Of a DNA stretch of 55,957 nt, positions 1-55,957 are shown in pieces. Position numbers and translations under genes: made by a program. This DNA is from Chlamydiota bacterium (GTDB lineage: Bacteria > Chlamydiota > Chlamydiia > Chlamydiales > SM23-39), in NCBI GenBank assembly GCA_027451585.1, contig DAIDIZ010000024.1:1-55957 (forward strand), in the 5' to 3' direction. The notes beneath the pieces were generated by a model. It did no database searches. It was not told the DNA's origin and saw only the letters and a list, made by a program, of their open reading frames with translations. Position 1 is the first letter of the stretch. Each line of letters opens with the position of its first letter.

Positions 1-131
1 ACGAGGAGTGGGTGACTGGAAAGCAATATTTAGACATGAGTCCTCTATTAAATCCGGGCTCAGAAAATAATTAAACGTGAGAGGTGAAAAGAGGGAGAAG
101 ATCGAATTTACAGAAAAACTGTTGCTTTGCC
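1..131 (+). mobile_element. 3' end of an IS256-family element (transposase C-terminus 3..74 plus right terminal repeat)
   Basis: Frame 3 reads EEWVTGKQYLDMSPLLNPGSENN*, resembling IS256 transposase C-termini. It is followed by GAATTTACAGAAAAACTGTTGCTTTGCC, which resembles an IS256 right end. IS630 coding sequence starts immediately after. Confidence 0.65.
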
Positions 132-470
132 TAATTCTCGACAACGCGAAATATCAGGCTTGCCATGTGACGAGGTCTGCAGCGAGCATGCAGGATATCA
201 AATTGCTTTATCTGCCCCCATATTCTCCCAATCTGAATCTGATAGAGAGAGTTTGGAAATTTATTAGGAAGAAGAGTCTTAATTGCAAATATTACGAAAC
301 TTTTGACGAGTTCAAGCTGGCGATATCAGGCTGCATTGAGAAATTCAGCGGAGAGTACAGGAAAGAACTTGAGAGTCTGTTGACGTGGACGTTCCAAACA
401 TTCCCAACGAAGGAGTCTGTGGAGAAAGCAGCGTGAGAATAATTTTAAAAACCTAACCGCGCGCAGTATA
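132..470 (+). mobile_element. IS630-family element, 3' part (interrupted DDE transposase to 436; right end ...CCGCGCGCAGTA-TA)
   Basis: ILDNAKYQ and LYLPPYSPNLNLIERVWK are IS630 DDE motifs. The end at AGTATA fits a TA target site. Confidence 0.85.
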
Positions 471-588
471 GTAGAGGAGCATTAGCGGCAAGATTAAATG
501 TCATGTTGTCCTTAATGGTAATCAAAGGACAAACACAACACACTCAGAAATAATTACTTGTCAAGCTATTTATCATGCAATCGCCCTG
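471..588 (+). mobile_element. Right end of a probable ISAs1-family element
   Basis: Ends in ATGCAATCGCCCTG (reverse complement CAGGGCGATTGCAT, ISAs1-like terminus). 531..589 is an exact inverted copy of 55899..55957. Confidence 0.6.
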
Positions 589-632
589 GCCCCAGGACAA
601 GCGTCTCAAAAAATCAGAGATAATATTGTACC

Positions 633-3600
633 TTAGGCAAGGGGAGCAAAAAGGGATTGGAGGTCCTCGAGGTTGAGATCCAATGAGGCCGTGCTCGATG
701 CATCAAATAGGCTGTCGGCTAGCGCTTTTTTCTTGGCTTGCATTTGCAAAATCTTCTCTTCTACGGAACCGGAAGCTATCCATTTATAGACAAAGATCGA
801 TTTGGTTTGCCCCATTCTGTGGGCCCGGTCGGTGGCTTGGTTCTCCACTGCTGGGTTCCACCAGGGATCGTAGTGAATAACTGTGTCGGCTGCCGTGAGA
901 TTGAGGCCCGTTCCTCCCGCTTTCAGGCTGATCAGAAAGAGGGGGACTTCTCCTCCTTGGAATCGTCTCACGGGCGTGTTCCGATCCTCTGTTTCTCCTG
1001 TGATGATTACGTAAGGAATCTTAAGATCTCTCAGCTGCTCTTCGATGAGTTTCAGCATACTGGTGAATTGCGAAAAGAGAAGGATTTTTCTCCCGTTTTC
1101 AATGAGTTCTGGAAGAAGCTCTTTGAGATGGAGAAGCTTGCTTGAATCGTTCGATGTGGTCCCTTTGACTGTTTTAAGCAACCGTGGATCGCAGCAGATT
1201 TGGCGGAGTTTCAGCAGCGCGTCTAGCAAAACAATTCGGCTTCTAGCCAACCCTTTCGCTTCCACTTCGGCCATCACTTTATTCATCATGGTAAGCCGGA
1301 CTGCTTCATACAGCTCTTGTTGCTTCTCTGTCAGCTCGATGGTGGTGATGATCTCTGTTTTGGGCGGAAGTTCTTGGATCACTTCTTGCTTGGTCCGACG
1401 CAGTAAAAAGGGGGCTATTCGCTTTTGGAGTATCTTTTTCCTCTCCAAAGAGCCTTCTTTTTCGATCGGCTTCCGAAACAGCTTCTGAAATTGTTTCTCG
1501 TCCCCTAAAAAACCGGGCAAAATAAGGGTGAAGATAGACCAGAGCTCGCCAAGATGGTTCTCCATCGGGGTACCGGTTAAGCAAAGACGGTGCTTCGCTT
1601 GCAGTGATCGGAGCACTTGATGGGCTTGTGTTTTGGCATTTTTGATGTTTTGGGCTTCGTCAAGAATGAGAAGATGGTACTTCTGTGTGCAGAGAATTTG
1701 CTTATCGCGGGAGAGGAGGGGATAGGTGGTGAGAATGAGATCGTATTGCGAGATATTCTCATAGTGCCTTTTTCGGTCCGCCCCCTGCAAAATCAATACT
1801 TTTAGCGAGGGGGTAAACTTTTCGGCTTCAAGCGACCAATTCCCCATGAGGGTCGTGGGGGCAATCACTAGGACTGGATCGGTCAGCCGTCCTTCTTCTT
1901 TTTCAAGTAGAATGTGTGCAAGGGTTTGGATTGTCTTTCCCAGTCCCATATCGTCTGCTAAAATGCCTGCAAGCTGGTATCTGCGCAAAAATTGGAGCCA
2001 GCTCAGGCCCACGAGTTGGTAGTGGCGTAAATCGGTTTTGAGCCCTTTGGGCGGCGTGACGAGCTCGATTTTCTTCAGCTGTTGGAGCTCATCGATCATC
2101 TTTGTGTACCGAGCGGGTGATTCCCATTCGAGTTTCTCTTTATGGAGATTCTCCTTCAATTGCCCAAGGGCGCCTGCCTGCCAGGAGGGAAGCTCGAGTT
2201 TGCCTCCTTTTTTTGGTTCATTGAGAAGTCCCAAAAAGGGTTCTAGGATCGCCTTGAGTTTTCCCAAAGAGATCACCAATACTTCCCCGTTATCAAGGGC
2301 AATGGTGTATTTTTTCTCCATATCTTGCGACGCCAGGGCGTCGAAATGGGGATTGTTGTCGGAGTATTGGGAAATGAACTTGCTCAAATAGGGAATGAGG
2401 TTGACCCGTTTTCCGTTGATTTTCTGCCCGATCTCTAGGTCAAACCAGTGATTTTTGGCTTCGTTTACTTCGACATACCAATCTTGATCGGCGCTGATGA
2501 CGTCTTGGATCGGAAAGGATTCAGAGACTTCAACGATCCATCCAGCTCTCTTCATGGATTGAATTTCATCTATGAGAGGAGTTAGATCAGATACAGGAAA
2601 GTTTTTCCGAAATATTTCGTTAAGACCAAACCAACAACGAGATCGCAATTCGTGGACTACTCTCTTTTCAAAGGGGACATCCCTTGCGAGTTCATAGGTC
2701 GCTTCGGCGGTTTTCCACCCGAAGTGAGAGGCGGGAACAGGGACAGCTGGGATCTTGTGCTCGCCGTAAAGGAATGAGAGGGTTCCTTGTACGATCAATG
2801 CATTGCTCCATTGATGATTTTGCTCTTTAAGAAAAAGGTGGACTCTCCCTTTTTGCGGGGGCAGAATGATCCGTTTCTTCTTTTGAAGCGGGAGCGTGGG
2901 GAAAAGGGTCTTGAGTTTCTGTTCGATGATTGGTAGATGATCTGGTTTGATCGGGGGAGCTGAAAGAAGGTGGCGAATTACGTTGGGTTTTTCGGGAAGA
3001 CGCAGTGGTCCGCAGGTATGATTGGTCGGGTCGACGTAGAGGGCTCCGTCAGAAAATAGGAAGGGAATGGCTTCATTCCCTTCAACTTGTAGGTTGAGCT
3101 GCTGCGATTGGTGGATGAATTCCCAAGAGAGAATCGCCTGTTTCTCCTCTCCCCAAACAAGCGGCGGGGTGGTTACTTTCTCCCACACGGCGCGACCTGT
3201 GTCGACTATTTTTTTTAAAGTAGGAATCATTTTTGATGTCGATTCTAGGGTCTGTTCCCACAAAAGAGAGAGGATCTCTTTATCGCTCTCCTCACACGCC
3301 TTCTTTAACGCTTCGGGAATCCCTCGATCAAAGACGGTAATGGCTTTTATTACCGTTCCTATGGCTTGCGAAAGGTTGCCTCCCTTTTTTCTTCTGGCAA
3401 TATGAAATGCGAGGTTCATGGATTCTGAGGTAGGGGAGTCGCCGGGAGGTTTTGAAAAAATGTAAAAAATCCCTGAAGGAGGAATCGGGCTATCTGCGGT
3501 CTCTTTGTGAGTATTCGAAATTTGCTCGATCCAATCTTTTTCTTCTTCAGAAAGATGGACCTGTTTTTTTGAAGGATTTTTATGGGACGAGGGTACTTTC

Positions 3601-3872
3601 TCTCCTGACTCTAAAGAAAGATGGATCAGGGTTGCCACGATATGTTTGCATCGGTACTTTTGAGGACAGCTACACACAGCCACAAGGGCTTTATTTCCGT
3701 CATAAATGTTTACCTCGTAGGGGGTCTCTTGAGAGCCTGTTACCAACGCTTTAATTTGAGTGGGCGCAGAAGAAATAACCGAGACTTTACCTTGCTGGGC
3801 ATAATTTTTCCCCCGGTGAAAGGTGGTTTTATCAAAACTTTCAATACCAAGCTGGATCATGCTCGATTCCAT
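633..3872 (-). CDS. SWIM zinc-finger / SNF2-family helicase
   Basis: N-terminal CSCPQKYRCKH (SWIM); LADDMGLGKT, DEAQ, TGTPMEN, SLKAGGTGLNL and QATDRAHRMGQ motifs. Confidence 0.95.
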   Translation of the reverse strand: MESSMIQLGIESFDKTTFHRGKNYAQQGKVSVISSAPTQIKALVTGSQETPYEVNIYDGNKALVAVCSCPQKYRCKHIVATLIHLSLESGEKVPSSHKNPSKKQVHLSEEEKDWIEQISNTHKETADSPIPPSGIFYIFSKPPGDSPTSESMNLAFHIARRKKGGNLSQAIGTVIKAITVFDRGIPEALKKACEESDKEILSLLWEQTLESTSKMIPTLKKIVDTGRAVWEKVTTPPLVWGEEKQAILSWEFIHQSQQLNLQVEGNEAIPFLFSDGALYVDPTNHTCGPLRLPEKPNVIRHLLSAPPIKPDHLPIIEQKLKTLFPTLPLQKKKRIILPPQKGRVHLFLKEQNHQWSNALIVQGTLSFLYGEHKIPAVPVPASHFGWKTAEATYELARDVPFEKRVVHELRSRCWFGLNEIFRKNFPVSDLTPLIDEIQSMKRAGWIVEVSESFPIQDVISADQDWYVEVNEAKNHWFDLEIGQKINGKRVNLIPYLSKFISQYSDNNPHFDALASQDMEKKYTIALDNGEVLVISLGKLKAILEPFLGLLNEPKKGGKLELPSWQAGALGQLKENLHKEKLEWESPARYTKMIDELQQLKKIELVTPPKGLKTDLRHYQLVGLSWLQFLRRYQLAGILADDMGLGKTIQTLAHILLEKEEGRLTDPVLVIAPTTLMGNWSLEAEKFTPSLKVLILQGADRKRHYENISQYDLILTTYPLLSRDKQILCTQKYHLLILDEAQNIKNAKTQAHQVLRSLQAKHRLCLTGTPMENHLGELWSIFTLILPGFLGDEKQFQKLFRKPIEKEGSLERKKILQKRIAPFLLRRTKQEVIQELPPKTEIITTIELTEKQQELYEAVRLTMMNKVMAEVEAKGLARSRIVLLDALLKLRQICCDPRLLKTVKGTTSNDSSKLLHLKELLPELIENGRKILLFSQFTSMLKLIEEQLRDLKIPYVIITGETEDRNTPVRRFQGGEVPLFLISLKAGGTGLNLTAADTVIHYDPWWNPAVENQATDRAHRMGQTKSIFVYKWIASGSVEEKILQMQAKKKALADSLFDASSTASLDLNLEDLQSLFAPLA

Positions 3873-3905
3873 TCAATACCTTCTTAAAGAAGAAAAGCGA
3901 AGATT

Positions 3906-4328
3906 TTACTTCGGATTTTTTAAAATTGCAAGATGTTTGAGGCACTTCTTTTCCATCTTCCTCATCTCTCGTCTCTTCATGGGATCTAAATCGTCGTAGC
4001 CGATCAGATGGAGAATCCCATGGATGAGGTAGAGAAGGGTCTCTTCAGACGGATCCAGATTGTGTTTTGTGGCGTAGTCAATGGCTACCTCCGGACAAAC
4101 GAAGATCTCTCCTAAATGTTTATCTCCCAAAGGGAACGAAATGCAGTCGGTTTCGGTCGGATCATTAAAAAATTGCTCATGAAGTTCGGCAATCTTTTTC
4201 TTCGTGACAAAATAGATAGAAAGCTCTTCCCACTCCACTTGTAAAAACGAGAGAATCTCCGTCGCGGCTCGCGCAACAGATCTCTTGTTGATCGGAAGAG
4301 CTTTTTGTCGATTGATGACGGTAATCAA
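3906..4328 (-). CDS. ybeY: rRNA maturation endoribonuclease YbeY
   Basis: TDCISF and HGILHLIGYDD motifs. Likely TTG start at 4328 overlaps the upstream stop; the track start at 4382 lies inside another gene. Confidence 0.92.
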   Translation of the reverse strand: MITVINRQKALPINKRSVARAATEILSFLQVEWEELSIYFVTKKKIAELHEQFFNDPTETDCISFPLGDKHLGEIFVCPEVAIDYATKHNLDPSEETLLYLIHGILHLIGYDDLDPMKRREMRKMEKKCLKHLAILKNPK

Positions 4329-4483
4329 GCTGAAGGAGTTTTGGGAAGTCCGGTCACCCGTGTGTTTTTCCCATCGACCCACTTGCCAAGTTTGCGCAGT
4401 ACGTCAATTCTTTCAAAACGCTTCAATACGTTTCGCTTTTGTCCGCCTTTATTCGTTTTTCCGTAACTTGTATGTCGCGTCAT
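4325..4483 (-). CDS. PVC-superphylum small basic protein (CT421.2-like, TIGR04137), 52 aa
   Basis: Hand translation: MTRHTSYGKTNKGGQKRNVLKRFERIDVLRKLGKWVDGKNTRVTGLPKTPSA. Has the RNVLKRFERI and GLPK signature. Not in the ORF track. Confidence 0.9.
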   Translation of the reverse strand: MTRHTSYGKTNKGGQKRNVLKRFERIDVLRKLGKWVDGKNTRVTGLPKTPSA

Positions 4484-4488
4484 CTGTC

Positions 4489-4662
4489 CTACCTTGCTTT
4501 TGGAATGAATCGATCAGGAATCTCTTGGGCTTCTACGCCGTTCAGGTGAATGCGAAACCCTGATTCTAGTTGGTCGCGCTTGGGGCCTGTCTTGGATGAG
4601 GGAAGTCGCCGTCTTCGATGAGATACAGCTCTTCTTTCCCCTTGTTTGCTCATGCGGGTCAT
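4489..4662 (-). CDS. Small chlamydial basic protein (CT421.1-like), 57 aa
   Basis: Hand translation: MTRMSKQGERRAVSHRRRRLPSSKTGPKRDQLESGFRIHLNGVEAQEIPDRFIPKAR. RMSKQ..RR start, FIPK end and position match the chlamydial locus as I recall it. Confidence 0.75.
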   Translation of the reverse strand: MTRMSKQGERRAVSHRRRRLPSSKTGPKRDQLESGFRIHLNGVEAQEIPDRFIPKAR

Positions 4663-4750
4663 AACGTACTCTCTTGCAAATGAATGAAGGGGCTATTTTA
4701 AGGGGCTTTCTTTTATTTCGCAATGAGTTGTTTAAGTGTTTGGTAACCAG

Positions 4751-5191
4751 TCAGTTGTGTTGTGCGGCTGATTCAATCATGAAATGGGCCTCTTTATAGG
4801 CGTCAAATCGGAGAGAAGAGAGTCGATTTTTATTGGGGTGGGAAAGGTCCTCAAATTCGTAGATGATGCGGAAGGGGGGGCTTTGGATGAGGAGTGGGGT
4901 AGAACAGAGATTGAAGGCGATCTTGGCTCCGTTGACGTTGTTTTTGGTCTTGGTGATCGCTATGAAATCGGTTGTGGGGTCATCAGTTGCAACGTGGGGA
5001 AGAAAGGAGGTGTCGGTGATTTTCCAAAGAGAATCTTGAGTAAATGTTTGGGCGTTTTCATCTTCAACGGTCAAGAGAATGTGTTCTTTACGACCAAAAT
5101 GGGCGGCGATGGTTTGATAGAGGATCTGGAGTTTGGCAGCGCCTCCTTTGACGGGAAAAAAAATAACTCGGGTGGTTTGGGTCTCAATCAT
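4751..5191 (-). CDS. holC: DNA polymerase III chi subunit
   Basis: LW...SFLPH motif; 146 aa. Confidence 0.75.
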   Translation of the reverse strand: MIETQTTRVIFFPVKGGAAKLQILYQTIAAHFGRKEHILLTVEDENAQTFTQDSLWKITDTSFLPHVATDDPTTDFIAITKTKNNVNGAKIAFNLCSTPLLIQSPPFRIIYEFEDLSHPNKNRLSSLRFDAYKEAHFMIESAAQHN

Positions 5192-5822
5192 GGGAATTCG
5201 CAGGAGGATGGATGATACCGCAAGAGACGAGAAATTTAACAGCTTCTTCGTTGGAAAGGGCTATTTGGTGGGCGTCTTTTGCGGGGACAAAAAAGAGGAA
5301 TCCTGAGATGGGGTGGGGGGCTGTGGGCATAAAGATGGACTGAAGCGGTTCTTTGATTTTGCTTTGGATTTCTTCGGCAACTTCTCCTGCTTGAAATCCG
5401 AGGGCATAGGAGGGGGCAAAGGGAAATGGGATGATCACCGGGTGTTTAAAGGCTTTCTTTCCATCGGGTGAAAAAAGGGCTTTGAAGATGTCGCGAGACA
5501 CTTTGTAGACTGTCTTAATAAAGGGGATTTTGGAGATGATCCGATCTCCAAACTCGAGCACGCTTTTGAAAAAAAACCAACGGGCAAAGGCTCCGAGGGC
5601 TAAGATGAAGAGGCAGAGGAGGAGAAGGGCTAAAATCCGGGCGAGGGGTAAAGTGAGTGCGTGGGGGAGGTGGAAATGGAAAAGTTCTTCCAGGGAATGG
5701 AGCATGGACGAGACAAGGGAGAGGAAGGGGGTGGTGAAAAAGTCGATCAGGAACAGGACAATGAGAAGGGTGAGGGCTATCGGCATTAAAAGGATGAGTC
5801 CCGTAAGAAAATACTTTTTCAT
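5184..5822 (-). CDS. DUF502 membrane protein
   Basis: KYFLTGL..L.P..LT start, two TM helices, IPFIKTVY and FMPTAPHPISGFL. Confidence 0.9.
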   Translation of the reverse strand: MKKYFLTGLILLMPIALTLLIVLFLIDFFTTPFLSLVSSMLHSLEELFHFHLPHALTLPLARILALLLLCLFILALGAFARWFFFKSVLEFGDRIISKIPFIKTVYKVSRDIFKALFSPDGKKAFKHPVIIPFPFAPSYALGFQAGEVAEEIQSKIKEPLQSIFMPTAPHPISGFLFFVPAKDAHQIALSNEEAVKFLVSCGIIHPPANSHD

Positions 5823-6460
5823 TTGCCTTCTTCCTTTTGGTTCCAGTCGGGTTTGATGACGGCGCAGGAAACGACGTATTTCATCGCTTCTTCTGTTTTC
5901 ATTTCAAGATAGATCATCTCTTTTCGAGGGATCATCACTAAGAATCCGGTCATTGGATTGGGTGCGGTAGGAATAAAAACTGATTCCATTTCTTGATGAA
6001 TGGGGGTGACGCAGCTTTCGGGAGAGGGGCCAGAGACAAGTCCCAGGCAATAGCCTCCTCTATAAGGGAAGGGAATGAGGACCACTTGTTTAAAAGAGCC
6101 TCCTTGAGAGGCAAAGAGGGAGTGAATGATCTCTTTGGATGTTTTATAGACTTTATTTACAAGGGGAACTCGATAGAGAATCCGATCCCCGATTTCGAAG
6201 AGTTTCTCAAAGAAGAAGCGTCTTGCGATGAATCCTAGGCAGAAGACCAGGATAAAAAGGGAGAGAAGAATAAACAGTTGACTTAAGAGCTCAATTCCGC
6301 TTTTCGATGTGATAATCCCATATTTGGGAAGATCTTCCAAAAGGGCGGTCATGATCCCCATGAAGGGGCGGGTGAGAAAGCGGACGAAAAAGATGAAGAT
6401 CCAAATGGTGACGGCGACAGGGAGGAGGGTTGCTAGACCTGTAAAGAAACATTTTTTCAT
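5819..6460 (-). CDS. DUF502 membrane protein (tandem paralog)
   Basis: FFTGLATLLPVAVT, VPLVNKVY and FIPTAPNPMTGFL. Confidence 0.9.
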   Translation of the reverse strand: MKKCFFTGLATLLPVAVTIWIFIFFVRFLTRPFMGIMTALLEDLPKYGIITSKSGIELLSQLFILLSLFILVFCLGFIARRFFFEKLFEIGDRILYRVPLVNKVYKTSKEIIHSLFASQGGSFKQVVLIPFPYRGGYCLGLVSGPSPESCVTPIHQEMESVFIPTAPNPMTGFLVMIPRKEMIYLEMKTEEAMKYVVSCAVIKPDWNQKEEGK

Positions 6461-6494
6461 GTTACAATCTGTATACCAGATTTGAGTTATTTTT

Positions 6495-8291
6495 ATGGAC
6501 GTCTTATTGAGTTGCCAAGAGGTGGGGAAGTCGTTTGGTTCGATTGACCTATTCGACGATCTCTCTTTCTCTATTTTTTCGGGAGATCAAATGGGTTTAA
6601 TCGGTCTCAATGGTTCGGGCAAATCAACCCTTCTGAAGATCTTGGCTCGTCTTGAAAAAGAGGATCGAGGATCAATTGTGATGAAAAAGGGACTCAAAAT
6701 TGGATATCTTCCTCAAAGCTGCGAGTTTCAGGAAGCTTCTCCTCAAGAAATACTCAAAGAGGCCTTGGCAAATGAGAATATTCCTGATTATGATCGCGAT
6801 TTCTTAGCAGAAATGTGGCTTTCCAAAATGGGGTTTTCGGGAAACGAGTGTTCGGCTCATCTTCTCTCTGGAGGATGGAAAAAAAGGCTCGGTCTTGCAA
6901 GAGAGTTAATCCGTTCTCCTGATTTGCTCTTGCTCGATGAACCGACAAACCATCTCGATCTCGAGGGGGTATTGTGGCTTGAGAAATGGTTAACTGAAGA
7001 GGCTCTCACTTATCTTGTGATTAGTCATGATCGGTATTTTTTACAAAATGTAACCAATCGGATCATCGAAATCGATCGTCTTTATCCAAAAGGGGTTTTT
7101 TCTTCTCAGGGCTCTTATGCTGAGTTTTTAGCGAAAAAAGAGCAATTCATTGAGGGACAGCTAAAAGAGGAACGGTCTTTAGCCACAAAGGCAAGGAGGG
7201 AAACTGCATGGCTCCGAGCTGGTGTGAAGGCGAGAACGACTAAATCGCAGGCGAGAATCGACGAGGCCGAAGAGATTTTAGAAGCTCATCGAGATGTCAA
7301 AAGACGCAACCAGACAAAAACGGCGGCTATTGACTTCGCTGCAAGTGAAAGAGAAACGAGAAAACTCGTGGTCGCTAAAAATCTTAAAAAAGAAATTGGG
7401 GGAAAATCTCTTTTTTCTCATCTCGACTTCACTCTTTCTCCCGGCACTCGTTTGGGTTTGATGGGACCTAATGGATCTGGCAAGACCACTCTTCTTCGGC
7501 TCATTCAAGGTGAAATAGAGCCCGATCAGGGAACGATTAAAAGAGCAGATAGGTTGCAGGTTGTCTACTTCGATCAACATAGGAAGCAGCTCCCTTTAGA
7601 TATTTCTTTAAAGGATGCTCTATCCCCCAAAGGGGATTATGTATCGTTTCGAGGGCATCCGGTCCATGTGAATGGGTGGTGCAAACGATTCTTATTTTCC
7701 CCCGATCGACTCGAGATGCCGATTGGCCTTTTGTCGGGCGGCGAAAGGGCGAGGATTGCGATTGCTCATTTGATGCTGCAGCCAGCAGATGTTCTTCTTC
7801 TTGATGAGCCGACCAATGATCTTGATATTCCTACTTTAGAGGTTTTGGAAGAGGGATTGATTGATTTTCCTGGAGCAATTGTCCTGATTACTCACGATCG
7901 ATGCATGATCGATCGAATTTGTAATGAGATTCTCTCGCTTGGAGACCTTGAAGGGCCCCTCTTTTTTGCGGATTATTCGCAGTGGGTGAATCGAGCTCAG
8001 AAAAAGGAAAAACCTTCTCTCTCTTCTCCTCAAAAGAGAGAAAAAGCGCCAGTTAAAACTCTCTCTTCTTCAGAGAAAAAAGAGTATCAGTTGATTGAAC
8101 AAAAAATCCCTAAATTGGAAGCTGAAGTGCGTCTTCTCAATCAACGTTTAGAAGAAAAGGAAGTTGCAACAAATCCAGAGCTTCTCTCTCAGGTATGCAC
8201 GCAAATCGGTCTTCTTGAAACGCAAATTGAACAACTCTACTTGAGATGGCATGCGCTTGATCAAATCATTTCTAGTATAAATAATCTGTAA
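6495..8291 (+). CDS. uup: ABC-F ATPase, Uup-like
   Basis: Two ABC cassettes (GLNGSGKST / LSGG / DEPTN twice), GVKARTTK linker, C-terminal coiled coil, no TM segments. Confidence 0.88.
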   Translation: MDVLLSCQEVGKSFGSIDLFDDLSFSIFSGDQMGLIGLNGSGKSTLLKILARLEKEDRGSIVMKKGLKIGYLPQSCEFQEASPQEILKEALANENIPDYDRDFLAEMWLSKMGFSGNECSAHLLSGGWKKRLGLARELIRSPDLLLLDEPTNHLDLEGVLWLEKWLTEEALTYLVISHDRYFLQNVTNRIIEIDRLYPKGVFSSQGSYAEFLAKKEQFIEGQLKEERSLATKARRETAWLRAGVKARTTKSQARIDEAEEILEAHRDVKRRNQTKTAAIDFAASERETRKLVVAKNLKKEIGGKSLFSHLDFTLSPGTRLGLMGPNGSGKTTLLRLIQGEIEPDQGTIKRADRLQVVYFDQHRKQLPLDISLKDALSPKGDYVSFRGHPVHVNGWCKRFLFSPDRLEMPIGLLSGGERARIAIAHLMLQPADVLLLDEPTNDLDIPTLEVLEEGLIDFPGAIVLITHDRCMIDRICNEILSLGDLEGPLFFADYSQWVNRAQKKEKPSLSSPQKREKAPVKTLSSSEKKEYQLIEQKIPKLEAEVRLLNQRLEEKEVATNPELLSQVCTQIGLLETQIEQLYLRWHALDQIISSINNL

Positions 8292-8311
8292 AGAGTATTC
8301 TTTGGCTCGTT

Positions 8312-8719
8312 ATGGTTAGAAATGAGTCTCGCTCTTCAAGTGGCAATGGTTCTCAATTGGGTTTGTGTGAACTTCTAGACCTACAAGATCCTTTCGCAAT
8401 TCTTTTTCCCGAACTCGCTCAATGGAAGAATAGAGAGGACGTTTATTCTCGGATAAGAGATTGTTGGTTCCGAAAAGACCCCTGTCTTGATTTTACCGGC
8501 TGTTCTCTTTCGGAGTTCCCGCCCGAGCTCCAAAAGTTTTGCTGGGTCAATACAATCAATTTAAACGGCGCTTATTTCCGTAAAATTTTCTACCGTCTAC
8601 CCCAACTTCCTCCTCGTGTGGCTCCCAACGAGCTCCGGATAGCACCAGAAAGGACAATGTTCCGTCACTTGGCTCATCCTCTTCAAGACCCTTCATTGAT
8701 TACATGGGAGATTAGGTAG
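8312..8719 (+). CDS. Hypothetical protein with a degenerate LRR-like segment
   Basis: 135-aa ORF following uup; LDFTGCSLSEFPPEL...INLNG resembles one LRR unit. Confidence 0.5.
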   Translation: MVRNESRSSSGNGSQLGLCELLDLQDPFAILFPELAQWKNREDVYSRIRDCWFRKDPCLDFTGCSLSEFPPELQKFCWVNTINLNGAYFRKIFYRLPQLPPRVAPNELRIAPERTMFRHLAHPLQDPSLITWEIR

Positions 8720-8777
8720 TACATAATGTAATTAAGCTTCTTTTTAAAGGGCGCAATTACACTATGTATTAGGTTTC

Positions 8778-9908
8778 TCAGGAAAAGAAACTCTTGATTT
8801 TTCTTATGAGAAGAACCCCCTGTTCAACGATCCAAAAGAGAGGTCTTCCTATGATTTTTCGGAAGAGTTCTCCTACAAAGGAAATTGAGTTTCTTCGTTG
8901 ATTATTGAGGAGTCGATCGAGCTTTTCTGGATCTTTGTATTGAGTCACCTTATACGTTGTCGGAAAAGAGGGGAAAATGCGTGTAGAATGGAGTCTAATT
9001 TCAAACCGATCCTGCTCAGGAAACTCGATATGGAAAAGTTCTGTCTGTAGAAGAGAATCTCTCGCTTGACATCCCAGATGTCTTTCTCCAAAGTGGGGAA
9101 CTGGGTCCCCCATGATTTGGAAAAATTGTAGGGATAAAGGCTCTTCTAGAGGAGTATTTTGAAGGTTTTTTGCAAATCGGTCCGTGATGGCAGAAGAGAT
9201 TCCGGGACTGCTGTGGAACACTCCTTGAGATACATTTCTGAAGTGTTCTGCAATAAATAGTTCTGCGTGAGCTCCTCCTAGACTAAAACCTGAAACTTTA
9301 ATTTTTTGCTTAGGGTTTCGGAAAGTTGGATCGTTCATCAAATTTTCGAGAGCTTCTTTACAGCTATTCCATCCCCGTTCTCCTAATCCATGATCGAGAT
9401 CATTCTGGACAGATTCTAGTCCCTGATGTCCTGCGATCACGTCGGGCTGGGTTCCTCGGAAAATCAAAAACGGTGAAAGGCCGTCTTGCTCTGGCGCAAG
9501 GGCGATAGCGACAAGTCCTTCTTTTTCAATCCTTGAATGAACTCTATAGACGGCTGTCCCTTCTCTCCCAGGAAGTTCAATTTTTGTATTTACAGGTAGG
9601 TCTTTAAAGGCTTTGTCCTTCACAAAATCTTCTAGCCAACCATTGATCGGATCGGTAACCCAGTTGCCATCTTCTTGAATACCAAGAAAATTCTTTGCCC
9701 AAGGCGCTTGGGAAAAAGAGGGCTCAACCCAAGAAATCTCTTCTCTATGCGGAATAGGTTTCAATTTGTCTAGCAAATGCTTCGCCGCGGGAAATAGGGC
9801 TTCTAGATAGTTTGCGGAGAATTTTGTAGCTTTCTGAGTGCTCGATTGTTCCGTAGTGAGGGTAAAAAGAGATTTGCTGAGTAAGTTGAATATTCTTGTT
9901 ATTATCAT
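8778..9908 (-). CDS. Class-3 lipase-like alpha/beta hydrolase
   Basis: FRGT, nucleophile elbow GFSLGGAHA, GDPVP, and a downstream His. Confidence 0.8.
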   Translation of the reverse strand: MIITRIFNLLSKSLFTLTTEQSSTQKATKFSANYLEALFPAAKHLLDKLKPIPHREEISWVEPSFSQAPWAKNFLGIQEDGNWVTDPINGWLEDFVKDKAFKDLPVNTKIELPGREGTAVYRVHSRIEKEGLVAIALAPEQDGLSPFLIFRGTQPDVIAGHQGLESVQNDLDHGLGERGWNSCKEALENLMNDPTFRNPKQKIKVSGFSLGGAHAELFIAEHFRNVSQGVFHSSPGISSAITDRFAKNLQNTPLEEPLSLQFFQIMGDPVPHFGERHLGCQARDSLLQTELFHIEFPEQDRFEIRLHSTRIFPSFPTTYKVTQYKDPEKLDRLLNNQRRNSISFVGELFRKIIGRPLFWIVEQGVLLIRKIKSFFS

Positions 9909-9986
9909 TTTTGTTTACCTTTTTATATATTGTAATTCTTTTGTTGTTTTTTGTGTTATTATAAATAAATATTGAGAATGGTTGTT

Positions 9987-10004
9987 CCGGAAATGATTCA
10001 AAAG
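9987..10004. repeat. Remnant terminal repeat of palindromic element family B
   Basis: CCGGAAATGATTCAAAAG is identical to 24715..24732. Confidence 0.6.
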
Positions 10005-10025
10005 ACGCCCGTCAGATGAAGGCTC

Positions 10026-10090
10026 TATACTTGTTCCACTCCAAAGATCCGATTTAAAGCTATTAAAAAAATTGGGGTGGAACGAGTATA
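10026..10090. repeat. Palindromic MITE-like element family A
   Basis: TATACTTGTTCCACTCCAA ... TTGGGGTGGAACGAGTATA inverted repeats; overlaps the prmA 3' end. Confidence 0.8.
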
Positions 10091-10659
10091 AACGTCCAGC
10101 TCAACCATTCCCCCCTTTGCCTCTCTTCTAGGGGGGTCCAATTCCAAGCTCTGGTTTGTTTTAGATAGGTCTCTTTTTGTTGTTTTAAGATGCCTGAGAC
10201 GATCCAAAGCTTAGCATGGGGAATGAATTGGGTGGGGTTCACTTCCCTTTGCTCAGGGTAAATCATATTCATCAGGAAGACGCTAGGTGGGAGGTTTTGC
10301 GGGCAGTTAAGTAAAAATTGGGATTGTCCTTCGAGGTTATTGAGGTAACTATTTTTTTGGGCATGGGCGATGGCCTCCGGATCGATATCGATGCCGATTG
10401 CGTGAGAGGCTCCAAGAAGGAGCGCCGCGAGAGAGAGGATGCCGCTGCCGGTTCCAATATCTACAATGGATTCTCCTCGGATCCGATTTTGCATCATCTC
10501 AAGCATTAAGTGGGTAGTAGGATGGGAGAGATCGCCAAATCCGGCTCCTGGGTAGAGAAGGAGGGTCTTGTTTTTCCCAAAGCGGGAGAGGTCGATATGG
10601 GCTTTTCCGTCGTGGAAATTTTCGGCAAAGAGTTCCCATTGTTTTTCCCAATCGATCAT
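10063..10659 (-). CDS. prmA: Ribosomal protein L11 methyltransferase-like (short form)
   Basis: [26 protein letters not shown] and SGIL motifs. Start placed at the ATGA overlap with recQ. Confidence 0.8.
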
Positions 10660-12665
10660 ATGAACCCAGGGGCGCCTAGGCGCCATTTCACATTGGCGAG
10701 GGTAAAGGGAATGAGGATGGGTTTATCGCCGTTTTCTCTCAAGGCTCGTGCAGCTTCTTTCAGGGTGGCCCCGCTGCCTGTGTAGTCGTCAAAAAGGAGG
10801 ATGGGTCCTTCGGGGAGTTTTCGGGTAGAGACCATTTTCTTGTGGACGTTGGCTTTTCGTTGGTCGTTGTTGAGGAGTTCTCCTTGTCGTTTTTCTGGAG
10901 TTTCTTTCCACTCTAGGCAGTCGATCATGGGGATCTCTAGGTAGTTTGCGATCTGAGAGGTTGCATGAAGTCTTGCTTTCCAAGTAAGAGAGGGAACCGG
11001 AACGATCGCTGCGTAGGACCCTTTGTGAAGATGTTTTTTGCAAAGAGAGAAAATTTCTTCATCGAGGGTTTCAGCTGTCTGTCGATTTTGCATGAAGTGA
11101 ATGAAAAGAGGGGATCGAAGGCGGCTATCGAAGAGGGAAATCCCTTCATTCAAATGGGCGATTTTCGCAGCGGGAATGACGATGGGTTTTTCTTGAATCC
11201 AAGCGTCGATATTTGCTGTGGCGCCTCTATCGAGAGAGGGGAGGGGAGTGGGTTTACAAAGATCGCATCTACCGCAGAAAGTGGGGGTTTGGTCTCCCAG
11301 GGTTTTTCGTAGGGTGGCCATTCGACAGCCTTGAGATAGCTTGGCATAACGGACCATTCGTTTGAGTTCTTCTTCCTTGATTTGGAGTTGCGCCTCGAAT
11401 CGAGAGAGATTAAGTTTCTTTTCTTGGGGCAGCTTCCGGTAGATTTGAGTTTTCCCTTTGAGTTCTTTGGTGAGAAACCCTTGTTCGATGAGCTCCGCGA
11501 TGATGAGATGGACTCGAGTAGGGTGGAGTCCTGTCTTCTGTTTGATGTCAGAAAGGGAAAGTCCATCGGCGAGGTTTAAGATGATCTCAAAATTGCTTTT
11601 CTCTGGGATAGAGGAGGTGATGAAGTACTCTTGGATGTTTCTGTCTACAAAGTCGTAAAGGAGAATCCCTTTTGCTGGGAGGTTATCTCTGCCCGCACGT
11701 CCTACTTCTTGGTAGTAGGCGGTGATCGAACCGGGAATGTCGAAGTGGATGATGGTTCGAATATTGGGTTTGTCGATCCCCATTCCGAGGGCGTTGGTCG
11801 CTGCAATGGCTTGGTATTCGTCTTTTAGAAAAGCTGTTTGAATCGCTTTTTTCTCTTGAGGTTCAATCCCCGCATGATAGGCAACCGAGCGGATTTTTCG
11901 TTTGTTCAGGTGCTCCGCGACGAGCTCTGTATTCTCTCGGGTGGCGCAATAGATGAGAGCGGTTCCTCCTGAGAGGAGCTGTTCCATGAGTTGGAGTTTG
12001 GCAGCAAGACCTCTTGTTTCAAGAACGGAAAGGGTCAGATTGGGCCTGTCGAGGCTTTCGCGAATGACTTTTGTAGCATGGATCTGCTGTTGAATATCGG
12101 CTTCACATTTTGTATCAGCTGTCGCCGTAAGCGCAAGAACACGCGGATTTTTCTCTTTAAGAGCTTCGAGTAAGTAGATGATTTGTCGGTAGCTGGGACG
12201 AAAATCGTGTCCCCAGGTGGAGATGCAATGGGCTTCGTCAATGACAAGAAGGGAAATGGGAAGCGATCGGAGAAAGGCTATTTTCTCTACATGATCGAGT
12301 TGCTCGGGAGAAATAAAGAGAATTTTGAGCTTCCCTTCGAGGGCGAGGTTTCTTGTATTTTCATTTTCTTCTCTTTCTTGGTCGCTGTTGATCGATCCTG
12401 CGGTAATCCCAAAACGGTCTTGGAGTTGTGCGATTTGATCGCGCATGAGAGCGAGCAAGGGAGAGATAACGAGGGTGATGCCGGGAAGAAGAAGAGAGGG
12501 GAATTGGTAGAGAAGCGATTTGCCTCTCCCGGTCGGCAGGATGCAGAGGATTCTTTTCTCTGTTGAAAGGGCTTGGAGTGCTTCGAGTTGACCTTCTCGG
12601 AAGGAAGAAAATCCAAATCGCTTTTGGAGAACTCCTATCCACTGCGCCGTTTTCGTGTCGATCAT
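10656..12665 (-). CDS. recQ: RecQ-family helicase with C-terminal PRTase (ComF-like) domain
   Basis: [47 protein letters not shown]; C-terminal [13 protein letters not shown]. Confidence 0.9.
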
Positions 12666-13720
12666 GAAAGGCTCGCTGTTTTTTCAGGGAACAAGAACTC
12701 GAGGATCCGTTCGACGGCTCTTTGATGCCAATAGAGTTGGGCTAAGTGGTGGTAGGTTTTTGAAAGCTCTTCAAATCCTACTTTTGGCTCCAGACGAAGA
12801 ATGATATCGTGGCGGATTTTACTGTGCAAACCAGCCTCTTCAGGAATAATCGCATCATCGGGATGGTAGATTACCATCTTGTCGCCGGAACAGCGTAAAA
12901 AAGCCTCTGCAGGCGATGCTTTGTAGCCTTGGAGAGAAAAAAGCCAGTTCATCATCGATCCTAAAAAACCTCCGCCAAAACGGAGCTTGACCATCTCTTC
13001 AGAAGAACCAAAAGAGCGGTCATTGATGAGTTTCCCGCAGAGATGTTCGGTATCGAGCGCTTTGGTAAATGAGGCGATTGCTCCCCCAAGAGAAAACCCG
13101 TAAAAATGGATCTGCGATCCGGGGGTTTTCATTCTTCTTTTCACCCATTCAACAATAGAGTAGCCATCGAGAATAAGATCTTTTGGCTCTCGAAAAATCC
13201 CCTTCGAACTGCCGATCCCTCGATAGTCGAAGAGAACGAGATTGCAAGGGATATCGGCTTCGATCGCTTTTTCTAGTAGAGAAAGGGGGGTTTCTCGAGA
13301 AAGTTGGCAATTGCCGTTGAAAAAGATGATGGTGGGGGTATTTGTTTGTTGTACATGCTGAAGGCAAAGAGCATCTAATTCGGCTCCATCAGGGGTGATC
13401 ACTTTTTCGTTCACAACAGAGTAATGGGCTCGGATGGTTTGATTTTCTTCTGTGATCGGACCGTACCAAAAGGTTTTAAACGCTTCATTTACTTCCAAAA
13501 GGTGTTTAGAAGAGATCCGGTAAGTAGCGGGAAGAGTGATTCTTCTCGCGATCAATTTGATCGCATAATTGGCTATCCGGATGAGGCCTATCTCAAAATA
13601 CACGCAGGAAATGATGTTGAGCGCAATTTTCAGGATTCTGGAAAGAAGATCGTCTTCTGAACGCAGGGGGGCTGTTTCTTCACTCCATTCAACGAGGAAA
13701 GGGGATTGTTCAATTTTCAT
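12662..13720 (-). CDS. Alpha/beta hydrolase (chlamydial CHLPS/DUF818-like)
   Basis: [22 protein letters not shown], acidic DAII and C-terminal His. Confidence 0.8.
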
Positions 13721-13723
13721 TTT

Positions 13724-15073
13724 TCACCCTTTTTGTAGTTTTACAATAGTTTCAACATGAGAAGTTTGTGGAAACATATCAAAAGGCTCCACATGAACTA
13801 TGGTATAGCCAGCCTCTTTAAGCAGGCTAAGATCTCTTGCTAAAGTGGCCGGATCACATGAGATATAGAGGAGTGTTTTGATCTGTTTTTTGATGATTTT
13901 TTGTAAAAATAGAGGATCTGCTCCTTTACGAGGAGGGTTGATGAGGGCGATATCAATGGATCTGAGCTGATCGATTTCCTGTTCGGCCTTTCCAAGAATA
14001 AAGGAAGCGTTCAAAATTCCGTTTCTCTTCCCATTTTCTCTTGCGTCTTGAATTGCCTTTGGGATGCACTCGATCCCGATCGTTTTTTTGGCTTGCTTTG
14101 CAAAAAGAAGACAGAGAGTTCCCACTCCACAGTAAGCATCGAGAACGGTGTCGGTTTTCCTGACGCAAGAAAGCTCTAAGGCTTTTTGATAGAGTTGTTC
14201 GGCCTGCTTGGGATTTACTTGAAAAAACGATTCGGCAGAGATCGAAAAGCGAAGGCCTAAGATCTCTTCCTCGATGGTGGGGCTCCCTATTAAAACGGTC
14301 CCTTGAGAGCCCAGGATTACATTCGTTTCTTTGGCCTGGATATTGTGAACTACCCCTCGGATCGCCGGGTCTTGACGGAAGATCGTTTCTGCCAAAGACC
14401 GAATAGGGGGAGAAGGTTTTTGTTTTGTGATAAGAGCAATGAGAACTTGATCGGTGTGATGAGTGTTTTTGATGAGGACGTGGCAGAGTTCTCCGGTGCC
14501 AGTTTGCGGATCGTAAGGAAGAACAGGGCCTTCCTTGATCAAAGGGCGGATCGCGGAGTAGATTTTTTCCCCAAGATCTGAATGGATGAAACAGTGGTCC
14601 ACTTCGATGAGATCGTGAGATCCCTTTACATAGAGGCCTATCGCATTTCCTTGCGGCCCTGGTCTCACCGGGAGCTGGATTTTATTTCGATAGCCAATCG
14701 GAAGCGGAGACGCTCTACAGGGAAGCACTGGTGTTTCAATTTTTCCGATTCGTTTGAGGGCGTCGATCACTTTTTGTCTCTTGGATTCAAGCTGTTTTTC
14801 ATAAGCAAGGTGCATGAGTTGACATCCCCCACAAGATCCAAATAGAGGGCAAATGGGATCGACTCGATCGACAGAGGATTTCAAAATGGCGAGGAGTTTG
14901 CCTCTTGCGTAGTTCTTTTTTGACTCCACTATGGCCACTTTTACTATTTCAGAAGGGAGGGCTCCATCAACAAAGAGGGTCAATCCTCCTAAGTTCCCGA
15001 CCCCTTGGCCATCACTTGCAAGTCTTTGAATGTCAATTAAGTGTGTTGATCCGACGGAAGTTCGATGGGCCAT
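13724..15073 (-). CDS. rlmD: 23S rRNA (uracil-C5)-methyltransferase with TRAM domain
   Basis: C..F..CGGC Fe-S motif, SFFQVN, DAYCGVG, PPRKG, YISCDPATLARD, DMFPQTSHVE. Start uncertain (15073 or 15100). Confidence 0.93.
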   Translation of the reverse strand: MAHRTSVGSTHLIDIQRLASDGQGVGNLGGLTLFVDGALPSEIVKVAIVESKKNYARGKLLAILKSSVDRVDPICPLFGSCGGCQLMHLAYEKQLESKRQKVIDALKRIGKIETPVLPCRASPLPIGYRNKIQLPVRPGPQGNAIGLYVKGSHDLIEVDHCFIHSDLGEKIYSAIRPLIKEGPVLPYDPQTGTGELCHVLIKNTHHTDQVLIALITKQKPSPPIRSLAETIFRQDPAIRGVVHNIQAKETNVILGSQGTVLIGSPTIEEEILGLRFSISAESFFQVNPKQAEQLYQKALELSCVRKTDTVLDAYCGVGTLCLLFAKQAKKTIGIECIPKAIQDARENGKRNGILNASFILGKAEQEIDQLRSIDIALINPPRKGADPLFLQKIIKKQIKTLLYISCDPATLARDLSLLKEAGYTIVHVEPFDMFPQTSHVETIVKLQKG

Positions 15074-15211
15074 TTTATCTGCGAATGATGATCCGTACAT
15101 TTTACAGGGAGCGGGTAAAAGGGGCAAGGATTTAAACGGTGGAATTTTTGTATTAGATTTCGGTATATTTCTTCCTCATCAAAGAATGGTTTTTGGGGAA
15201 AAGAAAGTAAA

Positions 15212-16672
15212 ATGAGAACGCCAAGTCCTTATAAATTTTTTTGCTCATTTTATCACGTGAATACGTATTTGCCTTTAGTAGATCTAAGTCCGAACAAATT
15301 AGATCGGCACTTATTTAAAAATGAACATCCGAAAGAGGCTGCCATCGCACAGAGGTTAATCTCTGTACCAGAGGTTCAACAAATTCTGTCGTCTCCTCTC
15401 GCTTATGAGATGGATAAGATCCGGGAAAGAAATGCGATTCTCGAAAAATATGGCTTTAAACTGCTGAGCAGTAAACCAGGTGGGGATGGCAACAGCGTTC
15501 CTTTCTATAGCGTCAGTGAGCATGGAGAATTGCCAGGCTGGATCATCAAGTCGGGCGCTATTAGAGTCACAGAGGACCGGTTTGTTGTAGGACCTCATGA
15601 CGATAGAAACGAAATGGTTTTTTTTACTGCGGAAGATAGTCTTCTCAGAATAGCCATGGTGGAACGGATCAAACAGATAGCTGAGGAATGCAATATTGAG
15701 GTAGTGATTCCGAAGAAAAAATTGGTTGAGTATGCGAATCTGGAGGGGGTGACAGAACCTACCAGGAGATACTGCGTCATTTGTGAAAAGATAGAGGTTT
15801 TAAGCGTTGAAGATACGGTGGAAGCGATTAAAGCGATGAAAGCAGATCAGCAAAGAGAAACTGCCAGAAAAATAGCGACTCTAGTGAAAAAAGTGGGTTT
15901 TGTCGATGCCTCTTTCCACAATATTCGCTTAACACCGAATGGGAAAATTGCTGTGATCGATACTGAGCCAGCAGGCCTCCTGATGGTAAAGCAGCCAGGA
16001 TACGAACCTGGTTTATTAGATTCATGGTCAATCCCGAGAGGGGCAAGCGTGGAAAAATGTGGAAGAATTGGTTTGTTTTCTCTGATGGGGCAAACATTGA
16101 AAGGATGTAGTCTTACGGGTAAAGATAAATCCGATGCACTGGAGTGTGAACCTGGCTTAGAAATTTTCCGCAAAGAGGTAGAAACTCACTATCAAAAAGC
16201 GGTGTGTCCAAAGTTGTCAAAAGAACGGATTGTACTCAGTATTGTGAGCCTTGGAATTCTTCCTCTGATCTATGCAATTATAGCGCTAGTAAAAACAATA
16301 CGTGCTGAAAACGCCTTCGATAAATTAATGGGCATAGATCGGAAGGCTTACAACACATTCTCCAACAATACTGGCTCTCTTCATCGTAAGGAATGGGAGT
16401 CTTTACAACAAGAGGCAATTGCAATCGACACAGCTGCTGCAAATCGTTCCTTTCCAAGCGAGATGGAGCGAGATCTATTTGCAAGAGAACATCAAGTAAA
16501 AATAGAGCAATTCAAAAATAAAGTAGAGAGGTTCAAACGACACGGTCGGAAAGAATTCGAAAAATACCAACGAGAAAGAGTTCCTGTTGTGAGGGATTTA
16601 TTTGCTTCTATTGAGTCTGTCCCCTACACATTTGGTTCATCTGTAGCGCTGGCAGCATTTCGAATCTCTTAA
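15212..16672 (+). CDS. Hypothetical kinase-like protein with C-terminal TM helix and coiled coil
   Basis: WIIK, GFVDASFHNI (catalytic-loop-like) and AVIDTE (DFG-like); hydrophobic IVLSIVSLGILPLIYAIIALV. Confidence 0.6.
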   Translation: MRTPSPYKFFCSFYHVNTYLPLVDLSPNKLDRHLFKNEHPKEAAIAQRLISVPEVQQILSSPLAYEMDKIRERNAILEKYGFKLLSSKPGGDGNSVPFYSVSEHGELPGWIIKSGAIRVTEDRFVVGPHDDRNEMVFFTAEDSLLRIAMVERIKQIAEECNIEVVIPKKKLVEYANLEGVTEPTRRYCVICEKIEVLSVEDTVEAIKAMKADQQRETARKIATLVKKVGFVDASFHNIRLTPNGKIAVIDTEPAGLLMVKQPGYEPGLLDSWSIPRGASVEKCGRIGLFSLMGQTLKGCSLTGKDKSDALECEPGLEIFRKEVETHYQKAVCPKLSKERIVLSIVSLGILPLIYAIIALVKTIRAENAFDKLMGIDRKAYNTFSNNTGSLHRKEWESLQQEAIAIDTAAANRSFPSEMERDLFAREHQVKIEQFKNKVERFKRHGRKEFEKYQRERVPVVRDLFASIESVPYTFGSSVALAAFRIS

Positions 16673-16694
16673 ATCTCATCGACTTCGATGGGGT

Positions 16695-17186
16695 CTAAAT
16701 TTCGGGGATAACGGGAACAAAAGTCTTCGTGTCGGGGAGTTTAAAATGAGCAGGGAGATCCTGCTTTGAAATGGGCTGCCATGTCTGGCTTCGGCCGAAG
16801 ATTAAAAGCTTTCCTCGGACGATGAGATTTTCGCCATCTCTCCACAGTTCTGCTTTGTAAACATCGCCATGTTCTGGATCTAAGATTTTTCCTTTGAATT
16901 TGGTTCCTGCATCTTCTAAGAACCAAATGATATCAAGACCGCTGTAGTAGGGAGAGTCTTTAAGTCCGGGAGCTTTCTCGACGGGTTTGTAGATGCTATC
17001 TTTGATGCTTCCTTTTTCATCGAAGGAGGCGATGATTCTTCCGTAGTAAAGAGAATCGTATTCATAGATGGCGATGATGCTCTGAGCAACTCCATTTTCG
17101 TTGATCGTTTTCCAAAATCCGCTAATATCCGCAGCCGCATACATCAGATTGAAAAAGAAGAGGAATAGGATGAATAATCTGTTCAT
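16695..17186 (-). CDS. DUF2147 secreted protein
   Basis: Signal peptide, G.WKT, GKILDPEHG..Y, L.VRG and GRSQTW. Confidence 0.88.
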   Translation of the reverse strand: MNRLFILFLFFFNLMYAAADISGFWKTINENGVAQSIIAIYEYDSLYYGRIIASFDEKGSIKDSIYKPVEKAPGLKDSPYYSGLDIIWFLEDAGTKFKGKILDPEHGDVYKAELWRDGENLIVRGKLLIFGRSQTWQPISKQDLPAHFKLPDTKTFVPVIPEI

Positions 17187-17277
17187 AAAATTTCTAATAA
17201 AAAATGTACGGTTTATTTGCAAGATCGACAAAAAAATCGACGATCGGGTATGTAGAAAGCTTTATGAGGAGTTATCT

Positions 17278-18099
17278 ATGATCTCTCTCTTCGCCTCTGC
17301 GATTTTGTCCCTAACACCCTCGGTTCAGGCGGCTAATCAATCACCGGTTACGCCAACAGAACAGATTCGAGTTCTTCCGGTTTCCAAAACACCTGAATCA
17401 AACACGGTTGTTTTGTCGATCGCATTGCCAAAAAATGGTGAGGTCAAGATGAAAAATCCGGTTTGGGTTCAATTTCGTCTAGATGGCTATCCTCTGGGAG
17501 CTGCTTCTCAGTTCGAACGAGCAAATGAGGTCGCTGTGAGTAGGATGGGGCAAACGGTTCATGTGATCATCGACGACCAACCCTATTTTGAGGTCAATTC
17601 TTCGACGATCGATCCGTTCAATGAAGATGGCTATTTTTACGATACCCGCTATGTATTTGAGATCCCTTATACATTGAAGCATGGTCTCCATACCATCCGG
17701 ATGTTTCCTACTCGATCTTATGGAGAAAGTTTAAAGGGAGAGAATACTTTCCAAACGGCTTATTTCTATTTAGGCGATAAAGAAGATGGACAGGTCCCTT
17801 CTTTTCAAGAGCCCTTCCTTACTTATAATGAACCAGGGGGTCAAACGCCCCTCAGCGAAAAACTCCCTATCTTGCTCGATTTTTACTTGAGCAACTGTGA
17901 ACTCACTCCAGATGGATATAAAGTTGTTCTTACGGTGGACGGAACCATCAAAAGAAACTTGACCTCTTGGCAGCCTTATTACATTTATGGCTTGAAAAGA
18001 GGCCAGCACACAATTCGTCTTCAGTTGGTCGATCGAAATGGACGGGTTCTCAAAGGTCCATTCAATGATGTCGAAAGGACCATCAATGTACGGAATTGA
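17278..18099 (+). CDS. Secreted hypothetical protein with two beta-sandwich-like repeats
   Basis: GAGGAG RBS, signal peptide, repeated LKHGLHTIR / LKRGQHTIR. Confidence 0.75.
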   Translation: MISLFASAILSLTPSVQAANQSPVTPTEQIRVLPVSKTPESNTVVLSIALPKNGEVKMKNPVWVQFRLDGYPLGAASQFERANEVAVSRMGQTVHVIIDDQPYFEVNSSTIDPFNEDGYFYDTRYVFEIPYTLKHGLHTIRMFPTRSYGESLKGENTFQTAYFYLGDKEDGQVPSFQEPFLTYNEPGGQTPLSEKLPILLDFYLSNCELTPDGYKVVLTVDGTIKRNLTSWQPYYIYGLKRGQHTIRLQLVDRNGRVLKGPFNDVERTINVRN

Positions 18100-18122
18100 T
18101 GTATTGTCCACTAAAGATTTTT

Positions 18123-19706
18123 CTAATAAATGGTATAAGCTCCCTCAATTAAAATACCTCCTGAGCTCGTCGTCTTTAGTCCTTCGATTTTAGGATTGAC
18201 AAGGAGTGAGGATTTCCAATGGTAAAGAGGAATGATGATTGCTGCCTCTTCTAAAAGCTCTTCAGCTTTATTAAGGAGTAGCTCTCTTTCTTGGAGATTA
18301 AGAGAAGATGATGCCTGGTAAAGAAGATCTCTGTATTCTTCGTTATTCCATTCAGGGTAATTTTTCGGGTTTGTCGTGTCTTTGAACCGTTCCAAGAGGT
18401 TGATTGGATCGTGGAATTGAGCAATCCAAGAAGCAAGCGCCAGGGTGTAGTCTCTGCTGTAGAGTTTTTGTACAAGCGATTTGGATTCCATCTGCTCGAT
18501 CTGGATCGTGATTCCAAGCGATTCTTCCCAAATTTTTTGCATCGCTTGAGCTAGTTTTTTATCGAGGGGATTTGCTTTATAATAGAGGGTGATCTCCCCA
18601 AGATCTTGCTTGGTGATCCGCATTTCTTCTAATGCGAGCTCTAGATAGTGTTGCCCCTTCTCTCTGTCTCCTTCCATTAGAGTGAGCGATTTTGTCTCTA
18701 GAGAAGGAGGAAGTAAGGTAAGAGCTGGGATTGCGTCGTTTTGTTCGATGAGCTGATGGATCAGAGGGTGGTCGAAAAGGGTCAGGGTAAATGCTTTTCG
18801 ACAGTTGGGGTTTTGAAAGGGAAATTGATTGACGTTCAGAGTGCAAAAAGTCGATGCGGCAATCGGAAAAGAGTGAAGGGAGAGTTTTTTTTTGGAAATC
18901 GCTTCTATTGGTAACGGGGTGAAAGGGCCTCCTACCAGATCGAGTTCCCCTCTTTCAAATAGCTGAAGGGTGGTTGCCTCATCGGGAATAATCGCAATGT
19001 CGATCTCATCTAAGAAAATCGAAGATGGGTTCCAGAACTGCCTGTTTTTCTTTAAAGTAAGATGTGAATGGGGCTTGGCTTCTTTGAGACAAAATGGGCC
19101 GTTGCAGACGATTTTATCGATTCTTCCATCCTCCCACCAACAGGTAGGCAAATCGATGTGAGAAGGAGCGGGGAGATACAGGGGAAAGGCGGTCAGAGAA
19201 AGGAAATAGGGAGTGGCATTTTCTAGCTCGACTTTGAGGGTCCTCTCATCGATAGCTAAAATCCCTACTTCATCAGTCGAGCAGACTCCAAGAGAACATC
19301 TCTGCGCATTTTTAATCGGGTAAAGAAGGTACGCAGAAGGGGAGGGGAAGTCGGGCTGTAAAAGAGTTTTCCATGATTTTTCAAAGTCCCATGCAGTAAC
19401 AGGATGGCCATCAGACCAATAAGAGGGACGCAGAAAAAAAAGGTAGGTTTTCCCATCCTCTGATATTTCAACCTGCTCAGCAAGAGCCATTTTCACTTCG
19501 GATCCACTGACGCAGCGGGTGAGACCTTCGAAGAGAAGACAAACAACCGTGGAGGAGAGGTAATCGGCGCTTTTTCTCGGATCAATGGTTGAAGGATCTG
19601 TGAAAAAGGAGGTTTTTAAGATGTGGGTTGAAGAGACGTTTTTCTCCTTACATCCTCCGAATGCCAAAAAAAGACACGATAGAAGAAAGAAGAGGGTAAA
19701 ATGCAT
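18123..19706 (-). CDS. oppA: Oligopeptide ABC transporter substrate-binding lipoprotein
   Basis: Lipobox FGGC, LFEGL, WSDGHPVTA.DF, NGPF, IIPLYH. Confidence 0.92.
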   Translation of the reverse strand: MHFTLFFLLSCLFLAFGGCKEKNVSSTHILKTSFFTDPSTIDPRKSADYLSSTVVCLLFEGLTRCVSGSEVKMALAEQVEISEDGKTYLFFLRPSYWSDGHPVTAWDFEKSWKTLLQPDFPSPSAYLLYPIKNAQRCSLGVCSTDEVGILAIDERTLKVELENATPYFLSLTAFPLYLPAPSHIDLPTCWWEDGRIDKIVCNGPFCLKEAKPHSHLTLKKNRQFWNPSSIFLDEIDIAIIPDEATTLQLFERGELDLVGGPFTPLPIEAISKKKLSLHSFPIAASTFCTLNVNQFPFQNPNCRKAFTLTLFDHPLIHQLIEQNDAIPALTLLPPSLETKSLTLMEGDREKGQHYLELALEEMRITKQDLGEITLYYKANPLDKKLAQAMQKIWEESLGITIQIEQMESKSLVQKLYSRDYTLALASWIAQFHDPINLLERFKDTTNPKNYPEWNNEEYRDLLYQASSSLNLQERELLLNKAEELLEEAAIIIPLYHWKSSLLVNPKIEGLKTTSSGGILIEGAYTIY

Positions 19707-19784
19707 GCGAGCGATTTTTGCAAAGAAGAGAATCTCTTGTCAATCGAAGATTTTTTTTGTATGATGCGGATGAATAGAGGGTCT

Positions 19785-20189
19785 ATGCATTATGTAAAGG
19801 GACTGGTATACAGTTTTTTTCTTGTCTTTTTCGTTGATTATCTCGTTCCAGGTGTTGATGTGGTCAATCAAACCAAATTGCCCCATATCGGAGGGGATCT
19901 GATGTTTGCTTTGGGACTTGGTTTTTTGAACTCTTTGATCGTTCCCATCTTGCGTATAGGGGATGGCTATCTGACCGGAATGCGGATTGCGATTGTCGCT
20001 TTAGTGCTCAATTTTGCCGCTTACGCGATCTTAAAACTTTTGCCGATTGGGGTTTTTGTAACCAGTGTTGAAGGATATTTCCTGGCGGCTTGCCTGGTCT
20101 CTTTAGGAGCAAGCATCATCGGTTATGTTCAGATGAAGCATCTTCATAAAAAGGGGACTTCAGGAAATGTACCGCCCTCTGATTCCTGA
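19785..20189 (+). CDS. Four-TM membrane protein (phage-holin-4/DUF360-like)
   Basis: LVPGV, LGFLN.LI.PIL pattern, four hydrophobic helices. Confidence 0.7.
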   Translation: MHYVKGLVYSFFLVFFVDYLVPGVDVVNQTKLPHIGGDLMFALGLGFLNSLIVPILRIGDGYLTGMRIAIVALVLNFAAYAILKLLPIGVFVTSVEGYFLAACLVSLGASIIGYVQMKHLHKKGTSGNVPPSDS

Positions 20190-20232
20190 GGAAGATCAGG
20201 AAACTTGGGTTCTGCCGAATGAGACTTTGCAC

Positions 20233-21396
20233 CTACCTCTCGTCTTCTCCGATTTTAGAAAGGGCTTTTTCTTTTTGAGAAAAGCCGATCGCGGTGAGTA
20301 AAAGAGAGATAGAGGCGATGAAGAGGAAGACCCCATTGGATCCGAGTCGATCCATTGCCATGGGGGCAAGTAAGGGGCCCATGATCGCTCCGATTCCGTA
20401 GGCGAGAACAAATCCTCCGGTTGCCGAAACAATCTGGTCGTCAGAGATTTTTTCGCAAGCATAGGCCATGCTAAGTGGGTAGATCGTGAAGGAAAACCCC
20501 CCGAAGAGGAAGATCAGGGGATACAACACTGCATGAGAAACATCTCCAAACAAAGCGATTCCAAGGCTTAAAATTGTGGTCAAAAGGCTTGACCCAATGA
20601 GTACTTTTTTTCGGTGCCCTTTGTCTGCAAGTCTCCCTAACGGCCATTGAAAACTCAATCCTCCAAAAATCAAAAGTGCCATGAGATTCCCAATTTCTGA
20701 GACTGACAGTCCCATTTCTTTTGCATAAACGGGAACAAGTCCGTAGACAGCCGCTAGAATGATTCCTGAAAGAACCACCCCTGATAGCCCAAATGGAGAC
20801 AGCCGGAAAAGTTCTTTGGTTTTGAGCCGTTCTTTTGATTCGATTTTCGGTTCTACCCCTCTTTTTAATACTAAGGGAACGATTGAAACGGCCGAGAGGA
20901 TAGCGATGATGTAGAAGGGTCCAAGCCCCAAAGGATTGGATAGGTGAATGAGAAGTTGTCCTCCAGAAAGGGCCATATAGAAGACAGCCAGATAGATAGA
21001 AAGGATGGCCCCCCTGAGCTTAGGGCCTGCTTGCATCAAGAGCCAACTTTCAATCACAATGAAGATCCCTGCTGTGCAAATCCCCCCGATAAAACGGAGA
21101 AATGCCCAGTAGTAGGGGTCTACATACACCGATTGCGCTAAAACGAGAAAAGTGCACAGCAAGGCACAGTAAACAAAGGCTTTGATGTGTCCTATCTTCG
21201 AAATCCATCGGTCAATCCAAAGAGACCCGATGAAAATCCCCAAATAAAGAGATGCGGTCACAATTCCAATTGAATCGGTGTTAAATCCCTCTAATTCAAG
21301 GCGAACTGAGATGAACGTGTTTGCAAGGCCGCTTGCTGCAATCAGTAGGATGAGGCTTATGAAAGGAGCGATAAGAGAACGGATTAACTGGATCAT
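20233..21396 (-). CDS. MFS transporter (YcaD-like)
   Basis: About 12 TM helices; IGHIKAF, IESWL and QWPLGRLAD. Confidence 0.9.
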   Translation of the reverse strand: MIQLIRSLIAPFISLILLIAASGLANTFISVRLELEGFNTDSIGIVTASLYLGIFIGSLWIDRWISKIGHIKAFVYCALLCTFLVLAQSVYVDPYYWAFLRFIGGICTAGIFIVIESWLLMQAGPKLRGAILSIYLAVFYMALSGGQLLIHLSNPLGLGPFYIIAILSAVSIVPLVLKRGVEPKIESKERLKTKELFRLSPFGLSGVVLSGIILAAVYGLVPVYAKEMGLSVSEIGNLMALLIFGGLSFQWPLGRLADKGHRKKVLIGSSLLTTILSLGIALFGDVSHAVLYPLIFLFGGFSFTIYPLSMAYACEKISDDQIVSATGGFVLAYGIGAIMGPLLAPMAMDRLGSNGVFLFIASISLLLTAIGFSQKEKALSKIGEDER

Positions 21397-21529
21397 ATGA
21401 GCTCATTTTGCTTAAATTCGATTTAATAGTAAAAATAATTATTAAGAAGTTTTGATTTAACCGTTTGTAATTAAAATTTTATTTTTAATTCGGTTCTGTA
21501 ATAATGGTTTTAGACAGAAGGAAGGGTTT

Positions 21530-23668
21530 ATGCGATCTAAGTTTTCGGAGAAGATTCGTTTAGAAGAGGCGATAGAGAACTTAGGAGTGATGGCAGCGAT
21601 TCGTATGGATAGTCCTCCTCCGATTGGGGTTGTGGGGAGGAGGCGACTTGTGACGAGCGCCGAAGAGCTGGAGGCAGATGAAGCGCGGTGGTTGAGTGGA
21701 GAAGGTGTGGAGTCCATTCTTTCTGTAGTCGACATGAGTTATCTTTCGATTTTGGACTATTTAGAAAGTCTTTGTGCAAACGAAGGAACCGATTGGAAAA
21801 GTCAAAAAACAAAAGAGGGGATTTCCTCTTTCATGGCTCTTGCAGGAGAATCTGCCTATAAAATGACTCTTTATCTTTCGTATCGATTGGATCGCCCTTT
21901 ACAAGAAAAAGTAGAAGAAAGGGATTCTTTTCGTGCTTTACAGAAATTGTATTTAGAGAAGATTGCAAGCAAGTTAGGTATTTCCTCGAATTGGGAAAGT
22001 GAGATGGTAGAGGGGAGGAACTCTCTTTTAGCGTTGCAACCGGAGATGAAGGATTTTGATGCTCTTTTGGCTGACCGCGATTATGAGCTTTTTTATATTG
22101 CCGATGAAAAGGGGGTCCCTTATCTCGATGAGAAACTTCTCAAAAATTTCAAGATCTCTGTCGATTTTGAAACGCCTTCTGGAGAGTTCGAAAAAGATCC
22201 TTTTTTAAAGGTCAAAACGATTTTGGATCGAGATGCGCAAGGGGGGGCCTCCTATATTTTGAAGGAGTGTAGAGATGAGATCTCTGAGTTTTTCAAACAC
22301 GCGAAGAAGCTTTTTCACCATGACCTTGCCCGCCTGCTCAGTCGATCGGTGATCGCTCTTTTATTGGCGCGCAATCCTCACCATTTATCGCAGAGAACAG
22401 AGGGCAAGCCATGTGGTCAATACTTCCATGATTTTCAGCTGTTTTTACGGCAAGCTTTAAAGACCGATGAATACCAAAAATGGATCTCCTATCCACCCTC
22501 TGATTTGGAGAAAGGAGCTTCTCTCCTTCTTTCGTTGGCGCATAAACTCTCTTTTTGTTTGGTATTTAGACCTTTAGCAGTAACGCAAGAGGCCATTGGT
22601 TTGATCCATCGAACCATGAGAAAAGGGGAGAAGGAGGTCTCGCTGGAAAGGGGCGATTCTTTAGTGAATCAGCTTCTTTTTGAAGATGATAAGTTCCGTT
22701 CTTTTCTCGAAAAATATCCAAACGGTCCTCTCTTAAAAATTCTAGAGACTGTGAGAAAAGATCAGTCAGAAGGGATTCTGATCCCGTTTGATCCTTGGGT
22801 TCAAGGGAATTTACCGTATCAAATAGCGACTCTTCAAAAAGGGAATAAAGAGATTGCTCTGCTCCATCTTCCATCTCCTACTCGCCAACAGATGATCCAG
22901 CGAGCGGAGATTCTCGATGAATGGAGGGGGTGCTTGCGCTATATGAAAGGGAAAAAGAAGCATCTCCTTGTTAATTTACAAAGTCGACTTTCTTGGAAAG
23001 AGTCAATGAAAAGCAGATCGCTTGAGATGCTTGAAGAGCACCCCCAATTTTCCTCACAGCTCATCGTTTTGACCCTGCCAAGAAATACCTCCTTTTATCA
23101 TCAAATCGATGAGTACGCTGATAGAAATCATGCGACTGTATTTATCGAGAGTTTGAAACAACAGATGAGGAATCGAGAAGGAGGCGGTTTTTTCTTCTCT
23201 TCGAAGTGGGATAAGGAATCTCTTCAGAGGTTTTTCGATCGAGCTTGTCAAAGGATTTACGAGTATGTCTTTGACTCAAGAGAGACTCTCGATCGACAAG
23301 AAAGGGAAGATTTTATTGAGATTTTCTACCAATGTCTTGTTTTCTACGCTTGTGATCATTTCAAAATTGATTCGCTTAGTTTTACTTGTAAAGATGGGGT
23401 TGATGAAGGGGCTTGTATGTCTGCGCTTTCGTATGCATTTTTTCAAATTCTCGAAGGAGGTTTGGAGAGTAAGGAAGTGATTGATCATCTGAAGTTTTTA
23501 CTCTATTGGCCTGCATTGAGTGTTCGAGAAAGGGCTGTGAATGTCGAACCTTGTCATCGAATGATTTCGGCATTTGAACGACTCGTCCGTGCTGTTCATC
23601 TTCATCGGAAAACGTTTTTAGAACATATACTCGTTCCATTCCAAAATGACCCAAGCAAGCCGATTTAG
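21530..23668 (+). CDS. Large hypothetical protein with phosphatase-like motif
   Basis: 712-aa ORF with RBS; SFTCKDGVDEG resembles a CX5R loop with Arg replaced by Glu. Confidence 0.75.
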   Translation: MRSKFSEKIRLEEAIENLGVMAAIRMDSPPPIGVVGRRRLVTSAEELEADEARWLSGEGVESILSVVDMSYLSILDYLESLCANEGTDWKSQKTKEGISSFMALAGESAYKMTLYLSYRLDRPLQEKVEERDSFRALQKLYLEKIASKLGISSNWESEMVEGRNSLLALQPEMKDFDALLADRDYELFYIADEKGVPYLDEKLLKNFKISVDFETPSGEFEKDPFLKVKTILDRDAQGGASYILKECRDEISEFFKHAKKLFHHDLARLLSRSVIALLLARNPHHLSQRTEGKPCGQYFHDFQLFLRQALKTDEYQKWISYPPSDLEKGASLLLSLAHKLSFCLVFRPLAVTQEAIGLIHRTMRKGEKEVSLERGDSLVNQLLFEDDKFRSFLEKYPNGPLLKILETVRKDQSEGILIPFDPWVQGNLPYQIATLQKGNKEIALLHLPSPTRQQMIQRAEILDEWRGCLRYMKGKKKHLLVNLQSRLSWKESMKSRSLEMLEEHPQFSSQLIVLTLPRNTSFYHQIDEYADRNHATVFIESLKQQMRNREGGGFFFSSKWDKESLQRFFDRACQRIYEYVFDSRETLDRQEREDFIEIFYQCLVFYACDHFKIDSLSFTCKDGVDEGACMSALSYAFFQILEGGLESKEVIDHLKFLLYWPALSVRERAVNVEPCHRMISAFERLVRAVHLHRKTFLEHILVPFQNDPSKPI

Positions 23669-23675
23669 AGCTATC
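23626..23675 (+). repeat. Partial palindromic element family A
   Basis: TATACTCGTTCCATTCCAAAATGACCCAAG is near-identical to 42113..42142; supplies the last codons and stop of the upstream CDS. Confidence 0.75.
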
Positions 23676-23684
23676 AAATTTCCA

Positions 23685-23726
23685 ATAAAAAAATGGGGTC
23701 AATATTGAATTAATATTAACCCCATT
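23685..23726 (-). terminator. Probable intrinsic terminator between convergent genes
   Basis: AATGGGGTCAATATT / AATATTAACCCCATT hairpin, followed on the minus strand by a U tract. Confidence 0.6.
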
Positions 23727-23756
23727 ACAGAGGCGACTTTGCAAGCGGCCTGACTG

Positions 23757-24686
23757 CTAGAATATGAATTCGAAATTCAAATTGACTCCAGCAAACAGAT
23801 ATTTATTTTTGGGGAGATTCAGAGAAAGGGAGGTTGTCCCCTGAGATCCAGAGAGAGTTGTTGCTGTTGTTTTCCCATCGTGCCATAGTTCAAAAAAGGG
23901 AGATAAAGAACACGCTATCTTACTATCACATGCAATGAATTTAAGAGGCATTGCAAAATAGAAATTATTCAATTTATAAGTGAGATTCCATTCAGCTCCA
24001 CTCAATGGTTTTATATGGACGAGAGGAAGTACTTGAGGTCTCCACTGAAACTGCAATCCTCCGGCAAAATGAGAATAATAACGCTTTTCAAACATCGCTC
24101 CTACAGGAACATAGAAATTGGTATAGGTAAGGCGAAGATAGGTTGTTCCCAATTGAACCGTTTCGGGCATGCAACGGACGCCAATCCCTGAAAAAAGGCT
24201 GAGCCTGATCTTGTCATGTTGAAATGAAAAGGTGTAGCCAACCCTTTCCTGGACGTTGATGTCTTGGATTTTCCGAGACGCTCCGTGGTGCTCTGGTTTT
24301 CCGATACGCCAATCTCCGGATAATCCTGCATAAATCGAATTGGGTGGACGAAATTCATAGAGAAATTGAGCTCCTCCTAGACTTCCCTTTACTGTATGAT
24401 CTCCTTTCGGAGTGATCCAAGTATAAGTATAGTTACCTCCAACTGAAAGGAGATGGTCCCGATGTATGGAAGAGTTGGATTTTTTGGGAGCTGAAGTAGG
24501 AGTGGTACATTGGATTTTCCTTGTGGCCACTTCTCGATCAACCGAGACTGCATCAAAGCTGTCGTCTTCTGTCATGTATGCAATTGCGCTGCGCTGGAGG
24601 CTTTCGCCTGAGTGCAAGACAAGTGCTGCGCTTAACGCAAGGCAAATCTGATAAAACTTGGGGGCCATCGCAGAAAACTCCTTCAC
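23757..24686 (-). CDS. Outer-membrane beta-barrel protein
   Basis: Signal peptide, alternating amphipathic beta strands, C-terminal GVNLNFEFIF. Confidence 0.75.
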   Translation of the reverse strand: MKEFSAMAPKFYQICLALSAALVLHSGESLQRSAIAYMTEDDSFDAVSVDREVATRKIQCTTPTSAPKKSNSSIHRDHLLSVGGNYTYTWITPKGDHTVKGSLGGAQFLYEFRPPNSIYAGLSGDWRIGKPEHHGASRKIQDINVQERVGYTFSFQHDKIRLSLFSGIGVRCMPETVQLGTTYLRLTYTNFYVPVGAMFEKRYYSHFAGGLQFQWRPQVLPLVHIKPLSGAEWNLTYKLNNFYFAMPLKFIACDSKIACSLSPFFELWHDGKTTATTLSGSQGTTSLSLNLPKNKYLFAGVNLNFEFIF

Positions 24687-24710
24687 TAAAACATTTATTT
24701 GAAATAGGCT

Positions 24711-24879
24711 TATACCGGAAATGATTCAAAAGTCGGCTTTTTGGCCGGCGTGAAAGCTGCCGATAAATCGCTTGACTAAGGTGGAGGTTGTATTTCCTCG
24801 GTACTACCCTCACCCTGTTCAAGCATTTATTCAGTTTTGACTCTGCCAAAAAAACAACTTTTGAGTCATTTCCGGTATA
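24711..24879. repeat. Palindromic MITE-like element family B (169 bp)
   Basis: TATACCGGAAATGATTCAAAAGT / ACTTTTGAGTCATTTCCGGTATA terminal repeats with further nested complementarity. Confidence 0.85.
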
Positions 24880-24930
24880 TATAGCAGCAAATCTTTGTTC
24901 TGTCCAATTTTTTTAGGTGGAGGCGATCGC

Positions 24931-26565
24931 GTGAAATTTTTTGTCCTTTTTTTGAGTTCTTTTTCAGCATTTTTTGCACAGGCACCCTTTGACTCGGAAG
25001 AGGCCTTACGAACCTTTATTTCTGATGCAGAAACATTTTATGCGGAATTTGTAGCGGAACAGGAAGTCATCGATTCTTCTGTTGGATTGGGTTCTTTATC
25101 CTCGGGATTCGTCCCTCCTTCTAACCCCTATTCGCCTCCGAGTGATCCTCCAGCACCGACTCCTCAGAACGGATTTCTCCCAGTCGTCATTGTGAATAAC
25201 AGCGGTTTCCCGGATGCGAGTGTCTATATCAGTGTCATTGGAACTCAACTGACAGGGACCTCTCCTGGAGCAAAGATGTATATGACCTTTGATTCCGCAG
25301 GATCGGGAAGTTATACACTCGTGAGTAGTGGTTCTGGCAATGTCCCAGTTATCCAGCTGAGTTCTTTGAACACAACCCCCTTGGCGCCTAACACCTATGT
25401 GATCTACATCCCTGCAAATCAGGGCAGTTCGCAAGGGATCTCTGGCGGTCGCATCTACTTTCAGATCAACAGTAATCAAACTCTTATCACCTATAACGGG
25501 GGTGTCTTAACGGAACCTAGTGTCTTGAATCAATCTCTGACTCCTTATGGTCTTACATTTGATAAATTCGAAGTTGCTTATGTTCCTGCAGGAAATCCCC
25601 AGGTCAACGCAGATGCAACAGCTGCCGACTTCTTCTCTGTCCCCTTGTATGGATTCCTCTCAACACCTGATACGGGAAGCCCTAGTCATTCCGGAATTTA
25701 TCAACCGCAGAGTTTTATCATGAAAACAGTTGCCCCTTCTTTCTTTAACGGCAGGTGCAGAGGCTCTTATAGATCAGCCATTCTCGCTCAGTGGAATAAT
25801 CTTTTTTCCCCTAACCAAGCCAATCCGATAAGAATCTTATCCCCAGGATCAGCGATGAGCGTTGGAACCGGGAGCTCTTTTCCTAACTCGTTCGATCCTA
25901 ATTATTTCGATAATGCAACCGCTTATGGATTTAGTCTTCTTCAGTATATTTGGTATGGATCTGATTCCTATTACCGTTCTCAGGGACTCTACTTTCAAAC
26001 GCCCGCATCGAATCTCTATCCGCAGCCGGGGATTTGTTCTGCAAACGGCGTTTCTGGGGTCTATACAGCGACGATCGCGTCAGATAATATGATGAATTTT
26101 TGCCCCAATTTTACAACAGAAGCGCAGTCTTATTTCCCAGCTCCTAGTACTGCGAATGCAAGCGCTCCTTCTCCCACGAATGGTCCGACGAGCTACCTCA
26201 TCTTTGCTTCCCAAAATTTGAATTCTTCTTTTGCAGCGAATCTCCAAGGAAATCAGGTGAGCAAGCTTTTTGAAGAGGCCATGGTGGCGGGTCTTCTTCC
26301 TGCCCCTTTTTCTCCCAGTAATCCTCTGAGCAACACCTATCTGTCTAACAATGTACAAGGTTACTTTGGGAATGCTTCCGCATTGCCTGCAAGTGCGGGA
26401 GGGCCGTGGTATGATGTCTATTCAGAGGCGATTCATTATTGCGGATCAATCTATACGTTTGGATTTGATGAACCCCTCTATCCGAACGTACTCATGCAGT
26501 GCACGACCCCGTCGCCTAGCACCTATATTGGTATCACGATAGGTCCTTGTGATTTAGTCCCGTAA
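24931..26565 (+). CDS. Secreted GH64-like beta-1,3-glucanase family protein
   Basis: GGAGG RBS plus GTG, signal peptide; VIVNNSG..D..VYI, SGGRIYF, FDKFE, DFFSVP, RILSP, YSEAIH and YTFGFDE motifs. Confidence 0.7.
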   Translation: MKFFVLFLSSFSAFFAQAPFDSEEALRTFISDAETFYAEFVAEQEVIDSSVGLGSLSSGFVPPSNPYSPPSDPPAPTPQNGFLPVVIVNNSGFPDASVYISVIGTQLTGTSPGAKMYMTFDSAGSGSYTLVSSGSGNVPVIQLSSLNTTPLAPNTYVIYIPANQGSSQGISGGRIYFQINSNQTLITYNGGVLTEPSVLNQSLTPYGLTFDKFEVAYVPAGNPQVNADATAADFFSVPLYGFLSTPDTGSPSHSGIYQPQSFIMKTVAPSFFNGRCRGSYRSAILAQWNNLFSPNQANPIRILSPGSAMSVGTGSSFPNSFDPNYFDNATAYGFSLLQYIWYGSDSYYRSQGLYFQTPASNLYPQPGICSANGVSGVYTATIASDNMMNFCPNFTTEAQSYFPAPSTANASAPSPTNGPTSYLIFASQNLNSSFAANLQGNQVSKLFEEAMVAGLLPAPFSPSNPLSNTYLSNNVQGYFGNASALPASAGGPWYDVYSEAIHYCGSIYTFGFDEPLYPNVLMQCTTPSPSTYIGITIGPCDLVP

Positions 26566-26641
26566 GAAGTATCTCCTCGACTGTGTGCATTTTTTGCCAG
26601 CATCTCCGGAGAGTGCGTTCAAAAAATGTACAAAGTCGAGA

Positions 26642-27352
26642 TTACCACTTCACGCCGAAGCCGGAAGAGAAGAGCCAAGGATTCATCCGCACATGGCATC
26701 TGCCGCTGACGTCCCCTCGGAGGGCTGCCGTTGTTTTGATCCAGACATACTTGGCTTCCACGTTGAAGATCCAGTTTTTCCAGATGAAGAAATCAAAGCC
26801 CGCTTGGGCAACAGGTCCCCATGAGTGCTTCAGTTTAAGATGAGTTCCCTGGAGAGATGAATGAGGATCATGGAACAGGGTATAATTGCCACCTCCTCCA
26901 ATATAAGGTTGGAGAAGAGAAGAGGGAAAGATGCGCCATTGCAAGCAAGCAATGGGGGGAATTAACCAAGCTGTTCCGATTTTCGTTTTTTCAAGAGATT
27001 TTTTCCCCCAAAGCGAGTTGTAATAGGAAGAGAAAATCATAGAGAATCCTAGATTCTTGGTGAACATCACGCTGATATCGAGTTCCCCTGACCAAGAAGG
27101 GTGAAATTTCATTCCAGAATTGGGAATCGAACTGATCGAATCGCTTGAGTTATTTGGAAGAAGGTAAAGACCCCTGAATTTAGTAAATCCATTACCTCCT
27201 TTTGTCTTGTAGTAGTTTTTATAACACTTCTGATTTCTATGACGAGTGGGGGGGGGATTCCTTCTGTATTCAGAAGAAATAATCTCATCAGGGGCATAGA
27301 GAAAGGTAAGGATAAGAAGGATCGTCGTCAGCTTTTTAAAAAGTAATTTCAT
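26642..27352 (-). CDS. ompW: OmpW-family outer-membrane protein
   Basis: LIPP...LQW, QPYIGGG.NYT.F, SWG...QAGFD and NPW...G.G..W. Confidence 0.88.
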   Translation of the reverse strand: MKLLFKKLTTILLILTFLYAPDEIISSEYRRNPPPTRHRNQKCYKNYYKTKGGNGFTKFRGLYLLPNNSSDSISSIPNSGMKFHPSWSGELDISVMFTKNLGFSMIFSSYYNSLWGKKSLEKTKIGTAWLIPPIACLQWRIFPSSLLQPYIGGGGNYTLFHDPHSSLQGTHLKLKHSWGPVAQAGFDFFIWKNWIFNVEAKYVWIKTTAALRGDVSGRCHVRMNPWLFSSGFGVKW

Positions 27353-27380
27353 CTGGTTAGAATCCTCCTTCTAGGTGGAA

Positions 27381-27425
27381 AGGTAGTTGCAAAACTCGCT
27401 TTGAGAAGTGGTTTTGCAACTACCT
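27381..27425. repeat. 45-bp palindrome between divergent genes
   Basis: AGGTAGTTGCAAAAC / GTTTTGCAACTACCT perfect 15-bp arms. Confidence 0.75.
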
Positions 27426-27465
27426 CCATATTTTTCGTATATCAGGAAGATTCATTTTATTGAAG

Positions 27466-27494
27466 TTGCGAAAATAACCTTTTCCGATTATTCT
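27466..27494 (+). promoter_or_regulatory. Putative sigma66/70 promoter of the patatin gene
   Basis: TTGCGA-N17-TATTCT, 7 nt before the ATG. Confidence 0.5.
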
Positions 27495-27501
27495 CTTTCC
27501 G

Positions 27502-28407
27502 ATGTATTGCATTTGGATCTTTTTTGTTCTCTTTTTGTCTGGGTGTAGTTCTTTAAAAATGAGCTCGCTAGGAGACCTCGTTGCCATTCCTCCTTTTGAA
27601 CCGAAAGAACCCGTCAATGTGGCGCTTGTGTTGGGCGGCGGCGGCGCGAAAGGGCTTGCCCATTTAGGGGCGATTCGGGAACTTGAATTGGCGGGAATCC
27701 GTCCAGATTTGATTGTGGGATGCAGTGCTGGCGCGATCGCCGGAGCTCTTTATGCCGATCAACCTTATCTGGAGGATAGGGTGGAAATGCTTCTTCCCTT
27801 GCGCAAGGCCGATATTCTTGATTACGCGATCAATCCGATCTTTGGGATTGTGCACGGGGATCTGCTTCAGAATCTGATGAAAAATCTCTTGCGTGCAAAA
27901 ACATTTGAAGAACTCCAAATTCCTCTCATTGTAGTAGTTACGGATTTGATTTCGGGAGAGGCAATTGAGCTATCTAAAGGAGATCTCTCTTCTGCTATTA
28001 GAGCTTCCTGTTCTGTTCCTGGAATTTTCAAGCCCTTTTCTCTTTATGGGAGATACTGCATTGATGGAGGCGCCGCCTGCCCGATCCCCGTCAGTATAGC
28101 GAAAAAATATGGGGCTAAGGTTGTGATCGCGATTGATTTAAGTGAGCAGCTCCCTAAAAAACATCCCCGACATCTTCTCGGAGTGACCAAGAGAAGCTTA
28201 GAGATCGGGTATCGGAAATTCATTGAGCAATCGCTTTCTCAAGCCGATGTGGCTATCCGGATGAATTTCGATGAAGTGGGACTTTTTAACGATTCTCTGA
28301 ACGAATGGCTCTATGAGCAAGGACGCGCAGCTATTCGAGACAAGCTTGACGAGATTCGGTCGAAGATTGAGAAGATTCAGTGCATCCTACCATCTATCAA
28401 AAAGTAA
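27502..28407 (+). CDS. Patatin-like phospholipase, probable lipoprotein
   Basis: Lipobox LSGC, GGGGAKG, GCSAG and DGG. Confidence 0.92.
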   Translation: MYCIWIFFVLFLSGCSSLKMSSLGDLVAIPPFEPKEPVNVALVLGGGGAKGLAHLGAIRELELAGIRPDLIVGCSAGAIAGALYADQPYLEDRVEMLLPLRKADILDYAINPIFGIVHGDLLQNLMKNLLRAKTFEELQIPLIVVVTDLISGEAIELSKGDLSSAIRASCSVPGIFKPFSLYGRYCIDGGAACPIPVSIAKKYGAKVVIAIDLSEQLPKKHPRHLLGVTKRSLEIGYRKFIEQSLSQADVAIRMNFDEVGLFNDSLNEWLYEQGRAAIRDKLDEIRSKIEKIQCILPSIKK

Positions 28408-28423
28408 TCTTTAGTGTAGAATC

Positions 28424-30082
28424 TCATCTGATAAATGGTATCACTCCATTTTTGACCGATTCAAAAAGTTCTCGATTATCCGAGTAATCAATTGGGATTT
28501 CGATGATGACCGGACCTGTGAGTGCAAGAGCTTTTTTGAATGTATCAAAGAGTTGATCGCTGTGGGTGACACGGATTGCGTGAGCTCCGAAACTCATCGC
28601 AAAGCGGACGAGATCGACAGATCCAAAATGAACCACCGCATCTCCTTTGCATTGGATCATTTGCTGTTCTTGGACCGTGTTGTAGGCATTATCGCACCAC
28701 ACAAAGTGGATGAAGTGCATTTTTTCTCTGACGGCGGTTTCGAGTTCAGCTGCTGAAAAAAGAAAGCTGCCATCTCCAGAAATTGAGATTACCTTTTTCC
28801 CTGGCCTAACAAGAGATGCTCCCATTGCCCAGGGAAGAGCCACGCCAAGTGTTTGCTGTCCATGGCTACAGAGGAGTTGATGCGGTTGGTAAGAAAGAAA
28901 GTAGCGGGCGATCCATAAGTAGTGAGTTCCTACATCGGAGATCACTGTCGTATCATCATCGACAAAAACTCGCAAGTCATGCAAAAACCGGAGCGGATGA
29001 ATTTTCTCTCCATTGAAAGAGGCTGCCTTACTGAATTTCATTTGTAGATCGGTTTGCAGTTTCTTTACAAGAAAGGGCATCGCAGATGTCTTTTTGGGTG
29101 CTAGCTTGGTTTCTAAAAATCGAATGTTGGAGGCGATATCTCCAAGTACTTCTGTGTAAGGAATATAGGTTGATTGTACGCGAGGGGGTAGGTAATGGAT
29201 ATGGATGATCTTTTTGGATTTTCCTGTATACCATAGTTCTGGATCATATTCGGAAGGGCTAAAACCGATGGTGACGATCACGTCAGCTGATTCGAGCAAT
29301 TCATCACCTGGTTGATTTTTAAACAGTCCCACCCTTCCGACGAAACAATCGGTCAAGTCACGTGATAAGACACCTGCACCTTGATAGGTACAGACGACAG
29401 CTGTGGGTATTTTATGGAGTAGAGAGCGGATTGCTTTGGTGTTTTCGAGTCGGGTGGCTTCCAGTCCGAGTAAAAGGACAGGGTTAGAGGCTTCATTGAT
29501 GAGTTTTGCTGCCTGTTGTAAAGAAGCCTCAGACCCGGGACCAAATGTAATCGGGAGCGCCAAGTCCTTGCAGTGAAGAGATGTTGTTTCTTGGAGAACG
29601 TCTTGAGGAATACTGAGGAAAACGGCCCCTGCTTGAGGTGTCATTGCAGTTCGGAATGCATTTTCAATCGCTTGCGGGATACTCTCCACAGTACCGATCT
29701 CTTCGCTTCGTTTGGTAACAAGTTCTGTAAGCTTCAGATGATCGACGCCCTGCTTGTCTTTCCTGTATCGAGGGGCGCTTGCTCCGATTGCAATAACAGG
29801 ATCTCCCTCTTTTGTAGCAGTGAGAAGTCCCGTGATGAGATTGGAAACCTCTGATCCAGCATTGACAAGAACCATACCTGGGGTGCCTGTGATTCTCCCG
29901 CAGGCGGTAGCCAAAAAAATGGCGTTTTGCTCGTGACGGCAGACAATCACTTTAATCGACATCCCCAGAAATGCATCGAACAGAGCATCGATTTTGGCGC
30001 CAGGAATGCCGAAAACATACTGGATTTTATGTCGTACAAGGCATTCGGCCAGGAGCTGAGCTCCGGTGATCTTTTTGTCCAT
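28424..30082 (-). CDS. alsS: Catabolic-type acetolactate synthase (TPP enzyme)
   Basis: FGIPGAKID, RHEQNA, GQQTLGVALPWA and GDGSFLFS..ELETAVR. Confidence 0.85.
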   Translation of the reverse strand: MDKKITGAQLLAECLVRHKIQYVFGIPGAKIDALFDAFLGMSIKVIVCRHEQNAIFLATACGRITGTPGMVLVNAGSEVSNLITGLLTATKEGDPVIAIGASAPRYRKDKQGVDHLKLTELVTKRSEEIGTVESIPQAIENAFRTAMTPQAGAVFLSIPQDVLQETTSLHCKDLALPITFGPGSEASLQQAAKLINEASNPVLLLGLEATRLENTKAIRSLLHKIPTAVVCTYQGAGVLSRDLTDCFVGRVGLFKNQPGDELLESADVIVTIGFSPSEYDPELWYTGKSKKIIHIHYLPPRVQSTYIPYTEVLGDIASNIRFLETKLAPKKTSAMPFLVKKLQTDLQMKFSKAASFNGEKIHPLRFLHDLRVFVDDDTTVISDVGTHYLWIARYFLSYQPHQLLCSHGQQTLGVALPWAMGASLVRPGKKVISISGDGSFLFSAAELETAVREKMHFIHFVWCDNAYNTVQEQQMIQCKGDAVVHFGSVDLVRFAMSFGAHAIRVTHSDQLFDTFKKALALTGPVIIEIPIDYSDNRELFESVKNGVIPFIR

Positions 30083-30117
30083 ATGAGAGTTCTTTTAAGA
30101 GAAGAAAGAAATTTTGT

Positions 30118-31695
30118 CTACTCTTCGGGGCGCATGATGGGAAAGAAGAGAATGTCGCGAATCGACCCGGCTCCTGTAAAGAGCATGACCAGACGATCGA
30201 TCCCAAAACCAATCCCTCCTGTTGGGGGCATCCCTTGGCAAATTGCTTCGATGAATTCTTCGTCGAGAGGTGAAGCCTCTTCATTCCCCTTTTCCCTCTG
30301 TTCAGCTTGTTCCACAAGAAGCTGCCTCTGGAGCTCCGGATCGTTGAGCTCTGAGTACGAATTGCACATCTCCCGACCCAAGATGAAGCTCTCAAATCGT
30401 TCGACAAGCCTCTCTTTGCGTAAAAGAGGGTCGCGGTGCAATTTACAAAGGGGAGTGGTTTCGATCGGGTGGTCTATGATATGGTGGGGTTGAATCAGAT
30501 GAGGCTCTGCTAATTCTCCAAAGAGCATGGCAATGAGATGGCCTCGAGAAGCTTTATCGATTTCTTTCGGGATCAACGGAGTCTCTTTTTTTAGGAGGAC
30601 TCTCATTTCTTCATCAGAGAGAGCATCCACGTCGATATGAACATATTCTTTGATCGCTTGTTTCATGGAGAGTCGTTTCCAAGGAGCTTTGAGATCGATC
30701 ACTTGGGCAACACTTTCTTCAGGGGAAGTGATCCGGACCTTGGTATCTCCAAACAGATCGAGAGCGATCGTCTCAAAGAGACGCTCAGCAAAGACCATCA
30801 TGTCTTCATAGTCCCATCCTGCTGCATAGGCCTCGAGCATTGTGAACTCGGGGTTGTGCGTTTTGTCAATCCCCTCATTGCGGAACACTTTGCCGATTTC
30901 GAAAATTTTCTCCATTCCGCCCACGATCAACTTTTTCAAAGAAATTTCAAGAGCGATTCGAAGGTATAGGTCTTGGTGATGGGCGTTGAGATGGGTGGTG
31001 AACGGTTTTGCCGCAGCGCCTCCGTAGAGATTTTGTAAAATTGGAGTTTCTACCTCCTCAAATCCCGCTTCATGGAAATAATTTCGGATTATAAATAAAA
31101 TCCGAGACCGGAGTCGGAATTTCTCCAACGAGGAGGCGTCGGTGATCAGGTCGAGCCAGCGTTTCCGATACCGAACACCTTTGTCGGCAAGGCCGCTGTG
31201 CTTGTCGGGAAGCGGTAGTAACGATTTGCAGAGAAGCGTGACCCTTTTTGCGAAAAGGGTCAATTCCCCTTTTTGGGTCCGAAAGAGGTTCCCTTCAACA
31301 GCTACAATGTCGCCTAGATCAATCTTTTTTTCGATGAATTTTAAAGCGGACAGTTCCGGTGTTTCGGAAAGGCCAGCCACTTTTGTCTGGTCCCGATTGA
31401 ACATGACCTGGAGCCTGCCGGTTTCGTCTTGGAGATGTCCAAAAGCGTTTTTTCCCATAGCTCGGAATAAGACGAGCCGTCCCGAAATGACTGCAGGTGG
31501 TGTATTGCCTGCTGCAGCATCATCGCTATGACCTAATTCTTTCCCTTCATAGTCAAGCGAGATTTGGAGCGTTTTTTGCGACGCGAGCCCCTTCGGGGGA
31601 TAGGGATCTATACCAAGCTCTCTAATCTCCTCGAGCTTACGGGTCCTGTTCAGAAATTCTTCATGGGAATGGTATTCAGGCGTATGCATAAGCAT
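30118..31695 (-). CDS. lysS: Lysine-tRNA ligase (class II)
   Basis: OB fold, LYLRIA, FRNEG...THNPEF and GMPPTGGIGFGIDRL. Confidence 0.98.
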   Translation of the reverse strand: MLMHTPEYHSHEEFLNRTRKLEEIRELGIDPYPPKGLASQKTLQISLDYEGKELGHSDDAAAGNTPPAVISGRLVLFRAMGKNAFGHLQDETGRLQVMFNRDQTKVAGLSETPELSALKFIEKKIDLGDIVAVEGNLFRTQKGELTLFAKRVTLLCKSLLPLPDKHSGLADKGVRYRKRWLDLITDASSLEKFRLRSRILFIIRNYFHEAGFEEVETPILQNLYGGAAAKPFTTHLNAHHQDLYLRIALEISLKKLIVGGMEKIFEIGKVFRNEGIDKTHNPEFTMLEAYAAGWDYEDMMVFAERLFETIALDLFGDTKVRITSPEESVAQVIDLKAPWKRLSMKQAIKEYVHIDVDALSDEEMRVLLKKETPLIPKEIDKASRGHLIAMLFGELAEPHLIQPHHIIDHPIETTPLCKLHRDPLLRKERLVERFESFILGREMCNSYSELNDPELQRQLLVEQAEQREKGNEEASPLDEEFIEAICQGMPPTGGIGFGIDRLVMLFTGAGSIRDILFFPIMRPEE

Positions 31696-31803
31696 CTATC
31701 GTAATTTTTCCTTTTCTTTTTGTACATCGAAAAATTCTAAAAATTTTTGTTCTCAAAATTATGGATAAGGGGTTAAGATTTTGTAAAAATTTTTTGAGGA
31801 CCT

Positions 31804-33345
31804 ATGATAAACAGTCCCCGTTCTTCTTGTTATGAAGTATCTAAAAGAGTTGCGGGGATGGCTTCTTATGCGATCCTTACAGACGAAGCTCTTTCGGAAA
31901 TTAAGAAAGCTCTTGATCTGCTAGAAAATCTTTCTCTTCAAATTGAAAGAGGAAAAGTCTCTCCGAATAAGGAGATGCTTTTTAGAAAAAGAAGGGAGGT
32001 TACGTTAGATTGGAGCAACTTAAAGGCAATTGCGATGAAAGGAAGTGAGATCGGGAATCTCCCTTCGATGCGCATCAGAATGGAGGTTTGTAAAAGAGCA
32101 GAGATGTTTGGTCATAAAGCAGAAGAATTGACGAGGGTAAGTAATGCGGCTATTTCTGTACAACAACGTCTTCAAAAGAATTCAAGAAAGATCGCAAGAA
32201 GATTGCAGACAGTTAGACTGTTGGCTCAAGAAGTTGATGATCAGTTGATGAAGAGTGGTAACGTCTTCCAAGAGAACAGGCCTGTTGTTAGCTTAGAAAA
32301 AAAAGAAGAGGGAGCGCTTCAGTATGTTATTGATTGTGCAACGGGAACTGAACCGATTCCAAAAGGAGCCAATGACATTGTCGAGCTTGTTCGAAAAAGG
32401 AGCTCTCCTGAAAATCGTCCCTCTTCTTTGCCTCATGTCGATCCGATCGGTTCAGAATTTATCCCTTCGATGCAAAGCCCTCTCAATAGGATTTTGGTTT
32501 CCGTCAATTCAGATAAAATCATTCCTTCTCATTGGGATGAGGCAGCCGCTCTTTTTATGACCCCTGACAAGCCGAGCAGGCTCCAAGTGCCTCTAGAAAA
32601 TTACCTAAAATCAGGATTGACTCCCCCTCGGTCCCCAAGTCCTGAACCTAGAAGTCTCTGCTTGGGTGACGGTAGTCCAGGACCTGCATCAGAAGCTTCT
32701 ACAAGTCCCGAAAAAAGACTTTCAAAAACCGAAAGAGCGTCTCTTTCACAGGAACCGCATGCAGAATACGGATCGATCGCCCCTCCTAAGGAATCCTCTT
32801 CTCCACCCGAATCGGCAGGACATCTTTTTGAAACGATGTCTACTGAAGTGGCCGATTTGGAGCAGAATATTTCAGATTTAGTTGGTGAACTTAAAAAAAA
32901 TAGAGAGGCAAGAGGAGGGGCTCTATTTAAAGCTGCATTTGAACATGCAGCTCGTAGGTATTTGGAGCTGAATCGTTATCTCTCTGAAAAGAAGTCAGCA
33001 GTGGCCAATTGGGAGACTGCCTACAAAGACGCGAGGGATCAATTTGTGAGGAGAGAGGATATAGAGAACCTGGCTCACCTCGGGTTCCAAGTCGATTCGA
33101 TGGATTCGTTCCGGATTAGGGTAGAAGAGGCTGTGGTTCGGATCCCTCGTTGGAAAGAAAAATGTAAAGCTTTTTCTGAATCGTTGAGCCGGTTGCGTAG
33201 TAAGTTGTCCTTCGCGTTCTTCGTCTTGGCAAGAGTTGAGGGAAAAGCGAAGTGGTATGAACGTTTCTCTTGGTGCGCAGGGGATTCTTATTTGGAGGCC
33301 GCTCTTGAAGACATTCGGGAAGGGTCTCTGCGCCCCCTCGATTAA
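31804..33345 (+). CDS. Hypothetical helical protein, effector-like, paralog 1 of 3
   Basis: GAGG RBS, 513 aa, Ser/Pro-rich centre, C-terminal LGFQV...LSFAFFVLARVEG. Confidence 0.75.
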   Translation: MINSPRSSCYEVSKRVAGMASYAILTDEALSEIKKALDLLENLSLQIERGKVSPNKEMLFRKRREVTLDWSNLKAIAMKGSEIGNLPSMRIRMEVCKRAEMFGHKAEELTRVSNAAISVQQRLQKNSRKIARRLQTVRLLAQEVDDQLMKSGNVFQENRPVVSLEKKEEGALQYVIDCATGTEPIPKGANDIVELVRKRSSPENRPSSLPHVDPIGSEFIPSMQSPLNRILVSVNSDKIIPSHWDEAAALFMTPDKPSRLQVPLENYLKSGLTPPRSPSPEPRSLCLGDGSPGPASEASTSPEKRLSKTERASLSQEPHAEYGSIAPPKESSSPPESAGHLFETMSTEVADLEQNISDLVGELKKNREARGGALFKAAFEHAARRYLELNRYLSEKKSAVANWETAYKDARDQFVRREDIENLAHLGFQVDSMDSFRIRVEEAVVRIPRWKEKCKAFSESLSRLRSKLSFAFFVLARVEGKAKWYERFSWCAGDSYLEAALEDIREGSLRPLD

Positions 33346-33427
33346 GAATGGTAAATTTTTTCTTGAATAAAATGATGAAGGGTTTGTAAAGTGTTAGATA
33401 AAAATTTGTTGGCAAGGAGATAAATGT

Positions 33428-34735
33428 ATGGGATTACAAGTGCAACGCCCGAATTGGCCTCCTCAGTTGAGGGACAATTATGGCTCCTCTCTTTTGGATG
33501 GAATGAAAATGATCGAAACAGTCCAGGAGATATGTGCTGACGCAAGCAGATTAGAGAATCCTCAGGAGCCATCTCCGGATCGGAGCGGTTGGCCAATGAA
33601 GCTCAGTGTAAAGGGAGGGAGTCTTGTTTCTCGTCCCGGTTATCCCAAAATATTGGTAAAAGCGGTTGCGGAATTCGCAGAGAAAATCTTCGAAGATCTT
33701 CCGCCAAATCTTTCCCTTTCTCAACAACAATATCGGGCTTTAGTTCTGGTCGGTTATTCGGAGCAACAAGTTGCTGATGCTTGCAATTCCTACAATATCT
33801 CTAGAGGAACTCTTTGGGGTAAATTACAAGAGATAGGAACGATTTTCCACAATCAATTAGGTCAAAACGAGAAGCCTCAGAAGGAACTCCCCCCTGTTTT
33901 GGTTCAATTTGAATACCAAGATCCTTTGCCAAATTTTTCCGATTCGGAGGATAGAAGGGTCTCTGGTTTGGGCCCCCTTTCCTGTGTATTAAGAGAGAAA
34001 ACTCCCCCGCCTAATGGAGCTCTTTTCTTATATCCCTCTGATTGGGATTTTACAGACGCTCCTGTCAAAGGCTCTCTAGAACAAAGGAGTGTATCTCCTG
34101 ATGCAAAAGGACCGATCGATCCTGAATTTTCTAAGAAGCAGTCAGAATTGGTGGGTGCAAAGGCGGCGCTGGATCTCCAAGAAAGCGTAATAATAAAAAT
34201 TGCGAGCAATCTGAGGAGCTTGGCCAATGGCATTTTAAAAGGGGATAAAAAGGATTTGGATCTTTTAAAAGGTCAACTTGAGAGAGAATCAATAGGCGGG
34301 AGTACCCAGTATAAAGACTTCTCGGCGAGGATTAAGGAGGCTGTCAGTCTCTGTAAGCTGAATCAGGAGCTCTTTTCTCTTCGAGAACCTTGTCTTTTCT
34401 CTCCAGAAAAGCTCAATCATCTTCGAGGTCTTGGCTTTTCTGTGGAGAGACTTAAAGCTCTTCATCTTGAGTGGCAATCTTTTGATATCAATATGCGAAA
34501 TATGGGATTTTCTCTGAAGAGCGCTCCTGATGCATTAGCTTGTCTTGGTGATGCTCTCCATTTTGCCCGCTTTGTTTTAGCGAGGATTAATGGTGAGACG
34601 TCTGCTCCTTATTGGTGGTGGAGTCGCTTCAATTATTTTATTCCTCCCGACCAGATTACAGAGGAAAATAAGCCTGAGAATCAAACTTCTCAACGGTCCT
34701 GGTGGGGATATTTCTATGGTAAAAAAACAGTTTAA
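33428..34735 (+). CDS. Hypothetical helical protein, effector-like, paralog 2 of 3
   Basis: AAGGAG RBS, 435 aa, LGFSV...LHFARFVLARING. Confidence 0.75.
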   Translation: MGLQVQRPNWPPQLRDNYGSSLLDGMKMIETVQEICADASRLENPQEPSPDRSGWPMKLSVKGGSLVSRPGYPKILVKAVAEFAEKIFEDLPPNLSLSQQQYRALVLVGYSEQQVADACNSYNISRGTLWGKLQEIGTIFHNQLGQNEKPQKELPPVLVQFEYQDPLPNFSDSEDRRVSGLGPLSCVLREKTPPPNGALFLYPSDWDFTDAPVKGSLEQRSVSPDAKGPIDPEFSKKQSELVGAKAALDLQESVIIKIASNLRSLANGILKGDKKDLDLLKGQLERESIGGSTQYKDFSARIKEAVSLCKLNQELFSLREPCLFSPEKLNHLRGLGFSVERLKALHLEWQSFDINMRNMGFSLKSAPDALACLGDALHFARFVLARINGETSAPYWWWSRFNYFIPPDQITEENKPENQTSQRSWWGYFYGKKTV

Positions 34736-34744
34736 GGAGAATTT

Positions 34745-36235
34745 ATGACTCAGTCTGCTCAAGCTTTGCCACCTTCTATCTTACAATCTGAAAGGGGCTC
34801 CGCTTCCAGGGGACAGTTAGATTATGGACGCAAAGCGATCTCCTGTACAGGTGCTATGGATGAAGAGATGGATGGTCTTGTCGGAGTGACTTTTAATTTA
34901 TACAAAACAGAGTTAGATGGGTGGAAGCTTGATCAAGAATCGAATCGTTATACTCGGGCTGAGTATGAAAGAAAACAAACGGAGCTTAGAAGCAGAGTTG
35001 CAGAGATCTCAAACAACGAAAACGAAAGGGTTGATACAATAGTTCGATACGCAGACAACGTTTTTAGGGAACTACAAGGAATACCGGCCATTTCTTCTCA
35101 GACAATGTGGGTGGTTGGTCATTTCGGTATCAATCCAATGGATTTGCGGAGGGCTGAAAAAGCTCTCAAAAAGGAAGCTGAGAACATTCGTAAACAAAAA
35201 GAATCTCTCGAGAATTTATATAGAAGATGTCGTGAGCAGAGTCGGCGTACGGCTGCTTGTATAAGAGGGGACAATCCTCTCAAAGAAGATAGCTGGTTTG
35301 ATCGGGTGAGTTCTTGGTGGACTACCCGGACCGCAAAAGACGATGTTCCTCCACAATCGGATAGGGTGAGAAATCATGTAGAAAAAACTGTTGAAAGATT
35401 TGCCGGTCAGCGCATGGATGCTGTAGCTGAAGATTCCACGGTTCCCTCATTTGATCGATGCGTTGCGTTTTTGCTTGCTAGAGATGATGAGGGTAAAAAT
35501 TCCATTTCCGGTGGCAATCGGCTTCTGACTCGAGCGTCTCCTCATCCTGAACCGTTGAAGCTTTCAGGTAACACTCCTCCTCCGACTCCTGAAGAAAACG
35601 ACTTTTTTGTGATCGTTGAGAACGACCCAAAGATTCCGTGGAAAGAAGCCAATACCCAATTGGAGCGGTTTGTTTCTTCCTCAATTCCATTTGGATGTGC
35701 AATAAAGAAAGAAATATCTTTTGCCAAGACTGTGTGCATAGAGATAAAAAATCTTATTGATCCTTACATTAAAAAACGTCGATCAGCACAATTGATTACT
35801 GCTGTAGAAGTAGATTCGACGAAGAGGTTATTGGATGGATGTATTAAACAATACAGAGAGTTAAGAGATTCTTGTGAAAAAAATAAGAAAGATTTCTCTT
35901 TAATGAATGGTTTGTATAGGGATTTATTGCCGTTACAGGTTTCTTCTCCTCAAGATTTGGAAACAATTGAGGCATTGAATTTCCCGGTTGCAGATATTCG
36001 AACAGTGCAAAAAACCTTAAAGCTCGCGGGAGAGGAAGTGAAACTCCGAGAAGGCCTTATTGTCGATCAATCCTCTCAGGTTGATCTTGTAGCGAAGGCT
36101 TTAGAGGACGCGCTTCAAGTTGTAGATGTCAAGGAAGAAACTACACGATATTGGCCTTCTTGGAACTCTCAACCTGAATATCCTCGCTTAAAAGCAAGGA
36201 TACAAGAGCAAGAAAAGATAGAAGAAGATCTATAG
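34745..36235 (+). CDS. Hypothetical helical protein, effector-like, paralog 3 of 3
   Basis: AAGGAG RBS, 496 aa, LNFPV...LEDALQVV. Confidence 0.75.
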   Translation: MTQSAQALPPSILQSERGSASRGQLDYGRKAISCTGAMDEEMDGLVGVTFNLYKTELDGWKLDQESNRYTRAEYERKQTELRSRVAEISNNENERVDTIVRYADNVFRELQGIPAISSQTMWVVGHFGINPMDLRRAEKALKKEAENIRKQKESLENLYRRCREQSRRTAACIRGDNPLKEDSWFDRVSSWWTTRTAKDDVPPQSDRVRNHVEKTVERFAGQRMDAVAEDSTVPSFDRCVAFLLARDDEGKNSISGGNRLLTRASPHPEPLKLSGNTPPPTPEENDFFVIVENDPKIPWKEANTQLERFVSSSIPFGCAIKKEISFAKTVCIEIKNLIDPYIKKRRSAQLITAVEVDSTKRLLDGCIKQYRELRDSCEKNKKDFSLMNGLYRDLLPLQVSSPQDLETIEALNFPVADIRTVQKTLKLAGEEVKLREGLIVDQSSQVDLVAKALEDALQVVDVKEETTRYWPSWNSQPEYPRLKARIQEQEKIEEDL

Positions 36236-37213
36236 ATCGAGAATCTGAAAACTGATCAGATGGATGTCTTCTTTCATTGGTTTTTTCTTTAAGAGAAAGG
36301 AGATCTCTTTCTGGACCATTTTCATAACCGTGTCTAGTCCATCTTGAGCAAATACGTTGAGAACCTTCGAGAGGAGGTTCTCAATTTCATACACGTGCTT
36401 ATAAAGGTGAAGTAGTCCTTCGTTATAAAGAAAAAAGAAATCACCAGGTTCAATCGGTTCGCTTGTTAGGGAAAATCGATTGCCTGATGGAGGCGCGAAG
36501 TTTCTCTTTTTCATTGAAAAAAGAAAGGGGTGAATCGGCCCTTGGGAAGATAGGGTCTTGGCTCCTGGATCGAGAATCATTGTTGTAGGTGGTTTCCCTT
36601 TTTTGGACTGGAGGAGCTGATACATTCCTTCGAAGCCAGCTTCTTCTGCTTCAGTCAGTAGAATGGCAAACTGCTCTCCTTTATTTTTCGGAAAATCGAG
36701 GAGAATTCCCCGAGGGTTATCGGAGAAAAGGGTGATATTCTTGATAGCGACTGTCTCGGTCCTGCATTCGTCGATATTCTTCTGGAGCATGAGGTGTTGA
36801 AGCATCATGGCGCATTCGTATTCGCCGTAACTCCTCTCTCGCAATAGGGCATTTTCTTTCAGGCGGTTGATGTTTTCATGGAGGCACTCGCTCATGATAT
36901 TGAGTGTATTGGAAAGCTCCTCTATTTCCTTGGGACCGTCTGAGGGGATGACGGCACCGTATTGACCGGCGGCAAGGGCGAGCGCTGAATTATTCAATTT
37001 TTGGATGGGGCGAGAGATTTTATTGGCGATCATGAAGAGGGTGAGGATCATCACGAGGAGCGTGAAGGCGGCTCCTAGGAGGATGAGTATGAGGCGGTCG
37101 GTCGTCGGATGGGGGTCTTGGTACCAACCGTAAGAAAGAAGGAGGGAGGTGAGAATCACGCTTCCGATGAGAGTTGGGAGAAGGAAAAGGAGGAGACGGG
37201 TCCGGATTTTCAT
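36230..37213 (-). CDS. Membrane HAMP-domain protein with degenerate SpoIIE/PP2C-like domain
   Basis: Two TM helices, ISRPIQKL...EIEELSNTLN.M (HAMP), PGDFFFLYNEGL and EDIHLI. Start placed at the ATGA overlap. Confidence 0.75.
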   Translation of the reverse strand: MKIRTRLLLFLLPTLIGSVILTSLLLSYGWYQDPHPTTDRLILILLGAAFTLLVMILTLFMIANKISRPIQKLNNSALALAAGQYGAVIPSDGPKEIEELSNTLNIMSECLHENINRLKENALLRERSYGEYECAMMLQHLMLQKNIDECRTETVAIKNITLFSDNPRGILLDFPKNKGEQFAILLTEAEEAGFEGMYQLLQSKKGKPPTTMILDPGAKTLSSQGPIHPFLFSMKKRNFAPPSGNRFSLTSEPIEPGDFFFLYNEGLLHLYKHVYEIENLLSKVLNVFAQDGLDTVMKMVQKEISFLLKKKPMKEDIHLISFQILDL

Positions 37214-37638
37214 GGAGAGTTTCCTCGAAAGCGGCAGGGGAGTTCTTGGGAATAGGTGTGGAGAAGGGCGACGGCAACAGAGGGGCATTCAGAGATGATC
37301 GAAAGGAGGTGGCTTCGCGAGAGAGTGAAAAGAAGGGTGTCGGTTTTGCAGGAGGCGAGATAGGCTCTCGGTTGTTCATTGAAAAGGGATTCGTCGCCGA
37401 AATAGCCTCGAGAGGAAATCTCTGAGAGGAGTTTCCCCTTTTCGTCGAAGATTTCCACTTGTCCGCTGACGATGAAATAGATCCGGTTGCCTACCTGCCC
37501 GAATGCGAAGATCTTTTCTCCAGCATCGTAATCATCTTCTTGAATTTTCTCAGCAATAGCAAGCAATAGCTCGAGCTCAAGTTCGTTGAAGAGGCGCAGT
37601 TTTTTAAGAAAAAAGGCTTTTTCAATGAGGCTTTTCAT
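37210..37638 (-). CDS. Cyclic-nucleotide-binding domain protein (CT235-like)
   Basis: GEKIF..G, IYFIVSGQVEI and FGDESLF...PR. Confidence 0.9.
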   Translation of the reverse strand: MKSLIEKAFFLKKLRLFNELELELLLAIAEKIQEDDYDAGEKIFAFGQVGNRIYFIVSGQVEIFDEKGKLLSEISSRGYFGDESLFNEQPRAYLASCKTDTLLFTLSRSHLLSIISECPSVAVALLHTYSQELPCRFRGNSP

Positions 37639-40460
37639 GTTTCTAATAACTCATAGGCGTATTGGTGGAAGGTCTCGTCGGAGAGCTTCATCAGCTCTCG
37701 TAATTCTTTTCTCCAGTTGGGCATCTGGAGTTTGGTTTTTAGTCGGACGGCCACTACTTTATCAAACAAAAGGGGTGAATCGTCGAGTTGATTAAGGAGG
37801 TCGGAGAGGGTGAGATGGGGGAGATGGGGGTGCCAGTTGAGGCAGACGGCCATTTTTTCTTCGAGGGGAAGATCGTCCACAAGCGGGGCAATCAGTCGGA
37901 AAATGCGGGTATCACAGGTCCTTTCCAAGCTTTCAATTGCGTGGGATTGGATTTTGGCATTGGGATTGCGTAGCGCTCTCACAAGAAGGTCGGGATCTTC
38001 GAGTGAACCTGCGGCTCCCAAAAGATGGATGATGAAATCGATCACCGACTGGTAACCTGCGAGCAACGCACTTTCGAGCATTTCAAGATCGTAGAGTGGG
38101 TATTGTTTCTGGATGGTATGGGCAAAGTAGAAGTAGAAATAGGCTCGATCGATTTCAATATCGAGAATGTCGGGGATATTCGCTTGCAGTTGGGGCATGG
38201 CGAGCCTTGCCAGGATTTTCCCTGCTAAGATGCGTCCTCTTTCGGCAACAGCTACATCTTTGGTGAGAGTCAGGAGGAGGGGAACGATCTTGAGACCCAT
38301 TTGACTGATCACTTCTTCGGTTTTCCTCCTTTCACTGGGACGAAAATGGACGCTTGCGAGAAGCAGGTCTTTGATGGTGGTTGAATCGGCGATTTTCCCT
38401 AGGGCATCGAGGAGTGATAGACGCAGTTTTTGGTCGCGCGAGCTTTCGAGTTCTTCAATCAGGCGGGGGGCATGGCGACTGAGTGCTTTGCAGGAGAGCT
38501 TGGCTAGCGTGCGGGCGCTGGCTCGTTTGACAAAGGTGGAGTCGTGGCTTAAAAAGGGAAGGGCTCGCTCGGCAGCTTCTAGGGTGTTTTCTTCTGAGAG
38601 GATATCGAGGGCGATCGCGATTTCATCAATGCGGCTCGATTTGAGCATGAGTTCTAATTTTTTGGCTCCCATTGTCCTGTGAAGAGCTGCCATTTCAAGA
38701 CTGGAATGGAGTTTTGATTTTTTCAAGGTGAGGATAGCGGCGCCTTTAAGTAAAAGATCACTTTGATCAATTTCAGCTTCTCCCTTTTCGGGGTGGTGCA
38801 ACCCCCGTTTAGCAAGGTAGAAGTTGGCTTGTTTACAAAATTCGGGAGAGTCGCTTTCATGGACCCAGCTGTCGATTGTTTCGATAACAAGTGAATGGCT
38901 TCCGTGAGGACTTTGATCGAGGAGTTTGAGCAGCTCGATTTTAGAGACGGTTCCGAATCGTTTTCCGGCGAGGAGAATATCATCTACTGCGGAGGAATCT
39001 CCAATTTCTAATAGTGCTTTTACTCCAAGAAGTTGGATCTCTTCTTGAGGGTTTTTGAGTGCTTTTAACATCTCTTTTCTCGCCTCTTTTTGTTCTCGTC
39101 TGGAGAGAGAAAAAAGCCACTGCTTGACCGATTTTTCAAAGTGGAGTGAATTTTCTTTTAGGTGGTTGAAGATGGCTTTCGGGTAGATTGTACGCATGAT
39201 GAGAGCGAAACCTAAGACAATCACCGTTAAGATGAGCCCGAGCAGACGGCTACTCTCATGGAAGGAGAAGAGAAATAAAGAGGCAAGAAGCATACCGATG
39301 GGTTCGAAAAAAGAGTTGTTGATGATCCGGACTTTCGATTTGAGTTTTGTGGGTACCGCATTCGACATCAGGTTGGCGCAGTTGTCGTCAAAGGTGTACA
39401 AAATGCCTTCGATTGCAAAGAGACCAACGATTGCAATCGCAAGGCCATTGAATAGGGTCCATTGAGAATAGAGGAGAAAGAAGAAAAGGGGAGAGATGAG
39501 GAGGGTATGGTTTAGGCCGATTCTCCGAATGCACCGGTTATATACAAAGAGGCCAATCAAGATGTTGGCAAATGAGATGGTGGCTCTGCACTTTCCTAAA
39601 AACTCGGCGATTTTTCCATGGGAAGCCCCTTCTTGAAAAGAGAGATCGAACACTTGCATGTAGTTGAATTCGGTGACGGTCAAGACAAGTTGAGTCGAAA
39701 GAGCAAGGAGGAGGAAGACGATGACAAAGGGAGAGTGGAAGAGAAGGCGTACAGTTGAGGCAAACGAATCTCTATTCCCAGAGAAGACCCCTTCCATGGA
39801 GTCATCATGGATCGCCTTTGTTTTTAGAGCGATCTTTCTCGCTTCAAAGATGGCCACCAGAAGAGCTAGGCTCGCAAAGGTGAGAAAGGCTCTCGATCCA
39901 ACTGTTTCCAAGAAAAGATTGAGAGCGATTCCCGAAAAGATTGTCCCGACAAAGTAGGCTACATTGTAGAGGGCATAGACCCTTTTGGCATCTTGGAGAT
40001 CATGGAACTGGTCGGTGAACGACCACGAAATCGGAACGACCATTAAAAAAAATGTTTTGGAGGCGATTTTTAATGCATACCAGAACCAATCCGGGGGGGC
40101 GGCTGAAAGGAGAAAAGAGGCTGAAAAGCAAATAAGAGAGCCGATGGCGAGGGCGATGAGTAAAATCCGGTAGGAACTGGTCTTCTTCAGGCTGTAGAGG
40201 ATGAGTGACGAAATGGCGATCATCGCGATGGAAGAGAAAAGAGAGACTCTAGGGAGGAACTCGGCCCCTATCTTTTCAAGGAAAAAGCCGTCGGAGAGGG
40301 TCTCAAGGCAGCAACTTCCAAAAGCCCAGAGGATAGAAAGGCGCACAAAGCGGAGGGCCTGTTTCCCTTCACCTGCATAGACCCCAAATACTTTTCGAAA
40401 GATTTCTTGCATTCCCCGTAAATTGGTCTTAGGTTCAAAAAGAGCTCCATTGTAGAACAT
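37635..40460 (-). CDS. NTT/TLC-like membrane domain fused to HEAT repeats (CT234-like)
   Basis: N-terminal multi-TM domain with DAKRVY, followed by HEAT-like helical repeats. Start may be 40412. Confidence 0.8.
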   Translation of the reverse strand: MFYNGALFEPKTNLRGMQEIFRKVFGVYAGEGKQALRFVRLSILWAFGSCCLETLSDGFFLEKIGAEFLPRVSLFSSIAMIAISSLILYSLKKTSSYRILLIALAIGSLICFSASFLLSAAPPDWFWYALKIASKTFFLMVVPISWSFTDQFHDLQDAKRVYALYNVAYFVGTIFSGIALNLFLETVGSRAFLTFASLALLVAIFEARKIALKTKAIHDDSMEGVFSGNRDSFASTVRLLFHSPFVIVFLLLALSTQLVLTVTEFNYMQVFDLSFQEGASHGKIAEFLGKCRATISFANILIGLFVYNRCIRRIGLNHTLLISPLFFFLLYSQWTLFNGLAIAIVGLFAIEGILYTFDDNCANLMSNAVPTKLKSKVRIINNSFFEPIGMLLASLFLFSFHESSRLLGLILTVIVLGFALIMRTIYPKAIFNHLKENSLHFEKSVKQWLFSLSRREQKEARKEMLKALKNPQEEIQLLGVKALLEIGDSSAVDDILLAGKRFGTVSKIELLKLLDQSPHGSHSLVIETIDSWVHESDSPEFCKQANFYLAKRGLHHPEKGEAEIDQSDLLLKGAAILTLKKSKLHSSLEMAALHRTMGAKKLELMLKSSRIDEIAIALDILSEENTLEAAERALPFLSHDSTFVKRASARTLAKLSCKALSRHAPRLIEELESSRDQKLRLSLLDALGKIADSTTIKDLLLASVHFRPSERRKTEEVISQMGLKIVPLLLTLTKDVAVAERGRILAGKILARLAMPQLQANIPDILDIEIDRAYFYFYFAHTIQKQYPLYDLEMLESALLAGYQSVIDFIIHLLGAAGSLEDPDLLVRALRNPNAKIQSHAIESLERTCDTRIFRLIAPLVDDLPLEEKMAVCLNWHPHLPHLTLSDLLNQLDDSPLLFDKVVAVRLKTKLQMPNWRKELRELMKLSDETFHQYAYELLET

Positions 40461-40467
40461 TGCTCGA

Positions 40468-42075
40468 TTATTTCATCCAATTTAAAAGAGCCTCCTCAAG
40501 AGTAGCGAAGAGGTGATCTTTTTGGATGTGAGAAAGAAAGCCCAATGCGTGCAGATCTTTTTTTGTACCTTCTTGTATTTCAGTGAGATAGATACGGATT
40601 CCTTTCTTTTGGCAGGCCTTATAAAATTCTTGTAGAGAGTGAACCCCTGAAGCATCGATCATCGGGACCGATCGGAACCGAAGGATGCAGAGGGTCATTT
40701 CGGGATGAGATAGATCTTTTAGTCTGCTCGCAGTGCCGAAGAAGAAAGGACCTTGGATGTCGTAGACAGCCACTCCTTTGGAGGGAAAGAGGGGGTTTAG
40801 GGGGATCGTTTGAGAGACTTTGCTCATCCGTTGCATGAAGATAAATGAGGCGACGACCATACCGACGGCAATGGCCGCTGTGATATCGACGAACAAAGTG
40901 AGGAAAAAGGAGGTCAGGAGGACGAGTCGATCTCCATAGGGAGCTTTCAAGAGGCGGATGAAATGGTGCGCTTCGCTCATGTTCCAGGCGATCATCATCA
41001 GAACGACGGAGAGGGAAAAGAGAGGGATTTGGTTCACAAGCGGGGTGAGGCAAAGGAGAAAGAAGAAAAGGGTGAGCGAGTGGATCATCCCGGCTAAAGG
41101 CGTTTGAGCCCCTGTTTTGATATTCGTCGCCGTTCGGGCAATCGCTCCCGTTGCAGGGATCCCTCCGAAGAGAACCGAGCCGAAATTGGCCACCCCTTGT
41201 GCGATCAGCTCACAATTGGAGCGGTGTTTTCCTCCGATCATTCCATCACCGATCACGGCGGAGAGGAGTGATTCGATTCCCCCTAAAAGAGCAATCGCGA
41301 CTCCATCTAAAAGGAGTTCTTTCAGGTGCCCGGAAAAAAGGAGTGAAAAGGAGGGGAGTGTTGGGGTTGGAAGGGCACTTGGGATTTCTCCGAAGCGCGA
41401 TGCAATTGTTTGGACTGGCAGGTGGAAGAAGTAGGTGATAAGAGATGCGAACGCAATAGTTGTAATGCCCCAGGGAATGGCGGGAGTAAATCGACGAAGA
41501 GCCAAGATAATGGCAAAAGAAGAGGTAGAGAGGAGGAGCGTGGCGAGATCAAAAGAGGGGAGATGAGAAAAATAAGCGATCCACTTCCCTCCAAAAGAAG
41601 AGGGAAGAGAGGTCATGGGAAACCCGAAAAACTCTTTGATTTGAGAGGTGAAGATGAGGAGAGCGATCCCGCTTGTGAACCCAATCACGAGCGAGTGAGG
41701 CACATATTTGATGAAAGATCCCAATCGGAAAAATCCAAATAAGACAAGAAGAACCGCTCCGATTAAAGTCGCAATGCAGAGTCCCTCGTATCCGGTTCTC
41801 TGGACAATATCATAGACAATGACCACGAAGGCGCCCGTAGGACCTCCGATCTGCACGCGCGAACCGCCGAGAGCTGAGATGAGAAATCCGGCGATGATCG
41901 CGGTAAAAAGTCCTCGAGCAGGCTCAACACCGGACGCGATTGCAAATGCCATCGCGAGAGGCAGAGCGATCACTCCCACGGTGATCCCTGCGAAAAGATC
42001 TTTTTTAAAGATTGCCCAAGAATAGTCTTTCCGTAAACAAAGTAGTGATTTCGGAATAAATTCCTGAAAGTTCAT
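40468..42075 (-). CDS. SulP-family anion transporter with STAS domain
   Basis: DLFAGITVG..ALPLAMAFAIASG, GGPTGA, IESLLSA, GAIART, GPFFFG and IDASG. Confidence 0.95.
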   Translation of the reverse strand: MNFQEFIPKSLLCLRKDYSWAIFKKDLFAGITVGVIALPLAMAFAIASGVEPARGLFTAIIAGFLISALGGSRVQIGGPTGAFVVIVYDIVQRTGYEGLCIATLIGAVLLVLFGFFRLGSFIKYVPHSLVIGFTSGIALLIFTSQIKEFFGFPMTSLPSSFGGKWIAYFSHLPSFDLATLLLSTSSFAIILALRRFTPAIPWGITTIAFASLITYFFHLPVQTIASRFGEIPSALPTPTLPSFSLLFSGHLKELLLDGVAIALLGGIESLLSAVIGDGMIGGKHRSNCELIAQGVANFGSVLFGGIPATGAIARTATNIKTGAQTPLAGMIHSLTLFFFLLCLTPLVNQIPLFSLSVVLMMIAWNMSEAHHFIRLLKAPYGDRLVLLTSFFLTLFVDITAAIAVGMVVASFIFMQRMSKVSQTIPLNPLFPSKGVAVYDIQGPFFFGTASRLKDLSHPEMTLCILRFRSVPMIDASGVHSLQEFYKACQKKGIRIYLTEIQEGTKKDLHALGFLSHIQKDHLFATLEEALLNWMK

Positions 42076-42112
42076 GCCGGCATTTTACCATCCAAGAGAT
42101 TAAAAATAAATA

Positions 42113-42196
42113 TATACTCGTTCCACTCCAAAATGGCCCAAGAAAATCGAATTTAAATTGGTTTACTTGGGGCGCCTTTGGACTGGAACGAGTCTA
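42113..42196. repeat. Palindromic MITE-like element family A
   Basis: TATACTCGTTCCACTCCAAA / TTTGGACTGGAACGAGTCTA inverted repeats in a divergent intergenic region. Confidence 0.8.
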
Positions 42197-42214
42197 TTTT
42201 GGTTTTTTCTTTTC

Positions 42215-42243
42215 TTGACTCTTCCTCAAAGATCCTCTATTCT
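42215..42243 (+). promoter_or_regulatory. Putative sigma66/70 promoter of the yicC-gmk operon
   Basis: TTGACT-N17-TATTCT, 9 nt before the ATG at 42253. Confidence 0.55.
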
Positions 42244-42252
42244 CGCTTGATT

Positions 42253-43125
42253 ATGCCAATGAGTATGACCGGATTTGGTCGAGGGATTGTGGAAGCTTCC
42301 TTTGGTCGGGTCGTTATTGAAATTCAGTCGATCAATCGCAGGTATCTTGAAATGACCTGTTATCTTCCCAAAGAGTGGGTCTCTTTTGAGGGGGTAATCC
42401 GAAGAAAGATCGGGGAAGAGGTCTCTCGTGGTCAGGTGTCTGTCCGGTTGCAGCTGATTCCTTCGGCAACGTTTTTACGCCAGCTCCTTCCTGATCCAAA
42501 AAGATTACGCTCTCTCAATGAAGAATGGAAAGCAATTGTGGAAGAGGCGGGGATTTCTCCGAAGGAGATCGACTTGCGGTTTCTCCTTGAGTCTCTCCCT
42601 CAAGCAGAGAAGGGAAGTTTCGGAGAGGAGGTCCATCCCTTTTTGGAGCAAGCATTAGGTGAGGCGTTAGAAGCACTTTCCAAGATGAGAAGGGAAGAGG
42701 GGGCTGTTCTTTGTCGAGATATTGGCTCTCGCTTACAAGAGATCAAGCAGAGGCTCCTTCTGATTGAGGAATTTTCTCCAGAGGCCACTTCCCGGATGAG
42801 AGAAAAGCTTCTTGAGAAGATGAAGATCATTTGGCCTGATGGGACTCTTTTAGATGAGAGGATAGCTCGGGAGATTGCTTTGTTTGCGGAAAAAGTGGAT
42901 ATCACGGAAGAGCTCGTCCGTTTGCATTCTCACTTGACCCAATTCGAAGGAGCTCTCAAAGAGAAAAAGGCAATTGGACGGAAGCTCGATTTTTTGATCC
43001 AAGAGATGGGAAGGGAAATCAACACGATCGGGTCGAAATGTGCAGAAGCGAAGGTGGCCCATCTCGTGATCGAGATGAAAAGTGACCTCGAAAAGATTCG
43101 GGAACAGGTGCAAAATATCGAGTAA
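42253..43125 (+). CDS. yicC: YicC/YloC-family endoribonuclease
   Basis: SMTGFGR, SINRRYL, DITEELVRL.SH, GRKLDFL.QEM.REINTIGSK and REQVQNIE. Confidence 0.95.
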   Translation: MPMSMTGFGRGIVEASFGRVVIEIQSINRRYLEMTCYLPKEWVSFEGVIRRKIGEEVSRGQVSVRLQLIPSATFLRQLLPDPKRLRSLNEEWKAIVEEAGISPKEIDLRFLLESLPQAEKGSFGEEVHPFLEQALGEALEALSKMRREEGAVLCRDIGSRLQEIKQRLLLIEEFSPEATSRMREKLLEKMKIIWPDGTLLDERIAREIALFAEKVDITEELVRLHSHLTQFEGALKEKKAIGRKLDFLIQEMGREINTIGSKCAEAKVAHLVIEMKSDLEKIREQVQNIE

Positions 43126-43128
43126 TCT

Positions 43129-43722
43129 ATGCGCAAAATATTGGGGGACTTAAAAAAGGGGCTTCTTTTTGTGGTGAGTGCCCCCGCTGGTACGGGGAAG
43201 ACAACCCTTGTTCGGATGCTCCAGAGAGAATTTTCTTGTGTGGTCGAGAGTGTCTCCTATACGACAAGAGAACCTCGAGCGCAAGAGATAGACGGGCGCG
43301 ATTACCACTTTGTTTCAAGGGAAGTGTTTGAACAAAAAATCGAAGAGGGAGAGTTCTTGGAGTATGCCCAAGTCTTTGGCCATTACTATGGCACATCGAA
43401 GCTCTTCATTGAAGATAAACAGTCTCATGGCAAGCATGTGATGCTTGTGATTGATACTCAAGGAGCGCTTCAGTTGATGAATCGTCTCCAGGCCGTTTTC
43501 ATTTTCATTCGCCCCCCCGACATGGAGACGTTGAGACAAAGATTATCGTCTCGCAAATCAGAGTCGTTGGAAGTGATTGAGGAGCGCCTCTCCTGGGCTG
43601 AGAAAGAGCTGGCTTTGGCCCCTCGCTACGACTACCAGATTGTGAATGATTACTTGGAAACAGCCTATGCAGTGCTCCGTTCTATTTTGATTGCGGAAGA
43701 GCACCGCTCTCTCTATTCATAA
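43129..43722 (+). CDS. gmk: Guanylate kinase
   Basis: SAPAGTGKTT, SVSYTTREPR..E.DG.DY.F and YYGT. Confidence 0.97.
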   Translation: MRKILGDLKKGLLFVVSAPAGTGKTTLVRMLQREFSCVVESVSYTTREPRAQEIDGRDYHFVSREVFEQKIEEGEFLEYAQVFGHYYGTSKLFIEDKQSHGKHVMLVIDTQGALQLMNRLQAVFIFIRPPDMETLRQRLSSRKSESLEVIEERLSWAEKELALAPRYDYQIVNDYLETAYAVLRSILIAEEHRSLYS

Positions 43723-43767
43723 AACATTCCTTTTGATAGAATATAAAAGCTAAAACTAGGAGCTGAC

Positions 43768-43953
43768 ATGTCTCGTTCGATCACGACGGAGAAATTGAGA
43801 AAGAAATTCAAAAATAATTTTGATTTGTGTAATTTTGCGATTCTGATAGGTCGAGATGACATCTCTCATCACGTGCAAACTTCTTTGGAATCCATTCTCG
43901 ATACAGTGGAGAGGAAAGCGGATGATGCGAATAAACTGAAGAAGTCAGAGTAA
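43768..43953 (+). CDS. rpoZ: Probable RNA polymerase omega subunit (chlamydial CT031-like)
   Basis: GGAG RBS; ITTEKL.KKF.N.FDL.N.AI; located between gmk and metG. Confidence 0.65.
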   Translation: MSRSITTEKLRKKFKNNFDLCNFAILIGRDDISHHVQTSLESILDTVERKADDANKLKKSE

Positions 43954-43955
43954 TT

Positions 43956-46022
43956 GTGCGTCAAAAGGTATTGATTACATCAGCTCTCCCTTATGCAAAC
44001 GGGCCCCTTCATTTCGGCCATATTGCTGGAGCTTATCTTCCAGGTGATTGCTATGCTCGTTTCCAAAGGCTGATAGGGCACGACGTCCTCTATATTTGTG
44101 GTTCTGATGAGCACGGAGTGGCGATTACATTGAGTGCTGATTTAGCAGGGAAAACTCCGAAAGAACACGTCGACCATTTTCACGCTATCAACCAGGCTCT
44201 TTTTGAAAAGCTCTCCTTTTCCTTTGATTATTACGGAAGGACGACCTGGAAAGGGCACATCGCCACCACGCAGAGTTTTTTCCACGCCCTCAATCAAAAA
44301 GGGCTCATCGTTGCCAAGACCGAAATGCATCTCTATTCCGAAGTCGAAAAGAAATTTTTGGCCGATCGGTACGTGGTAGGGACTTGTCCCAAGTGCGGAT
44401 TTGACGGGGCAAGAGGTGACGAGTGCCAACAATGCGCCGCTTCCTATGAGGCGACCGATTTACAGAATCCTCGTTCGAAGCTTTCGGGAGCCCCTCTTGT
44501 CAAAAAACCAAGTGAACACCTCTATTTGCGATTTGATCTATTTAAAGAAGCCCTCAAGAAATGGATTGAGAAAAAGCAATGGAAAGAGAATGTTGTCCGT
44601 TTTGCGATGAGCTATATCGATGACCTCAAGATGAGAGCCATCACGAGAGACTCAGACTGGGGCATTCCTGTCCCTGGTTATCCGGGCAAAGTTTTTTACG
44701 TCTGGTTCGATGCTCCGATTGGATATGTTTCGATCACCCAAGAGTGGGCTGAAAAAAATGGGCACAAAGATAAATGGAAGGACTATTGGCTTTCTCCTGA
44801 CACCAAGCTCGTTCACTTCATTGGGAAAGATAATATCCCTTTTCACGCCGTTTTTTTCCCCGCTATGTTGATGGGGCAGGACCTCCCCTATAAACTCCCT
44901 GACGAGATACCAGCGAACGAATTTTTCATGCTTGAAGGGCGTCAATTTTCTAAGTCCGACGGGTGGACAATTGACCTGGAAGAATTTTTCACCAAATACA
45001 CTCCTGACCAGGCTCGCTACGCAATTGCGGCCAATGCCCCAGAAACAGCCGACGCCGAGTTCTCGTGGAAAGACTTTCAGCTTCGATGCAATAGCGAACT
45101 GCTCGGAAAGTTTGGGAACTTCGTGAACCGAGTCCTCGTGTTTGCCAAGCAACACTGTGGAGGAAGAGTTCCTCAACGAGATAGCTTACATGACGTCGAT
45201 CTTCGCTTTGAGCAAGAGATTGCGCGGTTATTGGGTGAGGCTCAGGAGGCCTATTCGACTTTCCATTTAAGGAAAGCCACCCAAATTTTGATGGAATTAG
45301 CGCAAACTGGCAACGTGTACTTTGACACCAAAAAGCCGTGGGCTCTTGCCAAGAGGGAAGAAACTCGTGGCGAGCTCAATACCACGATTTCCCTTTGCAT
45401 TCAGTGCATCAAAGCCTTGGCTTTGATCGCCTCTCCGATCATCCCGACAACCGCCCAAAAGATCTGGACCTTGCTCGGGCAGAAGACCGATTTAGCCCAC
45501 CAAAACTGGAAAGAGGTGGCCCGTCGAGAGATCCAGGCTGGGGAAGTTCTCCCCCCTCCAGAAATCCTGTTTCGGAAAGTAGAAGATGCAGAGATCGAAG
45601 AACAGATGGTAAAGCTCGGGAAAGCAGGCGTTCTCCAGAGGGAGCCGATCGTGAAACCCGAGTATCCTCTTGAAGCACAAACACCATTGGAGCCAGTCAA
45701 GGGAGAGATTCTCTTTGATCAGTTTGACAAGATCGATCTGCGGGTAGCTCTGGTTGTAGAAGCGCAGAGAGTGGCCAAGTCCAAAAAGCTTCTTAAACTT
45801 CTGGTTGATATTGGCCATGAAAAAAGGACCATTGTTTCAGGGATCGCCCTTTCGTATTCTCCTGAGCAGCTCATCGGAAAAAAAGTAGTGATCGTCGCGA
45901 ACCTCGCTCCCGCAACCATCATGGGGATTGAAAGTCGCGGGATGATTCTTGCCGGGCATGACGGATCTCTTCTCGAACTTCCTCATATTCAGTCGATTAG
46001 ACAAGGAAGTGTCATTTCTTAG
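43956..46022 (+). CDS. metG: Methionine-tRNA ligase with C-terminal tRNA-binding domain
   Basis: ALPYANGPLHFGH, Zn knuckle, YVWFDAP, QFSKS and C-terminal OB fold. Confidence 0.98.
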   Translation: MRQKVLITSALPYANGPLHFGHIAGAYLPGDCYARFQRLIGHDVLYICGSDEHGVAITLSADLAGKTPKEHVDHFHAINQALFEKLSFSFDYYGRTTWKGHIATTQSFFHALNQKGLIVAKTEMHLYSEVEKKFLADRYVVGTCPKCGFDGARGDECQQCAASYEATDLQNPRSKLSGAPLVKKPSEHLYLRFDLFKEALKKWIEKKQWKENVVRFAMSYIDDLKMRAITRDSDWGIPVPGYPGKVFYVWFDAPIGYVSITQEWAEKNGHKDKWKDYWLSPDTKLVHFIGKDNIPFHAVFFPAMLMGQDLPYKLPDEIPANEFFMLEGRQFSKSDGWTIDLEEFFTKYTPDQARYAIAANAPETADAEFSWKDFQLRCNSELLGKFGNFVNRVLVFAKQHCGGRVPQRDSLHDVDLRFEQEIARLLGEAQEAYSTFHLRKATQILMELAQTGNVYFDTKKPWALAKREETRGELNTTISLCIQCIKALALIASPIIPTTAQKIWTLLGQKTDLAHQNWKEVARREIQAGEVLPPPEILFRKVEDAEIEEQMVKLGKAGVLQREPIVKPEYPLEAQTPLEPVKGEILFDQFDKIDLRVALVVEAQRVAKSKKLLKLLVDIGHEKRTIVSGIALSYSPEQLIGKKVVIVANLAPATIMGIESRGMILAGHDGSLLELPHIQSIRQGSVIS

Positions 46023-46198
46023 ATCGAGGCGTTATGAGGGAGAGAAGTTCTCACTTCCACTCGATAGGAACGCTATTTTTTCCCAACTCTAAAGAGAGTT
46101 CTGAATGCTTCTTTATCATGCACTTGGAATTTCTCCTGTTCTGCTCCATTTGGGCCCTGTTTCCGATGCTCTATTAAGTAGTCGCTATTTTTACCGTA

Positions 46199-47734
46199 TT
46201 ATCGACATTGCTGATTTGTGAGCAATCTCCTCATTTGCGTCCCTGCTGCCGTGATCATCACTCGGGCCAGATGGTTGGGGATGTAGTGATAGGGGATTGT
46301 CTCGATATAGACGATTCGAGTTGTTTTTGGATCAGCCCCTCGAGAAATGGCTTGCTTGATCGCCTCGGCCATGAGTTCGTCCATTGTTTTTTCCCTATTT
46401 TCTAAGGAGACAACCACATCGATTGTGGCGGAGATCTCAGAGAGGGCGGCTCCAAAGGCGTTGGCAACGGTTCCATTTTCGGGGAACTGATAGCGAGAGG
46501 AGGGGAGAAGAGAACGGAAGAGGATTGCGCCCCCTCCGACGACAATCACGGGAAGGTGTTGTTCTTTCCCCCCAATTTTTTCGACGAGTCTCTCTATTTT
46601 GTTTATCCCCATTGCAAGGATGGCGTGGCTTTGGGGGCAGTCGACTGGGAGGGTTCCTGGGATGATTTCGGGATTGAGTGCTACTGCGAGATCGGTCAGG
46701 GTGAGCAAATGACCTCCAAAGCAGAGCGCTTCTTGGGTGATATTTTTTGCAGCGCTTTTAGGTCCGATCTGTTGAGGATCAAGTGAGACATAGCTACCTC
46801 CTCCGATCGCAACGGATAGGACATCGGGCATCGGAAAATTGAGGGAAACGCCTCCTATTTGAGTGCACTCGACAGATCTTCGGGGAAACCCTTTTCGGAC
46901 AATGCCGACGTCAGTAGATGTGCCGCCAATGTCGACGATGATCGCGTCATGTAAATCCGAGAGTTGGGCGCCCCCGATGAAAGAGTTGGTAGGTCCGGCA
47001 GAGAGTGTGAGGATCGGGTATTCAAGCGCTTGTTCTAGAGGAAGGATGGTTCCGTTGTTTTGGGTGAGAAAAAGGGGGGCTTGAATCGAGAGCACATCGA
47101 GCTGTTTTCTGAGTTGTTGGAATCCGTTTGACAGAGGTTTTTTTAAAGCGGCATTCAGAATTGTGCTATTTTCTCTCTCGATGATGCCAATTCCGCCGAT
47201 TTGATGGGAAAGGGAAAAGGGGAGGTTGGGGTAAAGAGAACAAATGGCTAGCTCTTGCTCAGGATAGAGGGGGGCAAAGACACCTACCACGGCGAGACTT
47301 TCAGCTCCTTGGGAAACGAGGGTTTCGATTGCTTGTTTCGCCTCGCTCAAAGAAAAGGGGGTGATGGAGGATCCGTCACAATCAAATCCGCCTCCAATGG
47401 TGATACAGGAAAGGGAGAGAGCGCATTTGAGCTCGTCTGGCCATCGAAAAGCGGGAGGAATGGTTTGGGGATGATGTCCTGCAATGCGAATCAGGCCAAC
47501 CCGGTAGAGATCTTTCCTCTCGAGAAGCGCGTTGATGGCATGAGTGGTACCTACAAAGACTGCTTCAACGTGTGTGGGATCAACTCCTTCGATCAGGGTT
47601 TTGAGCGCCTGGGCAAATCCTTTGTCGATCGGATTGGTTGTGATTTGTTTCACTTTTTTAACTATGTTTTTTTGGGAATTGAGCAATACCATGTCGGTAT
47701 TGGTCCCTCCGATATCTACTCCCACTGTGAACAT
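46199..47734 (-). CDS. Hydantoinase A / oxoprolinase family protein
   Basis: GVDIGGTNTD, GTTHAINA, ERENSTILNA, SAGPTNS, DIGGTSTDVG and VANAFGAA. Confidence 0.92.
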   Translation of the reverse strand: MFTVGVDIGGTNTDMVLLNSQKNIVKKVKQITTNPIDKGFAQALKTLIEGVDPTHVEAVFVGTTHAINALLERKDLYRVGLIRIAGHHPQTIPPAFRWPDELKCALSLSCITIGGGFDCDGSSITPFSLSEAKQAIETLVSQGAESLAVVGVFAPLYPEQELAICSLYPNLPFSLSHQIGGIGIIERENSTILNAALKKPLSNGFQQLRKQLDVLSIQAPLFLTQNNGTILPLEQALEYPILTLSAGPTNSFIGGAQLSDLHDAIIVDIGGTSTDVGIVRKGFPRRSVECTQIGGVSLNFPMPDVLSVAIGGGSYVSLDPQQIGPKSAAKNITQEALCFGGHLLTLTDLAVALNPEIIPGTLPVDCPQSHAILAMGINKIERLVEKIGGKEQHLPVIVVGGGAILFRSLLPSSRYQFPENGTVANAFGAALSEISATIDVVVSLENREKTMDELMAEAIKQAISRGADPKTTRIVYIETIPYHYIPNHLARVMITAAGTQMRRLLTNQQCR

Positions 47735-49995
47735 AAAACCTCTTCTCCTACTAATTGCATTCCTTTTGGACTTTTCCAGATCTCAGGAGGGGAAAGGGAA
47801 AAGAGATCGACTCTAAGGCCGTAACGGAGCGATTCGCTCGTGATGGGGCGCCTGGACTCTTGTTCGAGAAGGACGAGGATTTCTGGGGTGACGCCCCATT
47901 TTTGTGAGCCTCGCTTTGCCAGGAGATATTCGTTCCGATAAAAAAGAGTGGTCCCTGAATCGAGAACGACTTTCCCATCTAAAAACCCATTATGGATTTC
48001 TTGTTCAATCTCCACGATCATTCCTGAATCGAGCACTTCTTCTTGAGGTCCGAACCAGTGTTTTCCAAGAGCAATGGCCCGAGAAAGGCTTCCTCGGATG
48101 ATCACTTCTTTGGCCCTTTTCGCATCCATGAGGTAGCATCCGATGGCCGCACTAGAACCAAAACGAACAGTGAGCTCTCTTGCTTCTTTTTCCATAGAGG
48201 AGGCATCCCCAGTGGAAATTTCAGTGACTTTTCCCAAAGGGCCGCCGAGAAAGGCCGGTGTGGGAGAGACGTTCAAGAGATGGCATACACTCATCGGGAT
48301 CTCGGGAAACGCTCTCCCAATTGTATCCCCATCCAGAATTGGAAGAGAGAGTCTTCCTGCCACGTAAAGGGGCGCCAACGCGTTGGCGCCGCCGATTTCA
48401 GCCGGCATAAGGACAAGAGATTGGTTGGAAAATTTCCGTTTGATCGCCTCGAGAATCGAAAGGAATTCTTTGCCACTTGCAATTCTTTCAAGCCCGATCA
48501 AAGGGGCTCCGATAAGAGCCAGAGGAACAACGAGATGGTTTTCATTGAGTTCATGGATGTCGAGAAGGGGAACAGGACCCCATGTTTCGATTTGGTGCTC
48601 CGCAATCAGAAGGTCGTAAGTGGGATCTCCCCCTCCTCCGGAACCGAGAATAGCAGCTCCTCTGGCCAGAGGGGCGAGATCATCGAGTTTTATACTCCGC
48701 GCCGCTTGAAATTGGGATTTAAACGGGTTCAAAGCGCCCAAAATCGCCGATCGAAAAGGGGGGCTGTATTTGCCAATACTGCCCCTCTTTTCAATCATCG
48801 ATTTTTGACAGCTTTCGATCCCGTTTAAATTCCCAATTTCAAGAGGCGCGGAGTATATAACAGTTGCATAAGGAATTCTCATGAATTGCATAACCAATGC
48901 GCCTAAAAAAGCATCGAGTAAAGGGAATGACAAATAGCCGAGAAGGCTCACAAAACCGGAGCCAATACCCACGCCACACGAGAGTGTATTCCAGACAAAT
49001 GAAGTCTCTTTTTGAAAAGAACTGGAGACGAGGACGGCTCCTAAACTGGCGATCATCAACCCCATGATTTCGAGGGCTAACGCAAAATGGGCAAGGATGT
49101 TTAGCGAGGCGAAAAATGTTCCGACAAGACCGATTAAGATCGTTCTTTGCCCAGAAGACAATCGAGGGAATAGGGCGAAAGAATTGACTCCTGCCGAGTA
49201 GAGGTTGGTGTTATTGGTCATCCATGTAGCGAGAAAAAGAAAAAGGGTCACCCACAAGGTCCAAAGAGGTCCTCCTCCTTGCGTGAGTAGGTCAAGAAAA
49301 GAGCCGTTGATCAGGTGACTGCCCAAATAGACGCCTACACACTCAATGAGAGGGATGGCAAGGCCAAAAAGAAGAATAACAGCCCCAATTCCTTCTCGTT
49401 TTGTCCGGGCATCTTTCCAGTAGGTGGGTAGATCGAGAGCTCCACCGATTCCCGTTGCGATCACAAGAGAAAGACCAGCTAGGGAGGCTGGCGCCCCAAA
49501 GAAGGTTGTGCGAGAGTGGGCCGTTGTGAGGGCCATCACCAATGTAGCGATAAGTAACGGGGTTATCCATTGAGAGAAGTAACTCAAGAGTTGAATCCCC
49601 CGCGCGGCAGTCATCGTCATCACGACTCCCAGTAAGAGGGTGGTCCCGATTTTGGTGAGAAAAGGAAATACAAAAACGACCGTTTCCGTGATGACGTTCA
49701 ATTGAATTGCGAACCAGCCGATCATCGAGATGAGAAAGATCAGGCTGAAAAGAACCGTTCCATAGCGACCGAATCGGTTGACCGCAAGTTCGATGGTCGA
49801 AAGTTGCGACTTCATCCCCATTTGCGCTGAAGCTATGGCATAGAACAGGAGAATCCCATTTCCACACCAGATCATTCCCAAAGCCGGAATAAGACCGTAC
49901 GTTTGGGAAAGAGTTTGTCCAATCAAGATCACGGGAAGGCAGATTGCCCCCCCGATCTGAATAGAAAGAAGTTGCCAGAGAGAGAGTTTTTTCAT
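47716..49995 (-). CDS. Fusion of a cytosine/NCS1-type permease and a DUF917 protein, with a palindromic-element linker
   Basis: About 12 TM helices with GWFAIQ and WMTNNTNLYSAG; then GAAILGSGGGGDP, EIGGAN, DGDTIGRAFPE, F/YRNEYL and PEIL. Confidence 0.88.
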   Translation of the reverse strand: MKKLSLWQLLSIQIGGAICLPVILIGQTLSQTYGLIPALGMIWCGNGILLFYAIASAQMGMKSQLSTIELAVNRFGRYGTVLFSLIFLISMIGWFAIQLNVITETVVFVFPFLTKIGTTLLLGVVMTMTAARGIQLLSYFSQWITPLLIATLVMALTTAHSRTTFFGAPASLAGLSLVIATGIGGALDLPTYWKDARTKREGIGAVILLFGLAIPLIECVGVYLGSHLINGSFLDLLTQGGGPLWTLWVTLFLFLATWMTNNTNLYSAGVNSFALFPRLSSGQRTILIGLVGTFFASLNILAHFALALEIMGLMIASLGAVLVSSSFQKETSFVWNTLSCGVGIGSGFVSLLGYLSFPLLDAFLGALVMQFMRIPYATVIYSAPLEIGNLNGIESCQKSMIEKRGSIGKYSPPFRSAILGALNPFKSQFQAARSIKLDDLAPLARGAAILGSGGGGDPTYDLLIAEHQIETWGPVPLLDIHELNENHLVVPLALIGAPLIGLERIASGKEFLSILEAIKRKFSNQSLVLMPAEIGGANALAPLYVAGRLSLPILDGDTIGRAFPEIPMSVCHLLNVSPTPAFLGGPLGKVTEISTGDASSMEKEARELTVRFGSSAAIGCYLMDAKRAKEVIIRGSLSRAIALGKHWFGPQEEVLDSGMIVEIEQEIHNGFLDGKVVLDSGTTLFYRNEYLLAKRGSQKWGVTPEILVLLEQESRRPITSESLRYGLRVDLFSLSPPEIWKSPKGMQLVGEEVLCSQWE
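48691..48857. repeat. Palindromic MITE/RPE-like element family C (167 bp), inside a CDS
   Basis: TATACTCCGCGCCGCTTGAAATTGGGATTTAAACGGG / CCCGTTTAAATTCCCAATTTCAAGAGGCGCGGAGTATA; the interior is also self-complementary. Confidence 0.9.
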
Positions 49996-50906
49996 GAGAA
50001 GTCTCCGATTTTAGCTGGATAGATGTGATCAATACAAAAAGTTATAGGATTTTCTAGGCAGCAGCCCAATTGGGGAGCCAACTGGGCCAGTTCTCCCATT
50101 TTTTTCTTTTGGGGGTCCCCTTCAGGAAAAGGGATTGGAGTGCTTTTGTGTTCTCCAGCATATTGATGATGCGCTGCTGCATTGAGAAAAACCAATAATT
50201 TTAACGACACCGCAGAGATTTTCTCTCTCAGACTTCTTTCGTCAGCAGGCTCTTTGAGAGAATAGCCTTCAATGACCATCGCAGGCAGTGTGTCTGGCAA
50301 GATCCCTTTCTCGATGATTTGAAAAGAAGAGGCTTTCCCCATTTGGTTTTGTTGATAGATAAGGATCTCTTCGCCCAGTCGTTCCGTTTCTTTGTATTCA
50401 ATCGCTTTGAGAATGATAACTCTCTGTTTTTTTAAAAGGACTTTCATCGTAAAAAAGCAGGGGATCATCTCTCGACCCGCATCAATCTTCAAAAATTCGT
50501 CTTTAACAAAAGGGGATAGCTTCCCGTTGGCTTTGTTCTGTACATAACGAACCGATTGTTGAGAGAGGAACTTTTGGGCCCCTTTTCTTAAAAGAGAGAC
50601 CTGAGAAGAGGAGATCCCCAATAAAGTAGCCCCGTATTTATCCTCGATTCGTTCTATGCACGTGTACCCATGAGGGATCTGCTGTTTAATCAGTGTGAGA
50701 AAGTACGAATAGACCACAAAGGCATGGTCTTCCTCGCTTAACGGATTTTCGATCCTTTGTGCAAGTTCGCACAGCTTAGCCGCTCGGATTTGGCATGCAT
50801 TTTCTCCGACAAGCGGATCAAATTTTTGGAGTTCTAATTGTGTGAATGCCGCCAAGGCATCAGTGATTACCTGCGGAGGCATTTTGGGGGAAATAATGGA
50901 TCCCAT
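49992..50906 (-). CDS. Hypothetical enzyme-like protein, first gene of the permease/DUF917/hydantoinase operon
   Basis: 304-aa soluble ORF with ATGA overlap to the permease; Cys/His motifs GENACQIRA, NAAAHHQYAG and GCC...IDHIY. No family recognised. Confidence 0.8.
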   Translation of the reverse strand: MGSIISPKMPPQVITDALAAFTQLELQKFDPLVGENACQIRAAKLCELAQRIENPLSEEDHAFVVYSYFLTLIKQQIPHGYTCIERIEDKYGATLLGISSSQVSLLRKGAQKFLSQQSVRYVQNKANGKLSPFVKDEFLKIDAGREMIPCFFTMKVLLKKQRVIILKAIEYKETERLGEEILIYQQNQMGKASSFQIIEKGILPDTLPAMVIEGYSLKEPADERSLREKISAVSLKLLVFLNAAAHHQYAGEHKSTPIPFPEGDPQKKKMGELAQLAPQLGCCLENPITFCIDHIYPAKIGDFS

Positions 50907-50950
50907 AAAAACCTAAGTAGTTTATTTTTATCGCTTTATATAAAAAGCGG

Positions 50951-50967
50951 AAGCAGCGCGGAGTATA
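50951..50967. repeat. Terminal remnant of palindromic element family C
   Basis: AAGCAGCGCGGAGTATA is a 16/17 match to the reverse complement of 48691..48707. Confidence 0.5.
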
Positions 50968-50969
50968 GT

Positions 50970-51007
50970 AAAAAAATCGGAGTAGAGGGGATAATTTATC
51001 TACGCCA
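50970..51007 (-). terminator. Putative attenuator terminator 2
   Basis: UGGCGUAGA pairs with UCUACUCCG (one mismatch), followed by A-U7; the 5' arm is the W-R-R codons of the uORF. Confidence 0.55.
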
Positions 51008-51079
51008 GCGGCGGCGCCGAAGAGAGGGAGAGAAGAAGAGGGTTCCTATAGGGTCTTTTGTGAAAACGATCGATTCCAT
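50996..51079 (-). CDS. Leader peptide 2: MESIVFTKDPIGTLFFSPSLRRRRWRR (27 aa)
   Basis: Hand-translated; C-terminus identical to leader peptide 1. Confidence 0.7.
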   Translation of the reverse strand: MESIVFTKDPIGTLFFSPSLRRRRWRR

Positions 51080-51131
51080 AAAAAATGAACTAGTTGTGTG
51101 TTAAACGAGAATTAACTCGGTTCGAAGTAGT

Positions 51132-51172
51132 AAAAAAATTAGAGTAGGGGGAAGTATAATTTATCTACGCCA
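51132..51172 (-). terminator. Putative attenuator terminator 1
   Basis: UGGCGUAG pairs with CUACUCUA (one mismatch), followed by A-U7. Confidence 0.55.
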
Positions 51173-51226
51173 GCGGCGGCGGCGGGAAGGGGAAAGAACA
51201 GAAGCAAAAAACAATGGCGTTTTCAT
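51161..51226 (-). CDS. Leader peptide 1: MKTPLFFASVLSPSRRRRWRR (21 aa)
   Basis: Hand-translated; ATG lies 7 nt downstream of a -10 box. Confidence 0.75.
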   Translation of the reverse strand: MKTPLFFASVLSPSRRRRWRR

Positions 51227-51233
51227 GAGACCA

Positions 51234-51262
51234 GTTATATCAAAGTTTCTCTTTTTTCACAA
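51234..51262 (-). promoter_or_regulatory. Putative sigma66/70 promoter for the leader-peptide operon (leaderless start)
   Basis: TTGTGA (51262..51257)-N17-TATAAC (51239..51234)-N7-ATG. Confidence 0.6.
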
Positions 51263-51310
51263 GTTGTGGAGAAAAGAGATCCTTTGATAACCTCCCTTGA
51301 GGTGCTACTC

Positions 51311-52072
51311 ATGTCTCATCACACTCCACTAGAAATCATTGGGCAAGCTTTGGCTCTTTTGCGAGAGGAGGGATCGATTTTAGCCTCTCCTGAGGACGCC
51401 CTTTATTTCCGGCAGACCTTCAAAAAAGCGGAAGCAAAAGAGATTGCTGTTCCTGCTGTGCGACAGACCTCTCTTCCGAAGAGGATTGAACCGACGCCGC
51501 TTCCGGCGCCTCCAAAACCTGTCGAAGAGGTGCCCCCACAAAAAGCGCCTTTCCGAAGTGAGGTGGAGAAAACCATAGAACCGGTGAATTTTCAGGCGCT
51601 TAAAATTTTATTCCAGCGCTTTTTCCCGCAGGTGGCAGTGCTCGATTTGATCCCGAACGATGCCCTTGCTAAGAGGATGGCCTACCGATGGAAGACAAAA
51701 AATCAGGTAGCACCTATTTCGATCCTCTTTTTATCCGAGCCGCCGAAGCAAAAAGAGCTCCTCTCCGAGATTGTCCGGGCGATCGATGTCTACTTTGGTC
51801 CGGCCCGTTTTGTGAATGCCGAAGCAATCGAAAAGGAAAATCAGTGGGAGACTTTCTTAGGCAGTCCCGAGCTCAAATGGGTGATCGTCTGTGATTACAC
51901 GCTATGGCAGCTCTCTTCCCTGATGCGGCACTATAAAGAAATGCCTTCTCAACAGCTGAGGTTTTTAGGGACTACTCCTCTTTTTCTTCTTCCTGATCTG
52001 TCTCTTTATTTGAAGGATCCATTACTGAAACGCTCTCTTTGGAAATCGCTATGTCTCAAACTCTCTACGTAG
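51311..52072 (+). CDS. Chlamydial hypothetical protein (CT779-like)
   Basis: GAGGTG RBS, Pro-rich linker, C-terminal YLKDPLLKRSLW; overlaps the priA start as in chlamydiae. Confidence 0.75.
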   Translation: MSHHTPLEIIGQALALLREEGSILASPEDALYFRQTFKKAEAKEIAVPAVRQTSLPKRIEPTPLPAPPKPVEEVPPQKAPFRSEVEKTIEPVNFQALKILFQRFFPQVAVLDLIPNDALAKRMAYRWKTKNQVAPISILFLSEPPKQKELLSEIVRAIDVYFGPARFVNAEAIEKENQWETFLGSPELKWVIVCDYTLWQLSSLMRHYKEMPSQQLRFLGTTPLFLLPDLSLYLKDPLLKRSLWKSLCLKLST

Positions 52073-54258
52073 GGGTCTATCTCGACCAAAGCTTGCAAAA
52101 AGCGCTTGATTACGAGGTGCCTGTTGACTTGATTTCTTTGATCAAGGTAGGGGTGCGAGTAGAAGTCCCTCTCCGGAACGGCTCGGCGAAGGGGACGGTA
52201 GCCTTCATCAAACAAGAGGCCTCTTTTCCGACGATCCGTCCCATTCTCAAAGTCCTTTCAATGGAAAGCGAATTCTCAGACAAGCAGTGGAAGCTTGCCG
52301 AATGGATGAGCCAGTATTATGCGACGTCGCTCCAAAAAGTGTTCAAGTGTTTTATCCCTCCTCATGTAAGACGAGGAGTCAAAGAAAGGGTGAGGATTTT
52401 TGTTTCCTTAGAAAAGAACCATGAAGAGACGCTCCGCTTTTGTAGCGAGTTGAGGATATCGAATCCGAAACAGGCCGATGTTCTGTCGTTTCTTCTTGAA
52501 CAGACAAAAGGTGCTTTTCTCTCGGAGATACTGGAGAAAGGGTGTTCTCGGAGCAGCATCGACTCTCTCCAAAAGAAAAAATGGATCAAGCTGCAATCGG
52601 TCACATCCGATGAAGAGCTGATCTTGGAAGAGGAGTTTTTTCCGGTCAAACCGAAGACCCTACATGAAGAGCAGAGAGCGGCGCTTCTCAAAATTGAAGA
52701 AGCACTTGATCTGGGGACTTTTTCAAGCCATCTCATTTATGGGGTAACGGGAAGTGGCAAAACCGAAATCTATCTGCGGGCGATCGAAAAAGCGCTCTCG
52801 CTGGGCAAGGGGGCTATGTTACTTGTCCCTGAAGTTGCGCTCACATCTCAAACAATTGAGCGATTTCGGTCCCGTTTTTCAGAGAAGATTGCCATTCTCC
52901 ACCACAAGAGAAGTTTAGGGGAGAGGTCGTCTGCATGGGAAGAGTTGAAAAGTGGGAAAATCCAGATTGTGATTGGCGCAAGATCGGCGGTTTTTGCTCC
53001 TATTCAAAACTTAGGTCTCATCATTGTCGATGAAGAGCATGATAGTTCCTATAAACAAACCGACGAACAGCCCTGTTATCATGGACGTGATGTGGCTGTT
53101 ATGCGGGCCTACATTGAAAAGAGCGTTGTTTTGCTTGGCAGTGCAACCCCTTCAATAGAGTCGCGCTACAACGCCGAAATGGGGAAGTACTCTCTCCATG
53201 TGTTGCGAAAAAGAGCCTCGAACGCCAAGTTGCCCAAAATTGAGATCATCGACATGAAGAGGACTTTTGAAAAACAGGGAGGTTTTACCCATTTTTCTCC
53301 CGAGCTCCTCAATGCGATCAAGGAAAGGGCGGAAAAGGGAGAGCAGACCCTTCTCTTACTCAACCGGCGCGGCTATCACCGGATGCAGATTTGCCTAGAG
53401 TGTCGCACCGTTGCCAAATGTCCCCATTGCGATCTGTCTCTTACTTATCATCGGCAAGAGAACTATCTCAAGTGTCACCTTTGTAACTACACCCGAACGG
53501 TTTTGGCCGCCTGCCCTGAGTGCAAAGTCCCCGGTTCTCTTGAATTTAAAGGGTTTGGGACTGAGCACGTAGAGCGCTCTCTAAAAGCCATTTTCCCCTC
53601 ATTGCGAACCCTTCGCATGGACAAAGACACCACATCGAAAAAGATGAGTCACGAAGAGCTCTTTCAGCAGTTTCGCTCTCATAAAGCGGATGTCTTGATT
53701 GGGACCCAGATGATCGCGAAAGGATTTCATTTCCCTTCCGTTACTTTAGTAGGCGTTCTCAATCTCGATGCCTCTCTCACTATCCCTGACTTTCGCTCCC
53801 CCGAACAGGTTTTTCAACTCTTGATCCAAGTGGCAGGGCGAGCGGGGAGAGCCGATCTTCCTGGCGAAGTGTTTCTCCAAACGTTCCTCCCTGATCATCC
53901 GGTGATCCAAATGGCAGCCAAGCAAGATTACGATCCCTTTTATGAGTCGACCCTCGAAGAGAGGCGTCTTTTTCAATATCCCCCCTTTTGCCATTTCATC
54001 AAATGTGAGTTTTCTTCTCTTGACCCGAAGATTGCAGAAGCCCAAGCAACGACGCTTTTTAGCCATCTTTGCTCTCAGCTCCCCTCGACAATCGAATTAT
54101 TCCCCGTAGCGCCTTCCGGTCACCCCAAAATCAAAGATCTCTACCGGTTTCAGTTTCTCATCAAGACACCGAAAATCAGTCTGGTTACCCCTTACCTCAG
54201 GGTTCTTAATATCCCTTCGTTGAAGATTGATGTGGATCCCCTCTCCACTTTTTTCTGA
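52051..54258 (+). CDS. priA: Primosomal protein N' (PriA helicase)
   Basis: GVTGSGKTEIY, DEEHD.SYKQ, NRRGY, four CxxC and QVAGRAGR. Confidence 0.97.
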   Translation: MSQTLYVGVYLDQSLQKALDYEVPVDLISLIKVGVRVEVPLRNGSAKGTVAFIKQEASFPTIRPILKVLSMESEFSDKQWKLAEWMSQYYATSLQKVFKCFIPPHVRRGVKERVRIFVSLEKNHEETLRFCSELRISNPKQADVLSFLLEQTKGAFLSEILEKGCSRSSIDSLQKKKWIKLQSVTSDEELILEEEFFPVKPKTLHEEQRAALLKIEEALDLGTFSSHLIYGVTGSGKTEIYLRAIEKALSLGKGAMLLVPEVALTSQTIERFRSRFSEKIAILHHKRSLGERSSAWEELKSGKIQIVIGARSAVFAPIQNLGLIIVDEEHDSSYKQTDEQPCYHGRDVAVMRAYIEKSVVLLGSATPSIESRYNAEMGKYSLHVLRKRASNAKLPKIEIIDMKRTFEKQGGFTHFSPELLNAIKERAEKGEQTLLLLNRRGYHRMQICLECRTVAKCPHCDLSLTYHRQENYLKCHLCNYTRTVLAACPECKVPGSLEFKGFGTEHVERSLKAIFPSLRTLRMDKDTTSKKMSHEELFQQFRSHKADVLIGTQMIAKGFHFPSVTLVGVLNLDASLTIPDFRSPEQVFQLLIQVAGRAGRADLPGEVFLQTFLPDHPVIQMAAKQDYDPFYESTLEERRLFQYPPFCHFIKCEFSSLDPKIAEAQATTLFSHLCSQLPSTIELFPVAPSGHPKIKDLYRFQFLIKTPKISLVTPYLRVLNIPSLKIDVDPLSTFF

Positions 54259-54302
54259 AGATTAGGTATATGACGAGAAAAAAGAGAAAAGGCCCTTTAT
54301 AT

Positions 54303-55625
54303 ATGAACGGCATCACCCGCAACCAATTTCGGACATGGCTTCTGGCTGCCTCAGGGATAGGACTTAGCGGATATGACCTTTTCATCGTGAGCGCTGCCCT
54401 TTCGCTCATCCAGGCCGATTTCCATATCTCTTCCCCTTGGATGGTAGGGCTTTTTGCTGGAGCTGCCGTCTTAGGCGCCGTTCCAGGCGCTTTTATCTCA
54501 GGTCTTTTGGCCGACCGGTTTGGTCGTCGTAAAATCATGTACATCGATATTGCAATGCTAGGGATGACCTCGATTCTCTGCTCAATTGCTTGGAATCCGG
54601 TGTCGCTTCTTTTTTTTCGTTTTTTTCAAGGGGTGGTGATTGGCGCAGAGTACCCGATCAGCGCCACGCTGATTGCTGAAGTGATGCCTAAATTAAGTCG
54701 AGGCAAATGGGTAACCGGAGCATTTAGTTTCCAAGCTGTCGGAATGATCGTCGCCGCAATCATCTCCACATTGATTCTTTTCGTTTTTCAAGAGAAAAGT
54801 GCCTGGCGCTATATGATGCTTTCGTGCGCAGTTCCCTCCATTATCCTCGCTATTTTCCGTCGCAATATCCGAGAAAGCCCTAGGTGGTTACTGAGACAAG
54901 GAAGAAAGAAAGAGGCCCAAGAAGTATTGACCTATTTGCTCGGGAAAGAGGCAACCCTTCAAGATATCCAAGGAACTCAAGAAGTCCTCTCATTCAAAGA
55001 CCTATTTCGCTCGTATAAAGTAGAGACTCTTTTAACCGCAGTGCCCTGGTTCCTCATGGATATTGGCCTTTACGGGATCGGTCTGTTTACCCCCGCTATT
55101 CTCGTTCAATCCCTTTTGCCGAAAGTCCCTTTTGGAGCCGATCAATTCCTTGCCTCGAATTTTAGGGCTGATGCGAGTGCTTCATTTGCCGATCTTTTTC
55201 TTATCCTTGGATTTTTACTCAATATTTTGTGGGTGGAAAAGTGGGGAAGGATTCGCCTTCAGGTGATCGGTTTTATGGGAATGGCGATCGGCACCTCTTG
55301 CGTGGCCCTTTTTGCTCTTCACGCAATGAGTCAGTGGATGCTCATCGGATTTGTCTTTTTTAACCTGATGGTGAATCTAGGTCCCAACGCAACCACTTAT
55401 CTTCTTCCTGTAGAAGTATTTCCTACTCGATTGAGAAGTACCGGTCACGGGTTTGCTGCTTCATGCGGCAAATTAGGAGCGACTCTGGGTGTCTTCTTTT
55501 TACCCGTGGCCGCCCACACCTTTGGTCTTGCCCGGACCATGATTGTGATGGGGATTTTGTCGACGGTGGGGGCGATTGTGACTCTTCTCTGCCGCATCGA
55601 AACAAAGGGGACTGCCCTCAAATAA
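54303..55625 (+). CDS. MFS transporter (sugar-porter / PHS-like)
   Basis: GYDLFI, ADRFGRRK, GAEYPISA, ESPRWL and GPNATTY..P.E.FPTRLR.TGHG. Confidence 0.92.
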   Translation: MNGITRNQFRTWLLAASGIGLSGYDLFIVSAALSLIQADFHISSPWMVGLFAGAAVLGAVPGAFISGLLADRFGRRKIMYIDIAMLGMTSILCSIAWNPVSLLFFRFFQGVVIGAEYPISATLIAEVMPKLSRGKWVTGAFSFQAVGMIVAAIISTLILFVFQEKSAWRYMMLSCAVPSIILAIFRRNIRESPRWLLRQGRKKEAQEVLTYLLGKEATLQDIQGTQEVLSFKDLFRSYKVETLLTAVPWFLMDIGLYGIGLFTPAILVQSLLPKVPFGADQFLASNFRADASASFADLFLILGFLLNILWVEKWGRIRLQVIGFMGMAIGTSCVALFALHAMSQWMLIGFVFFNLMVNLGPNATTYLLPVEVFPTRLRSTGHGFAASCGKLGATLGVFFLPVAAHTFGLARTMIVMGILSTVGAIVTLLCRIETKGTALK

Positions 55626-55899
55626 TACCATTTGATTCTTTGAGTGGACGTATTAAAGAAGGAGCCGCAGGAGTCCAACGATTTATGTAACTTGCTCCAC
55701 CGCGGTGAGGCGAAGTTCCCTCAAAATAATCAGAAGGGGTCTCGTAATGGGAAGGAACACACGCAAAAGAGGTTCCTAAGAGGCCCTCGTCGCCTGGTTT
55801 TATGTGGGCCCATGTCGAACATCGATAGAGTCCATGTTTTCCTCCATCCACTGGAAAAACGGACTTGAGATAGACAGTTGCGGGATCTGGATAGATCTC
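55618..55899 (-). pseudogene. Possible 3' remnant of a gene truncated by the IS end
   Basis: Frame is open from the IS junction to the stop at 55618, which overlaps the MFS stop. No family recognised. Confidence 0.3.
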
Positions 55900-55957
55900 C
55901 AGGGCGATTGCATGATAAATAGCTTGACAAGTAATTATTTCTGAGTGTGTTGTGTTT
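55900..55957 (-). mobile_element. Right end of a probable ISAs1-family element (inverted copy)
   Basis: CAGGGCGATTGCATGATAAAT...; exact reverse complement of 531..588. Confidence 0.65.

Follow-up and report, generated by a model that had tools for sequence, protein, structure and literature searches.

Correia elements of Neisseria duplicate TA, and their ends begin with TATAG. They are described, in the parts of PMC10969869 that concern them, as TA-flanked palindromic MITEs whose transcript hairpins are cut by RNase III. RUP of pneumococcus is presented in the relevant section of PMC2229807 as a MITE whose mobility is attributed to IS630-Spn1; it is 107 bp long, intergenic, and has stops in all six frames. 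Rickettsia palindromic elements (RPEs), as outlined in excerpts of PMC10969869 and PMC2229807, are palindromes of about 150 bp that lie in frame in unrelated protein genes, where they are tolerated as extra peptide. At the enhC gene of Coxiella burnetii, according to the passages of PMC5896051 on QMITE2, an indel adjacent to the element decides whether the ORF reads into it and gains element-encoded residues.

The element reported here lies in a window of 55,957 nucleotides (the whole stretch of DNA that was analysed, contig DAIDIZ010000024.1) from what is probably an uncultured Parachlamydiales-like bacterium. Like RUP, as portrayed in the same section of PMC2229807, it is a small non-autonomous palindrome with IS630-like terminal repeats and, judging by its sister copies, TA insertion, but it is 167 nt long, has one open frame, is read inside an ORF and belongs to another host phylum. 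Correia elements have another sequence and another host, and are mostly intergenic and regulatory. The sequence-only reading had compared the element to the RPEs. The comparison is apt: like RPEs, the window element and its sister copies are inserted in frame into protein genes and read as peptide, the sister copies in MurG, photolyase, a MORN protein and further ORFs encoded here. RPEs are Rickettsia-specific, whereas the window host is related to Parachlamydiales/Rhabdochlamydiaceae MAGs (judged from the sources of P0009 and P0153), and the window element, compared by description and not by sequence, is RPE-like in its working and not a member of the RPE family. The RPE insertions described in those excerpts lie in single genes, whereas the window element forms a fusion linker across a gene junction. 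The enhC case, as given in those passages, is a C-terminal extension ending just past the element, whereas the reading here runs on into the next gene. The features of the window on which the analysis rests are as follows.

47716..49995, minus strand: fused ORF of 759 aa, consisting of an NCS1-type permease, a 56-aa linker and DUF917 (S-Me-THD-like)
48859..49995, minus strand: permease part, residues 1-379; likeness to standalone permeases stops at the element
48858..48859, no strand: extra TA abutting the permease-side element end (from sequence, frames and adjacent-TA enrichment)
48691..48857, no strand: palindromic MITE, 167 nt (from sequence, fold, family and TA duplication at sister copies)
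48693-48855: element proper by the family rule, 163 nt, TAC...GTA
48691-48692 and 48856-48857: duplicated TA by the family rule, flanking the element proper
47716..48690, minus strand: DUF917 part, from KLDDLAPLARGAAILGSGGGG... through the stop codon
48867..48869, minus strand: relic ATG, which with 167 nt removed gives the DUF917 start MQLLKLDDL
48680..48682, minus strand: relic TGA, the permease stop (after ...ATVKTR) once 167 nt are removed
46199..47734, minus strand: hydantoinase A-like gene, the third of the cluster, overlapping the fused ORF by 19 nt
71..470, plus strand: 3' part of an IS630-family IS, cut by the contig end, with a terminal repeat that ends ...GCGCGCAGTATA at 470 and has a tip like that of the MITE
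71-433, plus strand: DDE_3 transposase fragment inside that IS part

A single ORF covers the NCS1-type permease (Transp_cyt_pur, residues 5-325) and the two S-Me-THD domains (S-Me-THD_N, 438-591; S-Me-THD_C, 599-751), with the element-encoded linker occupying residues 380-435. The 167-nt palindrome at 48691-48857 (TATAC...GTATA) had been read from the letters as a stop-free hairpin at the domain boundary, and its sequence, fold and reading frame confirm this. The repeat search found inverted arms of 37 nt each at 48687-48723 and 48825-48861 that are 89% complementary. As single-stranded DNA the element folds at -67 kcal/mol compared to -20.8 +/- 3.4 in 200 shuffles (z -13.55, no shuffle equalling it), and as RNA in the mRNA sense at -110.4 kcal/mol (z -17.27). 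One of the six frames is open across it, which is the frame actually used. The Rfam search of the element gave no family match (best E-value 0.12; 21 bits against a gathering score of 60). The placement of the boundary agrees with the standalone homologues on both sides: 10 permeases in alignment A2 terminate 12-25 residues past the invariant Asp361, and 11 DUF917 proteins in alignment A1 begin 5-9 residues ahead of the conserved DL. The DUF917 half retains every one of the 38 invariant columns of A1. Permeases were badly placed in a mixed alignment (A3), where their identity to the query was 9-15%. When the linker peptide was compared with longer proteins, the query itself was the sole match among 9 candidates. 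The linker in the fused ORF is MITE-derived in its entirety.

The sequence-only reading had also taken the palindrome to be a mobile repeat with copies elsewhere, which is borne out by matches in this genome and in relatives. Ten of the 41 genomes searched contain matches, G000 included, with 28 in G005, 24 in G013 and 19 in G004; nhmmer on the window's own genome (an MAG in 82 contigs, 85% complete) returned about 22 loci. The 12 copies that we aligned all start with TATAC and end with GTATA, with a conserved core between, and tandem copies have ...GGTATATACC... in common. Counting of terminal arms, with up to 5 mismatches allowed in 26 nt, gave 81 for the main family, 141 for a third family, and 5 each for the window type and the IS. 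The sister families thus contribute 81 and 141 arms to this genome, and related copies occur in unrelated contexts in three relatives as well, while the window's own subfamily is represented by one full copy and 2-3 solo arms. For the wider family, therefore, many copies exist, and presence or absence differs between relatives at the photolyase and MurG copies.

The element is short and non-coding, has terminal inverted repeats and contains no transposase, as a MITE does. Its ends resemble those of a resident IS630-type element: five IS ends bear the tip TATACTGCGCGCGG compared to the MITE tip TATACTCCGCGCCG, and 15 of the first 18 bases are identical. DDE_3 matches were found at C24:122-313 (60 bits) and on contig C61. 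Every IS copy is cut by a contig end and the transposase is seen as fragments, none of them complete, so the IS630-like terminal repeats are read from incompletely assembled IS copies. Two distant arm pairs (C2:9414-10859 and C37:2644-4023) enclose ORFs of 369 and 408 aa that, read by eye, have no obvious transposase features. We conclude that the element is a non-autonomous MITE of the IS630/Tc1-mariner type.

Empty sites at sister copies of a different subfamily show that the family duplicates TA on insertion. At the photolyase copy the sequence is GAC-TA-[element]-TA-CACTCCC, and the empty loci of relatives read GAC TA(T/C) ACT CCC in 9 of the 9 examined. The MurG copy is absent from all 11 loci examined, and taking out 56 codons restores the spacing of the relatives. 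Insertion without duplication, which would make 167 nt the normal event, is ruled out for the family by these two sets of empty sites. At two further pairs (G005 at L044 with G000 C35, and G002 at L031 with G000 C77) the flanks are about 70% identical and the duplication is unreadable. The window copy has TA on both flanks, and from its sister copies in the other subfamily we infer that it, too, was inserted canonically. Two of the three known empty sites are TATA-like (GTA-TA-C at MurG, and GTTATAAC in G000 at a site that is filled in G005). An adjacent TA is found at 3 of 8 ends of the IS and window type, the window copy's own end included, and 24 of the 142 non-nested arms have one as well, compared to 3.8% for TA in the genome (p 1e-9). 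For the locus itself, a search with the fused protein of the genome and metagenome contigs returned no close orthologue or empty-site allele, the exact 26-nt flank pattern had no match in the metagenome contigs, a word-index search for related loci returned the query alone, and no sequencing run was listed.

Given the TA duplication of this family, each insertion adds the element length minus 2, here 165 nt. Such an insertion is frame-neutral, and thus a canonical insertion cannot alter the relative frame of the flanks. The net difference at this locus is nevertheless 167 nt (3n+2) because of the extra TA at 48858-48859, and the frames are joined by that TA alone. The fusion is therefore one canonical insertion plus this extra TA. 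Both deletions proposed in the sequence-only reading were reproduced: removal of 167 nt leaves a 387-aa open stretch ending ...PYATVKTR and a stop, together with a separate frame starting MQLLKLDDLAPLARG, and removal of 165 nt leaves a single open frame of 709 aa (...PYATVIKLDDL). Two overlapping genes with orthologue-like start and stop are restored solely by the 167-nt removal. The relic ATG at 48869 now opens a 14-codon dead end that reads MQLLYTPRLLKLGI and a stop, as had been noted from the letters. Among 5 paired elements that look intragenic, C44:48515-48562 (48 nt, in a putative host gene) breaks the 3n+2 length rule.

The orthologues agree with this restored state. The cluster is carried by two relatives, G024 and G028, and in both the permease, DUF917 and hydantoinase are encoded by three genes that overlap by 20 and 4 nt, with no such linker between permease and DUF917, as the sequence-only reading would have it. 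The N-terminus MQLLKLDDL has the same length as that of the G024 orthologue (MKQIQIEDL), and the relic TGA leaves 18 residues past the DAFL motif, the same as in the G028 orthologue. Short homologues were standalone DUF917 proteins in 23 of 23 cases (332-361 aa, at most 52% identity), none of which covers the linker. Among the best 150 matches, 1 of the 149 other proteins (P0002) spans both halves. Permease and DUF917 were separate, overlapping genes until recently, and the flanks still show where they once started and stopped. It had been argued that, if a TA was duplicated and 165 nt is the net insertion, the ancestor was already fused; a long-standing fusion is not borne out, as the flanks keep the old DUF917 start and permease stop and the frames are restored by the 167-nt removal alone. 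The accompanying claim, that the element forms the linker and probably created the fusion, stands for the linker, whereas a frame-neutral insertion of 165 nt does not by itself account for the creation of the fusion.

We consider it quite probable, taking the explanation as a whole, that a TA-duplicating MITE entered the gene overlap and that the frames were joined by one further TA. A 163-nt palindromic MITE would have inserted at a TA within the short permease/DUF917 overlap, duplicating the TA; being canonical, this insertion would have added 165 nt and left the relative frames unchanged, and one further TA (48858-48859), lying where the permease flank meets the element, would have joined them. 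The single open frame of the element would now be translated as the 56-aa linker of a predicted membrane permease with DUF917 on its cytoplasmic C-terminus. We infer that this protein is made and working. The order of the two events could fall either way, with the element first or together with the extra TA in one case and the frameshift first in the other, each given slightly less than an even chance. If the element came first or simultaneously, it entered at the TA of ...GTTAAAAC... in a 23-nt overlap, and the intermediate had 55 residues placed after Leu4 of DUF917 and a permease ending ...TVILRAS; a gain of one TA fused the frames, either by a later slip in the TATA at the element end or through an aberrant insertion that brought a flanking TA with it. 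The element would then have been instrumental in the fusion, which we put forward tentatively. The extra TA does abut the element, in a TA-TA run that is a substrate for slippage, and the intermediate, two genes with an N-terminal insert in DUF917, is like the in-frame copies tolerated in MurG and photolyase. At Coxiella enhC, in the passages of PMC5896051 already cited, it is likewise an indel beside a QMITE2 copy that decides the read-in. This order depends on two rare events at one spot, however, and the ends of such elements often have an adjacent TA without any slip, at the frequencies given above (3/8, and 24/142 against 3.8%). That frequency suggests a preference for TATA targets, which would suit a frameshift that came first, through a TA gain that changed TTAAAA to TTATAAAA or through the loss of one base in the overlap. 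The MITE would then have landed canonically in the resulting TATA of a near-linkerless fused allele (...GTTATAAAAC...), adding 55 codons in frame and supplying the linker without having created the fusion, a possibility we hold no more firmly than the other. TA duplication by the family and the TATA-like empty sites (2 of 3) fit this order, and every junction base is explained by the canonical rule. Its costs are two independent events within 4 bp and the prior fixation of a near-linkerless fusion, which is rare: there is one fused protein among the 149 other homologues listed, and its linker is about 50 aa long.

Two explanations leave out the fusion or the mobile element. An error in assembly or consensus could have changed the number of TA units, in which case the true state is a canonical 165-nt insertion with two genes and no fusion. 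The fragmented, incomplete state of the MAG and the short TA run next to a strong palindrome speak for such an error, and an error-free version would resemble the other in-frame copies; yet the sequence bears no sign of one, and both domains and the neighbouring genes are intact. Short-read assembly does not typically produce an indel of two bases in a repeat of three units. We regard this explanation as improbable. Far less credible still is an old permease-DUF917 fusion with a linker that is palindromic by chance, or a structured regulatory RNA, in place of a mobile element. A natural fusion does exist elsewhere in P0002, but its linker is unrelated and non-palindromic, four genomes carry related copies of the element in unrelated contexts, the relic start and stop persist, and the lack of an Rfam match argues against a regulatory RNA; in our view the multi-copy family and its empty sites refute the idea.

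MITEs inserted in frame have been described before, but a MITE as the whole linker between formerly separate genes is unusual. The literature searched held no description of such elements in Chlamydiae, and the word 'chlamydia' is absent from a 2024 review of MITEs. With more than 200 terminal arms in 1.37 Mb, and with murG among the essential genes that have copies in frame, one may speculate, though we lean against it, that a burst of TA-targeting MITEs has been a generator of new protein architecture in this chlamydial lineage, convergent with RPEs. On that view, a MITE copy at this locus and a TA slip at its end would have welded a transporter to the enzyme acting on its cargo by means of a ready-made linker of 56 residues, and gene fusions and linkers in reduced intracellular genomes would come directly from MITEs. 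The locus is a clean example of a wider rule: an element that duplicates TA leaves the frame unchanged only at a fitting length, and a 2-nt difference at its end separates two genes from one. In MAG annotation, fused or extended ORFs around palindromic repeats need read-level checks.

P0002, a natural permease-DUF917 fusion of 769 aa from an uncultured Coxiellaceae MAG (locus L051), is 33% identical to the window ORF. It is like the latter in its domain pair and their order, in having a linker of similar length, and in the hydantoinase A-like gene that follows; the order permease-DUF917-hydantoinase is common to G024, G028 and the Coxiellaceae locus. By analogy, P0002 shows that such an architecture can be viable. 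Its linker region (201 nt) folds at -21.7 kcal/mol compared to -17.9 +/- 3.6 for 180-nt windows of the same ORF. Because the linker is unrelated in sequence and non-palindromic, the two fusions are independent. In the window ORF, the very stable mRNA hairpin may be a target of RNase III, as Correia transcripts are reported to be, and an RNase III gene is present in the genome.

The element and the gene that contains it are as follows.

47716-49995, minus strand: fused ORF of 759 aa, containing the element
48691-48857: MITE of 167 nt, starting TATAC and ending GTATA
48687-48723 and 48825-48861: outer arms of the element, 37 nt each, 89% complementary

The sequence-only reading had placed a palindromic element at 48691-48857 within a fused ORF, and sequence, fold and reading frame all confirm this observation. 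As DNA, the element forms a single long hairpin of -67 kcal/mol, compared to -20.8 +/- 3.4 kcal/mol for 200 shuffles (z -13.55), none of which was as good; the value for the sense RNA is -110.4 kcal/mol (z -17.27). Of the six frames, all but one are closed across the element; the ORF uses the single open frame, and its residues 380-435 are element-encoded. Pfam identifies a cytosine/purine-type permease (residues 5-325) followed by two S-Me-THD (DUF917) domains (438-591 and 599-751). Because standalone permease homologues stop 12-25 residues past the invariant Asp361 (permease alignment A2), and standalone DUF917 proteins start 5-9 residues ahead of a conserved DL that also follows the element in the ORF (DUF917 alignment A1), the element sits exactly at the domain boundary. 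The earlier frame arithmetic was reproduced in every statement: removing 167 nt gives ...PYATVKTR and a stop plus a separate MQLLKLDDL... frame, removing 165 nt gives a single fused frame (...PYATVIKLDDL), and the ATG at 48869 as assembled reads MQLLYTPRLLKLGI followed by a stop.

The permease-DUF917 cluster is present in only two of 40 relatives (G024 and G028), in each as three genes coding for a permease (415 and 400 aa, respectively), a DUF917 protein (353 and 343 aa) and a hydantoinase A-like protein, with the permease and DUF917 genes overlapping by 20 and 4 nt. An exhaustive phmmer search gave 2843 matches. Among the 149 other proteins listed, only P0002 spans both halves; P0034 (887 aa) matches the DUF917 half only, at its N-terminus, and all remaining listed matches cover a single half. 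A search among shorter proteins returned 23 matches, every one a standalone DUF917 protein (332-361 aa; identity up to 52%). The source names of close homologues place the host near Parachlamydiales and Rhabdochlamydiaceae: P0009, whose sequence is identical to the DUF917 protein of G024, is from a "Parachlamydiales bacterium", and P0153 from a "Rhabdochlamydiaceae bacterium". Orthologues are without the linker, in agreement with the sequence-only reading: the genes are separate in G024 and G028, and none of the 23 short homologues covers it. After removal of the 167 nt, the DUF917 start MQLLKLDDL is as long as its G024 counterpart (MKQIQIEDL), the permease tail extends 18 residues past the DAFL motif, as in G028, with basic C-terminal residues like other homologues, and the overlap becomes 23 nt, with the same frame offset as the 20 nt of G024. 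These relics of a start, a stop and an overlap argue that the two genes were separate until recently. Searches of genome and metagenome contigs found no close relatives or population variants of this locus, and a search for sequencing runs yielded no reads.

Other copies of the family are found within ORFs of the window's own genome (G000) and of a relative.

G000, C14:33126-33208 (locus L052): photolyase copy, 83-nt short form (arms only), by which the conserved NRDYTPY motif gains 27 residues
G013, C99 (L040:888-1054): 167-nt copy, in frame in a membrane-protein-like ORF of ~350 aa

The photolyase copy is the cleanest filled-versus-empty comparison. It splits the Pfam DNA_photolyase match in two stretches, with the site reading GAC-TA-element-TA-CACTCCC, and all nine relatives' loci examined have the empty site GAC TA(T/C) ACT CCC, coding for VNRDYTPY. 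Similarly, a 56-codon in-frame MITE splits the Glyco_tran_28_C match of MurG in two stretches and is absent from the relatives' loci examined (11 of 11); minus these codons, MurG regains the relatives' spacing (GKG, 3 residues, Y, 7 residues, KEFE). The left TA of this copy is mutated to CA. Tandem family copies share ...GGTATATACC..., and together with the two empty sites they indicate that the family inserts at TA and duplicates it, so that the net gain is the length of TATAC...GTATA minus 2. Of thirteen paired elements in G000, five are flanked on each side by 50 or more open codons. The length is 3n+2, the condition for surviving in frame, in four of these five, the exception being a 48-nt element in a candidate ORF (C44:48515-48562). 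Most copies are intergenic, and the G013 copy is the only one of 23 in the relatives' loci examined that looks intragenic. The MITE-carrying MurG is itself part of an 837-aa ORF with a MurC-type ligase (G000:C73:36677-39190; L053:178-2691); the two are separate adjacent genes in six relatives examined, and the fused junction is without a MITE.

By the family rule, the linker copy is TA + 163 nt + TA, a frame-neutral net gain of 165 nt whose removal leaves the fused frame. The two reading frames are offset by 2 nt, namely the TA at 48858-48859 abutting the element (minus-strand junction ...CTGT-TA-TA-TAC...). Quite possibly, though somewhat short of an even chance, the element entered the TA of GTTAAAAC, giving an intermediate in which 55 residues would stand behind Leu4 of DUF917 and the permease would end inside the element; a TA gained at the element end, or an aberrant insertion carrying it, would then have fused the frames. 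Coxiella offers a precedent, in that an indel adjoining a QMITE2 copy is described as joining enhC to the element (PMC5896051). A comparably tentative history starts with a small frameshift within the overlap that fused the two genes and made a TATA, where the MITE then inserted canonically. It is favored by the frequency of an adjacent TA at the ends of these elements (3 of 8 ends of the IS and window types, this copy's own included, and 24 of 142 non-nested arms, compared to a TA frequency of 3.8% in the genome; p 1e-9), and by TATA-like sequence at two of the three known empty sites. That the number of TA units stems from misassembly, with no fusion at all, we consider unlikely. Thus, the element does form the linker, as had been proposed, but it may, rather than "probably", have created the fusion, because canonical insertion alone leaves the relative frame unchanged and the decisive 2 nt may have arrived before, with or after the element.

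The fused ORF retains all 38 invariant DUF917 columns (A1) and its 19-nt overlap with the hydantoinase gene. A natural permease-DUF917 fusion provides a comparison.

L051:1635-3944: P0002, 769 aa, from an uncultured Coxiellaceae MAG, with a hydantoinase A-like gene next

P0002 is 33% identical to the fused ORF and has the same operon context and a non-palindromic linker of ~50 aa; it is a fusion of independent origin, which shows that an architecture with DUF917 tethered to the permease cytoplasmic tail is viable. G000 encodes RNase III, and the predicted mRNA hairpin is very stable. As RNase III cleavage in the hairpin has been reported for Correia elements (PMC10969869), the fused mRNA could possibly be cleaved within the linker hairpin. 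Translation may also begin at a putative start, the linker Met.

Fragments of DDE_3 (IS630-family) transposases are found in G000, including one right where the window begins.

71-470: 3' portion of an insertion sequence of the IS630 family, with a DDE_3 fragment and a terminal repeat, cut by the contig start

The five IS ends in G000 comprise two right ends, one at window ...470 and the other on C80, identical through ...GCGCGCAGTATA and divergent immediately beyond, and three left ends located at contig ends; no complete copy is assembled in this genome. Since all five lie at or near contig ends, the IS probably breaks the assembly. Its tip, TATACTGCGCGCGGCTAG, is identical to the window MITE tip, TATACTCCGCGCCGCTTG, at 15 of 18 bases, and the main-family tip shares only TATAC with it. 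Judging from these tips, an IS630-family element is the likely driver of the MITE. The identical line of argument, TA duplication plus IS630-type tips, has linked RUP to IS630-Spn1 in pneumococcus (PMC2229807), and the MITE would move like RUP and Correia elements in both respects. Like Rickettsia palindromic elements (RPE), it is read in frame within proteins, but its host is no Rickettsia and it is not classed with the RPE families. An Rfam search gave nothing near any gathering score. In-frame MITE fusions are described as "not unusual" in a 2024 MITE review, in which the word "chlamydia" does not occur (PMC10969869). Among the papers listed by our literature searches, none dealt with such elements in Chlamydiae, and on fusions of neighbouring genes through a MITE there were general reviews only.

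A plain DNA search of G000 detected one full window-type copy plus short arm matches only. Of 41 genomes searched, 10 contain element matches, G000 among them, with at least 28 in G005, 24 in G013 and 19 in G004 (best 20 of 58-67 candidates scored in each of these three). In an alignment of the window copy with twelve copies from G005 and G013, all run TATAC...GTATA over 165-170 nt with a common core and arms that vary between genomes, and a profile from this alignment finds ~22 loci in G000, 10 near full length. In the same alignment (L027-L050 plus window), the 12-15 nt after TATAC are genome-specific and both arms change together while the core is conserved. One main-family copy lies in the window.

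24711-24879: another palindromic MITE of 169 nt, from the main family, outside any long ORF, with TATA after its right end

Allowing at most 5 mismatches in 26 nt, we counted 81 main-family and 141 third-family terminal arms in G000, the latter also starting TATAC, and five window-type arms (the element's own two, one solo arm each on C18 and C77, and a weak arm on C60). The third-family tip is TATACTCGTTCCACTCC. About half of the 141 arms follow directly on ...GTA, which marks a neighbouring element whose TA they share, so that the elements form nested or tandem arrays. In the window, a solo main-family arm adjoins a third-family arm at 9983-10051, and two third-family arms make up an 84-nt mini-element at 42113-42196.
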